IMG/VR virus record: IMGVR_UViG_3300047649_000011
Coordinates: 1 to 59,472 of that record
Direction: 5' to 3' (one strand)
Origin: a virus
Lineage: Duplodnaviria; Caudoviricetes
DNA length: 59,472 bases
Part shown: in pieces, positions 1-59,472 of the stretch
How the letters are laid out: every line of letters starts with the position of its first letter
Position numbering within the stretch: position 1 is the stretch's first letter
Notes under the pieces: model-generated
Told to the model about the DNA's origin: nothing
The model's input: the letters and a program-made list of their open reading frames with translations, nothing else
Database searches by the model: none
Made by a program: the position numbers and the translations under genes

Positions 1-127
1 ACGCCCCCAAAACGATAATGGAAGAGCGCGATATTTCCTGTGCCATTGTATTTAATCCATATTTGAGAACGAGACTCTACGTACCATATCCGGCATGTAC
101 TGTCCGTATTTTGTCGGAAGAATGTAT
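1..127. repeat. Terminal direct repeat (copy 1), most likely circular assembly overlap
   Basis: Bases 1-127 are identical to 59346-59472; 127 is a common assembler k-mer and an ORF reads through the junction. Confidence 0.95.
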
Positions 128-1583
128 TCCATGTTCCACCTACGCTTGGAATCGCTTTCTGAACTGATCCGTAGGCTTGTGTGGTCTGTATTGCGTCAAA
201 TCCATTAGAACCAAAAAGAAATACATTATTATCAACTACGCAGACACAATTAGCATTTGCTACATCCATATCACGTGAAGCTTCGTAAATAGCGTAATTT
301 GATAATGTTGGGTCTCCAAATATGCGATAAGCCCTCTTAGGGGTCTTAAACACCATTATGTCAGTACTTAATGCCGCCGTAGCTACCGTTGAAGCCGAAT
401 CTTTATATCCTACAGGTTGAGTAAATGCAGAAGAAGGATCATTAGGATTATTAGTCCACGCCGCCACCGTTGCATAAGCGCCAATAGCAGAATAATATTG
501 ATTATCGTCACCGGCTTTAGTACATTCAATTCTACCGTCTTTATCAATGATACTATCAACATTCGGCAAATTATCAACTACCGTATAATTTCCAACAGGA
601 CTTGCATTGCCAACGCCTGCAGTTGTATTTACCGATGTAGGTTCATTGGTGATACCTGCCGCCGTTCCATTAGAGATAGCAATATTTAGAGTAGAATCAT
701 TGCTTGCGTCCTTTACAGCCGTTAAGACAACTGTTGTAGTAGATCCAGAAGGATTAGTGGCAGTGTATAATGCACTGAGTACAGTATCAGCGGCTAATGT
801 CGCTACGATAGCCGCCGCTACTTGTGAAGCAGTATAACCATCAACAACTGACACTGGGTAAGTTTTAGGAGATCCAGTAAGTCCGGCCGCGGTAACGACC
901 ACTGAAATATTGCCGGTTGCTGTTACAGTGCCAACTACAGTTGCCGTATTAACTTGTAGAACTCCTGGTGTTGCGGTATCCATTACGTAGGTGAAAGTAG
1001 TTGTGCTAGGAACTGAAGCAATAAGAAAGCTGCCATTATAATTACTAGGACTAGCACCCGATACTGTGATTTGCGCCCCAGCTAATAGATTGTGTGCTGT
1101 AGCCGTAGTTACTGTAGCTGTTGTATAGGAATAAGTAATACTTGTTATTGTAGCTGGCGTAGGCAATGACAGAGTCGTAAATGTTGCTCCATTGTAATAT
1201 TGAGGAACACCGCCTGATGTAATGAAAAGTTTATTGTCAAAATGATGGTACTTTGCAGGATTAGCCCCGGATAATGCTCCTAATAAAGTTGGTACTGAAA
1301 TAAGATTAGTTTCATAAACATTTCCCCCGGCAGAAAAAAAGTACGAATTAAGTACATTAGAATAAAAAAAAGAGTCTATATTAGCACTCTGAAGAGTAGT
1401 TTGCATAAGCGTTAATCCCGGTGAAGTGACTAACGAATTGTCATTTGGATCATATTCACAATTGCTTAGTTCATAAAATCCATTTGGAGGAGTTCTTTCA
1501 GGTGGCAAATTCAATGCCCCCGCCGAAAAGTCAGTTAAGGTGATCGTCTGTGAATCAGGGATTTTTGATTTTAGATATCTCAC
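1..1583 (-). CDS. Tail nozzle / DNA stabilisation protein (P22 gp10-like), 5' part; continues across the origin to 58868 (~686 aa)
   Basis: GTG at 1583 after AGGAGGTGG; MRYLKSKIPDSQTITLTDFSAGALN...; in frame with ORF 58868..59317 via the terminal overlap; follows the adaptor gene. Confidence 0.75.
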   Translation of the reverse strand, partial: MRYLKSKIPDSQTITLTDFSAGALNLPPERTPPNGFYELSNCEYDPNDNSLVTSPGLTLMQTTLQSANIDSFFYSNVLNSYFFSAGGNVYETNLISVPTLLGALSGANPAKYHHFDNKLFITSGGVPQYYNGATFTTLSLPTPATITSITYSYTTATVTTATAHNLLAGAQITVSGASPSNYNGSFLIASVPSTTTFTYVMDTATPGVLQVNTATVVGTVTATGNISVVVTAAGLTGSPKTYPVSVVDGYTASQVAAAIVATLAADTVLSALYTATNPSGSTTTVVLTAVKDASNDSTLNIAISNGTAAGITNEPTSVNTTAGVGNASPVGNYTVVDNLPNVDSIIDKDGRIECTKAGDDNQYYSAIGAYATVAAWTNNPNDPSSAFTQPVGYKDSASTVATAALSTDIMVFKTPKRAYRIFGDPTLSNYAIYEASRDMDVANANCVCVVDNNVFLFGSNGFDAIQTTQAYGSVQKAIPSVGGTWNTFFRQNTDSTCRIWYVESRSQIWIKYNGTGNIALFHYRFGG

Positions 1584-1606
1584 CTTTACCACCTCCTAGA
1601 ATTATA

Positions 1607-2269
1607 TTACCAATACCTGTTTCTTCTACTACCATAACTGCGATATCCCTTGCAAATTGAATGTCTTGGTCCGCCTAAATTTGAAATGTTTTCTTCAATC
1701 TGTTGTTTGAACAATGACACCATACTTGTTTCTCCACTTACATCTGCGCCATTTCTCATTCCTGCCCGCATAGTAGCATATTCTACAATGACATCTTCTA
1801 ATTCAAGTGGAAGTCCCAAATCATCTGTTGCTGATAAGTTTTCGTCTAATCCAGCGATCCATTGTATTTCATATTGATGAGGATGTACGCTATGCGGAGT
1901 TATCTTAACTTGATTGAATCCCATTAAGATAAAGCCATATCCTTCTTTTCCATCACCATTAAATTCGTCGTCGTCGTCAAATTCGTCATGTCTATGTTCG
2001 TCTGTCGTGACTTCAAATATTTGTCGATGGTTGCAACGAAAATCAATGATTCTCATAATGTTTTTAGGAAATGTTATTGTGCTACCCGAAGTTGTTCCAG
2101 TAAGAGGTGGTTCCATCAAAAGTCTTGGCCTGATTTCATAGATACTTCGGCGCATCATGCGATTACCTTGGTTGATGTAATTTAGTAGTTCAGGCGGTAG
2201 GTAGGTTACTTGTGATGGATCGTTTACTTCAACAAGTATTTGGTCCATTAATGATTGTAATATACTCAT
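1607..2269 (-). CDS. Head-tail adaptor protein
   Basis: Helical ELLNYINQG...LEDVIVEYATMRA pattern typical of podovirus adaptors; upstream of nozzle gene. Confidence 0.65.
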   Translation of the reverse strand: MSILQSLMDQILVEVNDPSQVTYLPPELLNYINQGNRMMRRSIYEIRPRLLMEPPLTGTTSGSTITFPKNIMRIIDFRCNHRQIFEVTTDEHRHDEFDDDDEFNGDGKEGYGFILMGFNQVKITPHSVHPHQYEIQWIAGLDENLSATDDLGLPLELEDVIVEYATMRAGMRNGADVSGETSMVSLFKQQIEENISNLGGPRHSICKGYRSYGSRRNRYW

Positions 2270-2508
2270 CTGTTATCACTTCTTTTATTGCTAAATCCTA
2301 CTGGATTTTTGCTTTTTAATGTTTCTTTAAAGGTATTCTTGTGATCATAACGATAATAAAAGAAGCAACAAATAACTACGCATATTAAGATTAAAAAAAT
2401 AGTCGGGACAACAAATTGACCTTGCTGGTAATTATTTGTTCCAATTTCTATATAGGAATTCACGATATTATTCCCCCTGATCAAGAACGGTATATTCAAC
2501 GTTTCCAC
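2266..2508 (-). CDS. Small membrane protein, unknown function
   Basis: One hydrophobic segment; overlaps adaptor start. Confidence 0.4.
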   Translation of the reverse strand: METLNIPFLIRGNNIVNSYIEIGTNNYQQGQFVVPTIFLILICVVICCFFYYRYDHKNTFKETLKSKNPVGFSNKRSDNR

Positions 2509-2582
2509 AAATTGGGCAAGTATATCTACCTGTAGTGGAATCGTAGTTCATTGTTTCGCCACAAATAAAGCAACGTTTAGTA

Positions 2583-2930
2583 TCAGCCATTCAAAATCGC
2601 CTCCTGTGCTGCCAACAAGGCCGTCTTTAATGTTTGGTATTCAGTTACTATTTCTGCTTGTCTAGCTGCCGTTACGGCAGAATCAGTATTGCCTAAAGCA
2701 GCCGACGCATAATCTTCTTTCAGAGCTAACATTTGGGGATGATATTGGTTATTTAAGGCATCAAGTTGCTGGTTAACAGTTAAATTTGGCCCTTTTGCAT
2801 AATTTGGAAACATAGAAGTCAATGTCGCTGTGTCAGTAGTACATGGCGGGCCTGATACTTCGCCTGCCTGCAATACATAATCATCTGGTTTAGAACAAAA
2901 TGAATAGCCATTATCACTATAGACATACAT
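2583..2930 (-). CDS. Tail fibre assembly/chaperone-like protein
   Basis: ATG at 2930 coupled (TAATG) to the tail fibre stop; size and position typical. Confidence 0.5.
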   Translation of the reverse strand: MYVYSDNGYSFCSKPDDYVLQAGEVSGPPCTTDTATLTSMFPNYAKGPNLTVNQQLDALNNQYHPQMLALKEDYASAALGNTDSAVTAARQAEIVTEYQTLKTALLAAQEAILNG

Positions 2931-4468
2931 TATAAGTTTTCCTCCCATCCAAAGCACGCCACAATAGCGATAGTTGGCGCATTATTTGCCCAATAAATAT
3001 TTGTGCTTTCTAATAACAAGCTAGCTATCTGAGATATTTGGGTCGAAGATATGCCTGCGACTATTGGCGGCGGATTGGTAACGCTATTATATGATCCATA
3101 AGCATTGTTTGGCGCGACCATTGTTGTCCCAGAATTATCTACTACAGAAATAATAATAGTCGATGCGCTTGGCGGTATAAAGTTTCCTACCGCAATTGGA
3201 GTCCAAGTAGGAACTGATATACTTCCAGTTGTTCCACTGGCCATTATCGGCATGTTAGGAGTATTTGTTGAAGTGGTTACGACATAATGAACCCTACGTC
3301 CGGCTTGTGAAGTTCGCATCAAATATTTGTTGGTATCGCAATAAACTGATCCAGTCCAGATAAAATTGCTATATCCGCTTGGCAATATAGGTGCGGTGCG
3401 AGATAAGGACATTAGGCACGATATCCCGGCGGTGCCATATATAACATGGACATAATACCACTTAGATGCTGCTAAAAGACCTGTGTCTAAGCCGGTAGCC
3501 CCTGTATTTGCCGTATTTAGTGTTAGGCTCATGCTTGTCTGAGTAAAAGGATTATAATCAGCAGTTATCGTTTCTGTCGTGTTGGATGTGACTTGTGCTT
3601 TGAAGTTTCTGATCATGCCAAAATTGTAAAGCTGTGATTGAATAACCGCTCCTAGATTTGTAAGAGCCTGCGATGGCGTTGTTGCTCCTGTTCCTCCATT
3701 AGCTATTCCAACAATTCCAGTAACATTAGAAGCCGTTCCGGTAGTGTTTTGATTCAGAGTAGGAATGTCGCTTACTTGAATAGCTTCTAATGTTGAATTC
3801 GTTCCATCACTGCGAAGAAACTTACCTGCTGATTGGGCTCCTGTAAGTGAATTAATTGCTCCTTGCTGAGTGTTAGAACCTGTTCCTCCGTTAGTGATTG
3901 AGAAAGGTACAGTCGGTATACTAGCAACTAGCGTCGCCGCTTCTTCTGCGCTGCTTTCAGCCAATTCTTTATAACTTTCTGCATTTGCTTCAGAAGTAGC
4001 TGCAGCAACTTGGCTAGCCAGTGCCGATCCAGCCGATACAGCCGATGCATTTGCTTCATTAGTTGCGGTCGCTGTAGCTGTAAGCAAATCGTTTGGCATA
4101 ATAAACGGGATTCCGACAGTGTATCCGCTATTTCCGGTCAGCAAGTCGCTAACCCTAAATGCCGCTATTGTTGAGGAATACTGTTCGCCATCGTTAAAAA
4201 CAACAATAGCCTGAATGTTATATTTACCTGCTATTGGTAAATCAGCAGAAGTTAAGTTATAAGAAACAATTCCCGATGAAGTGGGAGAAGTAATAACACC
4301 TCCCCTAGTTATTAGATTGCCAACAGGGTCTACGATGTTTAAAGTTACAGCCGTAACGTTAGCTAAATTATAAGGGATGTTGTTTTGAGATAATGCAGCA
4401 CTGAGGACTGTCCCTATATCTCCCGCATTTGGAATGCCTGTCGCAATTGTAACAGAAAGGTTTATCAC
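2930..4468 (-). CDS. Tail fibre / receptor-binding protein
   Basis: BppU-like N-terminus, Ala-rich coil, GGTG repeats (GIANGGTGATT...ALTNLG), beta-rich C-terminus. Confidence 0.75.
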   Translation of the reverse strand: MINLSVTIATGIPNAGDIGTVLSAALSQNNIPYNLANVTAVTLNIVDPVGNLITRGGVITSPTSSGIVSYNLTSADLPIAGKYNIQAIVVFNDGEQYSSTIAAFRVSDLLTGNSGYTVGIPFIMPNDLLTATATATNEANASAVSAGSALASQVAAATSEANAESYKELAESSAEEAATLVASIPTVPFSITNGGTGSNTQQGAINSLTGAQSAGKFLRSDGTNSTLEAIQVSDIPTLNQNTTGTASNVTGIVGIANGGTGATTPSQALTNLGAVIQSQLYNFGMIRNFKAQVTSNTTETITADYNPFTQTSMSLTLNTANTGATGLDTGLLAASKWYYVHVIYGTAGISCLMSLSRTAPILPSGYSNFIWTGSVYCDTNKYLMRTSQAGRRVHYVVTTSTNTPNMPIMASGTTGSISVPTWTPIAVGNFIPPSASTIIISVVDNSGTTMVAPNNAYGSYNSVTNPPPIVAGISSTQISQIASLLLESTNIYWANNAPTIAIVACFGWEENL

Positions 4469-4481
4469 TTAATCACTTCCT

Positions 4482-5069
4482 TTATACTGACGGAATAGGT
4501 TGAAAGTTAAAGGACATTGATCCATTCATCGTTCCACTAGTATAAGCAGTACATAAAACAGCTAGGTATGGGAATCCTAGTGGAATATTAAACATTCCGT
4601 TAGTTGTAATAGGGCTAGTAATAACCCCGTTAAGTGCAGCAGAAACAGGGCTAAAATTAATCCCGTCATTAGAACCGTAAAGGGTGGCACTAGCAACAAA
4701 TGTCCCAAATATTTGCAATAATGAACTAGCATATTTATCAACTGCAAGGGGCTTATAAAACGTAACGTTTGCATTTGATCCAGCCGCTGTTAACGGAGTT
4801 TCGCTATTACCTAAACATTGGACAATAGCGCTTACAATGCCGCTGTTGCTTTGAGTAACTTCTTTTACCGTTGACCATAATGGAATTCCAGTAGTAGGCG
4901 AATAAACAAGATCGCCCGTCTGTGGAGCCCCCTCTGTCATGGTTCCTAAAATTATCATATTTCCACCATTAGCCCAGCTACATCCAGTTGCCTCGCCATC
5001 TATTGGTAAAAAATATTGATTCGCTGCATCAGCCGTAAGATTTAGTTCAACTCTATTCATTGTAAGCAT
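4482..5069 (-). CDS. Putative virion structural protein
   Basis: Beta-rich ORF in the structural operon. Confidence 0.5.
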   Translation of the reverse strand: MLTMNRVELNLTADAANQYFLPIDGEATGCSWANGGNMIILGTMTEGAPQTGDLVYSPTTGIPLWSTVKEVTQSNSGIVSAIVQCLGNSETPLTAAGSNANVTFYKPLAVDKYASSLLQIFGTFVASATLYGSNDGINFSPVSAALNGVITSPITTNGMFNIPLGFPYLAVLCTAYTSGTMNGSMSFNFQPIPSV

Positions 5070-5133
5070 GTTTTTAATGCCCCCTATTTTTCCCTTTTAT
5101 GTACAGAGGGGAAATAAACCCCCTCCACAATGA

Positions 5134-5949
5134 TTAACCAAGAGTAATGACGCAAGTTGCGTTTGATAGTCCAGTTGTTACCGGAACTCCCGAAGTTGGA
5201 GATACAGTCAAAGTGACGGTATCAGCCGCAACCCCTGCCGTAGTATTAGCTGATGTTGCTTCAGTAGTAATACCTGTAGCTGTTCCGGTGGACGTTGCAA
5301 CGTTTAGAGTTGAATCGTTTGCTTTCCCAGATGTTGCCGTTAAAACTACCGTCGTTGGTGCTCCAGTTGGGTTAGTCACTGTATAAAGTGCAGTGAGTAC
5401 AGGATCAGCAGCTAAAACAGCTGCAATCTTTCCTGCTACAAGAGAAGGTGTATCATTGAGAGCTACAGGAACGGCATACGTTTTAGGAGATCCCGTCATA
5501 CCTGCCGCGGTAACCGTAACAGACGCATTGCCGGCAGCAGTTACAGTTCCTACAAGCGTAGCGGTTTCAACTTGCTCAGTACCAGTGGACCACGTACCAG
5601 AGCCGGTTATCGCAACGTCTAATACTCCCGATGCCATGTTCTGAGCACCAGCCGTAGGACTAATAATTACAGTGCCACCGCTTGAAGTAGTTGCTACTGC
5701 TAACGTCACAGGACCATCATACGAATCATGAATAAATCCGTCAGTCGTCTGCAATGTCACAGCACAGGTTACAGGATTCGCATTAAACGTGCTGTGTGAA
5801 ACAATATCAGCCGAAGGAGAGCAATTAATAACCGCATCCCCTCCAATAAGACGAAGTATCTTTTCAAAAAAGTCCCACGCACCAGCCGAACCAGTTGGAT
5901 TTCGCAGCCAATTTAGTACCGCTGTACCTGATGTAATTAAGTTAGCCAT
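5134..5949 (-). CDS. Capsid decoration-like protein with Ig-like domains
   Basis: Directly downstream of capsid, strong RBS, Thr/Ala/Val-rich. Confidence 0.55.
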   Translation of the reverse strand: MANLITSGTAVLNWLRNPTGSAGAWDFFEKILRLIGGDAVINCSPSADIVSHSTFNANPVTCAVTLQTTDGFIHDSYDGPVTLAVATTSSGGTVIISPTAGAQNMASGVLDVAITGSGTWSTGTEQVETATLVGTVTAAGNASVTVTAAGMTGSPKTYAVPVALNDTPSLVAGKIAAVLAADPVLTALYTVTNPTGAPTTVVLTATSGKANDSTLNVATSTGTATGITTEATSANTTAGVAADTVTLTVSPTSGVPVTTGLSNATCVITLG

Positions 5950-5962
5950 AATTTAGCCTCCC

Positions 5963-7237
5963 TTACTGCAATGTAGGCGTATAATCGTCTACAGCAGCAG
6001 TACATACAGTAACGCAGCCAAAGTCTTCACCGTTGAAGTTAGACTTAGCTACACCGTATATAATTCCAGTACAAAACCCGGTACTGTTCCCATAATCAAT
6101 AGTGACATGGTCTTCTACCCAGTTTGGTTCTCTAGCCACGGCCATACAACCAGCCTGTGCGCCAAGGAACAACGCAGAGCCAACCTGAGTACCATTAAGG
6201 CCACTATTAGACACAGCAACTTTATCATGAGTATGAATAACAACGCCCATGTAAACACCAGCACAACCGGAGAATATCGGGTTGTCCATTTGTCTCCACG
6301 CGGCATTAGACTGATTGGCAGCAATCCAAGTAGGATCATCTTGTAGGTCACGTTCTTGATTGGGATGAATAACCATAACGAAATATTTACCGCCGTTAAT
6401 TTTAACAGGGCGAAGTTTGGACCTTGCACCAAGATACCTGACAGCAGAATATGTCGAACCAGCAGCCGAAGTAAGCCACTTAGCAGCACAAACTAAACTT
6501 GTAGTAGACGATATCTCGGTTACATAGTTTGCTTGTGTCCCAATAGTAATCAGATCGCCAACTTGAAAATCATTAGTGAAGTTTGTTCCTGAACCAGTTA
6601 CGATATTGCTCCACTGAGTAGTAGTAACAGTGCCACCAGAAAGTGACAACGCTTTAGCATTACCAGCTAACGTAGCTTTACGCTTTGCCTGAGAAATAAG
6701 GGCACAACTCATTTTATCACCGGGCTGGATAAGAGAAACGCTCGCTCGATTTCCAGCCGTAACTATCCGATTTGGTGAAGGATTAGCCGACATAACAGTA
6801 AAGAAGTTTTGGTCAATTAATTCTTCTGCCATCCATGTAGTAAGCAACGAATGAGCGGCAGTTCGTAAATCAATCTGCGTTTTCTGTTCATCCATTTTGC
6901 CAATAAGTTCAATTGATTTCCGGTATTGGTCAACAGTAACAGAAAAACTCATAGGGGCCATTGGTTCTTCATTACCACGCGCTCGATTATCGCCAGTAAT
7001 AGCCGGGCCAATAAGTTTAGCCATTAGCGGTATAGTAACTTGATCACCAGCCGCTTTTTTTAGATCGGTATTTTTATCGATAATAAAATCAGGACCGTTA
7101 CCGATAAACTTAGCCCACCACAATTCATCCTGAGATGAACGCCACAGTTTACGTCCCCAGTATTGTTGTACAAGAGCGGGGTCTGTAGCAATTGAAGTTT
7201 TTGCAAATAATTGTAAATCAAAGTTTAGTTTGTACAT
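5963..7237 (-). CDS. Major capsid protein, N4 gp56 / DUF4043-like
   Basis: DLKKAAGDQVTIPLMAKL.G, GNEE, VIHPNQERDL, NPIFSG..G.Y.GVVIH, ALFLGAQA motifs; N-terminal LQLFA. Confidence 0.85.
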   Translation of the reverse strand: MYKLNFDLQLFAKTSIATDPALVQQYWGRKLWRSSQDELWWAKFIGNGPDFIIDKNTDLKKAAGDQVTIPLMAKLIGPAITGDNRARGNEEPMAPMSFSVTVDQYRKSIELIGKMDEQKTQIDLRTAAHSLLTTWMAEELIDQNFFTVMSANPSPNRIVTAGNRASVSLIQPGDKMSCALISQAKRKATLAGNAKALSLSGGTVTTTQWSNIVTGSGTNFTNDFQVGDLITIGTQANYVTEISSTTSLVCAAKWLTSAAGSTYSAVRYLGARSKLRPVKINGGKYFVMVIHPNQERDLQDDPTWIAANQSNAAWRQMDNPIFSGCAGVYMGVVIHTHDKVAVSNSGLNGTQVGSALFLGAQAGCMAVAREPNWVEDHVTIDYGNSTGFCTGIIYGVAKSNFNGEDFGCVTVCTAAVDDYTPTLQ

Positions 7238-7253
7238 AAATTACACCTCGTTT

Positions 7254-8714
7254 TTAGGTCCTAGGCCATTCGCCTCTTTTACCCGCAGTTTCAAGATAGA
7301 GTCGATATTGTGCGGGTATTTGCTCGAACATTTCTGAAGGACCGTCTAAATATTTTTTAATTTTTTCTTGCGTCCAAGCATTGCTTGCCGTACTACCAGA
7401 CGGGGGAATATTATGGTTTCTAGGCAAGTTTTGAAGTGTTTGAAGCTTTTTCTGTGTTGCAGCAACAACGTTATTAGCAGGTTCTGTATTAGCAGGCTCC
7501 GTAGAAAAAGAATCAACCTGCTCCAGTTGTGCTGGTTCAGGTTGAGATTGTGAAGCGATCTTTTGTAGGCCAAGATTATAACGGCACATTTGCCAAAACG
7601 TTTTTACGTTAAAATCATCTTGGGGGGTTGGCTGACCGAATTTGTTAGGCTCTTTATATGCCAGCCGATAGAACGCGTTCGAAATAATTTCTTTCTGGTC
7701 AGGTGGCAAAGCAGCAATTTGTTTATCCGCATATTGCAAAAGTTCAGGCGTATCAGCTTGTGCAGATTCCTGTTGCCACCAGTCACGAAATGAAGAAACA
7801 GTTGTTTGTACGCGTTCCTGTTCCTTGCGTTGTTTAGCTTGATCTTCTTGAAACTTAACCTCGTAACGTCTGTTAATATCACTTTCAAGCCTTGTAATCG
7901 CTCTTTGATCAGCTAATACGCCGGCAGAGTCTTCAAAAAAATCGGTGCGTGGATCGCGTCGATACATTTTTTTGAATTCATCCAATGCCTGATTTTCAAT
8001 TGCATCCATATACACCATTCCGGGGTGCTGGGGTGCTTGTACTTGCTGTCCAGACTGCTGTGGCTGTGTCGGAGTCTGTGCGCTTTGTTGTGGCGAAAAT
8101 TGGATAGGCGCAGATTGGGGCGGTTGAATGGCCGGTGGAATATTTTGCGGTACTTGGTTATTAATCTGTTGCTGTAAAAATGGTAGACTTGTTGCCGGAG
8201 TAGGCACTGTTGCTGACGGTTTGGATAATTGCGCCATCTGTTGTTTTATGGCTTCAATTTCCTGTTGCCAAGCGGCTTTTTCTTGCTCACGTTCTTTTTT
8301 GATCCGTTTATTTTCCTCGCGCACTTCATGCAGCGCGACATTTAAGTTTCCTTTTTGTGCTACAGGTGCTGTGGTTTCGCCAATTGGTGCATCTTGTGCC
8401 GGTTCGGCAGGTTCTACACCTTCACTGGGTTCTTCTTCGCTTGATTCGCTGACTGGTTCTCCTTCTGGTTCTTCGGATGGTTCCATATTAGATTCTTCTT
8501 CAGTTACAGCCTCATTTGATTCGGGGTTAGGCGATTCCCCGGATGAAGTGGAATCTTCGGGTTCATCCTCTTTAGCTAAATGCTGATTATAAACATCTTC
8601 AGCAATTTTAGGGTCCATGTCATTACCAAAGTTATTAATTAAATCTTGTTTGTCTTCGGGTGGAATTTCATCGAATTTGACTCTTTGTTTACGTGCGAAT
8701 AATTGTAAGTCCAT
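7254..8714 (-). CDS. Capsid scaffolding protein
   Basis: Likely start ATG 8714 (MDLQLFARK) after CAGGAG; acidic/coiled-coil, ALHEVREENK motif; immediately upstream of capsid. Confidence 0.75.
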   Translation of the reverse strand: MDLQLFARKQRVKFDEIPPEDKQDLINNFGNDMDPKIAEDVYNQHLAKEDEPEDSTSSGESPNPESNEAVTEEESNMEPSEEPEGEPVSESSEEEPSEGVEPAEPAQDAPIGETTAPVAQKGNLNVALHEVREENKRIKKEREQEKAAWQQEIEAIKQQMAQLSKPSATVPTPATSLPFLQQQINNQVPQNIPPAIQPPQSAPIQFSPQQSAQTPTQPQQSGQQVQAPQHPGMVYMDAIENQALDEFKKMYRRDPRTDFFEDSAGVLADQRAITRLESDINRRYEVKFQEDQAKQRKEQERVQTTVSSFRDWWQQESAQADTPELLQYADKQIAALPPDQKEIISNAFYRLAYKEPNKFGQPTPQDDFNVKTFWQMCRYNLGLQKIASQSQPEPAQLEQVDSFSTEPANTEPANNVVAATQKKLQTLQNLPRNHNIPPSGSTASNAWTQEKIKKYLDGPSEMFEQIPAQYRLYLETAGKRGEWPRT

Positions 8715-8851
8715 AATGTTGCTCCTGCGTTTAACGCCCACGTGGCGATAACTTAACCTGTACGCTCGGTTAGCCGCGAAACATATCTTTAGCCCGATAT
8801 GAAGGCGCATAAAAATACCACCCGTTAAGGTGGCTATGTAAAGCGAGAGGA

Positions 8852-9250
8852 TTAATCCTGATCGCTTAAAGGTGGTAAATTAGTTTCTTTTAAAACAATA
8901 GGACCAAGCCTAGTTGGTTCTTCTACAATTGTCCCTGGATCTGGTCCTGGATCGCCGGATTCAGGTTCCAGTTCCGGTTCTGGCAAATCAATCCTATACT
9001 GGTCAATTAATCCCATTGCGTGTAAGGATAGCGCAACATCTTTCCATACGGTTATTGATGCAAGTGTGTTATTATCCCAAAATGGTTCCTTTAATTCTTT
9101 AGCTAGAACATCGATATACTGGTTGATAACCGATTCAGCCTTTTTCTGTAAATCGATAAAAGTAGGATTGACTTTTTTAGCACCTGAAGGTTTTTTCTCA
9201 GTTGTTGCTGGCTTTACAATACGGGTGCGGGTTGTTTGTTTCCTTTCCAT
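8852..9250 (-). CDS. Hypothetical protein
   Basis: ORF with RBS in head module. Confidence 0.55.
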   Translation of the reverse strand: MERKQTTRTRIVKPATTEKKPSGAKKVNPTFIDLQKKAESVINQYIDVLAKELKEPFWDNNTLASITVWKDVALSLHAMGLIDQYRIDLPEPELEPESGDPGPDPGTIVEEPTRLGPIVLKETNLPPLSDQD

Positions 9251-9332
9251 TGATAATCATTCCTTCCTAACTTTTATGTAAAAAAATAAAGGACAGGCAC
9301 CTTATAAGTGTCCATCCTTTATTAGCTACGAA

Positions 9333-9488
9333 TTAATATTCATAGCGAGTAGAAGCTCTCCGACGACGACGAGCAGGAGCCCGACGAGCAGGAGCCTTTC
9401 CACCAATAACGTGATGCTCTTCATGATGAATAATGTGAACAGTGTGTCCTGCTTTGTGGGTAGTGCGTTTTCTAGTTGCTCCGTACAT
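9333..9488 (-). CDS. Small His/Arg-rich basic protein (51 aa), not in ORF track
   Basis: AAGGAGGT RBS; MYGATRKRTTHKAGHTVHIIHHEEHHVIGGKAPARRAPARRRRRASTRYEY. Confidence 0.7.
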   Translation of the reverse strand: MYGATRKRTTHKAGHTVHIIHHEEHHVIGGKAPARRAPARRRRRASTRYEY

Positions 9489-9592
9489 ATAAATGTACCT
9501 CCTTGTGCGGGTTTACCGCAGGTAGTCAGTTTTTGATAGCGAGGTACTGCTAAACTCTTGTGCGGGGCCATAAGGCCAGCCGACTTTCTTGC

Positions 9593-9770
9593 TATATAGA
9601 ACAGGTTGATTCATACAATACGATTAAAATATCGGCTTCATAGAGCCTTCCCGGACTCAACTTCTTGGCAGGAGTCTACTCAACGCTAACGGAGTTATAC
9701 TCAACGTTCGGAGTTTATGCGGGTGATTAACCGGAGCTATGCTCAAAATCGTGTGACCTGTTTCTATACA
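9593..9770. ncRNA. Candidate structured ncRNA (multi-branched, three repeated bulged hairpins)
   Basis: Closing stem TATAGAACAGGT/ACCTGTTTCTATA, inner ACGATT/AATCGT and CCCG/CGGG, three ACTC-AA-..-GAGT hairpins; intergenic. Confidence 0.55.
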
Positions 9771-9771
9771 T

Positions 9772-18889: not shown

Positions 18890-19700
18890 ATTATCACTCC
18901 AATCTATGTATTTTGGCTCCCTACAATGCCCTACAACGTACGAAACTACGCTGGCCTATATAGTTGTATAGGCTATTTTAAACTTTACTAGTTAGCTCTA
19001 ATTGAGCAGTTATTAATATATCTATGAGTTGCATTAGTTGACCTATTGTTTTGCTCTGTTGGCCGATCAATTTATCTTTTTCACGCTCACCATCTAACTC
19101 ACATCCTGCACAGCAATTATCATCATTCTCGGGATCACACATTATTTTTCATCCCCTCTACTCTACTGTAGTCCAACCATTGACAGCCATCCCATTGTCA
19201 AATCTTTTTACTAGCTCATTAAATTTATCAGCATATATTTTTGTATCTTGCTTCATTTTGCCATCTCCTTTACTTAAAACGACTCCCCTACAAATCTGCT
19301 ACACGCCAACAAATTTAATGCCCGTTGCCTAACTATCCAGCGCCGTCGATATTTATTTATTCCTGGCAGCGATATTTGGCAATATAGCTTATTACAATAC
19401 GCCACCATTATTCAACTCCTTTGAGCAAGCGATTCGCCAGTCATCATACAAACTTTTACTACCCTGTACAGTCATTCGTGGCTTACCGTTTTTAATATAG
19501 ATAAAAACTTTTTTCCGTAACAAATTTTTCTTTTTCACTTTTTACCTCCGATCTCATATATTTAGTCTATTTTACAATAACAGTCACACACAATCGCCGT
19601 ATAAGCGACGATAAGCAAGCGCCCAGTATGTTTGTATGCAGGTATTTCGCGGGTTTGTGGGCTGGGAGAAAATAAATTTAAATTGTTTTGATTCTATGTG

Positions 19701-19729
19701 TTGACATTCAAAATTGATTATGATAGTAT
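19701..19729 (+). promoter_or_regulatory. SigA-type promoter of ART cassette
   Basis: TTGACA-17-TAGTAT with extended TG. Confidence 0.7.
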
Positions 19730-19797
19730 TAAATCAAGATAACGACACGGCAACGGTCGATCACATAGATAGCAAAAGCAAAAGGGAGTTGGCAAAA

Positions 19798-20319
19798 ATG
19801 TTAATTGCTTATCACGGTAGCCAATCGTCAACAGCAATAACTACTTTTGATAGTGGCACTGATCATCAAGAATTAAGCCGCGATGAAGAAAACGGCACAA
19901 TGTCAATTGGCACTTACTTCAGCAGCGACTATGATACAGCACTGGGTTACGCAAATGGATCATTTTATACTTGTCAATTAGATATCGCCAACACGCTTGA
20001 TTTGCGGACTCCCGAAGGTGCAGAAATTGCCGAAGAATTTGTCAACGATGCCAAAAATGAATATGAATTATCTTGCGACTTATTTGATGAGGATGGATAC
20101 ATCGCAACTCAATTACAAAAAGGTTTCGGCAGTTTTTCAGTAGCTTTTGATCAAATGGGTAGCGATGTAAGACAAGTATTAAATGCAATTGCCGAATATG
20201 CTCAATCTGCCGGTTATGATAGCATAATTTTTGATGACGAAAGTCGCGAAGGCCAATCGATATCTTATATAATTTTCAACACAGATCAAATTGAAATCTT
20301 GGAGGTTACTGCTACATGA
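19798..20319 (+). CDS. ADP-ribosyltransferase-fold protein (ART-PolyVal-like)
   Basis: AYHGS, G.YFS, A.GYA, GYDSIIF, YIIFN.DQI motifs; ATG 19798 after AAGGGAG. Confidence 0.65.
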   Translation: MLIAYHGSQSSTAITTFDSGTDHQELSRDEENGTMSIGTYFSSDYDTALGYANGSFYTCQLDIANTLDLRTPEGAEIAEEFVNDAKNEYELSCDLFDEDGYIATQLQKGFGSFSVAFDQMGSDVRQVLNAIAEYAQSAGYDSIIFDDESREGQSISYIIFNTDQIEILEVTAT

Positions 20320-20540
20320 TTAAATCATATTGCACACAAAACAGCGGAGATTGTCCCACTTGCTCACTAACTAACTACAATCGCGACTGTCAAAACAACC
20401 CTATACAAGGCGGCCATCGTCCAGGCGCAGGTCGTAAGCCTACAGGTCGTAAACGCCAGCAATTCTATATCACGGATGCGGAATATGCAGCATTAAAAAA
20501 GTATCTAGAAAATTTAAGGAATGAGCAAATTGGTAGATAG
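20316..20540 (+). CDS. Small Cys-rich putative DNA-binding protein (GG.RPGAGRKP motif)
   Basis: Coupled ATGA overlap with ART-like gene. Confidence 0.6.
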   Translation: MIKSYCTQNSGDCPTCSLTNYNRDCQNNPIQGGHRPGAGRKPTGRKRQQFYITDAEYAALKKYLENLRNEQIGR

Positions 20541-20662
20541 AAATGATTGGAAAAATTTTATCGAATTAATGATCAAAATGGCACAAGATAATTGTATTTT
20601 GCTCGGCGCAGAAGACAAAAGGATTATCAGCGATTATTGTAAAGACGGAACATTACCAGACT

Positions 20663-20686
20663 AGCCCCTTAATCGGGGCTTTTTTT
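20663..20686 (+). terminator. Intrinsic terminator
   Basis: AGCCCC-ttaatc-GGGGCT plus T-run. Confidence 0.75.
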
Positions 20687-20876
20687 ATTTTACCATCCTA
20701 ATCTCTGCGTGCCTCGGCGGCGCATTAGCTCTCATCCCATTTCTACTGTCAATATAGCCGCTGCACTTCCCGCCTGACAGCAATATCCTATTAGCCATGC
20801 ATACGTCGATTCCGTGGCTCAAACAGTCTTTGTGACTACACAATACAACGATCATGATTGATACACCTCCGTACAA
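20685..20876 (-). CDS. Small Cys-rich hypothetical protein
   Basis: First gene after putative ArpU-dependent promoter; GGAGGTG RBS suggests a start slightly downstream. Confidence 0.5.
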   Translation of the reverse strand: MYGGVSIMIVVLCSHKDCLSHGIDVCMANRILLSGGKCSGYIDSRNGMRANAPPRHAEIRMVK

Positions 20877-20929
20877 AAATAAAATAGGGCCATTACCAGT
20901 AAAGGTTAACGCCCTATCTCTTGATAATA

Positions 20930-20976
20930 CTATTTTACACCGGATTGTAGCCTAAATTGTTGCATCTTTGTTGCAT
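20930..20976 (-). promoter_or_regulatory. Putative ArpU/RinA-dependent promoter
   Basis: ATGCAACA direct repeat with 11-bp period followed by GTG-TAAAAT -10-like element. Confidence 0.55.
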
Positions 20977-20993
20977 AAAAAATAAAGAAAAGT

Positions 20994-21206
20994 CTATTCT
21001 TTTTTTTGCCAGATTATTTCATAACCAATCACACCAGCTATTTTTTCGGCCTCAACATATTTTAGCGTTCCTCTGGTCAATTTCTGACTAAGATTTTGTA
21101 AGCTACCAAATCCACCATCTTTGTTAAGTTTCTCCACTACTTGCGACATAGTATTTCCAGACTCTATAATTTTTGCCTTGACTATATTCAATGCCATATC
21201 ATACAC
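20994..21206 (-). CDS. Small HTH-like regulator
   Basis: QNLSQKL.RGTLKY.E..KIA..IGYEI pattern; divergent from 21334. Confidence 0.6.
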   Translation of the reverse strand: MYDMALNIVKAKIIESGNTMSQVVEKLNKDGGFGSLQNLSQKLTRGTLKYVEAEKIAGVIGYEIIWQKKE

Positions 21207-21284
21207 GTCCTCTCTTATTATAAAAACAGGATAACATTTAATTAACTTAATGACAATGTTTTTAATTATAAAGTTAAATAATCA

Positions 21285-21313
21285 TTGACATAATTAATTA
21301 TAAAGATTATAAT
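21285..21313 (+). promoter_or_regulatory. Consensus SigA promoter
   Basis: TTGACA-17-TATAAT; TAATTATAAAG direct repeat overlapping it. Confidence 0.8.
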
Positions 21314-21333
21314 TTAACCACGGAGTTAAATTA

Positions 21334-21867
21334 ATGGAGGCGGTAAAGATGACGGCAACAACAATGGTAAAGGCATGGGAAATAGCACATACAATGATTG
21401 ACGGATTGATGTTTGATGAATTACGTACAGAACGTGGATGCGGAAAGACTTGGGGTAAACTAAATACAAACGCGACAGTTATTGACCTTGGCAATAGATT
21501 AGAAGTTAATAAAGAAAACGGTGAAACGGTTAATATTTGGATTGAACCCAAGAGCGACGAAGATAAAGTAGCAAGTAGCGCGCAGCCTATTATTACAAAG
21601 AAAGTACAATGCCTAACATTTGCAATCATGGGAACTAGTTATACAGCAGAACCAGAGCGCCGCCTGTATGATAAGCTTGGTGGTGATAAATTTTACGCAC
21701 AAATTGCAGCTGGTGATTTTGTGGTAGCATGGTGTAATTACAATGGTATTAAATGGGGGTGTGTTAATGTTATAAAAATTGATCACTATTCACACGGAGA
21801 ATATGGCGGTCATTACTGTATAACTGCACTTATTGAAGATAGGATAAATGAAGAATCTCCAGTCTAG
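21334..21867 (+). CDS. Hypothetical moron protein
   Basis: Own promoter and terminator, opposite strand to neighbours; likely start ATG 21349 after GGAGG. Confidence 0.65.
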   Translation: MEAVKMTATTMVKAWEIAHTMIDGLMFDELRTERGCGKTWGKLNTNATVIDLGNRLEVNKENGETVNIWIEPKSDEDKVASSAQPIITKKVQCLTFAIMGTSYTAEPERRLYDKLGGDKFYAQIAAGDFVVAWCNYNGIKWGCVNVIKIDHYSHGEYGGHYCITALIEDRINEESPV

Positions 21868-21926
21868 CCGATAATATAACGATAAAATCCCCCATCTCAG
21901 CCGATTGGTTGAGGTAGGGGATTTCG

Positions 21927-22352
21927 CTATTTACTGGCCAATCCCATTTCTACCGCTATATCAAAAAGTACACCATCGATCCATCTATACAATGTCACCC
22001 TGTTGCATCCTATCTCTTGCGATATTCCTTGATCAGTATAAATTCGAGGATGTTTCCAATACTTTAGCTCTATTGCTTGCAACTTATAATCTGGCAATTC
22101 ATCAATCACAGCAGCAATAGCTTTGCAGGTCCTTTCCATCTGCATAATTCGCTTGTTCGTCAACAGTTTGAACGTCTTCGACTCCGTAGGATTGCCTATA
22201 TCGTACGATTTACCACCGTTATTGTCATGTACAGGGCTTGCCATAATTAGCTCATTACGCTCCTCCCCTATAGCTCGTAAAGTATCGTCAAAATCGCGCA
22301 ACTCAGCTTCAATGTAGGCTTTAATATCACGTCTTAATCGCAAGATTATCAC
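21927..22352 (-). CDS. RinA/ArpU-family transcriptional activator (copy 1)
   Basis: YIEAELRDF, GNPTE.K, IELKYW...GIS.EI...RVTLYRW. Confidence 0.85.
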   Translation of the reverse strand: MIILRLRRDIKAYIEAELRDFDDTLRAIGEERNELIMASPVHDNNGGKSYDIGNPTESKTFKLLTNKRIMQMERTCKAIAAVIDELPDYKLQAIELKYWKHPRIYTDQGISQEIGCNRVTLYRWIDGVLFDIAVEMGLASK

Positions 22353-22621
22353 TCCTTCCTCTTATAATAATCTCGTCCATTGCTACTATTCTTCCTATGC
22401 ATCTCCTGCGCCAACTCATCCACCGTCTCCTGGCTATATCCCTTGATCGCGAAATATGTAATACAACTTTGAATCGTGTCCATGACTTCCATATCTGTAG
22501 CATACTCGTCCATATTCAGAATTGCATCAATTACCTCATCGGCCTCTTCTTTGATGTGAAACGCCTGATCTACAATACTGTTGTCAGTATATTTCCAGCA
22601 CGGCTCCATCTCAATTTTCAT
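22349..22621 (-). CDS. MazG-like NTP pyrophosphohydrolase
   Basis: EE..EV....E..D pattern, HRKN..RGRDYY-like tail. Confidence 0.55.
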   Translation of the reverse strand: MKIEMEPCWKYTDNSIVDQAFHIKEEADEVIDAILNMDEYATDMEVMDTIQSCITYFAIKGYSQETVDELAQEMHRKNSSNGRDYYKRKE

Positions 22622-22878
22622 TGTTTTTCCTCCTCTTCTTGCTCCTTTGATATCCCCATTTCAATCTCCAATGCTGTATACTTCGCGGATTAACCGATAA
22701 TTCTTTAGCCATTTCAATATCAGTGAATCCTTTTCGATATAGCTCGAAACAATATTTGAGGTCAAACTGTTCGGTTCTCATGGCTTGTTAATAGTAAACA
22801 CCCAAATACCAAAAGCAATCATCATGGCTATATTCCATTGGCAAACATAGCATTCTTTAATGTGTTCCCACATTTTAA

Positions 22879-23154
22879 TCATGATTCCACTTCCAATCGT
22901 CTCAGCGCATCACGCAATAAATTATCAACTCTGAGCAAATAATAATATCCTTCATCGTGATATCCAATCACTTTTCTCGTCGCATCGCACACTGCCTGTT
23001 GCCGGGATATTAGGTCTGCTATGTCTTTAGCCTGCGGTGCTGATAATGAATAATATATTTGATGATCTCCTCCAAAATATTTATCTTTTACAATCTCTGA
23101 TAACGTATCATGTCGATCCAATAATTCTATTGCTTTTTCAGCATTTATCATCAT
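22879..23154 (-). CDS. Hypothetical protein
   Basis: ORF in early/middle operon. Confidence 0.5.
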   Translation of the reverse strand: MMINAEKAIELLDRHDTLSEIVKDKYFGGDHQIYYSLSAPQAKDIADLISRQQAVCDATRKVIGYHDEGYYYLLRVDNLLRDALRRLEVES

Positions 23155-23174
23155 TCATTCTCACCTTTACATAA

Positions 23175-23456
23175 TTAATTTTTGTAATCAGTAGCACACA
23201 TACCTATACATTGGGGGCATCCATATTTCACTAAATAGTCCTCCGTCCCAAGCCTTTTTATACAAACGTGTCTAGTATCCTTCCAGCCAATTCTATCGTC
23301 GCACGCAGGTTCAGCCTCAATGATAATATCTTGTGTTAAAATGTGTCCATTCCATTGACTAACAATATATTCTTTCATTTGCGCTTCATTTTTAAATTCT
23401 TTTGCTTCTGCCATCGCATCAAATAAACTTCCCCTTTGGGGCCTATAAATGATCAT
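23175..23456 (-). CDS. Hypothetical phage protein (YRPQRGSL.DAM)
   Basis: ORF with GGAGG RBS. Confidence 0.55.
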   Translation of the reverse strand: MIIYRPQRGSLFDAMAEAKEFKNEAQMKEYIVSQWNGHILTQDIIIEAEPACDDRIGWKDTRHVCIKRLGTEDYLVKYGCPQCIGMCATDYKN

Positions 23457-23544
23457 TCCTCCACCTTCTCATATGTGGCTGCATTTCCGTTCAAATAATC
23501 TGCCACATCTTCCAGCATATAAAAAGATGTCCCACCGTTTCTAA

Positions 23545-23781
23545 CTACCATTCTGCCAGCTTGGCTTTATATTCATCGCAATGTTTTTCAGCTTGAAATA
23601 TATTTGCTCCCGTATTTTTTAAATGCTGAATATGATTAGATTTCTCATCTTCCAGCTTGCCGCGAAGATCTTGAACATAGTCAAATAGCGTTTCCCCACA
23701 ATGCACACATATCAACATTTGTGCGCCCATTGATATGGATTTATCTCCATATGGCCTAAACATCTCATGTTTACAACTCAC
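23545..23781 (-). CDS. Hypothetical protein
   Basis: ORF in operon. Confidence 0.4.
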   Translation of the reverse strand: MSCKHEMFRPYGDKSISMGAQMLICVHCGETLFDYVQDLRGKLEDEKSNHIQHLKNTGANIFQAEKHCDEYKAKLAEW

Positions 23782-24132
23782 CGCTCACAGCCCCTTTCTT
23801 CTTGTAATTATCCGTACATGTTGTCCATTTTCGAGGACTGACTTTCACCCCGTGTAAATGGCAAAAATGAGATTCATAAAATATACAGTTACCGCATTTC
23901 ACCGCTACTCAGCCCCTTTCATTTGCCAATTTTTCTGTAATAGGTCAAAATTTTAGAAACACCATTTTTATTTTTTAACGATATGTTGATCGACATAGGA
24001 AACTCTTTTTTATCATTCACATCATATTTACAATCGATAATTTTAGCAGGTTCATAATGTGTCTTCTCGCAATCTATTGCCGCTTGTTCTTTAAAATATC
24101 GCACACCACAAACATTGCAAATATAAAAGGTT

Positions 24133-24492
24133 TCAACTTTTGGCATTATCAACACCCTCCAATTCCTTGCGTTTTTGGCAAAATTCAAACCAATCGCAAC
24201 TACAACCGTCAATATTGCACTCATCGTAATTAAGTTTGAAGTCTTCACATGGATATGTTTCTACATCATCATCATCAAATCTATCTATCGCTTCCACCGC
24301 CAACTTTCCCAGCTCAGCCCACTTCTTCTGCTGTTCCCAGTCCTCTACGGATATGGTCATGAGGCGGATAGGCTTATCCTCATGTTCCATCCACGTTTTC
24401 AATTTATCGTTGGCATTTTTATTCATTGCTGGCACCACCTTTCTTCTTATTAGTGAACCAATGCATTCCTTTATTGGCGCACAGCCCAACAA
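24133..24492 (-). CDS. Hypothetical protein, Cys-rich C-terminus
   Basis: ORF in operon. Confidence 0.45.
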   Translation of the reverse strand: MLGCAPIKECIGSLIRRKVVPAMNKNANDKLKTWMEHEDKPIRLMTISVEDWEQQKKWAELGKLAVEAIDRFDDDDVETYPCEDFKLNYDECNIDGCSCDWFEFCQKRKELEGVDNAKS

Positions 24493-24589
24493 TCATAGCT
24501 ATCACAGCTAAATTTGTCTTTCCATCCATTCCAAGCTGAACAGTGATTAAAGCTGTAACGAAACCACAATACCAGTGTGTCGTTTCCAT

Positions 24590-25081
24590 CTATTCAGCCT
24601 CCTTCGGCGGCTCTGGCCTGTCATTTTCAGCAGGCGGTTCTGGAAGTAACATCCATCTCCGTGCTAATTTAACTTTTACTTCACTGTATGACGTGCCAAG
24701 CCAAACTGCTGTTACGTATGACTTTGTTTTTAAAAAGGAAGTTAAATATTCAAACACAATCCACTTTCTTTCGTCCGGGCCAAAATCTGGCGGCTTACCA
24801 TCTATCCACCGCATCCGTTCGCCTAACTCCATCAAATCTATTGCTTCCCCATTTGATTCCGGTTCTTTAGTATAATAATCGCCACTATCCCATTCGTGAT
24901 ATTTGCATAGTGACAGTTCCCCGCTCCGTATCCGGTCAAGTACGCTTTTGCTCATTTTCGTTATACCTCCAATTCTTCCGCACCATTCGCAAGGATGGGA
25001 TAAATGCGATAAGCACCCAGGATGACTACACGGTACGCCGTCAGGTAATTTGTCAAGTACGCTCATTTTCATCGTCTCCAA
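24590..25081 (-). CDS. Hypothetical protein (DUF551-like C-terminus)
   Basis: W...PP...WMLLPEPP motif. Confidence 0.5.
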   Translation of the reverse strand: METMKMSVLDKLPDGVPCSHPGCLSHLSHPCEWCGRIGGITKMSKSVLDRIRSGELSLCKYHEWDSGDYYTKEPESNGEAIDLMELGERMRWIDGKPPDFGPDERKWIVFEYLTSFLKTKSYVTAVWLGTSYSEVKVKLARRWMLLPEPPAENDRPEPPKEAE

Positions 25082-25348
25082 TCAATGCAACAAGGTTTTT
25101 AAATGATCTTGGAGCAACCGACTATTTGCTAATACTGCCTCTGTAGCTGATTTGAACTTATCTAATTTTTCGATAAGTTGCTTATTTTCAGCTTCCAACC
25201 GTCCATTTTTTTCTTCCTGCTCGGCGATGTGGGCAATTAATCGGGGAATTGATCTACTTAGCAAAGTGTGATGTCCGTATGACAAATATGGCAATTTATC
25301 AATTTCTTTAGTTTCTTTTAGAATTTCGTCTTGCTCTGTCGGTGTCAT
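25082..25348 (-). CDS. Hypothetical coiled-coil protein
   Basis: Coupled ORF. Confidence 0.45.
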   Translation of the reverse strand: MTPTEQDEILKETKEIDKLPYLSYGHHTLLSRSIPRLIAHIAEQEEKNGRLEAENKQLIEKLDKFKSATEAVLANSRLLQDHLKTLLH

Positions 25349-25635
25349 GATTGCACCTCTTCTTTTTCGTAATACTCAACAACTACAGGCGCATTCCATA
25401 TTTCAACGATTAAATCTTTAGTGCAACTACGTCTATTAGAACTAAAGAAGCGATAACCGATTTCCAATCTTTCTGGCAATTCTGCTGAACAATCAATAAT
25501 TTCTTTTATTTCAAGACCGTTAACTATGTAGCCTATTTCGTAAGCTGTCGCGCCTTGTTGATTAACAACAGTTATCTTTTTTATCTCTCTCATGATTGCA
25601 CCTCCGATTCCTGCCGTAAGGCTTGCCGCCAGCAT
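25345..25635 (-). CDS. Hypothetical protein
   Basis: Likely start MREIKKI after GGAGG. Confidence 0.5.
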   Translation of the reverse strand: MLAASLTAGIGGAIMREIKKITVVNQQGATAYEIGYIVNGLEIKEIIDCSAELPERLEIGYRFFSSNRRSCTKDLIVEIWNAPVVVEYYEKEEVQS

Positions 25636-25723
25636 TTTTCACAGCAATGTTTTCCGCACGAACTAGGACCACTTAAACCGATATCTCCAGGGCAACAACA
25701 CATTCCAACAACGTAATCATCAA

Positions 25724-26128
25724 TCAACTTTTCAACTGCCTTGTCGTTGTATATAACGTCAATTTGCAATTCTCATTTTTCACGCCATTTACGGAACAAT
25801 ATTCTTCCTTGCACGGTTCACAATATTTCAGTACCCGTTTCCGTTTGAACCTATATTCAAGTGTCCAAGCCTTTTTAAGCTGTTTTAATCTATGCGGCTT
25901 CTTTTTCCATTCATGCAAAACCGATTCAGCAAATAGCCGCACATTCAGTTTTTCAGGGATTGTATTAGCCCGTTCGCAGTAGCCCTCTTTTCCGTCGTGG
26001 CACTCATAGCCGCGCCGTTTGCAACGCCTTGGACTTCCGCATGGTGCCACTGTGTGACCATTCTTTTTGGTGTATCTGAACACTTCATGGTCTAATCTGT
26101 GTTTGATTTCTTCGACTAAACTATTCAT
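25724..26128 (-). CDS. Hypothetical basic Cys-rich protein
   Basis: Coupled to YopX gene. Confidence 0.45.
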   Translation of the reverse strand: MNSLVEEIKHRLDHEVFRYTKKNGHTVAPCGSPRRCKRRGYECHDGKEGYCERANTIPEKLNVRLFAESVLHEWKKKPHRLKQLKKAWTLEYRFKRKRVLKYCEPCKEEYCSVNGVKNENCKLTLYTTTRQLKS

Positions 26129-26559
26129 TTCTTCGCCTCCAGCAGCTCTGGATTGTCGTGAACATTGCCGATTACTTCCAGTTCTCGATAAGCATATAGT
26201 AGAGTGTGATTTTCAAGAATATATTTATTTAGTTCTCTTTTAACGCCTAAAGAAAATTCAGCACTTGTCTCACTAAAAACTATTTTTCCAACATACCCAA
26301 CTTTTGATTTGCAAATATCCCCCTCGTAAATCTCCACGCCGTTCTTGTCTTTAAGGCCTGTAAACTGCATTAATTCGTAACGTGGTTTATTTGCATAAAG
26401 CATATTGCCTCCGCCATAAACCTCTGTTCCTTCATAGTCGGATTCTCCATATCCACGAACCCATGTTAAATTTCTACTCAAACGGTCTACTTTAATTTCA
26501 TGAACATCAAACATTTCCTTTGTTTTTTTGTTCCAAGCACGAAATTTAATCTCTCTCAC
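26125..26559 (-). CDS. YopX family protein
   Basis: MREIKFRAW...MQFTGLKDKNGVEIYEGDI...EVIGNVHDNPELL. Confidence 0.9.
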   Translation of the reverse strand: MREIKFRAWNKKTKEMFDVHEIKVDRLSRNLTWVRGYGESDYEGTEVYGGGNMLYANKPRYELMQFTGLKDKNGVEIYEGDICKSKVGYVGKIVFSETSAEFSLGVKRELNKYILENHTLLYAYRELEVIGNVHDNPELLEAKK

Positions 26560-26747
26560 CTTAACCCCTCCCGCATAAATTATTTATCTTCGGATATCCT
26601 ATAAATAGCTAGTTCTTGTATTATGGATTGCCAGAGTCATCCTCCCCGGGGCTCTGGCTTTTCCATGTATAAAAACCGATTATTATGGTATCCTATAAAC
26701 GACAATTCTCTCTCGAGTCAGAGCCAATTTCTAAGGCCCTGACTTTT

Positions 26748-27980
26748 TCAATTTCCGCTATCGCCGCTGAAAAGCGATAGCATGCGCATGGTGTCAGCAG
26801 ACTGATTTGTCGGAAGTCCCTGCAGTGCATGGAGACAATAATCGTCGTTGATTACCTGGCAGTTTCGTCTAAGCGCCTTGTACTCGTTGTACTGCTGACG
26901 GTATCGGTAGCTGTCGCCAAACACGTTCCACGCGGCCTTTACCAAATGCGGTTCAAATGGCCGTATCTTTTCCAAATCTTCTATCGCTTTCGCTGATATA
27001 GAGCATCCACAGCAACCTGTGCGCGTCAGGCCGTATACCTCATAGGCGTCCGAATATCTGATTTTGTAGTAATTTTTGTACCACTGCTTATCCGCGTTCG
27101 ATACATAATACAACGGTCTGAGCCTATATTTTCCGTCAGCTGTTGCGGTAAAACACATGGATGTATTATCTTTGCGTGGGACAGACCTCATTCCACCCTC
27201 GTCCCGACGCTCTCCCGTGATGATCATATCAAATGACTTTTGTGCACTGTGAGCTACTTGTTTTTTGCAGTAATTGCAACATTTGTCGCTGACCTTGAAA
27301 GGAATCGGGTTTTCAATGATGAAGTCAAGCATATATTTTGACGAGCCGATGACAAGCTGGATGTCCGGTCGTGGCTCCCCTGCGGAATTGCACCCGCACA
27401 GAAAGTTAATTGTTGATTCACACTTCGGATAACGTTTTTTAAGCTCTGCCCGCTTTGCTGCCTTGTCCTCTGCGTCTGCATATTCAGCGGCTATTGACAG
27501 CGGAATGTTTTTCTTTTGGACACCCTCTAAGCCGCTCGACATAATCTTTGAAACAAACGGCAGTCCATATTCCCTTGTGGCCTGTACTATGTTCTTTTTG
27601 GGTCGATGTTCGGCAATTGTAACGCCGTATAGTTTCGCAGTTTCCCGGACGTGCCGTTTGATTGCCTCCATCTCAAGACCGGTGTTAAAAAAGCAGTAAT
27701 TAATAGGCGGTAGATCAAATGTTTTACGCACCGTCTCGATCAGGTGCAGCATGATGTCGCTGTCACTCCCGCCAGAATATGAGCAGATTGCATTTGGGTA
27801 CTGAATCAATCTCTTCACGATTATACTTTGTATGGCCGAGAATTTGGCTGGCGCATTAAAATCCGCGTATGCGGGTCTGTCTGTGTATACTTTGCTTTTG
27901 TATGCGCGGTTCATTCCGTAACTTACCTCAGCTATCTGAACTTTGTCCCGGTTCCCGAAAAGCGTATGCTCCATCAGCAT
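26748..27980 (-). CDS. PAPS-reductase-like (PP-loop) protein
   Basis: SYSGGSDSD, NTGLE, CC.YCKK, GERRDEG..R, RTGCCGC; possible starts at 27980 or 27914. Confidence 0.85.
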   Translation of the reverse strand: MLMEHTLFGNRDKVQIAEVSYGMNRAYKSKVYTDRPAYADFNAPAKFSAIQSIIVKRLIQYPNAICSYSGGSDSDIMLHLIETVRKTFDLPPINYCFFNTGLEMEAIKRHVRETAKLYGVTIAEHRPKKNIVQATREYGLPFVSKIMSSGLEGVQKKNIPLSIAAEYADAEDKAAKRAELKKRYPKCESTINFLCGCNSAGEPRPDIQLVIGSSKYMLDFIIENPIPFKVSDKCCNYCKKQVAHSAQKSFDMIITGERRDEGGMRSVPRKDNTSMCFTATADGKYRLRPLYYVSNADKQWYKNYYKIRYSDAYEVYGLTRTGCCGCSISAKAIEDLEKIRPFEPHLVKAAWNVFGDSYRYRQQYNEYKALRRNCQVINDDYCLHALQGLPTNQSADTMRMLSLFSGDSGN

Positions 27981-28048
27981 TTCACCATCGCCCTCTTCAA
28001 CACTGCCGCAAATCCCTTTTTGCCGGCGCTTCTGTTGCTGTTGTCTTA

Positions 28049-28321
28049 TCATGTTGTAGCCGCCTTGATCTTATCTAACTCAGCTTGCCAAGCCATTATG
28101 CGCTCGTCCATTTCTTTCTGACCGGGCGTTGGCTCTGGTTCCGGTTCTGGATCGTCAGTAGACCATATAACTTCGCAGTTTGTCTTCACGTCAGCTGGGC
28201 ACGTTACATATCCCAAGCTGTAATCTGGCTGGACAATCTTAAACGGCCTACCATATTTGTCTGCCATACTTCGAGCTATGTGTTGCCAGTGTTTTAAATC
28301 ACGGCTTATGTCTGCGCTCAT
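28049..28321 (-). CDS. Hypothetical protein
   Basis: Coupled ORF. Confidence 0.5.
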   Translation of the reverse strand: MSADISRDLKHWQHIARSMADKYGRPFKIVQPDYSLGYVTCPADVKTNCEVIWSTDDPEPEPEPTPGQKEMDERIMAWQAELDKIKAATT

Positions 28322-28653
28322 TGATATCTCATCTCCGCTCGACTTTCAAATAGGCCGAATGCTGGAATTAACTTGTCCATATCGATATTAGGGTTGTTAT
28401 GACCTAGTAGCTTCTTACCTCGCAAAATCATAGCCATAAATATCATTCTACGATTAAAGTCAGGCGAAATAATCTTTTCTGGCTTATTAGGGATTGTCTT
28501 CCCACGCTTACGCATCAGGTTCATTGCTTCGCTTCGATGATTCTTTACTGCTGTGGCTGTTCTGCCCAATTGCTTTCCCATCCACTCATCAGACTTTTGA
28601 GGGAAGTTGTCACGGACAAGTCGTTCTTCTGCCTCAGTCCACAAATGAGTCAT
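28318..28653 (-). CDS. HTH (Myb-like) protein
   Basis: WTEAEE...LGRTATAV pattern. Confidence 0.55.
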   Translation of the reverse strand: MTHLWTEAEERLVRDNFPQKSDEWMGKQLGRTATAVKNHRSEAMNLMRKRGKTIPNKPEKIISPDFNRRMIFMAMILRGKKLLGHNNPNIDMDKLIPAFGLFESRAEMRYQ

Positions 28654-28656
28654 AAT

Positions 28657-29100
28657 TCACACCTCGCTAATGCTAATTTCAACCCTTGGATTATCCGAAT
28701 ACCACTTTTCACCAACGATTACTACTACTTGGCTATCATCCTGCCATATTACCGCTTTTAGCGCATCTTTAATGCCTTTAATGACATTATCTAAATCCGG
28801 TTTAGTTACTGGTCTTAAATAGCCGTTTGCAGCAAGTTGATGCTTAATTTTACTTAGCGACTTAGGAATGCTACGATATACAATTACCGTTATTGAAAGT
28901 GGGCCTTGTAACAATTTGTCCGGCTTAACTTTCAAGGCTTCGTAGTAAACACGTTCTTTATAACTTTTAGACTTTTCAGGGTCATAAGCTTTGGCATGTC
29001 CACTTATCGTCGTAAATTTTGGTCTTCCTTGTGCTACCGGTTCACCGTAGACTATAAAGCTAATCATCTTTCCGCCTCCTAAACAGCCGGCACACATCAT
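28657..29100 (-). CDS. rusA: RusA Holliday junction resolvase
   Basis: GEPVAQGRP, KPDLDN..K.I.DAL, W.DDSQVV. Confidence 0.9.
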   Translation of the reverse strand: MMCAGCLGGGKMISFIVYGEPVAQGRPKFTTISGHAKAYDPEKSKSYKERVYYEALKVKPDKLLQGPLSITVIVYRSIPKSLSKIKHQLAANGYLRPVTKPDLDNVIKGIKDALKAVIWQDDSQVVVIVGEKWYSDNPRVEISISEV

Positions 29101-29296
29101 TAGGTTTGACCTCTATAGCACCTGCTTGCCCCTCTACGCGATTTTCCGACTCATAGCATACAAGTTTGCCCGGATAGTTTATTTCGTTGCTGTAGGCGCA
29201 TTTGTAACAGCGGGGGTCATTATCATATCTGGGATTCATCGTTAATCCTCCTCTGACAATGTAGCCTGAGTGAACAGTCAAGGCATTTACTGGCAA
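29060..29296 (-). CDS. Small Cys-rich hypothetical protein
   Basis: ORF; probable start MNPRYD. Confidence 0.4.
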   Translation of the reverse strand: MPVNALTVHSGYIVRGGLTMNPRYDNDPRCYKCAYSNEINYPGKLVCYESENRVEGQAGAIEVKPNDVCRLFRRRKDD

Positions 29297-29377
29297 ATCG
29301 CGATGCTGAGTATATGTAGCCGATTAGCAGGCCGAAAACAAAAGGTGTCGCTAGGATTAGAATGATACGCGATTCGG

Positions 29378-29776
29378 TCATGATTTCAACAACTCTGGAA
29401 TTTCGTATAGGTTGCCGATGACTTCAATATCTTCACTGCTCATATCTTGTAAATAATCAACACAACTTTTATCACAATCACAACAATTTCGCTTAATAAC
29501 CCATGTTAATTCATTTTCATCCCAAACTACCGTTCCACGCACATACCCCTCTGTATCGCCAAGTATGTCATTTTCATATACTTCGGTGCCGGATATGTCT
29601 TTGCGACCTGTAAACTGCATCAATTCAAATTTTTCTGTTGCTACAAGACTGTCAATGTCTTCAAGCCCTTTTCGCTTGTTTTCCCATATGACACCCGTTC
29701 CATTTACAAAAATATGTATAGCCGGGATCATTACTTTTTCTTCTTTATCCCAAGCCCGAAATTTTAAATTAGTCAC
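29378..29776 (-). CDS. YopX family protein (second copy)
   Basis: KFRAWD...MQFTG..D..G.EVYENDI...EVIGNLYE.PELL. Confidence 0.9.
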   Translation of the reverse strand: MTNLKFRAWDKEEKVMIPAIHIFVNGTGVIWENKRKGLEDIDSLVATEKFELMQFTGRKDISGTEVYENDILGDTEGYVRGTVVWDENELTWVIKRNCCDCDKSCVDYLQDMSSEDIEVIGNLYEIPELLKS

Positions 29777-30441
29777 TTCGTCCCCTCCATTCGATTATTA
29801 GCACACGCTTTCATTTCATAGTCAATCCAACCATTACGTCTTATGTATAAAATCGGATGATTACCTGTCGATGGGCATTTACCGTCTGAATAACCGCATC
29901 CTCGACATTGATCGTTAACTTCCATAGCGTATTGAATCTCGTTAGCACATTGTTTGACTAATTCTAGGCTAACTTTGCCGACACATAAAGTTGCATATTC
30001 TGCTAGTTCGCTGTAGTCTTGACTGTCAAGATAGGCTTGTGCTTGACCACTTTTGACCACCGCAAAGGCTTCTGTTGCTTTTGGCTCTATCCAGTTAGAT
30101 CGGGGTGGCAACCGCTGAAGCTTTGGCTCGGTTTGTTCGTTATATTGAAGATTTTTTATAGCTTGTTTTATTTCAGCAGGAGAGGGAAAGAATTTACAAT
30201 CAAGCCAACAGAGTCGGATTGCTGTTTCCATTAGACCGTCATCTGTATTGCCAAACAACCCCATCCAAATGTCTACTGTATCGTCTTCATTAATCTTCGA
30301 TGAGGGATATATTCCCTTGGTTAGTGCTATGAGTCTGATTGCCGTGGCGCTGTTCATACCTTTCTTGCAACCTCCTTGCCTTGTCAGCAACAGATTCCGT
30401 TTCTGGCTTGCTGAATAATTTCTGCTGTCCCTGCTCTTCAA
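29773..30441 (-). CDS. Helicase loader/inhibitor-like protein
   Basis: W...F....M..A......KFFPSPAEI motif; follows replication initiator; true start probably MNSAT. Confidence 0.6.
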   Translation of the reverse strand: MKSRDSRNYSASQKRNLLLTRQGGCKKGMNSATAIRLIALTKGIYPSSKINEDDTVDIWMGLFGNTDDGLMETAIRLCWLDCKFFPSPAEIKQAIKNLQYNEQTEPKLQRLPPRSNWIEPKATEAFAVVKSGQAQAYLDSQDYSELAEYATLCVGKVSLELVKQCANEIQYAMEVNDQCRGCGYSDGKCPSTGNHPILYIRRNGWIDYEMKACANNRMEGTK

Positions 30442-31087
30442 GATACCGTTTTACTACCCAATTTCGTATAGCCCTATTATCATCAGCATACTTTTTACCA
30501 TTAGCCCCTTTATAATTATCAAGTATCTCGATCATACGATCAGTGGCGGACTGACCAAACTCTTTGACCAATCTTTCATGTTCGGTTGTGGTGAGTGTGA
30601 CAAAATCACTATAGGTATTCTTTTTTTCTTTTACTTTAATTTCTTTTACTTTCTTTTCTTTTACTTGTTCAACACTTGTTGACGATTTGTTCAACACTTG
30701 TTCAACACTTGTTGAAACTTCATTTAATAAGATCCTTTTTCGAGCTGACATTTTACCTGCATTGCTTCTTTTTTGCTTAATTTCGTTCATTTTTCCCATG
30801 CGACTCATTAGTGATAGGCTAAAAAAGTTTTCTTCATCTACTTCAAATAATCCGTATGAATTTACAACAGTTTTCATCTTTTCTGCTGTTGTGTTATATC
30901 GCCTAGACAATGCAGGTATAAGAGCAACGGGGTATTTATAAGACGGTTGGTCTCGTAACATTTCGATTAATATCCAAAAGATTCCGTATCCTTCTGGGCC
31001 TAATTGTTCAATCAGCATTACACATTTGGGGTCATCTTTTGCATTGCTATCGTGCGAGAAGTAATAACAATCTTTAATATTTATCAC
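30290..31087 (-). CDS. Phage replication initiator (Lin1244/DUF4373-like)
   Basis: YYFSHDSNA..DPK...G.EGYG.FW.L.E.L; C-terminal GKKY.DD.RAIRNW; internal iterons. Confidence 0.8.
   Translation of the reverse strand: MINIKDCYYFSHDSNAKDDPKCVMLIEQLGPEGYGIFWILIEMLRDQPSYKYPVALIPALSRRYNTTAEKMKTVVNSYGLFEVDEENFFSLSLMSRMGKMNEIKQKRSNAGKMSARKRILLNEVSTSVEQVLNKSSTSVEQVKEKKVKEIKVKEKKNTYSDFVTLTTTEHERLVKEFGQSATDRMIEILDNYKGANGKKYADDNRAIRNWVVKRYLEEQGQQKLFSKPETESVADKARRLQERYEQRHGNQTHSTNQGNISLIED
30665..30716. repeat. Iteron-like repeats (putative lytic origin)
   Basis: TTGTTCAACAC x3 plus TTGTTGA next to A/T tracts inside the initiator gene. Confidence 0.7.
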
Positions 31088-31188
31088 CTCCGACTTGCAT
31101 ACATATTTAATATGCGGTTATGATATATTGGGATATTATTGCCTGCGTGCTGCAAATGTTGAGGTGTGCAGGCGATAACATGAACATA

Positions 31189-31467
31189 CTACTTAGATGA
31201 AAAGTCTTTTTGATAAATTTCTTTCGCATGTTGAAACCAATCTATCATTACATCAATTGACGTTTCATTGTTAAAACGAAGTATCAACTCTGGTTCCATT
31301 TCATGTATATCTTTTGTGTCGGGCGAATTACCGCTTCCAACGGGAATATCTAGTTCACCAATAGCCATGACTAGGTATTCTGGTTCTAATTTATCTGATC
31401 CAATTTTGCACCCGATATCGCCGTTGCCGTTCATAGTCAAAATCATGCGTACTATATTGCAAATCAC
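31189..31467 (-). CDS. Hypothetical protein
   Basis: Coupled ORF. Confidence 0.5.
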   Translation of the reverse strand: MICNIVRMILTMNGNGDIGCKIGSDKLEPEYLVMAIGELDIPVGSGNSPDTKDIHEMEPELILRFNNETSIDVMIDWFQHAKEIYQKDFSSK

Positions 31468-31769
31468 TTTTTAACCTCCCAATATCCAATAGTCAAAATT
31501 TCGCCTTCTTTTACATCTCCGTCACCAATGATCGAATAGTTAGCTTCGCGGATACCCTCTTGAAACTCATCTAAGCGGCGATCAGTGGCTGTATTAAGTT
31601 TTATGAATCGCTCAGAAATCGTTTCTAAGCTATCACTTTGTTGTACGGTATAAGTTGTAGCTACGTAACGTATTTCATCGCGTGTGAAGCCTGTCTGTGT
31701 GGCCAAAATTGCTGCTACAATTATGCCAAACAATAGTACGATTAGATAATTTTTAATTTGCTGCTTCAA
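31464..31769 (-). CDS. Membrane-anchored LysM-like (YneA-like) protein
   Basis: N-terminal TM helix then YTVQQSDSLETIS...V.EGE.L.I. Confidence 0.55.
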   Translation of the reverse strand: MKQQIKNYLIVLLFGIIVAAILATQTGFTRDEIRYVATTYTVQQSDSLETISERFIKLNTATDRRLDEFQEGIREANYSIIGDGDVKEGEILTIGYWEVKK

Positions 31770-31817
31770 GGTATCAACTCCGATAAATCGAATAGTTATT
31801 ATCCGTTAATAATTACT

Positions 31818-32213
31818 TTAGAAAGGAATTTCTTCTTCAGGGAAAACTTCTTTGCCGAAGGATTTAGCATCAAATGAATTGCTAGTGCTTGGCTCCGATT
31901 CTTTCTTCTTACTGTCTAAGAACTCAACCCGATTAACTAACATCTTTACAGCCATGCGCTTATTACCATCTTTATCTTCCCATTGATCCTCTGTATATCT
32001 CGCTTCAACTAATACCTTGCTGCCTTTATCAAGCGAATTTGCGACCAATTCATCCGTTTTGTCGAAGCATACAAAGTTAGGCCAGTAAGTTTTTTTCTTA
32101 TCTCCATATCCATCTGAAATTGCCATTGAAAAAGTTGTTATTGCCATGCCTGAATTTGTGTATCTGGTTTCTGGTGGCTTTCCTAAACGACCAGTGAAAT
32201 TGCAAATATTCAT
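31818..32213 (-). CDS. ssb: Single-stranded DNA-binding protein
   Basis: N.C.F.GRL..PETRYT, KG..V.VE, acidic EEIPF tail. Confidence 0.92.
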   Translation of the reverse strand: MNICNFTGRLGKPPETRYTNSGMAITTFSMAISDGYGDKKKTYWPNFVCFDKTDELVANSLDKGSKVLVEARYTEDQWEDKDGNKRMAVKMLVNRVEFLDSKKKESEPSTSNSFDAKSFGKEVFPEEEIPF

Positions 32214-32226
32214 ATCTTATCTCTCC

Positions 32227-32781
32227 TCACTTTTTATCCCAAAATGTCGCTGTTTGGTCGGCAATCTGCAAGGCCAAAATCAGCGGGTACTTTTCCATTG
32301 CAGAACTCAATGTCTGTCGCTCAGTGTAACTTTCAGCCGACCATGCTCCCATATGCCAGCGAATGGCCATTGCTTCATCAATTGACAAATGTATGAATTG
32401 GCTAATGATAAATACTGATTTTTCCCCATGCCCATAAGGTATTTGATCTTCAATTGCGTAACATGGGTACTTTTCCCATTGGCCTGCTTCGTTTTTACGA
32501 TTTCGTAGCTCAATTTTGTAAAAATTAGCCTTGCAAACATCGTGTAGTAAACTGCAAACTACAGTAGTTTCAAAAGGAATGTCAAACGGAATATTTTTAA
32601 ACTGTTCGTATACTGTAATTGAATGTTCTACCAATCCACCTTCAACTGCCCCGTGGTACATTCTGCTTGCCGGTGCTTGAAAAAAATCACTTTTATTTGT
32701 TAACCAATCAGCTAATTGATCTACACCAGGACGATTAACTTGGTTTAAAAGATCTAAAAATTTTTGCTTCATTACGATCAC
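32227..32781 (-). CDS. HD-domain hydrolase
   Basis: APAS..YHGA.EGGL.EHS, LLHD.CK, GHGEKS, IRWHMG. Confidence 0.88.
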   Translation of the reverse strand: MIVMKQKFLDLLNQVNRPGVDQLADWLTNKSDFFQAPASRMYHGAVEGGLVEHSITVYEQFKNIPFDIPFETTVVCSLLHDVCKANFYKIELRNRKNEAGQWEKYPCYAIEDQIPYGHGEKSVFIISQFIHLSIDEAMAIRWHMGAWSAESYTERQTLSSAMEKYPLILALQIADQTATFWDKK

Positions 32782-33602
32782 TCTCCTAAATCAAGCCAGT
32801 GAATAGGCTTGATTATCTTTTTAGTTTGCCTACAATAATCACATTTTTCGCACCGTTCGGGCTCTATTTCTCCGTTCCTAACAGCCATAATGTGGGGTAA
32901 TTTAAACTTAATTTCTTCCAACTTTTCTTTAATAAATCCGTCCACGTCCATGTAGATAATTTCATGATCCGGTATTTCCTGCTTGTCCACTGCAAGTATG
33001 TAGCAATCAAGGTGTTTATCCATATTTAAGTTCTGACGTAATATTTCAACGTAAATACTGAACTGCAATGGGTAATCGTATTTTTGAATGAATGTTTCAC
33101 GCTCTCTGGTTTCGGCGTTCCAATATTTTTCATACATGTTTTTGGTGGTCTTTATATCAGCGAAATAGCCTTTTCCAATGTTTAAAATATCGACTTGAAT
33201 TTTAAAAGGAACACCACTAATTTCGCCTGTGAATATTTGTTCTTTTTCGCCTTCGCGCATTTGAACCATAGCTGGATCATTTTTAAAAACGTTAATCATG
33301 GTATCGCCTAACGCATACTGTTTGAGTAAAGTTCCATCTTTCTTGAACAATTCAGGAGTATTTGATATGAATTCTTGCAAATCACCACTTGACCAACTAT
33401 GTAGATAGTTTCCTAGCAAAAATGCTGAATTAACTTTGTCTGTCCACTCGCCCTTACGTTTGGCTACCTCTCTGGCTTCGCAACCAAAGTTACTGTATTT
33501 ATCCCATGCCTTGAAGGAAGTACTGCCTAAATATTTCTTTTCCATTTCAGAGCTGAAATAATTTTTTCTATTTAGTTCCATCGGCGGGTACTTCCTTGTC
33601 AA
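32778..33602 (-). CDS. PD-(D/E)XK exonuclease (DUF3799-like)
   Basis: FK..VD.....F.DIKTT, Y.LQ..IY, PERCEKCDYCR. Confidence 0.8.
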   Translation of the reverse strand: MTRKYPPMELNRKNYFSSEMEKKYLGSTSFKAWDKYSNFGCEAREVAKRKGEWTDKVNSAFLLGNYLHSWSSGDLQEFISNTPELFKKDGTLLKQYALGDTMINVFKNDPAMVQMREGEKEQIFTGEISGVPFKIQVDILNIGKGYFADIKTTKNMYEKYWNAETRERETFIQKYDYPLQFSIYVEILRQNLNMDKHLDCYILAVDKQEIPDHEIIYMDVDGFIKEKLEEIKFKLPHIMAVRNGEIEPERCEKCDYCRQTKKIIKPIHWLDLGE

Positions 33603-34446
33603 GTTTTAATGATTCTTCTTTGTCAAACCCCAAGTCTGGTACTTCTCTGCTTTCGCTCTTAGGTTTGGCTATATTAAAGACATCTTCACGCTTTGCCATA
33701 CCATCTTTAAGAGAGTTAAAAACCTTTCCAAGCCGCAATACATCATTTTCGCTAAATGCCGTATCATCACAGCCAATATATTTTTCCAGCATTTCTTTTG
33801 ACACTTGGAATTTTTCATCAAACTTAACAATCATCTTCCGAATTCGATCATTCAAAGGTTCGGCATTACCGGTCTTTAATGTTGCGCGGCATTGATCAAT
33901 AGCAGCTTCAACAATGTCACCAGGAATAATGCCGAGAATACAAGCTCTAACACGCCTAGAACCATTGTTTGCGACCAGTTCATATATATCTCTAGGATCA
34001 TCAAGAGAGTTTATTTTACCTTTAGCCTTGCGCTCATGGCGCACTGCAAATATTTTAGTTTGGCGCGTGTTGGTTTCCAAATCCCAGGCATAAGCCATCA
34101 TGGTACTTTCACCGCTTCGCTGTTCAAGTTCAACAATTCCATAGTCCAAGTTTCCCCAATTTCTAGCTAATGTTTCGGCTAACCGGATTGATGGTCCAAT
34201 AATCTTTTGACCGCCCCGGGGGAATTCATACTCGGCTTGTTCTGCTAAAGTTTTTCTTTTGCAAGATTGAATAATTCGTGCATATGCTTCGTTTTCATCA
34301 CGTGGAAACCGTTTGGCAACCACCATAGCGGCCTGAACTTCTTGTGCCTGTCTGCTAATAACGCCCTCGGTATTTACTGGCTTTAAACTGGTATTACTTC
34401 CGAATGAATTTGATGATTCGTATGTAATGTCGTTCACTATAAGCAC
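33568..34446 (-). CDS. Putative single-strand annealing/recombination protein
   Basis: AKRFPRD, GPSIRLAE..ARNWGN; lies between ATPase and exonuclease. Confidence 0.6.
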   Translation of the reverse strand: MLIVNDITYESSNSFGSNTSLKPVNTEGVISRQAQEVQAAMVVAKRFPRDENEAYARIIQSCKRKTLAEQAEYEFPRGGQKIIGPSIRLAETLARNWGNLDYGIVELEQRSGESTMMAYAWDLETNTRQTKIFAVRHERKAKGKINSLDDPRDIYELVANNGSRRVRACILGIIPGDIVEAAIDQCRATLKTGNAEPLNDRIRKMIVKFDEKFQVSKEMLEKYIGCDDTAFSENDVLRLGKVFNSLKDGMAKREDVFNIAKPKSESREVPDLGFDKEESLKLDKEVPADGTK

Positions 34447-36083
34447 CCCTTAATTTCATAATTACCGCTATTGGTATCTTTGGTAATGGTCACAAATGCC
34501 TGAATGTCATTATCTTCACAAAGCTTTAATACTTTTTTCTGTTCAGCTTCATTCAGCTTTTCAAATCCGTCCAAACAAATAATCCGTAATTCTCCAATCC
34601 GTTGTAATGCGATTTTGAAAGCAGCTTCTAACTTTTCCCCATCAGACAGACCATCTAGCAATACGTTTTTAATTCGGATCATTGAATTTTCATCGACTGA
34701 TATTCCATCAATTGGCAATTTATGCTGTTTCAACAACTCGGCAGGCTTATTTCTTGCTGTTGTAATGATATTGGTCAGACTGTCAGCATATTGTTTTTTA
34801 GTGGACAACTTACCATCCCGAATATCAAGCATCCGATCCCATTCACGAAGGTATGATTGCATTTTAGCAACTTTGTCAGCTTCTTCTTGAAGCGGTTCAA
34901 TTTCGGCTTTTTCATGCTGTTTCAAGTATTCGGCTGCTTTTCCAACCCGCAATTCTTCTTTTTCGATTTCCGACTTCATCGCTGCATCTTCAGACTTTAA
35001 TTCCTGTTTTTCTAAGTCAGACAGCGATAATATTTCCTGCTCTTTAGCTGATATTTTTTGATTTTGAATATTGATAAGGCTTTTTTGATCAGCTATTTCT
35101 TTATTTATTTCTTGCACTATTAATTTTCCAATGTTTGCATACTTGGCCTTGATCTCGGCAATTTCTTCATTCATACGGGTCAAGGCTTTGTTTTGCTCAA
35201 TTTCCAGCTTGTCAGCAGAAGAATTAATAACATTATTGGCCTTTTCAATCTTGCTTTTCGATAGTTCAATAATGTCTTTCAAATCCTGTCGCTGCTCAAT
35301 AAATTTGGCTTTGATTCTTCCTTTAGTACCCTCGGTAGCCGCTTTAATTGTTTCTGTTTTAGCTTCAATGTTTTCTTTCAATCGTTCAGCTTCAGCAATA
35401 AAATTATTGATTTTTTGAGCTTCAGCGACTTTATTGTAATAATCTTGAATTTTTAACTTCTTCCAGTCTTCACCGTCATAATTGGCAGGAAGTTCAGCTT
35501 CAATGCCTTTTACTTGACCTTCCAGCAGCTTAATTTCGCGGTTAACTTCCTCGCGTTCCTTATACTTGGCAATTTCAATATCTTTCAATACTTGCAATAA
35601 ATGCTTAGATGTATTGATATTGCTTAAAACATCTTGACCAAACCAGCCGTTGATTTCTTCATCGGAATACTGCATTTTGATCATGCCTAAAATAATAGCT
35701 GTCTGTTTTGACGCATCAAGATTGATAAAGTCCAACGGTCTGAAAATATCACCAGATACAAATTTTCGTAACTCGGCTTCTGTTGATTTGATTCCCTGAC
35801 CTTTTTGACGCAACTTTAAATAATCAGCTTTATCATTACGAATGCGGCGATCAATCTCTAGGCCGGAATCAGTTTCAATGAACAGGGTGGATTCACCATT
35901 GCCATGTTTAATGACCTCAGTACGGCGTTTGTTGTTGTTTACAGCGGCTTCGATGCCTTCTAATATGCTGGACTTGCCCGAACCCTTGGGGCCTTCAAAT
36001 ATATTTAAATTGCCTGGATTGTAATTAAATTCATCCACACCTAAAAAGTTATTAATTTTAATGGCTTTAATTTTCAATTTCAC
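34437..36083 (-). CDS. SMC/AAA-like ATPase
   Basis: GPKGSGKSS Walker A, long coiled coil, LSDGE signature, CLDGFE Walker B. Confidence 0.88.
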   Translation of the reverse strand: MKLKIKAIKINNFLGVDEFNYNPGNLNIFEGPKGSGKSSILEGIEAAVNNNKRRTEVIKHGNGESTLFIETDSGLEIDRRIRNDKADYLKLRQKGQGIKSTEAELRKFVSGDIFRPLDFINLDASKQTAIILGMIKMQYSDEEINGWFGQDVLSNINTSKHLLQVLKDIEIAKYKEREEVNREIKLLEGQVKGIEAELPANYDGEDWKKLKIQDYYNKVAEAQKINNFIAEAERLKENIEAKTETIKAATEGTKGRIKAKFIEQRQDLKDIIELSKSKIEKANNVINSSADKLEIEQNKALTRMNEEIAEIKAKYANIGKLIVQEINKEIADQKSLINIQNQKISAKEQEILSLSDLEKQELKSEDAAMKSEIEKEELRVGKAAEYLKQHEKAEIEPLQEEADKVAKMQSYLREWDRMLDIRDGKLSTKKQYADSLTNIITTARNKPAELLKQHKLPIDGISVDENSMIRIKNVLLDGLSDGEKLEAAFKIALQRIGELRIICLDGFEKLNEAEQKKVLKLCEDNDIQAFVTITKDTNSGNYEIKGCL

Positions 36084-36277
36084 ACATCCTCTATGTATAT
36101 TTTTTTACTACCTGCACATCATATAGTGGGCAGTATTACTTAACCGTGATATAATCAAGTTGACTTTTTTACTTTAGGCCACTCTCGCAAAGTGGCCTTT
36201 TTCATTTTCCATACACCGCCGTAATAATCACAACCGCTATTCCGACAATCAGCCAGCCGTACCTTACGCTAAAAGGC

Positions 36278-36481
36278 TTACTGCGCTTCACATTGTCGCT
36301 GAATCGAATATTCGTTAACTCTTGAATCATATTGCTTGCACCAACCTTTCCTTTCTGCCAGAATGCCTAGAATCGGGCCACCGTCTTGATACACTGTGCC
36401 TATTAGCTCGAATCGCGGATGATTTGGGGCTTCGGTGATGTGAATCTGTTTTAACTTCATAGCCACCACCTCATTTGCCAT
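36278..36481 (-). CDS. Hypothetical protein
   Basis: ORF in early operon. Confidence 0.4.
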   Translation of the reverse strand: MANEVVAMKLKQIHITEAPNHPRFELIGTVYQDGGPILGILAERKGWCKQYDSRVNEYSIQRQCEAQ

Positions 36482-36664
36482 TTAAACCATGACCACAAGC
36501 TGAATTTGAATTTGCAGGTACCGTAACAGGATGGGTCTGTGAAGCGACTACAGTAAGCACAGACCTGGTATCGTGAGTCCATTGCCTAGTCCTCCTTTAA
36601 AGTTATTGTGAGTACAGGGACAAACACGAACAACCATAGTAGCCAGGATAGCAGGGTGGTCATG

Positions 36665-36898
36665 TTATTTGCCGCCATTTAAAACAATAAAACGTTTTTC
36701 TTCTGGCTCAACTCCAATGCAATTATCAACATATTTCAATGCTTGTTCCAAGATCAGCTTAACTGATCGGTTATTATGGATCTTCATTGAAATGTTGACT
36801 AAAGCTTTAGGGTCTGGCTGTTCACCGTGAATATTTATTTCGAATCCGTTAGGTATCAGATAACCATCAATACTAATGCGTCCGTTTATATAAATCAC
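36665..36898 (-). CDS. Hypothetical protein
   Basis: AAGGA RBS. Confidence 0.5.
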   Translation of the reverse strand: MIYINGRISIDGYLIPNGFEINIHGEQPDPKALVNISMKIHNNRSVKLILEQALKYVDNCIGVEPEEKRFIVLNGGK

Positions 36899-36904
36899 TC
36901 CTTT

Positions 36905-37651
36905 CTAGGCTACATATTTTATTGTCATTTCCTTGACAACAGATGTATAAATTTCTTTTAACTTAGGATCTGATTCAATGACATCCATTTTAGTTGTCAT
37001 ATTTAGTTTGCTTTTAGTTGCTCCACTTTCTAGCAATCGATCTTTTAAATTACGGAGTCTTGTGTTTAAAAGGCAATGTGCTCGTTCTTCTAAAATTTGG
37101 TAGCTTTCGGTTCGAACGGCTTGATAATCTTTATTGACTGTCGCTTTAGTTATTCGACTTACCATACTGTTGATAGCTTCGCGCCAGTTATCATCACGCT
37201 GGATGATGGTATCCTTAACAAGGGTTAATGTGCGTTCTACTTGAATGGTTTTCTCTTGCATAGTGACTAAATCTAATTGTGTCTTAGCCACGCTATCATA
37301 TATGAGTTTAAACATTTGCAGCTCTGGAGATAATTTTGCAATGTCTACTTGCTGTTTGTTGCTTTGTTTTTCAATTTCTACAAAATAGCTTCTAGCCTGT
37401 TTCCCTCGATCAGACCTAGATAACATGCAGAGGTGTTTTGCAAAATCAATGGTAAGGTGATAATCCTTGGATTCATTACCGTTCAACATGATGTTGAACC
37501 CCTGCCAATCGGTATCAACTTGATAAAATTCGTTTTCTTCAATATTGGTTTTACACCATCTAGCAAATGCAGCCGGATGAAGTTCTAAAAACTCGTACAG
37601 CTCTCTGGCTGTCGTCTTGCCTGATTTATCAATCTTGATTAACTCATTCAA
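36905..37651 (-). CDS. AntA/AntB antirepressor
   Basis: TARELYEFL, DYHLTIDFAK.LCML.RS.RGKQAR.YF.E.EK. Confidence 0.85.
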   Translation of the reverse strand: MNELIKIDKSGKTTARELYEFLELHPAAFARWCKTNIEENEFYQVDTDWQGFNIMLNGNESKDYHLTIDFAKHLCMLSRSDRGKQARSYFVEIEKQSNKQQVDIAKLSPELQMFKLIYDSVAKTQLDLVTMQEKTIQVERTLTLVKDTIIQRDDNWREAINSMVSRITKATVNKDYQAVRTESYQILEERAHCLLNTRLRNLKDRLLESGATKSKLNMTTKMDVIESDPKLKEIYTSVVKEMTIKYVA

Positions 37652-37721
37652 ATCCTCACTTCCTTTTACAAATTTATACAGGTTATTGCGCTAGCTTGTC
37701 GAAATATCACCTTGAAGGGAG

Positions 37722-38345
37722 GTGACGACAATGGAAGAACGTATAAGTGTTGGATTCACACAGTTTATTGATTTTTTGATTAAAGGCCATATTGGACGTG
37801 TAAGCCATGTAAAAGACATCAAATATCAAGAACCATATAAACCATCTACAGATTTTTGGTATCGATTACGCGAAAAAATTAAAGAAATTCACAAAAACAA
37901 TCAAGATATTGCTGAACTTGACGAATTACTAATTGGAATAAATAAAAGGAAACTTAAACAATATACTGCTGCAATAGAAGGGTATAAAAAATTCTGCCGA
38001 GGGAAAGACATTGAGTGGATTGATTTAGGAAGGTCTTTCTGGACATGTGACAAATTGCTTGTCAGAAGTACACCTGAGATAGGTTTGGTTATTAATGGAA
38101 TGCCTCACCGAATAAAATTGTATTTTAAAGATGTACAAGAAAAACTTGATAAGCGCCAATCCGCTAGTCTTTTGACATTAATGCGGGATTCTACAACACA
38201 AATAACAAATAATAATATCAAAGATGCTGTTTTAAATGTAAAATCATCTAAACTATTTTCGCTAGATGGACCTGTTAACGAATCAGTCAGACTATCGTTG
38301 GAGGCAGACGCTTTAAGCTTTATCTATATATGGAACAAAGTTTAA
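37722..38345 (+). CDS. Hypothetical protein on opposite strand (moron)
   Basis: 207-aa ORF with GGGAGG RBS, antisense to early operon. Confidence 0.7.
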   Translation: MTTMEERISVGFTQFIDFLIKGHIGRVSHVKDIKYQEPYKPSTDFWYRLREKIKEIHKNNQDIAELDELLIGINKRKLKQYTAAIEGYKKFCRGKDIEWIDLGRSFWTCDKLLVRSTPEIGLVINGMPHRIKLYFKDVQEKLDKRQSASLLTLMRDSTTQITNNNIKDAVLNVKSSKLFSLDGPVNESVRLSLEADALSFIYIWNKV

Positions 38346-38524
38346 TCCGGTGCCATCTCGCTCATGTGTTGTGCGCAGTTATCACAAATCCATTTCCCAT
38401 CTTCAAGATACAGCATAAATTTTTCTTTACGCCTACGTTTGCAGTGAACACAGATATATGACTTTTTTGTTTCCGCTCCAATACTGTTAGTATCAGTGAA
38501 GGAGCTCTCTTTTTGCTCGTTCAT
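38342..38524 (-). CDS. Small zinc-finger protein
   Basis: CxxC...CxxC. Confidence 0.5.
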   Translation of the reverse strand: MNEQKESSFTDTNSIGAETKKSYICVHCKRRRKEKFMLYLEDGKWICDNCAQHMSEMAPD

Positions 38525-38549
38525 AATTTAACTCCTTTCTATGGCTGCT

Positions 38550-39389
38550 TTATGCCGATTGTTCAAGCATTTCAATCACTGACTGACTCCATCGAATTTC
38601 ATAACCACTATGACCACCACGAGTATACGGAACTATTTCGCCAATGTCTTTGCCAGCATCAGTGAGCGCATAAGGTTGTTTTCTATCGCCAGTTACTACA
38701 ATCAATCCTGCACTGACCAACATTTTATTTATCGTCTTAGGATCTGGACTGCCGGTTTTATAACGAATATCCATTTTGTCGGCTATTTCAGTGGCGTTGA
38801 GTCTGCCTATTTCGTGTTCAACCGATGGCAACAACTTCTTCACAGGTGTCATATCAATTTGGTATACAGTTTCAACCATGCTCATTGCCGCTGCATAAGC
38901 TATGCCATCTTTCACCCCGAAAAGTTTCATCATCTGTTTAGCTGTAGCGTCAACATCTCTTACTGCTGTGCTGATCATTCGGGTACGTGGTCGAGGCTGG
39001 GGAGTGAATTTGACTCCGTTTGCATTTTCTCTGACTTTAAAATAGACATTTACAAGTTGCCGCTGTACTTGCCAAGCTAAATCATCAGTGAAAGACTTTA
39101 CTAGCATCAGGTAACCGGATTCGGTGAGCATTATAACTTCGTTGTTTGGATTACCGCCTTTAGGGTTGGGTACGAATTTCGTACTGAACTCTTTCCATGT
39201 AGTTATAAAGTAATCTTCACCTTCAATAAAATGTTGCTTGTTCTCATTGAAGTTTCTTTTGGCGGTTCCCTCTGCTCGATTGTGTACCGAATCAATATCC
39301 TTGAATGTTACTACCCGCTTGCCTTGATACTCTTTGACTTGCAACTGACGCTCTTGATCGGCAATTTGTAATTTAACAATATTGCTCAT
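38550..39389 (-). CDS. ORF6N-domain antirepressor-like protein
   Basis: EY.G.RVVTFKDID.VH.R..GTA.RNF, TESGYLMLVKSFTDDLAW.VQR.LV. Confidence 0.88.
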   Translation of the reverse strand: MSNIVKLQIADQERQLQVKEYQGKRVVTFKDIDSVHNRAEGTAKRNFNENKQHFIEGEDYFITTWKEFSTKFVPNPKGGNPNNEVIMLTESGYLMLVKSFTDDLAWQVQRQLVNVYFKVRENANGVKFTPQPRPRTRMISTAVRDVDATAKQMMKLFGVKDGIAYAAAMSMVETVYQIDMTPVKKLLPSVEHEIGRLNATEIADKMDIRYKTGSPDPKTINKMLVSAGLIVVTGDRKQPYALTDAGKDIGEIVPYTRGGHSGYEIRWSQSVIEMLEQSA

Positions 39390-39470
39390 TTCATCACCCC
39401 TTTTTATGCTTGTCCACTTTTTATGTAGCAGGAGTTATCCTGCATTTTCGGATTTTTGTTGTTCAACTTT

Positions 39471-40157
39471 CTATGCCGTTTTTTCAAGCCTCGGCGTTTT
39501 CAGTTTGTCAGCATATTCCGCTAACATCTTCTTGCGCTCGGCATACTCAACTTTGTTAGCATTCAAGAAGGCTGCTACTGGTTGAAGTGATGCCAGCAAC
39601 TTTATTTCGGATGGGCTTAAGTAGTCTCTGACTTCTGCCGTGTCCGGTAAGTTGCGCTCCTGCTTTAATTGCTTAGCTGTCTTCCCGGCAACTATTGTTA
39701 ATAACATATTCATCTCATTGCTAAAGTGATAAGGCTTTGCTGGATCGTGTGACGACTTGATTGCATCCGTTAACAAGTGACATTCCATCCGGGCTAGTTG
39801 ACGATCTTTTAAAGCTAGTTCCATTTCGTTGAAACGGTTGATGTAGGATTCTTTGAACTTCATTGCCTTTTTGCCATTGAAACCGAACGCTATAATTGAA
39901 AATCCATCTCTTGTTAATAAATACATTGGCAATTTTCTACCTGTGCTATCTTTGTAAGATGACTCCTTAAAATTTATGAGCGAGAATTTTTCACTCAGCC
40001 CACTTTCCGGCTCAGTGGCATTACTGATTGCTTCAAGAACATGAGTGTGCCTTTTATTAAATATCTCAGCCATAGCTCGGCTAGTACAGATGATATCCTT
40101 GCTTGCAAATATACCCATGCCCTGCTGGTCGTTTGGTAAGAGAATGAGCTTGGTCAT
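39471..40157 (-). CDS. Rha-family regulatory protein
   Basis: TSR..AE.F.KRH.HVL, Y.LTRDGF....GF.GKKA..FK..YI..FNEME. Confidence 0.9.
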   Translation of the reverse strand: MTKLILLPNDQQGMGIFASKDIICTSRAMAEIFNKRHTHVLEAISNATEPESGLSEKFSLINFKESSYKDSTGRKLPMYLLTRDGFSIIAFGFNGKKAMKFKESYINRFNEMELALKDRQLARMECHLLTDAIKSSHDPAKPYHFSNEMNMLLTIVAGKTAKQLKQERNLPDTAEVRDYLSPSEIKLLASLQPVAAFLNANKVEYAERKKMLAEYADKLKTPRLEKTA

Positions 40158-40172
40158 TTATTCTCCTTTCTT

Positions 40173-40355
40173 TTATCTACACTTCGTTAAATCGAGTATC
40201 CATTTTTCAAACAGTTCTTTGGGAATTAATGTCTTTCTTCCGATATGAAAGCAAGGAAATTTAGGATTGCTTTTAATTTGCCAGTAAATTTCTTTAATAC
40301 CAATTTTAGAAATTTTAGCCGCTTCTTTTACTGTTAACGTAAGCGGTGATTCCAT
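40173..40355 (-). CDS. Excisionase-like HTH protein
   Basis: LTVKEAA...IG...FP...IGRK.LIP...FEKW. Confidence 0.8.
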   Translation of the reverse strand: MESPLTLTVKEAAKISKIGIKEIYWQIKSNPKFPCFHIGRKTLIPKELFEKWILDLTKCR

Positions 40356-40357
40356 AG

Positions 40358-40558
40358 TTAAACTCCTTTTTGTTCAAGTTTAATTTCAACTTCTTTTGCA
40401 ATAATTGGAACGTATCTTTTGCCAATTCTTGTACCTTTCAGAATTTCACGTAAATACTGCACCGAAATTCCTACTTTTTCTGCTAGTTTAGGAGTAGTCA
40501 TGCTTTTGTCAATCATGGCTTTCATTACTTGCTTCCCAAAAGGCGAATAATCTCTCAT
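40358..40558 (-). CDS. Cro-like HTH repressor
   Basis: LAEKVGISVQYL.EILKG; divergent from CI-like gene. Confidence 0.8.
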   Translation of the reverse strand: MRDYSPFGKQVMKAMIDKSMTTPKLAEKVGISVQYLREILKGTRIGKRYVPIIAKEVEIKLEQKGV

Positions 40559-40617
40559 GCTATACCTCCTTTTCTAGGACATTCATCCTAATTTGTATAA
40601 AATAACAGCTTAAATTA

Positions 40618-40646
40618 TTTACAATAAGTATCAAATATGATAATAT
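40618..40646 (+). promoter_or_regulatory. Rightward (cI-side) promoter
   Basis: TTTACA-17-TAATAT with extended TG. Confidence 0.6.
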
Positions 40647-40760
40647 TGGTTACATTAAGAGCAACATAAATCTTATCGTTCCCCAACGATTTTAAAAAGG
40701 ATTCTATGAACCCTCTGGTTTTTTGTTGCCTTTTTGTAAAGTGTTTAAGCTGTTAATGCA

Positions 40761-40789
40761 AGTATAGTATCAAATTTGCTCTATGTCAA
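40761..40789 (-). promoter_or_regulatory. Leftward lytic promoter
   Basis: TTGACA-17-TATACT on minus strand. Confidence 0.7.
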
Positions 40790-40833
40790 TACATTTTAGA
40801 GAAAATTTAATGCTAATAAATGGAGTGTGCTTT

Positions 40834-41160
40834 ATGAATTTAGTAGAAAAGATACGAATACTATGTGTTAATAAAAAAATTGATTTAGCAACTTTAGAAT
40901 CCGAATTAAATTTTGGCAAAAAAACTATTTATAAATGGAATAAAAATATGCCATCGGCTGATAAAATAGCAAAAATAGCAGATTACTTTGATATTTCAGC
41001 AGACTATTTCTTAGAAACAGGAATTTATAGAGAAGACCTAAAAGAAGCAGAAGAACCAAATGATCCTTATACTGTTTTTAGCAAAAAAGCTAAAGAAGAA
41101 GGAATATCAATAGAAGTTTTAAAAAAATCACTTGAAATAGCAAAAATTTATCAAAAATAA
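40834..41160 (+). CDS. CI-like repressor (HTH only, no S24 peptidase domain)
   Basis: ATG 40834 after GGAG; LE.EL.FG..TIYKW...PS.DK..KIADYF..S.DY.L. Confidence 0.82.
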   Translation: MNLVEKIRILCVNKKIDLATLESELNFGKKTIYKWNKNMPSADKIAKIADYFDISADYFLETGIYREDLKEAEEPNDPYTVFSKKAKEEGISIEVLKKSLEIAKIYQK

Positions 41161-41185
41161 AAAAGCCAGCTAAAATGCTGGCTTT
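41161..41185. terminator. Bidirectional terminator
   Basis: AAAAGCCAGC-taaaat-GCTGGCTTT between convergent ORFs. Confidence 0.7.
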
Positions 41186-41193
41186 AAATTTAT

Positions 41194-41325
41194 TTATTTT
41201 ATGTGTTTAAATTTTTTAAAATCATCTAAATATAGAGGATCAACGATATAACTTCCGTCTTTTAATTTTTTCCAACAAATATCACCTTGAAAATCAATAA
41301 TAATATAGTTATATTTTTTCTGCAC
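41194..41325 (-). CDS. SOS-regulated 43-aa micro-ORF (candidate antirepressor), not in ORF track
   Basis: GGAG RBS, GTG start, MQKKYNYIIIDFQGDICWKKLKDGSYIVDPLYLDDFKKFKHIK. Confidence 0.55.
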   Translation of the reverse strand: MQKKYNYIIIDFQGDICWKKLKDGSYIVDPLYLDDFKKFKHIK

Positions 41326-41356
41326 ATCAACATCTCCAACTATTTATAGTAAATAT

Positions 41357-41408
41357 CGAACATATGTTCTTTGATATTTATTATACTTCTTATAGAAAAT
41401 TGAATCAA
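41357..41408 (-). promoter_or_regulatory. SigA promoter with Firmicutes LexA (Cheo) box
   Basis: TTGATT-17-TATAAT (41408-41380) then CGAAC-ATAT-GTTCT at 41357-41370. Confidence 0.75.
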
Positions 41409-41491
41409 CTGCATTATAATACTATTATTCCCTTTATTCGACAAACGAAAAGCCAGTCCACTAACGGACTGGCTAAGTTATGACATTTCGT

Positions 41492-41680
41492 TCAATTATC
41501 ACGGCGATCGCTTCCTTGATAATATAATTCTTCGGGGGCTACTCCGAGAACATCAGCAATTAATTGTTCTTCTATAACTGTCAAATACTCACGTTGCCCA
41601 TTTACCATTGCGTTTACTGTTGGTAGATTAATACCTGTTTCTCTGGATAATCTCCTTTGTGACCATCCTAATTGCTTCAT
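41492..41680 (-). CDS. Small HTH (Cro/C1-type) protein
   Basis: WSQRRLSRETGI...TVN.M.NG...IA.VLGV.PEEL. Confidence 0.7.
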   Translation of the reverse strand: MKQLGWSQRRLSRETGINLPTVNAMVNGQREYLTVIEEQLIADVLGVAPEELYYQGSDRRDN

Positions 41681-41881
41681 AAGCTGTTTTAATCTTAGTA
41701 TAAGTGCTACCCCATTTGGAACAGAATAGCATTATTATATAATATGTCGAATTATGACGCAATATGAAACTAAGTTGCAATGATTAAAAGTACCGAAGTC
41801 ATATAGTTTTGGCTAACACTAAGCAAAATTCCTGCAATAAAATAAATTATTTTTATAAAATTCAATAAAGGAGAGACTATT

Positions 41882-43063
41882 ATGAAGACAATTAAAGAAA
41901 AGAAAAAAAGTCAACGCGATGACGGAAGATTCGTAGTAACCAAAGTGTTTAATGGTAAAAAGAAATATTTTTATAGTCCCATTTCAAAAAAATACGCAGA
42001 AAAACAGCGTGATGAATATGAAGAATCCTTAAAATCAAAGCCAAAAAATTATAAAGATATTACATTATCGGAGTGGCTTGACGAATGGCTTATCAATGTA
42101 AAGCAAGATAATATATCTGATAAAGCGTTTCAAAGTTATGAAAGTAATTGTCGTGTGCATATCAAACCCTATCTAGGTGGTCAAAAGTTGTCAGATTTAG
42201 AAATACCTCTTATACGAAGTTTTTTAACTTATTGTAAAAATAAAGTTGTTTGTCGAATGAAAAAACCAACGGAAGAAGATTTAAAAAATGCAAAAAAAAT
42301 AAGTGCCAGAACATTACAGTATATTTACGTTACACTGAACGCCGCACTTGAACAGGCAAGAAAAGATAAAATCATCTTAGAAAATCCATGTGATACAGTA
42401 GAAAAGCCAACAGTTAAGCCGTCACCGATAAAAATATTTACAGATAAAGAAAAGATTAAGCTATTAAACATGGCACAAAAGACAGATATAGAAATGCATA
42501 CTATGATTGTACTTGCGTTAGATACAGGGGCACGGTTAAGTGAATTTTTAAATTTAAAGTGGTCAAAAGTCGATTTACAAACTGGAAGAATAGTAATAGA
42601 TCAAGCTACAGAGCAAACCAAAGATGAAGGTGCCAAAGAAGCGTCGACCAAAAATGCAGCATCAATAAGGGCAATAAAGTTAACCCAGGAATGCTTAGAT
42701 ATATTAGATAAATATAAAGAAATACAAGATTCGCAAATTAAAGAATATGGTACCCATTATATTGATAACGACTATGTGTTTGCCAAAAAAGATGGTTTAC
42801 TTATTCCCAACTATGAAATAAGTAAACGGTTTAAAAAAATAGCATTAGCGGCAGGATTAAGGTCAGATGCACACTTTCACGAAACTAGGCACACATTAGC
42901 CACGGAATTAATTGAAATGGGAGTAAATCAATTTAAAGTACAGGCTTTACTTGGACATGCTACTCTTGATATGACTAAGAGGTATACTCATTTAAATGTT
43001 GACAGTCAGGATGAAATCATCAATAAGCTAAATAAAAAACGCAGTAGATCAAAAAAGTCTTGA
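41882..43063 (+). CDS. int: Tyrosine integrase
   Basis: TGARLSE, HETRHTLAT, LLGH....MT.RY catalytic motifs; arm-binding N-terminus. Confidence 0.95.
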   Translation: MKTIKEKKKSQRDDGRFVVTKVFNGKKKYFYSPISKKYAEKQRDEYEESLKSKPKNYKDITLSEWLDEWLINVKQDNISDKAFQSYESNCRVHIKPYLGGQKLSDLEIPLIRSFLTYCKNKVVCRMKKPTEEDLKNAKKISARTLQYIYVTLNAALEQARKDKIILENPCDTVEKPTVKPSPIKIFTDKEKIKLLNMAQKTDIEMHTMIVLALDTGARLSEFLNLKWSKVDLQTGRIVIDQATEQTKDEGAKEASTKNAASIRAIKLTQECLDILDKYKEIQDSQIKEYGTHYIDNDYVFAKKDGLLIPNYEISKRFKKIALAAGLRSDAHFHETRHTLATELIEMGVNQFKVQALLGHATLDMTKRYTHLNVDSQDEIINKLNKKRSRSKKS

Positions 43064-43070
43064 TATATCT

Positions 43071-43394
43071 CTGATAACTTTTGACCTACTTTTTTTGGCA
43101 ATGGTCTGACAACTTTTCGACAACTCCGTTTAAAAATCTTATGCGCTTTGATGCCATGTTATGCCGTGATATGAAACGTTAATATATAGATAAAACATAA
43201 GGGATATAAGGCTTTGCGCCCTATATCCCTTGTTTTTCTTGGTGACCCACCGGGGAATCGAACCCCGAACCTACTGATTAAGAGTCAGTTATTTTATGTT
43301 ATCATATATAAGCAGCAAAGCACCTAATTTACTATGATTATAGCATATTAGTTGTCAAAATCAGTTGCGTGATTGACAACTTTTTGACAACTTT
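43071..43394. mobile_element. attP with TGACAAC arm-type repeats
   Basis: (T)GACAACTT repeats at ~43072-43127 and 43351-43394 flanking a tRNA-derived core downstream of int. Confidence 0.8.
43240..43289 (-). other. att core: 3' half of tRNA-Lys(CTT)
   Basis: ACTGA-CTCTTAA-TCAGT arm, GGTTCGATTCC, GGGTCACCA end; 5' half absent; hairpin 43199-43231 downstream. Confidence 0.85.
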
Positions 43395-43873
43395 AAAACT
43401 TAAATTTTGATAGCATTTGGCGTTTTCGCTATTTTGCTACCACGATTTTTTACCCTTGAATCTCGATAACTCTTTTTGCTTGTTTCACGCCATTGGTCAT
43501 CACGCCAATGGCTTTTTTACGCCAAAATCTCCATCGTCCTCCGAGCCTGTGCCACCGTCGTCACCAGTGTAATCCTCGCCTTTTTAATCCTCTCCGGTGT
43601 CGTGTCCGGGGCATATTCGATAATGCTGATTTTATCCAAGCCATAGCAAGCCAAACCACGAAAATCACTTAAGTACACACGATATATAGATATACTGTTA
43701 TATAACTGGTGAACAACCATAAAATTCAAAACAAAACTAGTTTACTGGTTCACCCGTTGGCTTCTAAATATAATTTAATACTATATTTTTTACTTTATTG
43801 GTAATATAATTAACTTATATGTGATTAACTGTATAATTTTTAATCGAATAAATTAAATCAAGCGGGTGTTTTT

Positions 43874-44872
43874 TTGAAAAAAATATTTGTTACTTATTTA
43901 GGAGCATTAGGAGATACTTTAATGATAACCCCTACTTTAAGAGCTATTAAAGAAACCTATCCCGAATCTAAAACGATATTTCTCGTATCGTCAAAGGCAA
44001 AAGGTATCTTTGAAAACAGTCCTTACGTTGACGAATTACTATATCATAAAGATGGCGATAGTTATTTTTCTGTATTATTAAAAATATGGAAATCTGATTT
44101 AGCTTTAATATATGATAACAACGCTAGAGCTAGATCACTTGCTTGGATTGCCAGAATTAAAATAATATTAGGATTTGGAACATATAAGAAAAGATTTTTA
44201 ACTGATTATACCGAAAGAATCGACAATGTTAATATATATTCGGCTAACAATTATCTTAATTTAGCAAAACGTATAGGAATTACCACTAATAATTTAAGTA
44301 TGCACGTTCCAACTTGTAATAGTGAAGAGAAAAAAGAAATTGACGATCTAATAAATAAGCGTTGCCACAATCAAAAATTTATTACAATAAATCCGTATTC
44401 ATCGTTTAATTTAAAAGATTGGCCTGAAGAAAAATATAATGATATTGTAGATAAATTTCTAAAATATGGGTATTCAACAATATTAATCGGCGGTGATGAG
44501 CTTAAAGAAAAACATAAATCATTTAAAAATGGAATTTATATTCCAAATAAAATAAGTCCTAAACAATCTGCTTATATCATATCCAGATCGCGATTGTTCT
44601 TATGTGGGTGTACATTTGGCTTGCATTTAGCGTCTACTGTTAGCACTCCAATTCTTGCGATTTATGGCCCTACATCAGAAAAAGAATGGGCTCCATATGA
44701 TAACTGTACAGTAATAAATCATAAACTGCCATGCTCACCATGCGTGTATATTGGTTCGACATTTCATTGTCAACTTGATAAAAAATGTTTAAGAGATATA
44801 ACCGTTGATGAGGTATTTGAAACAACAATTAATATTTTGAATAAAGAAAATTATCAACAAAATTTAGGATAA
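43874..44872 (+). CDS. Glycosyltransferase family 9 (heptosyltransferase-like)
   Basis: ALGD.LM.TP.LRAIK..YP, K.WP, G.HLA......LAIYGPT...WAP, CSPC, CL..I.VDEV; AT-rich. Confidence 0.88.
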   Translation: MKKIFVTYLGALGDTLMITPTLRAIKETYPESKTIFLVSSKAKGIFENSPYVDELLYHKDGDSYFSVLLKIWKSDLALIYDNNARARSLAWIARIKIILGFGTYKKRFLTDYTERIDNVNIYSANNYLNLAKRIGITTNNLSMHVPTCNSEEKKEIDDLINKRCHNQKFITINPYSSFNLKDWPEEKYNDIVDKFLKYGYSTILIGGDELKEKHKSFKNGIYIPNKISPKQSAYIISRSRLFLCGCTFGLHLASTVSTPILAIYGPTSEKEWAPYDNCTVINHKLPCSPCVYIGSTFHCQLDKKCLRDITVDEVFETTINILNKENYQQNLG

Positions 44873-44994
44873 CACTATAGTTATAAACCAATATGGAGGG
44901 ATATGTTAATGAAAAATGAATATTACACTTGTACAATAGCGATTTTATCCGGAGAGATAGTATAAAAAAGGCCAGAATATTAATATATAGCAAT

Positions 44995-45028
44995 AAAAAA
45001 GCCATCGGCATAACCCGGTGGCTTTTTT
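44995..45028. terminator. Bidirectional terminator
   Basis: A6-GCCATCGG..CCGGTGGC-T6 between convergent genes. Confidence 0.75.
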
Positions 45029-45831
45029 TAATAAGCTACTTCATACATTCTATTCAGCATCATACCTTCCGTAGCAAAATGATTTATATTCCAGTCAGAA
45101 TCTATGTTGCTATTCAAAAATTGAATCATCATTTCAACCATTGCTTCTCTGTCAATATCATATTCGTTCATGAATCCATTTATATTATTGTAGACTACTT
45201 TATGCTGCTTAAGTTTTAACCTAGGATGATCTCTACCCGCCTTTTGTTTATATAAATCATGCATATATGTGGAGATGGCATCAACGGCCTCTTTATTAAC
45301 GTTATCAAAATGTTCTAATGAGCAAGTGGCAATCTCGCCAGAGTTGCTACCCTTATCCTTATAATCAGTATCACTAAGATCGGTGTCAATACACTCAGTA
45401 TCATTAGTATGTATATCTGACATGTTTGTATCTGTCACATTGACGGTTCCAGATCGGTCAGATTGACAGTTCATAGCATTTTCAATGCTTTGCTCTACAT
45501 GACAAACAAATATTAAATTTGGTTTACCTAATCCTTGGCGCTTTTGTTTTATTAATTCAAAGGTGGATAATTGTTTCATAGCTCGAAATACAGTACTTTC
45601 AGAACAGCCTATTATTTCAGCCAAATTAAGTTTGGAAAACAAAAGATATATTTCGTTTTTATCATTTATCCAACCATTTACTTTTGATAATTCCATCCGA
45701 TCGCGCAACACACTATAAACAACTTTTGCTTCTAATGTTAATCCTTCATACTTACTGTTATTAAACAAACTTTTTGGTAATTGATAAAATCTTTGATTGT
45801 CAACCTCGTTAGATTTATAAATTGTGGACAT
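45028..45831 (-). CDS. RepA_N-family replication initiator
   Basis: RFYQLPK.LF....Y..L..EAK..Y..L.DR.ELS..NGW, RQGLGKPN.I.V. Confidence 0.88.
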   Translation of the reverse strand: MSTIYKSNEVDNQRFYQLPKSLFNNSKYEGLTLEAKVVYSVLRDRMELSKVNGWINDKNEIYLLFSKLNLAEIIGCSESTVFRAMKQLSTFELIKQKRQGLGKPNLIFVCHVEQSIENAMNCQSDRSGTVNVTDTNMSDIHTNDTECIDTDLSDTDYKDKGSNSGEIATCSLEHFDNVNKEAVDAISTYMHDLYKQKAGRDHPRLKLKQHKVVYNNINGFMNEYDIDREAMVEMMIQFLNSNIDSDWNINHFATEGMMLNRMYEVAY

Positions 45832-46015
45832 AAATAATAACCCGCCTTTACGGTTTATTTGCCTTTTTATAATTAATGGGAAAGAGGTTAAGGCTTACCT
45901 CTTTATCACGACCGTTAGCTAGACGGCGGCTATCCCTTATTAACTATATTATACCATATTTATCCTGTCAATAGATAAAAAATAGCCCCCCAATCATTGA
46001 GATTGAGGGATTTAT

Positions 46016-46231
46016 TTAGAATCCGTATATCGGCATATGAAAACGTCTTCGCATTGCATTTATGCGCTTTTTAGCCTGCGCTCGCTCAGCTGCGTCAACA
46101 CCAGATACTTGGTGAAATCGTGCAATTGCATTTGAAACATGTCGTGGATTAGTCAATGGCTCTTTTCTCTCGCGAGGGAAGGCGAATTCGCTGCTCGGCA
46201 GAGATTGACGTTTTCGATAACTAAGTTTCAC
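46016..46231 (-). CDS. Small basic protein (DUF6582-like)
   Basis: R..LP.SEFAFP.ERKEPL....HV.NAIARF.QV. Confidence 0.65.
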   Translation of the reverse strand: MKLSYRKRQSLPSSEFAFPRERKEPLTNPRHVSNAIARFHQVSGVDAAERAQAKKRINAMRRRFHMPIYGF

Positions 46232-46233
46232 GT

Positions 46234-46452
46234 TTACCGCCTCCGTTGAAAGTCACTACCTTGCGCGAAACGTTCTGGATAAGCTCCTCTGAGCCTCTCT
46301 GGACGGTGTACCAAGAGTGGGCCTGTCTTAACAACAGTGCTCTCTACCGTCTGTAACGGGCTGTCCCATGCGGCAATAGGGCCTGGGGCTGTACCTTCCA
46401 ACCAGCCTTCCTTTCGTGGACGTTTAATAGCTTTCACGACGATGCCTTTCAT
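46234..46452 (-). CDS. Small basic hypothetical protein
   Basis: ORF in late operon. Confidence 0.5.
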   Translation of the reverse strand: MKGIVVKAIKRPRKEGWLEGTAPGPIAAWDSPLQTVESTVVKTGPLLVHRPERLRGAYPERFAQGSDFQRRR

Positions 46453-46678
46453 GTCTTGCCTTGCCGCCTTCTATACCAGGTCGCATGTCATTTGCCGCCT
46501 TAAACTGTTGCGGGTAAATTGATCCTTTGTACGATGGCAACATACCTTCAACAACGTTCAAAGGACGCTTGCTTTGATGATGAGAACTAAAACCCGGTTC
46601 TTTGTAATTGTCCGTAGGGTACGGGCGGTTCTTGTGTCCGTGTGAGTGATTTAACATAATTCCGATTCCTCTTTTCAT
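46424..46678 (-). CDS. Small His/Arg-rich hypothetical protein
   Basis: ORF; probable start MLNHSHGH after GAGGA. Confidence 0.5.
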   Translation of the reverse strand: MKRGIGIMLNHSHGHKNRPYPTDNYKEPGFSSHHQSKRPLNVVEGMLPSYKGSIYPQQFKAANDMRPGIEGGKARHERHRRESY

Positions 46679-46732
46679 TTTTTTATTTATTTAAACTGTT
46701 AAATATTAACTCTTTAACAACTCAAAACTTGG

Positions 46733-46945
46733 TCAAGATTTCTTCTGATCTTTCGTTGTACCAATTGGGATTGTTGGTGTCACTACTAATTCAGGTTCGG
46801 GCAGAAAAGTATAGACGCATGGATGGGTTGCCCCAAACAGCTTTTTATGATAGTTATCAACCGCTGTTGAAATAACATTTAGAAGTTGAGCCTTCTTCGT
46901 AGCCGTTAAGTTAGCGTAGATTTTAATTTCCATTTTATTGAACAT
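46733..46945 (-). CDS. Hypothetical protein
   Basis: Coupled ORF. Confidence 0.4.
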   Translation of the reverse strand: MFNKMEIKIYANLTATKKAQLLNVISTAVDNYHKKLFGATHPCVYTFLPEPELVVTPTIPIGTTKDQKKS

Positions 46946-47420
46946 TCCCTTCTAATTCTTTCTCTTCGTCTTCCGGACTGATATTGTTGGGGTTAATACT
47001 TGGTAAAATATTATCTCCTCCGGCACGAAGTATTAACGCCGCTGTCTTGCTACAGTGGGCAGTCAACAATCCATCATCAGGCAGATTAAGGCCAAATACA
47101 TCATGCAAACCGGTAACTATACAATTGTCATAGCCATAGGCAGTGCCAATCAGCCTTTCAGCCTCGGCCTGTGCCGCTTCAAAATTGGGCAACTCAACAT
47201 CAAATGTTTTCACATCGGCATTATCATATTTTCGCCATGAGCTAATTCGAACACAAGGGGGCATAATATTGGGGCCACCTTCACCTAATGACTCAACCAA
47301 GCCAACGCCAGGCACTTTAACGGCTACATGAACAAAGGGGCCGCTAGAAGCTGTTGCAATAAGCTTATCAACAACGCTCCCAACCGTCCCCGGAACAAAG
47401 ATTACTTGTACTTTAGACAT
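46935..47420 (-). CDS. Permuted papain-like (NlpC/P60, YiiX-like) hydrolase
   Basis: F.HVA N-terminal His, G..YG, HCS catalytic Cys late in chain. Confidence 0.65.
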   Translation of the reverse strand: MSKVQVIFVPGTVGSVVDKLIATASSGPFVHVAVKVPGVGLVESLGEGGPNIMPPCVRISSWRKYDNADVKTFDVELPNFEAAQAEAERLIGTAYGYDNCIVTGLHDVFGLNLPDDGLLTAHCSKTAALILRAGGDNILPSINPNNISPEDEEKELEGNVQ

Positions 47421-47429
47421 GGTTCCTCC

Positions 47430-48140
47430 TTAGATTTTAGCAATCAAAGCTTCTAATTCTGCCGTGATGTTATTGGTCAATGCTGTAACAAGTACAGATT
47501 GAATTGCTTGCAATAAAGCTACTTCGAGAGGATCACGAATTTTATCCACCCATACGCTCGAACCAGTACCCATTTCAGCTTCTAACTTGGCAATTAGCGT
47601 ATTAACCGCTTCGGTGGACGAGTTAGTTACAACAGTGCTTACTTGCGGAACAAGAGCAGTTAACAATGCTCCAACACTTACGGTTGCGGTCATAGTAATC
47701 ACTCCTGTAACTGTAGTATCATCAACAGCGGTAACATTGGCACTTGCGGCAGTGTAGCCAGCTAAAGAAGCAGTAAAAGTATAAGCTCCTGCTGGTAAGT
47801 CACTAACACTAACCAAACCATTTGCATCCGAAGTTGCGCTAACTGCACCCGCGCCGGCAACATCATAACTTACTGCAGCTCCCGATAAAAATGCTCCTGC
47901 ACTATTCTGTACTGTAATATTTACGATTCCATTCATATTTTTCACATCTCCCGTTATTTTTTTTATAATCCACCGCATAAAGCGGGTAAAAACTTGATAA
48001 ATTAAAGGCATAGCTTTGATTGACTCTTCTTCGACAATTGAGATTATCGCTGCCTTCGCGCTTTCAACATCAGCTTGAACAGCAGGTGATTCGGCAAGAT
48101 CAATCAAATAAGGCATGATCTTTGCTCCAATGTCTAACAT
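47430..48140 (-). CDS. Protein with carboxypeptidase-regulatory-like (Cna-B-type) domain in lysis region
   Basis: GA.V......TSDANG.V....LPAG.YT.TAS..GY; possible internal start MNGIV. Confidence 0.55.
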   Translation of the reverse strand: MLDIGAKIMPYLIDLAESPAVQADVESAKAAIISIVEEESIKAMPLIYQVFTRFMRWIIKKITGDVKNMNGIVNITVQNSAGAFLSGAAVSYDVAGAGAVSATSDANGLVSVSDLPAGAYTFTASLAGYTAASANVTAVDDTTVTGVITMTATVSVGALLTALVPQVSTVVTNSSTEAVNTLIAKLEAEMGTGSSVWVDKIRDPLEVALLQAIQSVLVTALTNNITAELEALIAKI

Positions 48141-48142
48141 GG

Positions 48143-48352
48143 CTAGTCCATTATGGCAGTAACGGTTTCATCTGGATTAGCTATGTCACTGTCACAAAGA
48201 TTAACCTTTTTGCCACCTTTTGAAACTTCGAACTTCCCAAATTTTACCTGACTTCCATTAATAAACAAGTCTTTAACATTTGCAAAATTTATCCCATCTG
48301 GCAGTGCATACATACCTGACTGGCCTATACGAGTAAGGGTTACAGCTTTCAT
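48143..48352 (-). CDS. Hypothetical protein
   Basis: GGAGG RBS. Confidence 0.5.
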   Translation of the reverse strand: MKAVTLTRIGQSGMYALPDGINFANVKDLFINGSQVKFGKFEVSKGGKKVNLCDSDIANPDETVTAIMD

Positions 48353-48355
48353 AAT

Positions 48356-48577
48356 TTAGCCCTCCTGAAGTTTTTCTTCAAAATTATTGCACTCTATTTT
48401 TATAGTACCTGCACCTTTGTGTCCCCGGTTAATAGTAGAATTAGTAGCGACATCATAAGTGTTAACTGAATGTATCCCGCAAACCGCTCCGTAAATAAAA
48501 GTACTATCTAAACAACCAGCAGATTTTTTACAGCTACCGCATTTTGAAACTACACTATAAGACATTTTAATTTTCAC
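48356..48577 (-). CDS. Small Cys-rich hypothetical protein
   Basis: AAGGA RBS, CxxC. Confidence 0.5.
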   Translation of the reverse strand: MKIKMSYSVVSKCGSCKKSAGCLDSTFIYGAVCGIHSVNTYDVATNSTINRGHKGAGTIKIECNNFEEKLQEG

Positions 48578-48638
48578 TCCTTTTATTAAAATTTAAGACG
48601 GCTACAATAGTAGCCGCCGGATTAACGCTTATTAAAAT

Positions 48639-49100
48639 TTACTCAATGATTTCCCATTTATCGGAGAACAGCTCAATCATTGTCTCTTTCCAAGGCACCT
48701 TGCCAAAACGACTTTCTACATATAAATAAGGTGCCGTCATTTTGCTGTGTTCCTCTGGAAATTGTGCTCGGATAACAACGTCTGGCTGCCAACTTGGTAG
48801 TCTAAAACCCATGCCCTTTTTAGCGGCTTCAAGAGCTAAGCCGAACGTTAGGCCATCGGTTTTACGATAGGCCTCCTCAAATACTTTCGTTGGAGACCAC
48901 GAAACATAGCCATCCTCGTAAACTACTCTGTAACCTAATTGGGTTTCTGCTCCAAAATTTGCGATTGGTAAGTCAGCTGAAACAATAACCTTAGTTTCTT
49001 CATCTTCTAAAAGCGTTGTCCTATATGCTGGTTCTGCACTAATAATTTTTACTCCAATATACTTTTCCACTTTTACATCGCCCCTTGATTTACATACCAA
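48639..49100 (-). CDS. DUF2829/Tad2-like protein fused to an N-terminal YIG.K..AEP...WSP..VFE.AY domain
   Basis: LTFGLALEA.K.G.....W ... PW......LFS..WE motif. Confidence 0.7.
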   Translation of the reverse strand: MVCKSRGDVKVEKYIGVKIISAEPAYRTTLLEDEETKVIVSADLPIANFGAETQLGYRVVYEDGYVSWSPTKVFEEAYRKTDGLTFGLALEAAKKGMGFRLPSWQPDVVIRAQFPEEHSKMTAPYLYVESRFGKVPWKETMIELFSDKWEIIE

Positions 49101-49696
49101 ATCGCTTTACCTCGTAATGTATCTCCTCCAGACCATGGCGCATCACCTGGCTTTAGGATCCATAGGTCCCAGCGTTCACAATCTCCGCCCTGGGATCTGT
49201 CTGGATTCGGATTAGGACCATACATTCCATTCGGGCAACCATTTGCTTCGTAACCAGGATTTTCACCGTCAAGATTATTACCAGCTTCGGCGTGTGTCAT
49301 AAAGTTTTGCAGGATAATTGGCAAATTCAATGCTTCGGATAATACCGCCATTACCTGTGCTATAGCTTCGATCTGTTGAGCAGTTAAAGGTTCTGGCCCG
49401 AAGTCATCTGTCGTCGCGTTAAACATACACATGGCACCTATGCCAATCGCTCCGGTATTACGCATATAAGTATGCGCTAAAACTGCTGTGAGGTCATCTG
49501 TGGTGGTGTAGAGTGTGCCGTCATGATCAACTAATATGTGATAGTCGGGGAACTGCTGGCCATAATGGCCGGCTGTCCAATGGAGATAAACTTTGCTGAT
49601 TTGACCGGCAACGCCTTGTGCCATAGCTTTTAACTGAGCTAAAGTTATTTGCATAATTTCTCCTTCCTTATTTGTGAAAGATAATATAAAAACCAC
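49073..49696 (-). CDS. Endolysin, N-acetylmuramoyl-L-alanine amidase
   Basis: YLHWTAG.Y, YH..VD.DG, HT..RNTG.IGI, THAEA; probable start MQITL. Confidence 0.85.
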   Translation of the reverse strand: MVFILSFTNKEGEIMQITLAQLKAMAQGVAGQISKVYLHWTAGHYGQQFPDYHILVDHDGTLYTTTDDLTAVLAHTYMRNTGAIGIGAMCMFNATTDDFGPEPLTAQQIEAIAQVMAVLSEALNLPIILQNFMTHAEAGNNLDGENPGYEANGCPNGMYGPNPNPDRSQGGDCERWDLWILKPGDAPWSGGDTLRGKAIWYVNQGAM

Positions 49697-49958
49697 CCAT
49701 ACTGATAAAATTTATTACCGCCGCTATTATTGCAGTGGTTAAAAAATCTAATCTTTTGGCTGGCTGCTTCATTAATGATTCAACATTTTTTGTCAAGTCT
49801 TCAACCATTTTACAAAGGTATTTTAGACTTTCCTCTGTTCTTACTTGACTTATGGCAAGAGCATTACTTTGACTAAACAGTATACTAATATTGCCTTCAC
49901 ATTTGGTTACCCTTTTCTCCAGCTCGGCATAAATCAGCGAATCATCCATTGTAATCAC
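49668..49958 (-). CDS. Holin-like coiled-coil + C-terminal TM protein
   Basis: XhlA-like architecture directly upstream of endolysin. Confidence 0.55.
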   Translation of the reverse strand: MITMDDSLIYAELEKRVTKCEGNISILFSQSNALAISQVRTEESLKYLCKMVEDLTKNVESLMKQPAKRLDFLTTAIIAAVINFISMGGFYIIFHK

Positions 49959-50070
49959 CGCCGCTTGGATAGCTTGGTGATCTTGGAGGTCTTGGCCTTC
50001 TAGGGGGCATTGGTGCGGCAGGGGCTAACGGGGCTTCGGGAGATTTTATATCATCATCGTATGTTGTCAT
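49942..50070 (-). CDS. 42-aa Pro/Arg-rich peptide, not in ORF track
   Basis: ATGA-coupled; MTTYDDDIKSPEAPLAPAAPMPPRRPRPPRSPSYPSGGDYNG. Confidence 0.45.
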   Translation of the reverse strand: MTTYDDDIKSPEAPLAPAAPMPPRRPRPPRSPSYPSGGDYNG

Positions 50071-50315
50071 CTAACACCACCACCTTTTATACTGATATTA
50101 GGGTTACTATTGCTGTTTTGAGACTGAACTTGATTGATTTCAGGATAGGAGTTGCTATTGTAAAAATAAAAATATGCGATTGCAGACATGCACAACGAAA
50201 AGGAAAGTGTCATGACTATTATCGCGGTTATTAATCGCTTATTGATTGTATTAGCAGCTGTTATTGCTGCCATAGCAAGTTCAAGCGATTTGGCTAACTG
50301 CTCATCTATACTCAT
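50067..50315 (-). CDS. Single-TM membrane protein in lysis region
   Basis: GGGAGG RBS, one hydrophobic helix. Confidence 0.55.
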   Translation of the reverse strand: MSIDEQLAKSLELAMAAITAANTINKRLITAIIVMTLSFSLCMSAIAYFYFYNSNSYPEINQVQSQNSNSNPNISIKGGGVR

Positions 50316-50329
50316 TTCGAGCCTCCCTT

Positions 50330-53300
50330 CTATTGACCAAAAAGGGACTTCCTAATGGTGTTATATTTCACTCGATCATCAGGTGTAGCCCCTTTCTTTA
50401 TTTTATTAGCTATTTTTTTAATCACAAGCTGTTTTAACTGTGCTTGTTCTTGTGGAGTTCCGGCCTTATATATTTCAAGCGCATCGTCAATGTCCATGTT
50501 GTGAATTTGTTGCTGTAAAGGAGTCATTCCTTTTAATTCGTTTAAATGAGTTGCTTGTGCTTTGCTGATTGCACCAGAATGTAATGCTTGTACAAGACTA
50601 GTAGTATTGCCACTTTGTAGGTCACGCCTAATTTTGGTTTCAAGATCAGATGTGTTGGCTTGTGCTGTTGTCTTGCCCTGCGCTTCGCCGAATCTGCGTT
50701 GATTAATTTCAGTAGCTAATTGTTCAGCATCTGTTTTATTAATGTCATGAGGAGCAGGAGTAACACCAACCATAGGTAAAGCCTGTTTTAAAGAAGTAGG
50801 AACAAATTTATTAATAAACTCTCTGCCAAGATAGTTAGGATTAAGATACCCTAAAACTGTAGTAGGCTTAGGATTATCTAATGTTTTATTTTCTGAGTCT
50901 TTAATTTTTTGCAATCCTTGTGAACTAAAAGGGACTACTTGGCCAGCTAAGTATTTGCCAACTTCTCCTGCTTTCTGCACTAACGTGTCAGCAGGATGAT
51001 AAATTTCTTTACCAAAATAATCCTTGTTACTGTACATTTCAGCCAATGTTTGAAAAAACGGATTAAGTTTACTGGATCCGTTTTCAACAAGTGCATGTCC
51101 TAAACCGTGCTGCCCCGCCCTATGTGCTACTGCGTATACATCTTTTGCATATGATGGCAGTGAAACACGTTCGGCATTCCCGTTTTCGTCTGTACCACCG
51201 ATTCTAGGAAAGAAATAGTCACGCCAATCTTTAGGATTCTGACCAGTTGCAAGGCGTGTGATAATGCTGCCAGTAACAACGGTAGACAGAGTTAATGCTG
51301 CTAGGTAAGATGTCCTATGGCTAAATTCCATAGGCTTACCTCTCACTAAGTCAATTGGCATTGCACCAAGGTCAACTAATCCCCCGCCAAGTTCACGCCA
51401 TGTGCCTAAATTCCAACCTACTGAGCGAGTACCAAGCATTAGACCGTCTTTTAACATCTTATTCCAAAATAAATTATCATAGACAAGTTGTCCTAGCCGA
51501 TTATCTACACTATCCCATACCTTACGTGCAGATTCGCGAATTTGATCATGCGTCATATTCGGATTTTTCTTTAACTCGTATTCCATCATAGAAGCTGCAA
51601 CGCCCAATTTTTGCCGAGGTACAACTTCTTCCATGATGATTCGAGGTATCGTTCTAATGAAGTTCCACGGTAAAATTTGTTTAGCCGCCCATGCGCCGGC
51701 CGTTCCATAATTGCCATTATTCATGTTAGCTAAAGTATCTTTCATTTCTTGTGAGAATCGTTGTTCACCAGTTTTAGCATAAAACGAATCCATTCTTGCT
51801 CTAGCTCCACCGCTCGACAATGCATCCATGATTTGTGTTACTTCTCCACCTTGACTTCCTGGCTTATACCATTCTTTAAGGTATTTACTACCTTTCATAG
51901 CTGTTAAAACAGGTGCTGCTAATGGTGTTGCTGCTTCAATAGTAGATTTTAAAGCTCCTCCTGCAAATTGTCCGGCAGTTTTTATATTACCTTTTCTTAG
52001 TTCGTTTGTTGCTGTAGAGCTCTGTTTCATAGCAAGTGCCAATTTTGAAACCATCGTATCGTAAGAAGTGAAACCTAGATGGAAAGCACTTATGCCAAGC
52101 TGAAATTGGTTAAGTTGATTTCCTGCACTTCTAGCCATGTCATATAGTCCATTTCCTCTAAGTCCGGGAGACAGGTAATTGTTAAGTAGTTTTGCTGCAT
52201 CTGGATGAGCCCAAAACCTACCACCATCTCCTACTTGCGTTCCTACCGGCACCCAGTCGGGATGAGCAGAAGGTCTAGCATTCGAAAATTCACCTAATCC
52301 GTTACTTTTTAACTCATTTTCAACTTTATGAGCCATGATATACTTATCCATTTCGCGAATTTTAAGTAATGCTAGATCAATAGGATTGTTTGTAACAGGC
52401 TGTAACGGTCTTCCTATACGTGAATCAGGCGTTTGCGCGGCTAATGATTCAGCATCTGCTTGATTCGGGAACGATTGAATCATATTATTATCTTTGTCAT
52501 ATACACGCCAACTAAGACCATCATCAGTAGTCGGTATTGTCCGCTGTTTTGTAAATGCTTTGGAACCTTCTAACGGCCTTTTACCAGTCCAACCAGCAAA
52601 ATCCATTTCTGCTGCATTAGGGTCTTTCCATATGTGAGGGAAATAGTTGTCAATCAAAGTTTGAAGCTTGCCAGTTCCTAATTTGCGGACTTCTTCTACA
52701 CGTTGATCAAAAAGAGCTTTTAAAATCATTGCCGTAGGGCGTAATTCTTTTGGAATGTCTTGTATTCTTCCGTGCTCATAGTCACTAGTAAACTTAATAG
52801 CTTCTGTCTCTGGCACTTTGTCGAAATACATTCTAGTTTTGTGCATAGCATCTTCGGCAATATCATATTTTCGTGCCATTTCAGACATATTTTCACGCAT
52901 TGACCGTCCAGCAAGCCCTGCTTCATCCGATACAGAAGCAGCAGAAAATGCTTGGCGAATATCGCGAAATGCTTTCTTTGTTGAGTCATAAATATCATTT
53001 AACATTTGAAACTTTTGTTGTTGGTTAGCAAACAACTGTTGCGCCACTTGCTGAGACATTGGTCTTTCAGGCGCGACTAAATCAGGATGTTCGCTCGGTA
53101 TTACTGATTCATTGAGCTGTCTGGTTGTAGGCTGCTCATGCTCGGCATTTGCGGTGTCGCCGGAGTTGATGGTGCTTGCGGTGTTGGTGATAAGCTTGGC
53201 ATTGACGATAGGTTCATTAGGCTCTGACCTGATCCCATTGGCGATGATGTTCCCGTTCCCCGTCTGCCCCGTCCCGATTTTGGCATTCCTGGCATTTTGG

Positions 53301-55603
53301 GAGTTTTCAAGCGGGATGATCGGAGATGTGGCATTTTGGGGATTCGGGGCTTCTTGATTCGCGTTGACAGTCGTTTCATTTGGCATTACTCCCTTTGGTT
53401 CATAATAATCATTTACTACTTTCTTTACATCATCGCGAGACGTTAACTTACCGGCATCTTGCAAATTTCTTAATAATTGCTCAACACTTTTATTTCCCAT
53501 TCGATTTATTTTTTTGCCATTTTGTACATTTTTCCACATTGAATCAATAAAACTATCATTTACAGCATTACCTAATCCATTGAATACATTAGCAAGCCCG
53601 GTTGTATCATTTGGTTGTTTCTGTAAATCTGGATATTCTGCTAATACTTCCGGTGGTACTGGCTTTCCTTCTGACAAAGCCTGTTGAACAATAGCTCTAT
53701 GACTTACATCAAAATTTTTAAACTTGTCTAGGCCGTTTTTATTGAAGTAAGAGTAAATTGCGGGTAATCCTTGTTTTAATCGTTCAGGGTTCTTGTAATA
53801 ATCATCAAGCAACGCCTGTGCGTTTTCTTCCCACGTAGGAATATCGTTTTTCCCTTGCGTCTCAGGATCAGTGTAATCATGAGGGCGATTTTCTTTTAAA
53901 TAATTTTGGACTGATTGTTCACGTGCAGGAGTATATACCTTATCCCAATTTGGCAAATGATTATCAATAATTACGTGCCTAAGTTCATGGGAAAAAACGT
54001 CATCAGAGTCAATACCACGTTCGCGATGGACAGTTTTTGTTTCTACATTTGCGCCGGCAGCAACACCTGATTTTTCGTTAGGAGTAAACTCAGTAGACCA
54101 ATTAGGAGCTAACTGATTAAGGCGATGAGTGTCGTAATCTTCATTTGTCATCTGCCATAATTGTTTTGTTGGTTCAGCGGGATGTTCATCTGACTTCGTT
54201 GCTTCGGCTTGTGCAATATTTGCGGATTGCTCTGGCTGATTTGTTTTTTGCTCGTTTGCTTCAATCGCTTCTTTTGCCGTTTGTAGCTCGGTTTCTGGTA
54301 CGGCGGTAGAAACGTTAGGAATAGATTTTTTCGCTTCTCCTGTGGCTTCTGGTGAAGTATTAGGAGGAGTTGAAGTGGCTTGCTTTTCTTCGGGAACATT
54401 AGCTGGAGCTTTCCAATTATCTAAAGGGCTTGCAGAGGTTTCGGTGGCAGTAATAGCTTCGGGGGCCGAAGGTACTTCTAATTTATTAAACTGCCTATCA
54501 ATAGCAGTATCGGCAATTTTGTTTGCTGCTGATTTAAGTGGATGCTCTAAGATAGCAGCAGGCATAAAAACTTTTTGCCATAATTTTGTAGGGTCATTTG
54601 CTATTTCTCCTACAAATTGACCCGGCTGTGTTATAACTTCTTTTACTTGGTCAACTATAGGATTAACAAGCGTTTCCTTGGCTGTATTAGCAAATGCTTC
54701 TAAAGGTGATGGCTGTTTAGACTTGCCAGACCACATGTCAAGCGGTGAAGCTGAACCTGTGGCCTTTGAATTCTTCTCGTAGGATTGTGCTACGTCATGC
54801 ACAAGATTAGGCAAATAAGCCACGCCTGCCGCTGCCCTTATTGGAGCAGGTACAAAAGGCGTAATAGCCAGATTGCCAGCAGGAGTGCCAACAATGTCTC
54901 TGTAGGCTTGTGACGAAGTTTCGGTTTGTTGAGGAGTATTCTTCGCATTAGGATCATTCCAAGCATTCTCTACTGTTAAAGGTGCTTGACCAGTATTTTC
55001 TCTTGCTTTGTTTGCAGCTATATTTGCCGCTTGTAGGTTGGCGATATCTTCTTTCGCTGTATCAACGTAACGCTTTCCTGCTGAAATAACATTATCAATA
55101 GTAGGAACGCCTGTATAAGTTTCTTGTTGCTTGTCAGCTGGTGAATTATTACCGATCCATGCAATGTCGTTGTCAGGATTTAACCCTGAGTCTCTAAATT
55201 GCTGAAGTTCACCAGATTTTTCGTAATAGTTTACTTTTTGTTGACGTTCGGTAGAAGTTGAACTGTTGGCAATATCGGCTAGTACGTTCTGATAACGGTC
55301 GTTCCACGCTGTTACTGCATCAGTATTATCTGTTTGCGTCGAAGATTGATTTTGCTGTAAAGATGGTTCGGGGAATGAAGCTGCCTGTTGATTATTATTT
55401 GCACCGCCAATATACGCGATATCATTATCGGGGTTCAGTCCCGAATCTCTAAATTGTTGTAATTCACCGCTTTTCTCATAGTAATTTACCTTTTGCTGTC
55501 TCTCAGCATCTGAAGAGCTATTAGCTATGTCGGCTAATACATTATTATATCTGTCTTGCCATGCTTGCACCGCATTATAATCAACATCAGCCATTAAGTT
55601 CAC
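50330..55603 (-). CDS. Large ejection / polyvalent protein (1757 aa)
   Basis: Last of three ejection-type genes; HELRH zincin motif; LPD38-like C-terminal region. Confidence 0.7.
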   Translation of the reverse strand: MNLMADVDYNAVQAWQDRYNNVLADIANSSSDAERQQKVNYYEKSGELQQFRDSGLNPDNDIAYIGGANNNQQAASFPEPSLQQNQSSTQTDNTDAVTAWNDRYQNVLADIANSSTSTERQQKVNYYEKSGELQQFRDSGLNPDNDIAWIGNNSPADKQQETYTGVPTIDNVISAGKRYVDTAKEDIANLQAANIAANKARENTGQAPLTVENAWNDPNAKNTPQQTETSSQAYRDIVGTPAGNLAITPFVPAPIRAAAGVAYLPNLVHDVAQSYEKNSKATGSASPLDMWSGKSKQPSPLEAFANTAKETLVNPIVDQVKEVITQPGQFVGEIANDPTKLWQKVFMPAAILEHPLKSAANKIADTAIDRQFNKLEVPSAPEAITATETSASPLDNWKAPANVPEEKQATSTPPNTSPEATGEAKKSIPNVSTAVPETELQTAKEAIEANEQKTNQPEQSANIAQAEATKSDEHPAEPTKQLWQMTNEDYDTHRLNQLAPNWSTEFTPNEKSGVAAGANVETKTVHRERGIDSDDVFSHELRHVIIDNHLPNWDKVYTPAREQSVQNYLKENRPHDYTDPETQGKNDIPTWEENAQALLDDYYKNPERLKQGLPAIYSYFNKNGLDKFKNFDVSHRAIVQQALSEGKPVPPEVLAEYPDLQKQPNDTTGLANVFNGLGNAVNDSFIDSMWKNVQNGKKINRMGNKSVEQLLRNLQDAGKLTSRDDVKKVVNDYYEPKGVMPNETTVNANQEAPNPQNATSPIIPLENSQNARNAKIGTGQTGNGNIIANGIRSEPNEPIVNAKLITNTASTINSGDTANAEHEQPTTRQLNESVIPSEHPDLVAPERPMSQQVAQQLFANQQQKFQMLNDIYDSTKKAFRDIRQAFSAASVSDEAGLAGRSMRENMSEMARKYDIAEDAMHKTRMYFDKVPETEAIKFTSDYEHGRIQDIPKELRPTAMILKALFDQRVEEVRKLGTGKLQTLIDNYFPHIWKDPNAAEMDFAGWTGKRPLEGSKAFTKQRTIPTTDDGLSWRVYDKDNNMIQSFPNQADAESLAAQTPDSRIGRPLQPVTNNPIDLALLKIREMDKYIMAHKVENELKSNGLGEFSNARPSAHPDWVPVGTQVGDGGRFWAHPDAAKLLNNYLSPGLRGNGLYDMARSAGNQLNQFQLGISAFHLGFTSYDTMVSKLALAMKQSSTATNELRKGNIKTAGQFAGGALKSTIEAATPLAAPVLTAMKGSKYLKEWYKPGSQGGEVTQIMDALSSGGARARMDSFYAKTGEQRFSQEMKDTLANMNNGNYGTAGAWAAKQILPWNFIRTIPRIIMEEVVPRQKLGVAASMMEYELKKNPNMTHDQIRESARKVWDSVDNRLGQLVYDNLFWNKMLKDGLMLGTRSVGWNLGTWRELGGGLVDLGAMPIDLVRGKPMEFSHRTSYLAALTLSTVVTGSIITRLATGQNPKDWRDYFFPRIGGTDENGNAERVSLPSYAKDVYAVAHRAGQHGLGHALVENGSSKLNPFFQTLAEMYSNKDYFGKEIYHPADTLVQKAGEVGKYLAGQVVPFSSQGLQKIKDSENKTLDNPKPTTVLGYLNPNYLGREFINKFVPTSLKQALPMVGVTPAPHDINKTDAEQLATEINQRRFGEAQGKTTAQANTSDLETKIRRDLQSGNTTSLVQALHSGAISKAQATHLNELKGMTPLQQQIHNMDIDDALEIYKAGTPQEQAQLKQLVIKKIANKIKKGATPDDRVKYNTIRKSLFGQ
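53101..53379 (-). CDS. Putative overprinted 92-aa basic, Pro/Met/Ser-rich protein
   Basis: Alternative frame with AAGGGAG RBS; local GC and codon anomaly in host frame. Confidence 0.5.
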   Translation of the reverse strand: MKRLSTRIKKPRIPKMPHLRSSRLKTPKMPGMPKSGRGRRGTGTSSPMGSGQSLMNLSSMPSLSPTPQAPSTPATPQMPSMSSLQPDSSMNQ

Positions 55604-55988
55604 CCCCGTTTAAGAAATCCATGTAAGTGCTATATCGGGATCAATATTTTGTGATACTAAATAATCCCGATTGTCGTTAATCCATTGACGTGCTGCATCT
55701 GGTCCGTTTTGATTAATTTCATCATTTAAAGCGTTTTGAAAGTTTTGCATTACATCACTGACACCTTGGTCTTGCTGTTGACCACCATTGTTGTCATTGC
55801 TTTGCTGTTGATTATTATTTGCACCGCCAATGTATGCAATGTCGTTGTCAGGGTCTAAACCTGAATCTCTAAATTGTTGCAATTCACCGTTTTTCTCATA
55901 ATAACTAACCTTTTGCTGCCTTTCAGCATCTGAGCTACTATTAGCTATATCGGCTAATACATTATTGTATCTGTCTCGCCACGCTTGT
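55148..55988 (-). repeat. Three copies of a ~55-60 codon module across two genes
   Basis: AW.DRY.NVLADIANSS...ERQQKV.YYEK.GELQQFRDSGL.PDNDIA at ~55148-55311, 55385-55568, 55805-55988. Confidence 0.9.

Positions 55989-59472: not shown

Follow-up and report, generated by a model that had tools for sequence, protein, structure and literature searches.

Candidate structured leader RNA between the portal and head-scaffold genes of an uncultivated temperate phage

The locus and its features

In an uncultivated temperate phage, whose DNA was analysed as one stretch of 59,472 nucleotides (the window), we detected a candidate RNA locus that lies between the portal and head-scaffold genes. The phage has a P22-like portal protein and an ordinary large-subunit terminase (Pfam and PHROG annotation). 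On the minus strand, the unit consists, in order, of a terminator-like hairpin (T1), a multi-branched domain that is closed by a helix (P1) and holds three to four iterated CUCCG / CGUUGAG units, a conserved leader of ~105 nt, an ORF of 51 aa and a second terminator-like hairpin (T2). Two ORFs separate the RNA from the scaffold-like gene, the 51-aa ORF and one of 132 aa that lies downstream of T2.

The initial annotation, all of whose sequence strings are present in the window, proposed a free-standing RNA of ~175 nt at 9593-9770. We found this element to be instead the 5' domain of a longer structured leader of ~300-330 nt, which extends on the minus strand from ~9770/9806 to ~9447-9477 and runs into the small ORF. 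The feature is larger than first described, and its strand is probably the minus strand, the sense of the genes. The features are as follows.

9812..9835, minus strand: predicted hairpin CCGGG...CCCGG, within a 51-nt module (9807-9857) just past the portal stop codon
9447..9806, minus strand: apparently abundant RNA covered by contigs of run X10, from one peat metatranscriptome (ends approximate)
9771..9805, minus strand: T1, terminator-like hairpin (9805-9777) with U6 (9776-9771), from the terminator scan; directly upstream of P1
9756..9768, minus strand: 5' arm of P1, UAUAGAAACAGGU on the sense strand, pairing with 9595-9606
9734..9744, minus strand: hairpin GAGC-AUA-GCUC, whose 3' arm bears a further CUCCG (sense probability 0.82-0.83)
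9699..9714, minus strand: repeat unit 1 in sense order, ACUCCG-AA-CGUUGAGU
9678..9695, minus strand: repeat unit 2, ACUCCG-UUAG-CGUUGAGU
9654..9676, minus strand: repeat unit 3, GACUCC-UGCCAAGAA-GUUGAGUC, a 5-bp hairpin
9634..9647, minus strand: hairpin GGCUC-UAUG-(A)AGCC (probability 0.93-0.95 on both strands), absent from the relative L002
9595..9606, minus strand: 3' arm of P1, ACCUGUUCUAUA on the sense strand, with an equivalent arm in L002 and L003-L006
9489..9594, minus strand: conserved leader, 93 of 106 aligned columns identical to L002
9584-9560, minus strand: predicted hairpin in the conserved leader
9552-9546 / 9530-9523, minus strand: helix in the conserved leader, whose loop bears the anti-SD-like GUACCUC (9547-9541)
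9520-9506, minus strand: predicted hairpin in the conserved leader
9504-9498, minus strand: strong SD (AAGGAGG) ahead of the small ORF
9498-9493 / 9488-9483, minus strand: AUG-containing hairpin, predicted in both the window and L002
9333..9488, minus strand: small ORF of 51 aa, Arg/His-rich, its first 10 nt identical in L002
9280..9323, minus strand: T2, terminator-like hairpin (9323-9285) and U run (9284-9280) after the small ORF (fold z -3.56)

The borders of the unit recur in L002, a syntenic relative from IMG/VR. The module at 9807-9857 is identical there at 47 of 51 nt, the position of T1 holds a longer hairpin with a U-rich tail made of other letters, and the small ORF is likewise followed by a hairpin and U-rich tail comparable to T2, so that T1-like and T2-like elements flank the unit in both phages. 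A promoter scan found no sigma-70-type promoter in the intergenic region on either strand, and sigma-54-like or T7-like promoter letters suspected by eye were not borne out.

Consistent with the initial description of a structured RNA of no recognised family, a cmscan of 9000-10400 with Rfam 15 (4227 models) and E values up to 10 left 9425-9989 without a match, and at Rfam gathering thresholds the window in full, L002 and L004 returned tRNAs only. The main text of a large survey of candidate structured RNAs in IMG/VR (PMC10690425), whose motif lists sit in its supplements, makes no mention of portal or scaffold.

Conservation and folding in the relatives

Among 56 loci of a portal alignment, the repeat units are present in L002 only and the small protein in L002-L006 only, and the portal proteins of the window and L002 are 47% identical. 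P1 and the small protein are also found at L003-L006, where the repeat units and the long leader are both missing, so that not every phage with the small protein requires the units. The small protein has homologues in L002 and L003-L006, and four database proteins match it, with no Pfam or PHROG family and no usable match in the ESM Atlas. Judged from its arginine-rich sequence, it may bear a loose resemblance to an N-like antiterminator.

A blastn search of 9300-10300 against 50,697 phage records gave no match, and scans of IMG/VR with the single portal protein or with the small-protein alignment each confirmed 0 relatives. Of three exact-pattern scans of IMG/VR, one was empty and the other two gave L002 and one chance match each (L058, in coding sequence, and L112, a tandem-unit match inside an ORF of a 406-kb contig). 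A 17-mer scan of metagenome contigs returned 41 loci, none related by blastn (L068 was set aside, having only a 26-nt hairpin in common), and the portal alignment found three distant loci among genome contigs. In 401 genomes of the class of G001, BLAST with 9330-9860 gave matches of 20-35 nt only. A covariance model of the leader recovered its two training sequences only from 100 sources, and in 151 genomes it gave one match (E 0.006), rejected as lying in coding sequence. The phage genome itself holds no second copy of the element.

The closing helix persists in the relatives. As initially proposed, the plus-strand letters TATAGAACAGGT (9595-9606) and ACCTGTTTCTATA (9756-9768) are complementary, and closer inspection bore the helix out in three lineages as 10-12 pairs with one bulge, built from differing letters. 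It comprises 12 bp and one bulged A in the window (-12.1 kcal/mol), 12 bp and a bulge in L002, with U-A replaced by C-G and G-C by G-U, and 10 bp and a bulge in L003-L006, where the distal helix is different. The pairing is thus kept through changes on both arms in these three lineages, which amount to effectively six sequences, four of them near-identical, too few for a statistical covariation test. The enclosed interior is poorly conserved (57% identity) and varies in length (149 nt in the window, 87 and 75 nt in the other lineages). In stretches of 186 and 335 nt, P1 pairs with probabilities of 0.79-1.00 on the sense and 0.84-0.95 on the antisense strand; the thermodynamic support depends on the chosen ends, since the sense ensemble of the 300-nt stretch 9476-9775 gives only 0.14-0.18.

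Within P1, the iterated units were first read as three tandem bulged hairpins. The repetition is real and clustered: the pattern CTCC-N(1-13)-GTTGAG occurs three times in the window, each time on the minus strand and within the 58 nt of 9656-9713, compared with 0.46 +/- 0.80 expected on both strands of a shuffled 59 kb (three were reached in 2 of 100 shuffles). The hairpins, however, are not the favoured fold. As separate hairpins, unit 1 has a probability of 0.00 on the sense and 0.07 on the antisense strand and unit 2 of 0.00 and 0.02, whereas unit 3 forms on the minus strand only (0.93-0.94 sense versus 0.03 antisense); in the sense MFE structure, units 1 and 2 together make one nested hairpin. 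The inner CG/CG pair drawn for the copy with a 'tt' loop would leave a loop of 2 nt, which is sterically impossible, and in the two unit copies of L002 the same pairing would leave loops of 2 nt and 1 nt.

The two side hairpins were well predicted, with probabilities of 0.82-0.95 in the 186-nt and 335-nt stretches, and L002 has an equivalent of the one at 9734..9744 in the same place (GAGC-GAA-GCUC). The two inner helices fared less well. Both pairs of strings exist, but the ACGATT/AATCGT helix (9620-9625 / 9747-9752) forms on the plus strand only (0.88 versus 0.06), and neither it nor the CCCG/CGGG helix (9650-9653 / 9720-9723) has a counterpart in L002.

The number of units is three in the window, two in L002, where unit 3 is absent, and at least two in a variant RNA contig of run X12 that also carries the hairpin at 9734..9744. 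The letters of the units are kept among these three sequences, and the two halves of a unit are spaced by 1 to 9 nt. No known protein-binding motif was found in the units. A 13-nt stretch of the portal gene (10918-10930) that is complementary to a unit junction was considered as a target in trans and attributed to chance, not being kept in L002, and a link to the anticodon arm of a phage tRNA-His (ACUCCGG) extends over 6-7 nt only and was put down to coincidence.

The 3' half of the RNA is the most conserved part of the locus. Identity to L002, the nearest relative, is 88% in the leader, 68% in the adjacent ORF and 51% in the final 300 nt of the portal gene, which argues that the leader is selected on its RNA or DNA letters and not on a protein. 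In the RNAalifold consensus of the leader, which rests on two sequences (the window and L002) and hence on too few for covariation statistics, both sides of 1 of 29 pairs differ (A-U to U-A), and a further 4 of 29 carry a single-side change (G-C/G-U or U-A/U-G) of a kind that only the sense strand tolerates. GUACCUC in the window can pair with GAGGUAC of the SD region, and its counterpart in L002, GUAUCUC, still pairs through a G-U. This pairing is part of the MFE structure of L002, while that of the window has the alternative AUG hairpin. The leader therefore has a kept SD-complementary stretch and an alternative fold, two features expected of a 5' UTR that masks its SD. The changes in P1 and in the leader suggest that RNA structure is conserved.

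Abundance of the RNA and possible roles

Contigs from metatranscriptomes suggest that a very abundant RNA covers the region, in line with the transcript that the initial annotation had called for. In run X10, 489 contigs were placed on the region, 349 of them at 99% identity or more. The values come from Logan contigs of one study, in which contig depth can neither rank genes nor show the strand or true ends: summed contig word depth is 193,333-429,281 over 9448-9771 (300,603-429,281 over 9448-9717), 1,970 for a 630-nt contig over 8816-9445, and 6,596-75,010 for pieces of the portal gene. By this summed contig depth, the leader seems to be far more plentiful than the neighbouring coding RNA, at ~100-200x the next gene and 5-60x the portal pieces. 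Adapter junctions lie at 9447, 9457, 9461, 9477, 9643 and 9806, none of them at an arm of P1, and RNA contig depth is similar on either side of the P1 3' arm. No X10 contig fell in bins 9826-9987, a gap that proves nothing. RNA runs X14-X16 and X20 each cover small shares of the region.

Our preferred reading, to which we give a probability of about 0.45, is a cis-acting leader that controls translation or stability. Acting in cis, a 5'-terminal P1 (together with T1 if the RNA starts at 9806) would leave no free 5' tail and so could slow decay that depends on the 5' end. The 3' half may mask the ribosome-binding site through pairing of the anti-SD GUACCUC with GAGGUAC, and the hairpin containing the AUG would offer a second masking route. 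The iterated units might provide alternative pairings, or several sites for a protein that shifts the masking balance. Together, these parts would set the output of the small protein and possibly of the downstream head protein, and the abundant ~300-330-nt species would be a stable, mostly untranslated fragment of the leader. Against this reading, we found no promoter-like site between T1 and P1 that might give the 5' end and no terminator accounting for the 3' ends at 9447-9477, and a 100-200x excess of leader over ORF would be expected just as well from an RNA acting in trans or from a passive product of decay.

The first of these, a trans-acting and very abundant phage ncRNA, is possible though rather unlikely. 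Here the ~300-330-nt species itself would be functional and the small ORF a passenger, or the RNA would be bifunctional; with similar tentativeness, the units could, as a sponge, capture multiple copies of an RNA-binding protein from host or phage, or serve head assembly. A multivalent protein-binding RNA, for a putative role as a sponge or in packaging or antitermination, had been the suggestion of the initial annotation. The apparent abundance over both the adjacent coding RNA and the portal pieces agrees with it, as does the fact that the similarity of the window to L002 breaks off ~10 nt inside the ORF, close to the 3' end at 9477. The number of units varies between relatives, which is typical of multivalent arrays, and the units keep CG...CGUU letters that stem pairing does not account for. 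Against it, the units carry no known protein-binding motif, the Rfam scan gave no match (pRNA and CsrB/Rsm families included), L003-L006 lack the units, and the abundance derives from the contigs of one study. That the RNA also spans the SD and AUG of a conserved ORF is more simply understood if it is a 5' UTR. We regard it as somewhat more doubtful that the locus represents a new class of phage ncRNA made from inside a structural operon, with units that bind the 51-aa protein, the scaffold or a host regulator and with a role as a sponge in trans or as a cofactor of assembly or packaging.

A passive by-product is unlikely as well, and a shade more so. The locus would then be a structured intercistronic spacer holding terminators and sites of processing; what accumulates would be a decay intermediate of the late transcript that resists nucleases, and the units would, at the same low likelihood, be a short tandem duplication without a role of its own. 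It is common for structured leaders and pieces of riboswitches to be over-represented in transcriptomes. An intergenic region without a promoter-like site, an A/U-rich linker between T1 and P1 and the poorly conserved interior of P1 agree with such a spacer, and 3' ends scattered over 30 nt (9447-9477) are what exonuclease stalling at structure would give. A spacer would not, however, call for so high an identity in the leader beside a less conserved ORF and portal 3' end; P1 persists in three lineages despite changes on both of its arms, and the unit letters are kept in the window, L002 and the X12 variant.

The initial annotation leaned towards the plus strand, which would make the RNA an antisense transcript from inside the small ORF, over its ribosome-binding site, to ~9770-9806 that represses the small ORF and downstream genes by pairing. 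We consider this improbable. Contigs give no strand, and the plus strand folds better: a 196-nt stretch is more stable than its shuffles at z -3.32 (0 of 200 as good) on the plus strand, with a weaker excess on the minus strand (z -1.73, 13 of 200), the MFE of 9476-9775 is -88.8 versus -77.3, and the ACGATT/AATCGT helix is predicted on the plus strand only. Free energies nevertheless do not separate the strands, with z values for the domain of L004 of -2.06 sense and -2.82 antisense. The comparative G-U evidence and the adapter junctions both favour the minus strand. Wherever a conserved helix is changed on one side only, the result is a G-U pair on the sense strand and would be an A-C mismatch on the plus strand; P1 of L002 has -11.6 kcal/mol in the sense and -7.5 in the antisense direction, and the second helix of L005 shows a G-C to G-U change on the sense strand. 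In L003-L006 the element abuts the portal gene, with the P1 5' arm overlapping the portal stop codon, and the RNA is therefore read from the portal strand. All five low-coordinate junctions of the X10 contigs are of the read-2 read-through type, which in dUTP libraries, assuming a typical kit, means minus-strand RNA here. No plus-strand promoter-like site was found upstream of 9447-9477 and no plus-strand terminator at 9770-9806.

An element acting as DNA, in which the repeats would serve an internal late promoter as operators or activator sites or would be the MITE-like ends of a small mobile insertion, is very improbable: it would agree with 12-nt terminal inverted repeats around a variable interior, with a downstream arm ending in TATAG/TATATAG (loosely -10-like) and with head genes needing more product than the portal gene, for which an internal promoter would make sense, but mobility is disfavoured because no copies were found beyond the single one in the phage and that of the syntenic relative in IMG/VR (none in the 401 genomes by BLAST or the 151 by covariance model), the 1-9-nt spacing of the unit halves is unlike rigid-dimer sites on duplex DNA, there is no sigma-70-type match, the G-U wobble change in P1 of L002 is meaningful only for RNA, and the region itself stands at high depth in RNA contigs.

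Comparison with known systems and significance

The closest parallels to a cis-acting leader are found in Firmicutes. In the hbs mRNA of B. subtilis, RNase access is governed by a structured 5' UTR together with ribosomes that initiate at a strong SD (PMC5737220), and 5' stabilisers such as STAB-SD are named in a review (PMC3997798). The shared traits are a highly structured leader that ends in a strong SD and leaves no free 5' tail, long-range pairing within the leader, and a leader fragment that outnumbers the body of the message. The differences are that the unit here is an intercistronic phage element between two terminator-like hairpins and that its iterated CUCCG / CGUUGAG units and P1-closed multi-branched domain have no counterpart there.

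The genomic place is that of phage P22, with a P22-like portal gene before it and the scaffold and capsid genes after it, where post-transcriptional control of head-assembly proteins is to be expected. The scaffolding protein of P22 is subject to translational autoregulation, and post-transcriptional control has long been known genetically for P22-like phages; to our knowledge, no RNA operator has been defined in P22. Unlike in P22, the 51-aa and 132-aa ORFs intervene here before the scaffold-like gene.

Among phage RNAs, the pRNA of phi29 is likewise ~170 nt, multi-branched, abundant and linked to the head and portal machinery. The RNA described here gave no match to the Rfam model Phage_pRNA, belongs with a P22-type portal and not with a phi29-type system, lies inside late genes and runs into an ORF, and shows no interlocking-loop complementarity that is kept between the window and L002. 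A phi29-type pRNA was rejected on the missing Rfam match, the P22-like portal and the differing loop letters. Iterated short units, a copy number that varies between relatives and high abundance recall CsrB/RsmZ and ToxI repeat RNAs. A CsrA/RsmA sponge was rejected, as the sense units (ACUCCG...CGUUGAGU) lack GGA and so are not CsrA-type sites, and the GGA of the antisense strand lies in a 3' stem arm and not in a loop. A ToxI-like RNA of a type III toxin-antitoxin system was rejected too, with unequal, non-identical units of 16-23 nt in place of 34-36-nt tandem repeats and no ToxN-like gene following (the downstream 51-aa protein belongs to no Pfam or PHROG family). The units also do not match a lambda-type nut site (boxA/boxB), having loops of 7-13 nt on stems of 3-5 bp and a location inside late structural genes.

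RNase III cuts intercistronic sites in polycistronic mRNAs of phages such as T7, lambda and SP82, usually at a helix of ~20 bp. P1 resembles such sites in being a conserved long-range helix around an intercistronic segment of a late operon, where it may set the ends of stable RNA species. Unlike them, it is short, at 10-12 bp with a bulge, and there is no junction at its arms and no step in depth at its 3' arm.

From genes that lie side by side, tailed phages must produce a few portal proteins but scaffold and capsid proteins by the hundred. The region is a candidate for post-transcriptional control of head genes in a P22-like position, being conserved, structured and apparently very abundant as RNA. 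It offers parts that can be mutated (P1, the repeat units, the anti-SD and the AUG hairpin) and a tiny arginine-rich protein encoded beside the RNA. Metatranscriptomes can flag phage RNAs that comparative genomics alone misses, here one that a comparison with two to three relatives would have failed to reveal. Should its action be confined to cis, the RNA would add a new leader family among phages with Negativicutes-like hosts; action in trans would make it an abundant phage RNA of a new type.

Gene neighbourhood and relatives

The feature is real: a conserved structured RNA between the portal and scaffold genes, of more interest than a fold arising by chance. It sits in a 369-nt gap, from the portal stop to a small ORF, in a complete IMG/VR virus record (59,472 bp, direct terminal repeats present), and all flanking genes are on the minus strand. 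Its integrase and anti-repressor genes identify the phage as temperate.

Genes and elements around the finding
12246-13541: large terminase gene, upstream
9858-12038, minus: P22-like portal gene (Pfam PF16510, E 1.5e-104)
9807-9857, minus: 51-nt module directly 3' of the portal stop
9805-9777, minus: terminator-like hairpin T1, with U6 at 9776-9771
9595-9606 / 9756-9768: closing helix P1
9489-9594, minus: leader of about 105 nt, downstream of the closing helix
9333-9488, minus: small ORF, 51 aa, with a strong ribosome-binding site (AAGGAGG)
9323-9285, minus: terminator-like hairpin T2, then a U run
8852-9250, minus: ORF, 132 aa
7254-8810, minus: scaffold-like ORF, 518 aa
5963-7237, minus: capsid gene (PF13252)

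No close relative was found in the phage record collection; the best portal relative shares only 50% identity, and the closest portal proteins come from Negativicutes genomes where a source is named. Scanning IMG/VR with a portal profile gave 56 loci, in most of which the next gene lies within a few bases of the portal. Among these loci, the small protein occurs in two other lineages only, represented by L002 and by the four near-identical loci L003-L006 (portals 43% identical to ours). L002 repeats the layout of the window: portal, conserved hairpin module, terminator-like hairpin (it has counterparts of both T1 and T2), a domain closed by a helix and holding two CUCCG-N-CGUUGAG units, long leader and small ORF. 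The gap in L003-L006 is about 130 nt, keeping the closing helix with a different interior and lacking the long leader. L002 has an almost unchanged copy of the 51-nt module, whose CCGGG...CCCGG hairpin spans 9812-9835; 47 of the 51 window nucleotides are identical, although the portal proteins are only 47% identical, and the module may signal processing or termination. The remaining homologue searches yielded nothing or chance matches only.

The small ORF has seven His codons, and the phage encodes a tRNA-His (GUG anticodon; 14057-14132, minus); a tRNA is likewise present upstream of the L002 terminase. A link between this His-codon supply and the ORF is conceivable. The phage also encodes a Prp-type cysteine protease (14737-15039, minus; PF04327, E 9.4e-19). 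The scaffold-like ORF carries MDLQLFA at residue 33, and in L002, where this observation covers 6193-6525, its homologue begins MNKQFDLQLFA; this resembles the N-terminal motif of L27 type that Prp cleaves in Firmicutes and in staphylococcal phage 80alpha. The resemblance suggests a true start at the internal Met and processing of the N-terminus by the phage's own Prp. Elsewhere we detected a serine recombinase with a Resolvase domain (16905-17492, minus), a tyrosine integrase (41882-43063, plus), a PAPS-reductase-like protein (phrog_424; 26748-28052, minus) and, on the strand opposite to its neighbours, an ORF with an ART-PolyVal domain, the ADP-ribosyltransferase of polyvalent proteins (19714-20319, plus; E 1.4e-09). 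The 1757-aa ORF at 50330-55603 (minus) had no PHROG match with E up to 0.001 and is, by position, probably a tail or tape-measure-type protein.

Fold, conservation and strand

All strings listed in the initial annotation were found in the window, with refined coordinates. The unit core CTCC-N(1-13)-GTTGAG occurs three times in the window, always on the minus strand and confined to 9656-9713; shuffling the complete 59 kb gave 0.46 +/- 0.80 copies, with three reached in 2 of 100 shuffles. A 196-nt stretch folded better than its shuffles on the plus strand (z -3.32, 0/200 as good), with a weaker excess on the minus strand (z -1.73, 13/200).

Pair probabilities, sense (minus) and antisense (plus) strand
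Closing helix when the 186-nt or 335-nt stretch is folded: sense 0.79-1.00, antisense 0.84-0.95
Closing helix when the 300 nt of 9476-9775 are folded: sense 0.14-0.18, antisense 0.85-0.95
Both side hairpins when the 186-nt or 335-nt stretch is folded: sense 0.82-0.94, antisense 0.94-0.95
Unit 9654-9676: sense 0.93, antisense 0.03
Units 9678-9695 and 9699-9714, each as its own hairpin: sense 0.00, antisense 0.02-0.07

Closing helix, side hairpins and clustering of the repeats thus held up, with sense-strand support for the helix hinging on the chosen ends of the stretch. The three tandem bulged hairpins drawn around the repeats found no support: two of the units hardly pair as such on either strand, and the inner CG/CG pair of the "tt" copy would leave a sterically impossible 2-nt loop. 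The inner pairs of the two L002 copies would likewise leave loops of 2 and 1 nt, and the sense-strand minimum free energy (MFE) structures of both window and L002 form one nested hairpin from two adjacent units.

Closing helix P1 on the sense strand, aligned on the common CAGG/CCUG core
Window: 12 pairs and one bulged A; -12.1 kcal/mol; 149 nt enclosed; distal pairs UAUAG/CUAUA
L002: 12 pairs and one bulge; -11.6 kcal/mol; 87 nt enclosed; distal pairs AUAGU/ACUAU
L003-L006: 10 pairs and one bulge; -9.3 kcal/mol; 75 nt enclosed; distal pairs UAAUG/CAUUA

Besides the five distal pairs, a U-A pair adjoining the core end of the window corresponds to C-G in L002, and the pair next to it is G-C in the former and G-U in the latter. 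Since the letters of both arms and, twofold, the enclosed length vary while the pairs persist, P1 appears to be conserved as a helix, an argument from three lineages rather than a statistical test.

With the leader added, the element is about twice as long as previously described, and the terminator-like hairpins T1 and T2 enclose the whole unit. The leader is identical to L002 in 93 of 106 aligned columns; identity is 68% in the small ORF, 57% in the helix-closed domain and 51% in the portal gene over its final 300 nt.

Consensus fold of the leader
9584-9560, minus: hairpin
9552-9546 / 9530-9523, minus: helix, holding a pair changed on both sides
9520-9506, minus: hairpin
9498-9493 / 9488-9483, minus: AUG-containing hairpin

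Free energies do not separate the two strands overall, and the initial annotation had leaned to the plus strand; the comparison leans the other way. On the sense strand, four of the 29 leader consensus pairs show a switch from G-C to G-U or from U-A to U-G. Another pair changes from A-U to U-A, and the second helix of L005 (one of the L003-L006 loci) has a change from G-C to G-U. The G-U-type changes in P1 of L002, the leader and L005 become A-C mismatches if read on the other strand, and L002 P1 with its G-U scores -11.6 kcal/mol sense versus -7.5 antisense. In L003-L006 the P1 5' arm overlaps the portal stop codon, so that the element begins there and has no space for a promoter of its own. 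In RNA run X10, all five low-coordinate-side adapter junctions have one orientation, of the read-2 read-through type. Stranded dUTP libraries are common, and in these such read-through would denote minus-strand RNA with 3' ends at 9447-9477. We consider it probable that the RNA is minus-strand. An antisense RNA from the plus strand is distinctly improbable, being disfavoured by the pattern of G-U changes, by the single orientation of the adapter junctions and by the absence of plus-strand signals.

RNA contigs and alternative readings

The stretch or part of it was found in 20 public runs, six of them on record as RNA; two RNA runs of one study (X10 and X12) and two DNA runs were examined, all as Logan contigs. 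X10 placed 489 contigs, 349 of them at >=99% identity. Within 9447-9806 the longest contig listed is 89 nt, as extreme depth does to such assemblies, and adapter junctions (fragment ends) fall at 9447, 9457, 9461, 9477, 9643 and 9806.

Depth of X10 contigs, which cannot rank genes and comes from contigs that give neither strand nor true ends, in libraries that may hold DNA
9448-9717: summed word depth 300,603-429,281
9718-9771: summed word depth 193,333
9772-9825: summed word depth 14,299
8816-9445: depth 1,970 (single 630-nt contig)
Covered portal bins, 9988-10400: summed word depth 6,596-75,010

Because the contigs are short and lie wholly inside the compared regions, the 100-200-fold step from one stretch to the next is hard to ascribe to DNA carry-over. 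Taken at face value, these contigs of one study describe an RNA of about 300-330 nt that begins near 9770 or 9806, finishes near 9447-9477 and accumulates far above its neighbours. A 339-nt, low-depth (14.9) contig from X12 aligns to 9460-9557 with nine substitutions and six gaps, and also to 9671-9688; its loose end carries the repeat unit of the window, CTCAACG-NN-CGGAG, and the contig lacks the CCCG strand segment. It appears to be a fourth, divergent version of the leader.

The high apparent abundance, conservation that ends about 10 nt into the small ORF and the varying number of units would all suit an RNA acting in trans, as a sponge or assembly cofactor; with no partner identified, this is possible, if unlikely, and it is unlikely that the element represents a novel type of phage RNA, abundant and acting in trans. 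A passive, nuclease-resistant spacer, to which the missing promoter and scattered 3' ends would be congenial, misfits the 88% letter conservation and seems improbable. A DNA-level operator or mobile element is highly improbable given its single copy, the variable half-site spacing and the presence of the region itself in RNA contigs.

The initial annotation recognised no known family in the element, and no Rfam family matched at E up to 10 or at gathering thresholds. Neither portal nor scaffold is named in the main text of a collection of >10,000 candidate structured RNAs from IMG/VR (PMC10690425). A phi29-type pRNA was rejected (no model match; the phage has a P22-type portal and ordinary terminase), as were a CsrB-type sponge (units without GGA on the sense strand), a ToxI array (unequal units of 16-23 nt, not followed by a ToxN gene) and a nut/boxB site (loop sizes, stem sizes and location all wrong). 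The portal gene holds 13 nt (10918-10930, minus) complementary to the junction of two repeat units; as a unit target this is probably chance, since the portal gene of L002 does not retain it.

A possible cis-acting leader

We favour, at a probability of about 45%, a leader acting in cis. In its working the element most resembles a structured leader that masks the SD, and would then be a phage cis-regulatory or structured leader RNA; the sole sequence-level feature tested for this class is present, namely the SD-complementary GUACCUC (9547-9541; GUAUCUC in L002), which can pair with GAGGUAC in the ribosome-binding region. This pairing forms in the L002 MFE structure, whereas the window MFE structure has the AUG hairpin in its place, so that the leader could hide the start site in either of two ways that exclude each other.

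Such a leader would have the small ORF as its target and perhaps also read-through into the head genes. Its extreme 5' end would be formed by P1, or by T1 for an RNA that starts at 9806, leaving no free 5' tail. The 3' ends would lie 6-36 nt behind the base of the AUG hairpin (9483), as expected of a stalled exonuclease. With GAG and CUC segments alternating, the units can pair with either neighbour, and they keep the letters CG...CGUU, for which the stems do not account; they thus have the look of elements for alternative pairing or of repeated sites for a protein, the protein-binding role proposed in the initial annotation being a hypothesis.

Comparable logic is reported for the Bacillus subtilis hbs mRNA, where nuclease access depends on a structured 5' UTR together with ribosomes that initiate at a strong SD (PMC5737220). 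The scaffolding protein of P22 is reported to autoregulate its own translation (10.1101/2022.12.13.520362), which by analogy makes an RNA operator at this position, between the portal and scaffold genes, plausible.
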